From: Zygophlyctis sp. KS116
Taxonomy: Eukaryota; Fungi; Chytridiomycota
Assembly: GCA_054661495.1 (NCBI GenBank)
Contig: BAAFSQ010000471.1
Coordinates: 1-5,713 of the forward strand
Direction: 5' to 3'
Length of the DNA: 5,713 nt
Shown here: one piece after another, positions 1-5,713 of the stretch
How the letters are laid out: every line of letters starts with the position of its first letter
How positions within the stretch are numbered: position 1 is the stretch's first letter
The notes under the pieces: generated by a model
The model's database searches: none
Seen by the model: the letters and a program-made list of their open reading frames with translations, nothing else
What the model was told of the DNA's origin: nothing
Position numbers and translations under genes: made by a program

Positions 1-135
1 CGGCGAATATAGAAGGTACCAACCTATAATTTGGTACTTAAACTTTTATGTATATATGCTCACTCTATACAAAATTTGGTATCTCTATCTAGTGTTTAAC
101 ATGTTGGTACCAGCTCGCCCAGGCCCAGAACCGCT

Positions 136-143
136 TATATAAA
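136..143 (+). promoter_or_regulatory. TATA-box-like TATATAAA upstream of ORF1
   Basis: Consensus match directly after a GC-rich patch (111-134); about 10 nt before ATG 153 and 40 nt before ATG 183. Confidence 0.3.
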
Positions 144-152
144 GATTTGACA

Positions 153-1421
153 ATGGACACCTCGTTTGGTTCTATCTACCCGATGAAAAGAGCCAGATCA
201 TATAGCTCCCCAGATCGATTTTCAAATCTGTGCAATCAGATTGCACCTTCTGAGGATTTTACTGAAATAGAATTTCTTACTCAATTTCAAAAAGATAATG
301 ATGAAGAATTAGAATTGGAAAAAAGTTCCCCTATTAAACTAGATGGAAAAGGAAATATTGAAGCAAAAATTATTCAATTAGAGCAAATGGTGCTTTCGTT
401 GAAAGAAACAGTGGATAGCTATGACAAAAAATTTGGAAAAATTGAGAAAGATGTGGATCGGAAACTTGAAGAAACTAATCAAAATTCTATCATGATTCTA
501 AATATATTAAAAGAGATGAAGATTAATTTTGAAAGAAAAGATACAATGATGGAAGAAAATATTGCGAAAGGGGGACTTAATAATCCCCTCAAAAAAGTAA
601 CATTTGCTAAGGTTGCCGCAGTTGATAAGAAAAAGTTAGAAATGGATGATGAATACGAAAAGAAATTAGTGGAATTTATGGGGATATCAAGAAAAACTGA
701 ACGGCGACAAATAGAAGCAGAAAAACCAGATGAATTGGAGGCAGTTTATATACAAGGATTTGGATCAACCATTTCCATAAGTAGAATTAAAAAGCATCTT
801 TTTGATCTACGTTTCTTATTATCAAAGATCAAAAATACTCGGAAAGTTGGACAGACGACAGTTGAATTTTTGGTTATGAAAAGCTACGCTAAAAGATTTA
901 GAGAAAGATTTGACGCCATGAGAGGACATTTTACGGTAATTACAGATTATGACCTTCTTAAAAATCCTTGGGAAATAGAACAATCAGAAACCGAATCTCA
1001 TAAAAAATTGAAAATTGTAACAGCCAAAATATTTAGAAGTGTGGACAATAGTCAGGACCAAACCGTCAAAGCATTCTTTAGAAATATTGTTAACAGTATG
1101 GGCCCAACTGCAAAGAATGAATTTAAAAAATTAGAAGAGCAAAAAACATCGTTCAATACTGAAAATGCCGGAATAGTAAATCCTGGAAAAAAAATTACAA
1201 AGGATGAAAATCCCAAAGAAAAAATAACTGGAAATAATAATGGTACGACAAATTCTGACCTTAATAACAAAAAAATTCATGACAACGTAGATAAAGTTGA
1301 AACTAAATCAAACGAGAACATGATGGGAGACCTGGAATATCTCAAGCTAAAAACTGTCAATCTAGATTCTGAATCTGAAATGGATTATAAAAATGACAAC
1401 GTAGATATTGATCAATTATGA
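153..1421 (+). CDS. LINE ORF1-like nucleic-acid-binding protein (coiled coil + putative RRM-like domain + low-complexity N/K/E/D tail)
   Basis: Long open frame (track opens at TTG 147; first ATG 153, second ATG 183). Heptad a/d pattern I71,I75,L78,V82,L85,V89,Y92,F96,I99,V103 (track numbering, nt ~357-470). TFAKVAA at 600-620. AVYIQGF...IKKHLFDL...VEFLV segment (nt ~735-956) has an RRM-like beta-alpha-beta-beta-alpha pattern. Lies upstream of pol. No CCHC knuckle. Confidence 0.8.
   Translation: MDTSFGSIYPMKRARSYSSPDRFSNLCNQIAPSEDFTEIEFLTQFQKDNDEELELEKSSPIKLDGKGNIEAKIIQLEQMVLSLKETVDSYDKKFGKIEKDVDRKLEETNQNSIMILNILKEMKINFERKDTMMEENIAKGGLNNPLKKVTFAKVAAVDKKKLEMDDEYEKKLVEFMGISRKTERRQIEAEKPDELEAVYIQGFGSTISISRIKKHLFDLRFLLSKIKNTRKVGQTTVEFLVMKSYAKRFRERFDAMRGHFTVITDYDLLKNPWEIEQSETESHKKLKIVTAKIFRSVDNSQDQTVKAFFRNIVNSMGPTAKNEFKKLEEQKTSFNTENAGIVNPGKKITKDENPKEKITGNNNGTTNSDLNNKKIHDNVDKVETKSNENMMGDLEYLKLKTVNLDSESEMDYKNDNVDIDQL
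1418..1421 (+). promoter_or_regulatory. ATGA start/stop overlap, ORF1 to middle ORF (putative termination-reinitiation site)
   Basis: TCAATTATGA: ATG 1418-1420, TGA 1419-1421. Confidence 0.7.
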
Positions 1422-2374
1422 TTAAAATCCTATACATAACATCGATCCCTAAGGATCATAATATAATATGGACCTTGAAGAATAAATCGGAAGCAAAAAT
1501 GATTCCAGATCAAACCCACCGTAAATCTAAAACTCTAAAGAAATATAATAAGTATTATTACCCGGAACACACAAATTCTATCTTCCTTTTGGAGCCGAAT
1601 TGGACCTTGAAATTTTACACAGTTCATAAACAACATAAAGTCTCTGACATACTTAAAAATCGCATCCCTAGCTTCAACCATCTTCAAACTGGTAATACAA
1701 CACGTAGTATTACAAAAATTGCAAATATTTTTCTTGATAATATAAGCTACAGAAGAGTTGGAAACTGGATTTTTAAGTATGATTTACAAGTATTGGTGAT
1801 TTATAAATGGAGAAAATTTCAAACAATTTGGAATAAGTATAAAGGTAACTATTCCATTGGGAACGAGACCAAGTCCCTCCAATTTTTATTGTTTCATACA
1901 CTTTTCATAGATAGATTGTTAATTGAAATATCATCTATTGGTGAAATATTAAAGTTGGATAATCAGAGAATATGGATTATGAATGGTCAAAATTACAAAA
2001 TTTTCATTGAATTGGCAAACGCTGATAACACTCCAAATTCTATCTTCCTTTTGGAGCCGAATTGGACCTTGAAATTTTACACAGTTCATAAACAACATAA
2101 AGTCTCTGACATACTTAAAAATCGCATCCCTAGCTTCAACCATCTTCAAACTGGTAATACAACACGTAGTATTACAAAAATTGCAAATATTTTTCTTGAT
2201 AATATAAGCTACAGAAGAGTTGGAAACTGGATTTTTAAGTATGATTTACAAGTATTGGTGATTTATAAATGGAGAAAATTTCAAACAATTTGGAATAAGT
2301 ATACAGATAGATTATTAATTCTCATATCTCTTATCGAAAAACCATCGGTTCATACAGATCTAAGTCAGTTATGA
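1418..2374 (+). CDS. Hypothetical 318-aa protein (extra middle ORF) with a duplicated ~89-aa module; function unknown
   Basis: 318 stop-free codons in AT-rich DNA. Its ATG overlaps the ORF1 stop and its TGA overlaps the pol ATG. The internal duplication (offset 462) and an apparent 66-nt indel both preserve frame. No family motif recognised. Confidence 0.7.
   Translation: MIKILYITSIPKDHNIIWTLKNKSEAKMIPDQTHRKSKTLKKYNKYYYPEHTNSIFLLEPNWTLKFYTVHKQHKVSDILKNRIPSFNHLQTGNTTRSITKIANIFLDNISYRRVGNWIFKYDLQVLVIYKWRKFQTIWNKYKGNYSIGNETKSLQFLLFHTLFIDRLLIEISSIGEILKLDNQRIWIMNGQNYKIFIELANADNTPNSIFLLEPNWTLKFYTVHKQHKVSDILKNRIPSFNHLQTGNTTRSITKIANIFLDNISYRRVGNWIFKYDLQVLVIYKWRKFQTIWNKYTDRLLILISLIEKPSVHTDLSQL
1572..1841 (+). 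repeat. 270-bp direct repeat, copy 1 (within middle ORF)
   Basis: CAAATTCTATCTTCC...GGAATAAGTATA; no mismatch to 2034-2303 found on manual comparison. Confidence 0.97.
2034..2303 (+). repeat. 270-bp direct repeat, copy 2 (within middle ORF)
   Basis: Matches 1572-1841 at offset 462 (154 codons); encodes the same NSIFLLEPNW...QTIWNKY peptide. Confidence 0.97.
2371..2374 (+). promoter_or_regulatory. ATGA start/stop overlap, middle ORF to pol (putative termination-reinitiation site)
   Basis: TCAGTTATGA: ATG 2371-2373, TGA 2372-2374. This Met sits where an APE domain should begin (MKLLYHNVNG). Confidence 0.75.
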
Positions 2375-5358
2375 AACTATTATACCACAACGTTAATGGA
2401 CTTGATCTTGCTAAGTTAAGATCTATAGAAACATTCCTCGCATCTTCAGATGAAGATATCTTATACGTTATCAGTGAACATTGGTTTAGCCAATTTCTTA
2501 GACTTCAAGAATCTCGATTCTTCATAGAATCATCAAAATGGCTAGAGAACCCACGTATCATTGGTCATCAAAATGGTGGTATGGCTGTTCTTGGCTCCAT
2601 ATCTCTTCTCAGTCAAGTACACGTTGAAATAACTTCTGACTACACAATAAGAATAAATGTTGTAGACAAACAGATTCTGGCTGTATATCTCCCCCCAAGC
2701 ATGAATGATTCTGAAGTGAAATACATCCTAACCGATAAGTCAAATACAAACATCGATACCTTGCTAGGAGATATAAATGTTCGTTTCGGCAAAATAATGA
2801 AAGACACTAGAACTTGGAATCTTAATAGAGGAGAGCTAATTTGTAAAACATTGAACTTCCATGGAATGGATATAATACCATGTCGAATTGGTACATCAGG
2901 AAATGATCATGTATTCTCTAAATCTCATGTAGAGTGGACATATACAACCAAAGAATTATTAGACTATAAATCTGATCATGGGCGAATGGAGCTAATACTA
3001 GAAGACAAATGTCAAAACAAGGATAAAAAAGCAAACCGTTCCTCTCCGGAAAAACGATTTGCCTTCAGTATCCTCAAGGATGACACTCTCCGAAAACTCA
3101 TTAAACACGACTGGATTTCCAGGCAATACATTTTGTTTGAAGTAACTGGAAAGACATACTATGAACTTAAAAAAGGAAACTTTCAGGATTTGCAAATTAG
3201 GAATATCGTAGATACTATCTATGATTTGTTCTCGCACCAAATCTATGATCTTTGTAAAACTCACTTTCCAGTCTACGACCCTGAAGATATAAAGACGAAA
3301 AGTTTTGACAATCATATAGATTCTCAATGTTCCACACTCAATGCAATAAGAATATTCAAAAGATCACAACGGGCAACAGCACAAAATTGTAAGTTCAAAG
3401 CTACAGGAACAGATGTGGTACAAGAAGCTACAGAATTTTATTCATCTCTTTATCATGAAGAATTTGATTCAGAAACTTTGACTAGTAACATTTTCAATGA
3501 CAGGTCTCTGAATACTTGGAAGACTTGTGGCGATGAAGTTCACGAAACTTTAGTCAAGTACAGCTCAGCTAAAGCCAGTGGTCCAGATGGAATATCTACA
3601 CGCCTCCTTAAAGTTCTTAATGAAGTAAAAGGCTTCTCTGATCTAATAGCAGAACTTTTTAATATATTCCTAGAATTCTCCAATACGCCTTCTATATGGA
3701 ATATATCTAGAATACACTTACTTATGAAAGACAAAGATGTGCCGTTTGTTTCTAACTCAAGGCCTATCTCCCTTACAATCATTTTGAGAAGAATATTTGA
3801 AAAGATTATTCTCAAAAAGGCTTTGAAAGAGCAGTGGAGCCAACTACATCCAAGTCAGGCTGGATTTAGACATGGTTGGAGTACATTATCACATATTCTA
3901 TTGAATGACGAATTGAGCAGAGGCAAAGGCATGATTTCAGCATACTTGGATCTAAAAAATGCATTTGATACTGTTAATCATGGTTATTTAGTAAAAATCC
4001 TTCATGATAGGAAAGTACAATCTCATGTTATTCAACTTATACAATCATTAATGCTTCGAAACTGTAAATCCAGTTTAGAGATCAACGGGTTGGTTGCTGC
4101 TTCACTCATTCAAAGAACTAGAGGGCTTTTTCAGGGCAGTATCCTCTCTCCATTTCTCTTTAATCTGGTAATTGATACGTTAGCTCAGGATGTGACTCGA
4201 ATCTTGCCGCAAACTACTATATTGTTATTTGCCGATGATATAGTTATAAAAACAGAAACTTGGTCGGAAATGCAAAAAGCAATTAACATATGTTATTCAT
4301 GGAGCATTAAGGCTAAATTGAAGTGGGGTATTAATAAATGTGGGATAGTAACAGGAAAAGATCCCTTCTCGATCATCCTTGGAGAGGAAGTTTTACCACA
4401 GGTCAACACTTATAAATACTTAGGGGTACCATTCACGTCCAAAGGAGTTGACTGGAGATCATACACCCAAAAAATTACTGAAAAAAGTGCAAGATTCCTT
4501 AAACACATACGAGCATACTCTATAAATTGGCCAATCAAACTTAAAATAGTCATATTTAAAACTTTTGTTAGACCAATCAGCGAGTATGCACTACCACTTC
4601 TAACCAGATGGATCACTAAGCAACCAGACTCAGACGTACTACTCAAAACATTGATAGAATCATATATTGATGGAATTCAATTTATATTTGGAAAAAGACA
4701 ACCTTTGACACTGTTGGAATCATTAGCTGGTCTCGGGACGTATAGATTTAGAATACTACAATTAGAAGCTTCTCTGGCGAGACATCTCCAAGAGATGCGC
4801 CCTCCCAATCCACTTTATACCTACATGAACCAAAACTTTATATCGGATAGTCGGAATTTTATAATCTCGAAATGTAAGTCAAGTGAATTATGGAAAAAAT
4901 GGACTCATTACAAGAAAATGGAGAAGTTCCCACTAAAATACAATACATGGCTAAAACACGAAAAATATGATGACCAAACTCAACAGATAGGCAAACTACA
5001 TAGATATATTTTCCATAGATGCAAAAATCGGGCTGGAATGGATAATATTCTTAACCAAACAGGAATAATCTTAAAAAAAGGAATATTATGGAGATCTAAC
5101 GTTGCATTTAGTAATACCACATGTCCTATTTGTACCAGAAAATTCAATCGAGCACATCTTCTTAGATGTGACCTCTACTCACTTTTAGGAATTGGATTTG
5201 AAGATATCTCTGTAACCAAAGCCTTCCAGGCAGACCTTAAGGAACTCAAAACCCAAAAGCTTGCTGAAAATTATACATTATTAGATTACTATCTCAATAA
5301 TGAAGACTACATACTATTCCAGACCATATATGATCAAGTTAAAGCTATTCTATGTTAA
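2371..5358 (+). CDS. Non-LTR retrotransposon pol/ORF2-type protein: APE (EEP) endonuclease + reverse transcriptase + C-terminal CCHC-type zinc motif
   Basis: APE motifs YHNVNGL, ISEHW, GGMAVL, AVYLPP, LGDINV, NDHVF, SDH (2971-2979). RT motifs ASGPDGI (GPDG at 3580), RPISL, QAGFR, YLDLKNAFDTV, GLFQGSILSPFLFN, FADD (4228-4239), INKC, YKYLG (4411-4425). CPICTRKFNRAHLLRC = CX2CX7HX3C (5122-5169). No RNase H recognised. Confidence 0.97.
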   Translation: MKLLYHNVNGLDLAKLRSIETFLASSDEDILYVISEHWFSQFLRLQESRFFIESSKWLENPRIIGHQNGGMAVLGSISLLSQVHVEITSDYTIRINVVDKQILAVYLPPSMNDSEVKYILTDKSNTNIDTLLGDINVRFGKIMKDTRTWNLNRGELICKTLNFHGMDIIPCRIGTSGNDHVFSKSHVEWTYTTKELLDYKSDHGRMELILEDKCQNKDKKANRSSPEKRFAFSILKDDTLRKLIKHDWISRQYILFEVTGKTYYELKKGNFQDLQIRNIVDTIYDLFSHQIYDLCKTHFPVYDPEDIKTKSFDNHIDSQCSTLNAIRIFKRSQRATAQNCKFKATGTDVVQEATEFYSSLYHEEFDSETLTSNIFNDRSLNTWKTCGDEVHETLVKYSSAKASGPDGISTRLLKVLNEVKGFSDLIAELFNIFLEFSNTPSIWNISRIHLLMKDKDVPFVSNSRPISLTIILRRIFEKIILKKALKEQWSQLHPSQAGFRHGWSTLSHILLNDELSRGKGMISAYLDLKNAFDTVNHGYLVKILHDRKVQSHVIQLIQSLMLRNCKSSLEINGLVAASLIQRTRGLFQGSILSPFLFNLVIDTLAQDVTRILPQTTILLFADDIVIKTETWSEMQKAINICYSWSIKAKLKWGINKCGIVTGKDPFSIILGEEVLPQVNTYKYLGVPFTSKGVDWRSYTQKITEKSARFLKHIRAYSINWPIKLKIVIFKTFVRPISEYALPLLTRWITKQPDSDVLLKTLIESYIDGIQFIFGKRQPLTLLESLAGLGTYRFRILQLEASLARHLQEMRPPNPLYTYMNQNFISDSRNFIISKCKSSELWKKWTHYKKMEKFPLKYNTWLKHEKYDDQTQQIGKLHRYIFHRCKNRAGMDNILNQTGIILKKGILWRSNVAFSNTTCPICTRKFNRAHLLRCDLYSLLGIGFEDISVTKAFQADLKELKTQKLAENYTLLDYYLNNEDYILFQTIYDQVKAILC

Positions 5359-5361
5359 AAT

Positions 5362-5424
5362 CCAGTTACCTTCCTCTCACTGAGAGGTTTAATGGAAACT
5401 GGTCTTAGGTTTTTACACCTAGGA
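5362..5424 (+). other. Two adjacent stem-loops in the 3' UTR
   Basis: CCAGTTACC (5362-5370) pairs with GGAAACTGG (5394-5402, 8/9), enclosing CCTCTC-ACT-GAGAGG (5373-5387). Then TCTTAGGT (5403-5410) pairs with ACCTAGGA (5417-5424, one G-U). Confidence 0.7.
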
Positions 5425-5442
5425 TATAAATTTAAAAGTTAA

Positions 5443-5448
5443 AATAAA
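5443..5448 (+). promoter_or_regulatory. AATAAA polyadenylation-like signal
   Basis: AATAAA 11 nt before the CCTAACCC tract; the AT-rich context lowers its significance. Confidence 0.45.
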
Positions 5449-5453
5449 GTATC

Positions 5454-5713
5454 TTACTTCCTAACCCTAACCCTAGGTCTTGCGTCCGGAAATGTAGGGT
5501 CTGCGTCCGGAAAACTAGGTCTTGCGTCCGGATTACTAGGTCTTGCGTCCGGAAATGTAGGGTCTGCGTCCGGAAAACTAGGTCTTGCGTCCGGAAATGT
5601 AGGGTCTGCGTCCGGAAAACTAGGTCTTGCGTCCGGATTGGCAGCTGGCTGATGAATTTTCTTATTGATACAAAAGTTACGTGTAATTGTCAATTTATCG
5701 AGGTTACTTTCTG
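5454..5713 (-). CDS. Possible 3' end of a minus-strand ORF encoding Pro/Asp heptapeptide repeats (may be only a by-product of the array)
   Basis: Frame stays open from the right window edge (ESNLDKLTITRNF...) through PDARPSF/PDADPTF repeats to RVRVRK-stop. No ATG inside the window. Confidence 0.25.
   Translation of the reverse strand, partial: ESNLDKLTITRNFCINKKIHQPAANPDARPSFPDADPTFPDARPSFPDADPTFPDARPSNPDARPSFPDADPTFPDARPRVRVRK
5460..5475. repeat. Short telomeric-type tract (CCCTAA/TTAGGG, ~2.7 units)
   Basis: CCTAACCCTAACCCTA, a perfect 16-nt match to (CCCTAA)n. Confidence 0.8.
5473..5640. repeat. Tandem array of 8 x 21 bp, order A-B-C-A-B-A-B-C'
   Basis: A=CTAGGTCTTGCGTCCGGAAAT, B=GTAGGGTCTGCGTCCGGAAAA, C=CTAGGTCTTGCGTCCGGATTA (C' ends ATTG). 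Invariant core TGCGTCCGGA; no spacers. Confidence 0.97.

Follow-up and report, generated by a model that had tools for sequence, protein, structure and literature searches.

A chytrid LINE with three chained open reading frames, a layout consistent with ribosomes passing from gene to gene on one RNA

The window analysed here (a stretch of 5,713 nucleotides from Zygophlyctis sp. KS116) contains an intact LINE, denoted W, of a chytrid clade, with a freshwater chytrid fungus as its host. ORF1, a middle ORF and the pol gene of W follow each other without spacers, and three ORFs with overlapping stop and start codons are a conserved design of the clade. Relatives keep the layout and an open middle gene, but not the protein sequence of the latter, a combination that, as we infer, would suit ribosomes that move on from one gene to the next along a single RNA. 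We consider it moderately probable that the three ORFs are translated by coupled termination-reinitiation, with the middle ORF serving mainly as an open conduit to pol.

Layout of the element and its conservation

The chain of three ORFs joined by two ATGA overlaps, described in the initial annotation, was confirmed: ORF1 starts with the ATG at 153, and an ATGA forms each of the two junctions (Table 1). Every later ORF is in the -1 frame relative to the preceding one. Contigs from three other DNA runs span both junctions (142-1602 and 2274-4313, with 0-3 differences), and L151, an independent metagenome contig that is 97% identical to W, is colinear with it over 1784-3359; therefore, the layout is not an assembly artefact. 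No RNA run was among the runs holding W. The middle frame of W has no stop codons in 954 nt, compared to 12-44 in the other five frames and 25 expected from shuffling, and thus its openness is not due to chance.

Table 1. Features of the window; coordinates are window positions, and all features are on the + strand
Feature	Positions	Evidence
Upstream repeat unit, ends in GCTTATATAA; outside W	1-142	
5' UTR of W, very short, ~10 nt	143-152	boundary from upstream-unit copies and run loose ends
ORF1, 422 aa, predicted coiled coil then RRM-like domain	153-1421 (147/153-1421 in the ORF listing)	ORF listing, AlphaFold, Foldseek
AGATA motif, 16 nt upstream of ORF1 stop	1403-1407	junction alignment
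Junction 1, ATGA, middle-ORF start on ORF1 stop	1418-1421	sequence, contigs of 3 runs
Middle ORF, 318 aa, open without protein constraint	1418-2374	ORF listing, stop counts, substitution patterns
Tandem unit 1, period 462 nt	1572-1847	repeat detection
Nucleotide-conserved element, ~70 nt	1841-1915	comparison with relatives
Tandem unit 2, 99% identical to unit 1	2034-2309	repeat detection; confirmed in L151
AGATC motif, 16 nt upstream of middle-ORF stop	2356-2360	junction alignment
Junction 2, ATGA, pol start on middle-ORF stop	2371-2374	sequence, run contigs, L151
Pol, 995 aa	2371-5358	ORF listing, RVT_1 profile
3' UTR, including the terminus conserved across the family (..AAAGTATCTTACTT)	5359-5459	comparison of family copies
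CCCTAA-unit tail, 2.5 units, replaces poly(A)	5460-5477	sequence and family copies
21-nt tandem repeats, 7.9 copies; flanking DNA outside W	5473-5637	repeat detection
5'-truncated piece of C790-type middle ORF, next element in array	5638-5713	sequence match

An open middle ORF was found in nine sister lineages from this genome and from lake metagenomes, with pol sequences 45-50% identical. The middle frame has no stop codons in any of the nine, whereas each of the other frames contains 4-44 and 11-31 would be expected. The chain of three ORFs is thus conserved in these lineages, but the ATGA spelling is not: other junctions read ATGTTAG, ATGTTGA, ATGGATATTCTGA or ATTTTAA, and the overlaps between ORF1 and the middle ORF reach up to 11 to 29 nt. 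In no lineage are the upstream stop and the start of pol more than 13 nt apart (the stop follows the ATG or its ATT equivalent by 1-13 nt). In the bicistronic relatives (L148, L070, L086 and C380b), overlapping stop and start codons join ORF1 to pol; therefore, the coupling is older than the middle ORF. One of them, L148, is a nested lineage in which the middle ORF has been lost; ATGA stands between ORF1 and pol, and both are intact. The middle ORF is thus dispensable in L148, which counts against the conduit reading.

For ORF1, AlphaFold predicts a helix (67-136) and a beta-alpha-beta-beta-alpha-beta domain (195-263, pLDDT 80-90); the best Foldseek matches are RRM domains, although weak (E 0.03-0.1), and no ORF1p family of Pfam was matched. 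This core is kept in all relatives, including the bicistronic ones. The reverse transcriptase (RT) of pol (aa 456-687, nt 3736-4431; RVT_1, E 1.4e-30) has PDB profile matches to R2 RTs (5e-36) and group II intron RTs. The N-terminus of pol (about aa 1-240) is divergent and APE-like. That of W has no endonuclease match in Pfam, and among the relatives Exo_endo_phos_2 was matched in 8 of 20 (best E 2e-4) and Exo_endo_phos in 3 of 20, all below the curated cut-off. Twelve residues are invariant (E36, Y106, D134, N136, D179, H180, D202, H203, C918, C921, H929 and C933) and N7 is nearly so; the first eight, together with N7, presumably correspond to the catalytic set of L1-EN. A CCHC-type motif, CX2CX7HX3C, is located at aa 918-933 (nt 5122-5169).

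The middle ORF

The initial annotation treated the middle ORF as the source of one of three proteins; this is not borne out, as there is no protein-like constraint. Substitutions at the three codon positions number 9/7/6 and 11/9/17 in the middle ORF, compared to 2/4/15 and 19/15/89 in pol, and the pairwise dN/dS values are 2.4 and 0.6 versus 0.13 and 0.12, respectively; it should be noted that the middle-ORF values are based on 22 and 37 substitutions and are not significantly different from 1. Deep identity by codon position is likewise.56/.50/.54 in the middle ORF versus.54/.65/.38 in pol. No Pfam family or known domain was found in the middle ORF, only 3 matches were found among 1.84 billion representatives, AlphaFold gave a pLDDT of 33 with no confident fold (from an alignment of 6 rows only), and language-model recognition was low. 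By these properties, the middle ORF resembles a conduit that is translated, rather than an ordinary protein gene.

The middle ORF consists of tandem units that evolve in concert, and units of 49, 53, 80 and 154 aa are found in different lineages. In W, a direct repeat of 276 nt, 99% identical, has a period of 462 nt; the same period is found in L152, where the units are 95% identical. The nucleotide-conserved element has a 66-nt core (1845-1910) with GT..AG bounds that is missing from unit 2, and W is without a junction-proximal copy. The element is 75-82% identical at the nucleotide level to copies in C454, C661, L152 and C602, whereas the flanks are unalignable. It has no Rfam match, and only two weak hairpins without convincing covariation were detected.

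It is possible, but rather unlikely, that the coupling is the same and a true accessory protein with two repeats is made from the middle ORF, evolving fast, e.g., through an arms race between host and element. In favour of this, nine lineages have kept the frame open, metagenome gene callers predict the ORF (P0121-P0123), and dN/dS at or above 1 is also expected from diversifying selection. In addition, the middle ORFs of W and L152 share motifs and a two-unit architecture of 154-aa period and are 29% identical over 252 aa (E 2e-12), an alignment that could reflect a real, fast-evolving protein. Conversely, conservation lacks codon-position periodicity both at recent and at deep divergence, the best-conserved stretch of the ORF is conserved at synonymous sites as well, the repeat units are wholly different between lineages, no domain or fold is recognized, and the loss in L148 left ORF1 and pol unharmed.

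Translation of the downstream ORFs

A group of relatives (C454/L147, C385 and C380/L149) carry ATT where others have the pol ATG, and they form one clade (99 SH-aLRT). The first in-frame ATG of pol lies 71-163 codons downstream in this clade; nevertheless, the first 71 pol codons have pN of about 0.2, compared to pS of 0.66-0.94. The N-terminus is thus under purifying selection although no in-frame ATG precedes it; pol therefore starts at the upstream stop and without AUG, and such a start favours termination-reinitiation over scanning, frameshifting and leaky scanning. Near-cognate start codons, of which ATT is one, can serve in coupled reinitiation (PMC10275272). Leaky scanning was ruled out by the 29 and 9 ATG triplets that precede the two downstream starts. 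The serial termination-reinitiation suggested by the initial annotation is partly supported by the conserved chain and by the pol start of the ATT clade, whereas the parts of it that involved ATGA and a third protein were not upheld. A dependence of downstream translation on termination upstream would be in keeping with a middle frame that is open but unconstrained and with the clade that lacks the ATG.

The motif AGAT(C/A) was found at -16 or -17 from the stop in 11 of 11 crown-clade junctions into pol, including that of bicistronic L148, and is absent in the outgroups; we consider it a candidate primary-sequence element of reinitiation. No stable RNA structure beyond that of shuffled sequences is predicted within 100 nt on either side of 12 junctions (z from -1.4 to +1.5). 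Such structureless junctions count against reinitiation, because known long-ORF reinitiators (caliciviruses, SART1) need such elements.

Under the proposed mechanism, translation of one full-length RNA would begin at ORF1, and ribosomes terminating at each stop would reinitiate a few nucleotides away, at the middle ORF and then at pol, so that ORF1 protein would be abundant and pol scarce. The middle ORF would have arisen once, by insertion into the older stop/start junction of ORF1 and pol, and this insertion would have duplicated the junction together with the AGAT(C/A) that precedes the stop by 16 nt. At present, the middle ORF would be kept mainly as an open frame that brings ribosomes to the pol start, and would also carry the nucleotide-conserved element, rather than being kept as a conventionally constrained protein. 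The single mRNA, reinitiation, the stepped stoichiometry and a role of AGATC are what we infer from these comparisons.

The same motif could be read as a splice acceptor, AG/ATC before the stop, in which case spliced subgenomic RNAs, or a fusion created by splicing, would give rise to pol and perhaps to the middle-ORF product. We regard this as quite improbable. It would account for the clade without ATG, all junctions into pol have an invariant NAG/AT(C/A) at a fixed position ahead of them, L148 and C380 have a pol frame that is closed immediately 5' of the motif, and the 66-nt GT..AG piece is precisely absent from unit 2; however, the motif is not preceded by any conserved donor, branch point or pyrimidine tract, four runs contain no DNA copy or contig joint ending at 2356, and in every lineage the upstream frame is open through the motif to a stop exactly at the pol start, an arrangement that splicing would not need. 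In C454, the counterpart of the 66-nt element measures 70 nt and, therefore, is not a frame-preserving intron. Independent initiation of pol and the middle ORF from an IRES or an internal promoter, with the overlaps as mere compaction, is very unlikely. For other LINEs, entry of ribosomes at internal sites has been considered (PMC3894237), the middle region contains the nucleotide-conserved element, and pol directly follows ORF1 in L148, but this explanation does not account for a middle frame open in nine lineages without protein constraint, for a middle-ORF stop that always abuts the pol start, or for recognition of an ATT start; moreover, W lost the junction-proximal copy of the element, and no structure is predicted near the junctions. 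The -1 relation between consecutive ORFs would also suit programmed -1 frameshifting at both junctions, resulting in ORF1-middle-pol fusions as in gag-pol, and a fusion needs no AUG, in agreement with the ATT clade. Nevertheless, none of the overlap windows (6-60 nt) contains an X XXY YYZ heptamer, the middle frame of W is open for only 2 codons (6 nt) upstream of its ATG, the pol frames of L148, L152 and C380 for only 5-6 codons ahead of the junction, and no downstream structure is predicted, so that frameshifting is hardly credible.

Related systems and boundaries of the element

SART1, an R1-clade telomere-specific LINE of Bombyx mori, has UAAUG stop-start coupling (Kojima et al. 2005, cited in PMC3894237 and PMC10275272). 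SART1 and the W family, the latter with a putative APE domain, are both LINEs associated with telomeric repeats, in each the next ORF (ORF2 in SART1) starts on the upstream stop without a spacer, and translation of both is read as termination-reinitiation; SART1 is a two-ORF element that ends in poly(A) and depends on an RNA structure downstream. In contrast, the W family has three ORFs, junctions such as ATGA, ATGTTAG or ATTTTAA, no predicted structure, a tail of CCCTAA units, and the conserved AGATC 16 nt before the stop.

Among plant pararetroviruses, CaMV uses TAV-activated reinitiation after long ORFs, and in RTBV and other badnaviruses three ORFs in a row overlap slightly or are joined by fused stop/start codons, ORF I starts at AUU, and leaky scanning is used (PMC5902531). 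Similarly to W and its relatives, they are reverse-transcribing, with at least three consecutive long ORFs joined by overlapping stop and start codons on a full-length RNA (a predicted one in W), and a natural AUU start occurs in both groups. However, CaMV and RTBV are plant viruses and not LINEs, ORFs I and II of RTBV are free of ATG, as leaky scanning requires, unlike those of W, and CaMV requires a viral transactivator, with none recognizable in W. Caliciviruses, influenza B virus and hypoviruses/victoriviruses terminate and reinitiate at UAAUG or AUGA, with TURBS (PMC10275272, PMC2699510). They share with W the stop/start overlap after a long ORF, and their tolerance of near-cognate starts, at reduced efficiency, parallels the ATT clade. 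Their junctions, however, have TURBS (UGGGA on a stem) or a pseudoknot nearby, whereas the W family has the AGATC primary motif only; the UGGGA-containing conserved element of W is 90-500 nt from the junction and is missing from the junction-proximal unit, unlike TURBS.

The predicted protein architecture of W resembles that of L1/Tad-like LINEs: in ORF1, a long helix and, after it, a putative RRM-like domain; in pol, an APE-like N-terminus, RT and a C-terminal CCHC-type motif. W differs from them in having no Pfam ORF1p match, no RNase H, and an extra sense ORF; the additional ORFs of L1 described in PMC5203782 are antisense (ORF0 and reverse ORFs). MoTeR, FoTeR and Cnl1 of the CRE clade are fungal telomere-associated LINEs with a single ORF and a C-terminal REL endonuclease (PMC12857005). 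The W family shares with them the link of fungal non-LTR elements to telomere repeats, but differs in the N-terminal APE-like domain, in two or three ORFs, and in a 3' tail that itself consists of the telomere-type repeat. Membership of W in the CRE clade was rejected, because its pol C-terminus has the CCHC-type motif only, with no REL endonuclease, and the endonuclease-like residues are N-terminal.

W extends from ~143 to 5477. No LTRs were found; family copies have a conserved 3' end with a variable CCCTAA run, and contig joints 141>4221 and 144>2343 represent 5' truncation. The number of CCCTAA units varies between copies from 1.5 to about 7, and the tail of W is longer in run X4. The upstream unit has ~20 genomic copies, all with a sharp end at 142-145 followed by unrelated sequences, and loose ends at 142 are present in four sequencing runs. 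In C454 and C790, 12-27 nt separate this unit from the ORF1 ATG, and in C745 and C385 it is placed after a CCCTAA tail, with variable 5' truncation; it behaves as would the 3' end of a different retroposon or a neighbour shared on the upstream side. The flanks of W are other repeats and contig ends. The 21-nt tandem repeats are also present on C341, C590 and C745, and the sequence at 5638-5713 is 97% identical to C790:2030-2106, its translation matching the C790 middle ORF.

The three-ORF chain and its relatives

The initial annotation described three ORFs that follow each other without spacers, with ATGA at both junctions; this description proved true by the ORF listing and by independent contigs. 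The window is an entire 5.7-kb contig (C471) of a 12.7-Mb genome. Two of its segments are matched by DNA contigs from three other public runs, with 0-3 differences, and another is colinear with the metagenome contig L151 (97% identical); thus, the chain is real and not a product of assembly. The middle frame contains no stops in 954 nt, compared to 12-44 in the other five frames and 25 expected from shuffling.

Coordinates of features in the window and in the compared sequences
Feature	Sequence	Positions	Strand	Remark
Other repeat, 3' end	window	1-142		
ORF1	window	153-1421	+	first ORF of chain
Middle ORF	window	1418-2374	+	-1 frame relative to ORF1
pol	window	2371-5358	+	-1 frame relative to middle ORF
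~70-nt element	window	1841-1915		
Matched by other runs	window	142-1602; 2274-4313		
Colinear with L151	window	1784-3359		
3' terminus	window	5359-5477		
3' terminus	L152	4496-4560		
3' terminus	L041 (C590)	3673-3800		
3' terminus	L064 (C454)	3737-3850		
21-nt tandem array	window	5473-5637		
Middle-ORF piece	window	5638-5713		C790 type
Deleted copy	L002 (C625)	1-3460		
Distant two-ORF LINE	L066 (C380)	13-4463		
Same-frame clade	L073	471-5462		
Same-frame clade	L074	334-5307		
Same-frame clade	L079	78-4733		
Same-frame clade	L083	849-5912		
Same-frame clade	L075, L076, L082, L089			

Relatives were collected as a check on conservation of the layout. Sister elements with pol identity of 45-50% are present on other contigs of the same genome (C385, C454, C380, C590, C602, C792 and C745), ORF1 relatives were found on C790, C661 and C454, and metagenomes contributed the loci L147 (C454 type), L149/L150 (C380 type), L152 (C790 type, complete) and L151 (window type). 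Nine lineages have an ORF other than ORF1 directly upstream of pol, with zero stops versus 4-44 in each other frame and 11-31 expected. Where the contigs reach that far (the window, C790/L152, C454/L147 and C661), the middle ORF overlaps the end of ORF1 by 4-29 nt. The three-ORF elements belong to a crown clade on the pol tree (100 SH-aLRT). In the outgroups (L070/L069, L086 and C380b) pol comes directly after ORF1, with stop and start again overlapping. Locus L148, which is nested in the crown clade, has no middle ORF, and its ORF1-pol junction is ATGA. A single gain with L148 placed outside a clade of all three-ORF elements was rejected (AU test, p 0.012, for a group named only after inspection of the tree). 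Because the middle ORFs of the window and L152 are homologous (29% over 252 aa, E 2e-12), the simplest history would be a single gain followed by a single loss.

Several other arrangements were encountered. In the copy on C625 (87% identical), the region corresponding to 145-2329 is deleted, which removes ORF1 and almost the whole middle ORF. The joint of this copy contains 15 filler bases and its pol a single in-frame TGA; the joint 144>2343 is present in the public runs X2 and X3. The element on L066 is a different, distant two-ORF LINE of the same genome (RT ~33% identical, ORF1-pol junction ATGA). In a distant metagenomic clade (pol ~30% identical) ORF1 and pol share one frame with a single TAA or TAG between them, and pol lacks a nearby ATG in L073, L074, L079, L083 and L075; this design appears readthrough-like.

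Junctions and start codons

It is not the ATGA sequence but the stop/start geometry that is conserved among lineages: the stop of the preceding ORF is located 1-13 nt past the position of the pol start, and pol is in the -1 frame.

Sequences of the junctions into pol
Junction	Elements
ATGA	window, C625, L148
ATGTTAG	L152, C602
ATGTTGA	C792
ATGGATATTCTGA	C590
ATTTTAA	C454/L147, C385, C380/L149

The motif AGAT(C/A) is found 16-17 nt before the stop in 11/11 crown-clade junctions into pol, including that of L148, and ORF1-to-middle junctions are preceded by the similar (A/T)GAT(A/C). This duplication of the motif points to insertion of the middle ORF into an older ORF1-pol junction, which was duplicated in the process. 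The elements with ATT at the start position form one clade (99 SH-aLRT), in which the first in-frame ATG is 71-163 codons downstream. Within the first 71 pol codons of this clade, pN is ~0.2 compared to pS of 0.66-0.94, which indicates that these codons are translated, and translation of pol would therefore begin at the junction on a codon other than AUG. Near-cognate codons are known to be accepted by coupled reinitiation, with reduced efficiency (PMC10275272).

Several mechanisms can be considered for translation of the downstream ORFs. Leaky scanning, which is used by RTBV (PMC5902531), is excluded, as 29 and 9 ATGs would have to be bypassed. Frameshifting at the junctions is unlikely, since a slippery heptamer is absent and the middle frame of the window opens just two codons upstream of its own ATG. 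A TURBS was also considered and dropped: its UGGGA lies in a conserved element far from the junctions and is missing from the junction-proximal unit of the window. We infer a single mRNA, reinitiation and the resulting stoichiometry, as the initial annotation had done; the element was found in none of the RNA runs. RNA folding of 100 nt on each side of 12 junctions revealed none more stable than shuffles; SART1 and caliciviruses differ in this respect from the present LINE family, for which no stable junction structure is predicted.

Constraint and possible role of the middle ORF

Of the two flanking ORFs, pol contains a clear RT, which matches RVT_1 (Pfam, E 1.4e-30), with profile matches to R2 and group II intron RTs. 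In the pol N-terminus, E36, Y106, D134, N136, D179, H180, D202 and H203 are invariant and N7 is nearly so, endonuclease families being matched by relatives below threshold only; the C-terminus carries a CX2CX7HX3C motif. In the ORF1 model, a long helix spans 67-136 and is succeeded at 195-263 by an RRM-like domain with pLDDT of 80-90; RRMs were the best Foldseek matches, with weak E-values.

The main rival to the reading that we rank first is that the middle ORF encodes a genuine fast-evolving accessory protein. A Pfam search of the three window ORFs and six middle ORFs yielded no credible family for the middle ORF, HMMER against 1.84 billion representative proteins found just three middle-ORF relatives, all from sister elements, and ESM Atlas recognized it poorly and supplied no lead. 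AlphaFold produced no confident fold (pLDDT 33, from an alignment of 6 rows). The codon-position comparisons indicate that the constraint on this ORF is not protein-like. The dN/dS values do not include the window-C625 pair, whose pol value was implausible, probably owing to an indel or a shift of frame.

Codon-position comparisons of the middle ORF and pol
Measure	Pair	Middle ORF	pol
Substitutions by position	window vs L151	9/7/6	2/4/15
Substitutions by position	C380 vs L149	11/9/17	19/15/89
dN/dS	window vs L151	2.4	0.13
dN/dS	C380 vs L149	0.6	0.12
Identity by position	window vs L152	.56/.50/.54	.54/.65/.38

In total, the middle region has diverged about half as much as the synonymous sites of pol, which points to some constraint at the nucleotide level. 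All middle ORFs are composed of tandem units with lengths that are multiples of three (49, 53, ~80 and 154 codons); the two-unit layout with a 462-nt period is common to the window and L152. Units are 99% (window) and 95% (L152) identical within an element compared to ~53% between the two elements, so the units evolve in concert. An element of ~70 nt, present in one to three copies per middle ORF, is 75-82% identical across lineages with unalignable flanks, with conservation extending to its synonymous sites. Scanning the window, this element included, for Rfam families and tRNAs gave no match, and the consensus fold of the element consists of two weak hairpins with no real covariation. Unit 2 of the window lacks the element, with a precise 66-nt GT..AG gap. 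This piece may still be an intron; against this stand the 70-nt length of its C454 counterpart, another copy without GT at the equivalent place, and the absence of the joint from DNA runs.

We rank first the reading that ribosomes must pass through the middle ORF to reach pol, because the frame is open and ends exactly at the pol start while the protein drifts. In its full form, which we regard as possible and rather doubtful, a ~300-400-codon ORF would be kept open by selection only to hand ribosomes from ORF1 to pol. A cellular element of a eukaryote would then depend on a relay of two obligate termination-reinitiation steps, one clade would naturally reinitiate at AUU, and the AGAUC conserved 16 nt upstream of every stop would promote reinitiation as a site of a new kind. 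It is a matter of speculation that AGAUC pairs with GAUC near the 3' end of 18S rRNA.

In eukaryotes, reinitiation is rarely efficient once a long ORF has been translated, and the known cases are mostly viral; to our knowledge, SART1 is the sole LINE dissected for reinitiation. Stop-start coupling in a LINE is already on record for SART1 (cited in PMC3894237 and PMC10275272), and in plant pararetroviruses three ORFs are chained through stop and start codons that overlap or are fused (PMC5902531). The additional L1 ORFs described in PMC5203782 are antisense. The searchable literature, the coverage of which is limited, yielded no LINE in which a sense middle ORF is conserved, and absence is not proven. 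The family forms a natural comparative series (two- versus three-ORF relatives, AUG versus AUU starts, stops 1-13 nt from the start, an upstream pentamer at a fixed place, and an open frame with a drifting protein), which makes the rules of coupled translation directly testable by reporters. It illustrates how a whole ORF can be gained and lost by a retroelement at a coupled junction, and adds an APE-type (the N-terminus being APE-like by sequence), telomere-repeat-tailed LINE family from early-diverging fungi.

Element ends and flanking repeats

The 3' terminus, AAATCTCTTAC[T/C]T, is conserved in all members of the clade; after it come 1.5 to ~7 CCCTAA units, with no poly(A). Elements of the family are arranged head to tail. 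The sequence upstream of the element in the window is the sharp 3' end of another repeat, ending in GCTTATATAA, which has ~20 genomic copies with unrelated sequences after each. On C745 and C385 this repeat comes after a CCCTAA tail and is truncated to varying extents at its 5' end, a behavior expected of the 3' end of another retroposon. A role of the repeat as a leader or promoter of the element was rejected, given a shared repeat with a sharp end and unrelated sequence downstream; consequently, the element's own 5' UTR is only ~10 nt. The TATA-like end of the repeat is ~10 nt before the first base of the element.

Downstream, the 21-nt tandem array (7.9 copies, with a 63-nt higher-order unit) is also present on C341, C590 and C745, where it adjoins elements of this LINE family. 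It is directly abutted by a 5'-truncated middle-ORF piece that is 97% identical to C790:2030-2106.

Follow-up and report, generated by a model that had tools for sequence, protein, structure and literature searches.

An APE-type LINE in a chytrid genome whose 3' ends join directly to short telomere-like tracts

How does a non-LTR retrotransposon come to end, without a poly(A) tail, directly against a short run of telomere-type repeats? The question is raised by a contig of Zygophlyctis sp. KS116 (C471; 5,713 nt) that is, at its full length, the stretch of DNA analysed here (the window), in an assembly of 12.7 Mb and 1,175 contigs. All contigs come from short-read assembly, in which repeats may be misjoined; a run search found the C471 assembly sequence contained in freshwater runs. 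The window carries an APE-RT LINE composed of ORF1, a middle ORF and ORF2 on the plus strand, followed by a 101-nt 3' UTR (Table 1). At the end of this UTR, AATAAA (5443-5448) is followed by the 11 nt GTATCTTACTT (5449-5459) and then immediately by CCTAACCCTAACCCTA (5460-5475), the last 3 nt of which overlap the first unit of a 21-bp array (5473-5637). A sequence-only reading of this DNA had proposed that the element lacks poly(A) and joins a telomere-type tract directly, in the polarity of priming on the G-rich strand. Both proposals held: no poly(A) or A-run is present at the LINE 3' end in the window, the direct joining recurs in all ten family copies found by protein homology in this genome, and the G-rich run on the minus strand leads 5' to 3' into the antisense strand of the element. 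The chance expectation for the junction in the window is ~1e-6, and this value, together with a control search for tract-less ends, rules out a chance match as the explanation.

Table 1. Positions of the features identified in the window.
Feature	Position	Strand	Remark
Fixed end of separate non-coding repeat R, ending CTTATATAA	1-142	+	20 genome matches, unrelated sequence past the fixed end
ORF1, ~423 aa, coiled-coil region, without curated Pfam match	153-1421	+	Homologous fragments on C454 and C790
Middle ORF, 318 aa, from a 462-nt tandem duplication	1418-2374	+	
ORF2, 995 aa: APE ~aa 1-210, RT aa 456-687, C-terminal CCHC knuckle aa 918-933	2371-5358	+	
3' UTR with AATAAA (5443-5448) and clade-wide terminal motif ending CTTACTT	5359-5459	+	
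Predicted hairpins in the 3' UTR	5362-5402 and 5403-5424	+	z = -2.3, modest
Telomere-type tract CCTAACCCTAACCCTA, 2.7 units of CCTAAC; minus strand G-rich, its 3' end toward the element	5460-5475	+	
21-bp minisatellite, body of a truncated type-B R copy in LINE orientation; flank, not element	5473-5637	+	
Another sequence joined to the 21-bp array	5638-5713	.	Upstream neighbours differ in other runs; loose ends at 5637-5639

We next asked how general the junction is. An ORF2 homology search of the genome gave ten copies with a visible 3' end, from subfamilies 44-86% identical to the window, and in 10/10 the same terminal motif runs into CCTAA-N-CCTAA in one register. The fixed-register 3' flank that had been predicted across copies was thus recovered. 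All searches together yielded 14 ends with a tract in this genome, although three of the four additional ends were found with a pattern that included the tract and are not independent. When the genome was searched by pattern for terminal motifs not followed by C, there were 4 matches, versus 4 in the control, and 0 on element-bearing contigs, which puts tract-less ends at chance level. The family shows a non-LTR RT, an upstream ORF1, and 5'-truncated copies with intact 3' ends. The repeats of the middle ORF keep frame in 7/7 subfamilies checked, and other subfamilies have their own repeat-built ORF. This third ORF between ORF1 and ORF2 consists of tandem repeats of ~140-460 nt that differ between subfamilies. 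A separate long-branch family in this genome has an A-run at its 3' end.

The junction also extends to other samples, where it was present in 17/18 ends, down to 28% identity, and sits 8-14 nt past AATAAA or a near variant. The exceptions, L099 and L201, belong to one sister subgroup and are without the tract in the available sequence. In a FastTree tree of RT sequences the clade comprises 111 rows with 100% local support and stands apart from all named rows of this tree, which was built without an R1 reference. Protein searches found it only in environmental assemblies, with more than 100 members at <90% identity, and the clade is apparently large and undescribed. A metagenome scan returned mostly unrelated RTs and four useful loci; a pattern scan of a genome collection gave six prokaryotic matches, and the same kind of scan of a viral collection gave no matches. 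None of the RNA runs holds the element.

The tracts themselves vary in length and composition. Most are 11-16 nt, at times irregular, and 11 nt is the minimum in this genome. One family has three distinct tracts with three flanks, and another has tracts of 16, 16 and just 3-4 nt; because lengths differ to this extent within one family, the tract is not a fixed encoded block. The C count at the pentamer joint differs within two families, between two CCTAA pentamers the sixth position can be C, A or G or be absent, and a mixture of five-, six- and seven-base units makes up each of three tracts of 36-39 nt. The clustering of variation at the CCTAA joint and the long irregular tracts are the pattern that an enzyme, either telomerase or the element RT, would leave by re-aligning repeatedly on a short template, and the fixed start of the tract suggests that the element RNA supplies at least the first few bases. 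One alternative is that the LINE is an ordinary dispersed one whose RNA encodes a microsatellite tail, like those of the RTE, CR1 and L2 clades. This tail would anneal through 1-3 nt of microhomology and slip; the resemblance to telomeres would then be fortuitous, and chains of elements would reflect template jumps or the crowding of transposon-rich regions. Both microsatellite tails and 3' microhomology have ample precedent (PMC6007223), and the fixed start register, the 11-nt minimum in this genome and a junction microhomology of 0-3 nt fit such a tail. However, such tails vary between families, whereas here the tail keeps its telomere-like character across hosts and at protein identities from 100% down to 28%. 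The lack of target duplications, an almost tail-less copy (L184), and the same unit at non-LINE junctions in a host with TERT also count against an encoded tail, and we judge it unlikely. The CCCCTAA units upstream of the relative L100 hint, besides, at a tail unit that follows the telomere unit of the host.

The DNA past the tract is unrelated; it is usually a repeat or retroelement truncated at its 5' end, and its orientation matches that of the LINE in 18/19 cases. Nine copies have R next to the tract, truncated at varying points but always in the same direction (9:0, p = 0.004; a tenth copy is ambiguous), and ten other cases have a retroelement fragment there, predominantly in sense (9:1, p = 0.02); these neighbour-polarity counts are small and not fully independent. 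The fragments that follow tracts derive from other clade copies, a copia RT, a gypsy integrase and the C-terminus of a Penelope-like element. L178 consists of three elements chained through tracts, and further chains are found at L192, L101, C454 and C797. In four copies with both junctions we detected no target-site duplication, the longest stretch shared by the flanks being 3-6 nt of low-complexity sequence. C137 is an internal copy with unrelated transposon pieces on both sides, and several copies lie amid internal transposon debris. Rather than clean insertions at an intact site, the units are chains with a polarity or patches formed by end-joining. It had been conceivable that the 21-bp array was part of the element's own 3' UTR in all copies, a possibility we rejected since the flanks past the tract differ from copy to copy. 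The expectation of (CCCTAA)n upstream of the window was not borne out either: we saw nothing telomeric there, and the 5' neighbour of the element is another repeat.

These data are accommodated by a reading to which we give about an even chance, in which the window is a copy of an APE non-LTR retrotransposon from a deep clade whose reverse transcription is primed on short telomere-repeat G-strand 3' ends, those of healed breaks and probably also those of chromosome tips. The first event would be the appearance of a free G-strand 3' end, at an eroded tip, at a double-strand break, or where a truncated cDNA or repeat-R intermediate stops; telomerase would then add one to a few TTAGG(G) units. 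The element RNA, with a 3' end 8-14 nt past AAUAAA and carrying at least CC(UAA), would pair with the G-strand end and be copied by ORF2. The new, often 5'-truncated end might then be recapped, extended by another element, or end-joined, the last of which would internalise the copy. Speaking for priming at breaks and tips are the near-universal presence of the tract, the variability of tracts, the unrelated flanks, the one-way chains, the lack of duplication, the host TERT and LINE-free scars. On the other side, reiterative copying of an RNA-encoded tail by the element RT would give the same irregular tracts, and the endonuclease site is intact, which points to some part in nicking. Priming on telomere-repeat ends fits the data, and targeting of telomeres is one of two open readings.

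To place these tracts in the context of the host, we examined its telomere-related sequences. The RNA-binding domain of a host TERT is encoded on C66 (E = 3e-22). The whole assembly lacks (CCCTAA)3, and it holds no longer irregular array except the C590 tract; since (CCCTAA)3 is absent, the telomeres are either not assembled or different. Short tracts like those of the LINE are also seen, on either strand, where transposons meet with no LINE involved. Among 12 such free scars, 0/12 carry letters of the element 3' UTR and 1/12 has the T that precedes most element tracts, and this lack of element UTR bases favors telomerase as the scar maker. The scars bear on a further alternative, in which the element RT acts as a second telomerase and copies the RNA 3' end reiteratively onto broken ends of any kind; this would produce the tails and, through aborted insertions, the free scars. 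Scars and tails are alike in length range and irregularity, as this would require. Its difficulties are the same scar counts, the presence of TERT, and the precedent of telomerase-made interstitial repeats in mammals (PMC2246262); we regard it as highly improbable.

The sequence-only reading had described a telomere-targeting or end-capping APE LINE. The junction, its polarity, the APE domain, the head-to-tail chains and the host TERT agree with that description; a location at chromosome ends does not emerge from the data, with C137 internal, no (CCCTAA)3 assembled and the tracts short. No copy could be placed at a chromosome end, and none has a telomere array upstream. In its strict form, like that of TRAS or MoTeR, targeting would mean that the APE nicks the G-strand of a telomere array at a fixed phase, so that the tract is the proximal remnant of the array; the chains would be telomeric arrays, and copies found internally would be relics carried inward by breakage and end-joining. 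Internal copies such as C137 do not exclude this, because MoTeR leaves internal relics of the same shape, consisting of 3' ends with a short telomere stretch, and its stable arrays keep <=2 repeats (PMC7367193). Full-length elements directly after a tract (L178, L100) and the Penelope-like fragment after L189 are further points in its favor. So is L199, where a full-length element, headed by a 20-bp tandem repeat, lies at a contig end ahead of a 153-bp satellite and a RecQ-like helicase gene; this context is suggestive, yet the helicase is opposite in direction to the Magnaporthe TLH genes and known telomere-linked helicases. Likewise, 0 of ~95 clade proteins lie on contigs >24 kb, but repeats in metagenomes generally sit on short contigs. 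Moreover, tracts that are nearly always 11-16 nt are not array remnants of random length, the cuts in the flanks fall randomly within dispersed repeats and LTR elements, no copy follows an upstream array, and the specificity hairpin is missing. Taken with these points, strict targeting appears to us rather unlikely. The gene behind the L199 satellite (L199:7923-11950) is broken and resembles fungal telomere-linked RecQ helicases; it has no match in this genome.

We then considered the endonuclease, which had been read as an APE rather than a restriction-like enzyme. This assignment was correct: the catalytic residues N7, E36, Y106, D134, N136, D179, D202 and H203 are intact, conserved in 57 sequences and aligned with those of L1. 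The APE model (pLDDT 95) has L1 EN as its best structural match, and TRAS1 EN ranks 37th by fold. The bB6-bB5 specificity hairpin region (APE at window positions 2371-3000) is ~15 residues shorter than in L1, with no hairpin in the model. By a rough regular-expression measure, loop spacing is 43 residues here versus 36-80 (median 51) in other LINEs, and a short loop is not unique to this element. Deletion of the hairpin loop in L1 lowers activity and changes specificity (PMC1950540). Retention of the catalytic site together with the lack of the hairpin that reads duplex targets in L1 and TRAS1 suggests that the enzyme may trim or nick near ends and not select a duplex site; the short loop in the predicted structure is a hint toward end-processing, as a supporting detail. 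A bolder version of priming on telomere-repeat ends, which is possible though we are doubtful of it, is that the whole clade depends on host telomerase for its primer. No target nick would be made; the element would mend internal double-strand breaks to which telomerase had just added one to three repeats, telomerase and retrotransposition acting in succession at the same break, and the missing hairpin would be an adaptation to this.

The element works like TRAS, MoTeR and Athena, but departs from each on a defining point. Head-to-tail chains of 5'-truncated units in one polarity, like those described here, are built by HeT-A, TART and TAHRE in Drosophila; there telomerase has been replaced and the ends are oligo(A), whereas here TERT is present and the junction is telomeric. 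In endonuclease-independent L1, a LINE RT was reportedly primed on telomere-repeat ends, in work attributed to Morrish in 2007. Telomerase is known to act at breaks, leaving interstitial repeats (PMC2246262). Both are rare side reactions in those settings, whereas here an entire clade has the junction as a rule. TRAS of Bombyx mori (R1 clade) is likewise an APE-RT element next to telomere repeats with G-strand-primed polarity, and in its sister SART1 short telomere-like RNA stretches aid priming (PMC7265360). TRAS and SART carry poly(A), are inserted within long (TTAGG)n arrays and possess a specificity hairpin of 11 residues (PMC1950540); the present element, in contrast, lacks poly(A) and the hairpin, has short tracts, and falls in an RT clade of its own (in the tree without an R1 reference). 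No long telomere array lies on either side of its copies, in an assembly where none is assembled at all. The fungal CRE-like elements MoTeR, FoTeR and Cnl1 share the short TAACCC tract after the 3' end, head-to-tail arrays with short interstitial tracts, and internal relics (PMC7367193, PMC12857005), but they use a restriction-like endonuclease instead of an APE, and their telomeric location is proven whereas here it is unproven. Athena and Coprina attach to exposed G-rich overhangs via short reverse-complement telomeric stretches (PMC8557442), and have a Penelope-type RT, no endonuclease and hammerhead ribozymes, as opposed to the non-LTR RT and APE found here with no ribozyme match.

In the literature we searched, whose coverage was incomplete and did not extend to Repbase, no fungal APE LINE of this kind was described, and the target-specific APE elements named there belong to the Tx1 and R1 clades only (PMC4640811). 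The telomere-associated retrotransposons so far described from fungi either lack an endonuclease or have a restriction-like one; the present clade would add an independent lineage, with an APE, that is linked to telomere repeats. It would provide a natural system in which a LINE RT routinely starts on telomere-repeat ends while the host keeps telomerase, which bears on the sharing of DNA ends between telomerase and the enzymes of retrotransposons, and on the origin of interstitial telomere repeats.

Several observations concern the neighbours of the element. R is abundant and non-coding, with one fixed end (CTTATATAA), a variable other end, a minisatellite body, same-direction tandem chains and two types; it resembles a non-autonomous rolling-circle element. 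Its sites include both flanks of the LINE in the window (1-142 and 5473-5637) and, elsewhere in this genome, contigs C873, C745, C341, C790, C615, C582 and C137. R was rejected as the LINE 5' UTR, as its fixed end joins many unrelated sequences as well as LINE positions 142, 2343 and 4221, and a hammerhead ribozyme in R or the UTR was rejected for want of an Rfam match. At L050 (C811; 78-95) an irregular G-rich tract lies directly on the R fixed end at TTA, in a polarity opposite to that of the LINE tracts, and looks like a telomerase scar. At L053 (C826; 94-123) G-rich and C-rich tracts stand back to back, with a short palindrome at the junction. The C-terminal part of a Penelope-like RT follows directly after the tract at L189:4744-5196, with no GIY-YIG domain visible beyond it. 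Lastly, seven-base CCCCTAA units lie directly upstream of a relative of the element (L100:53-73), which perhaps comes from a host with TTAGGGG telomeres.
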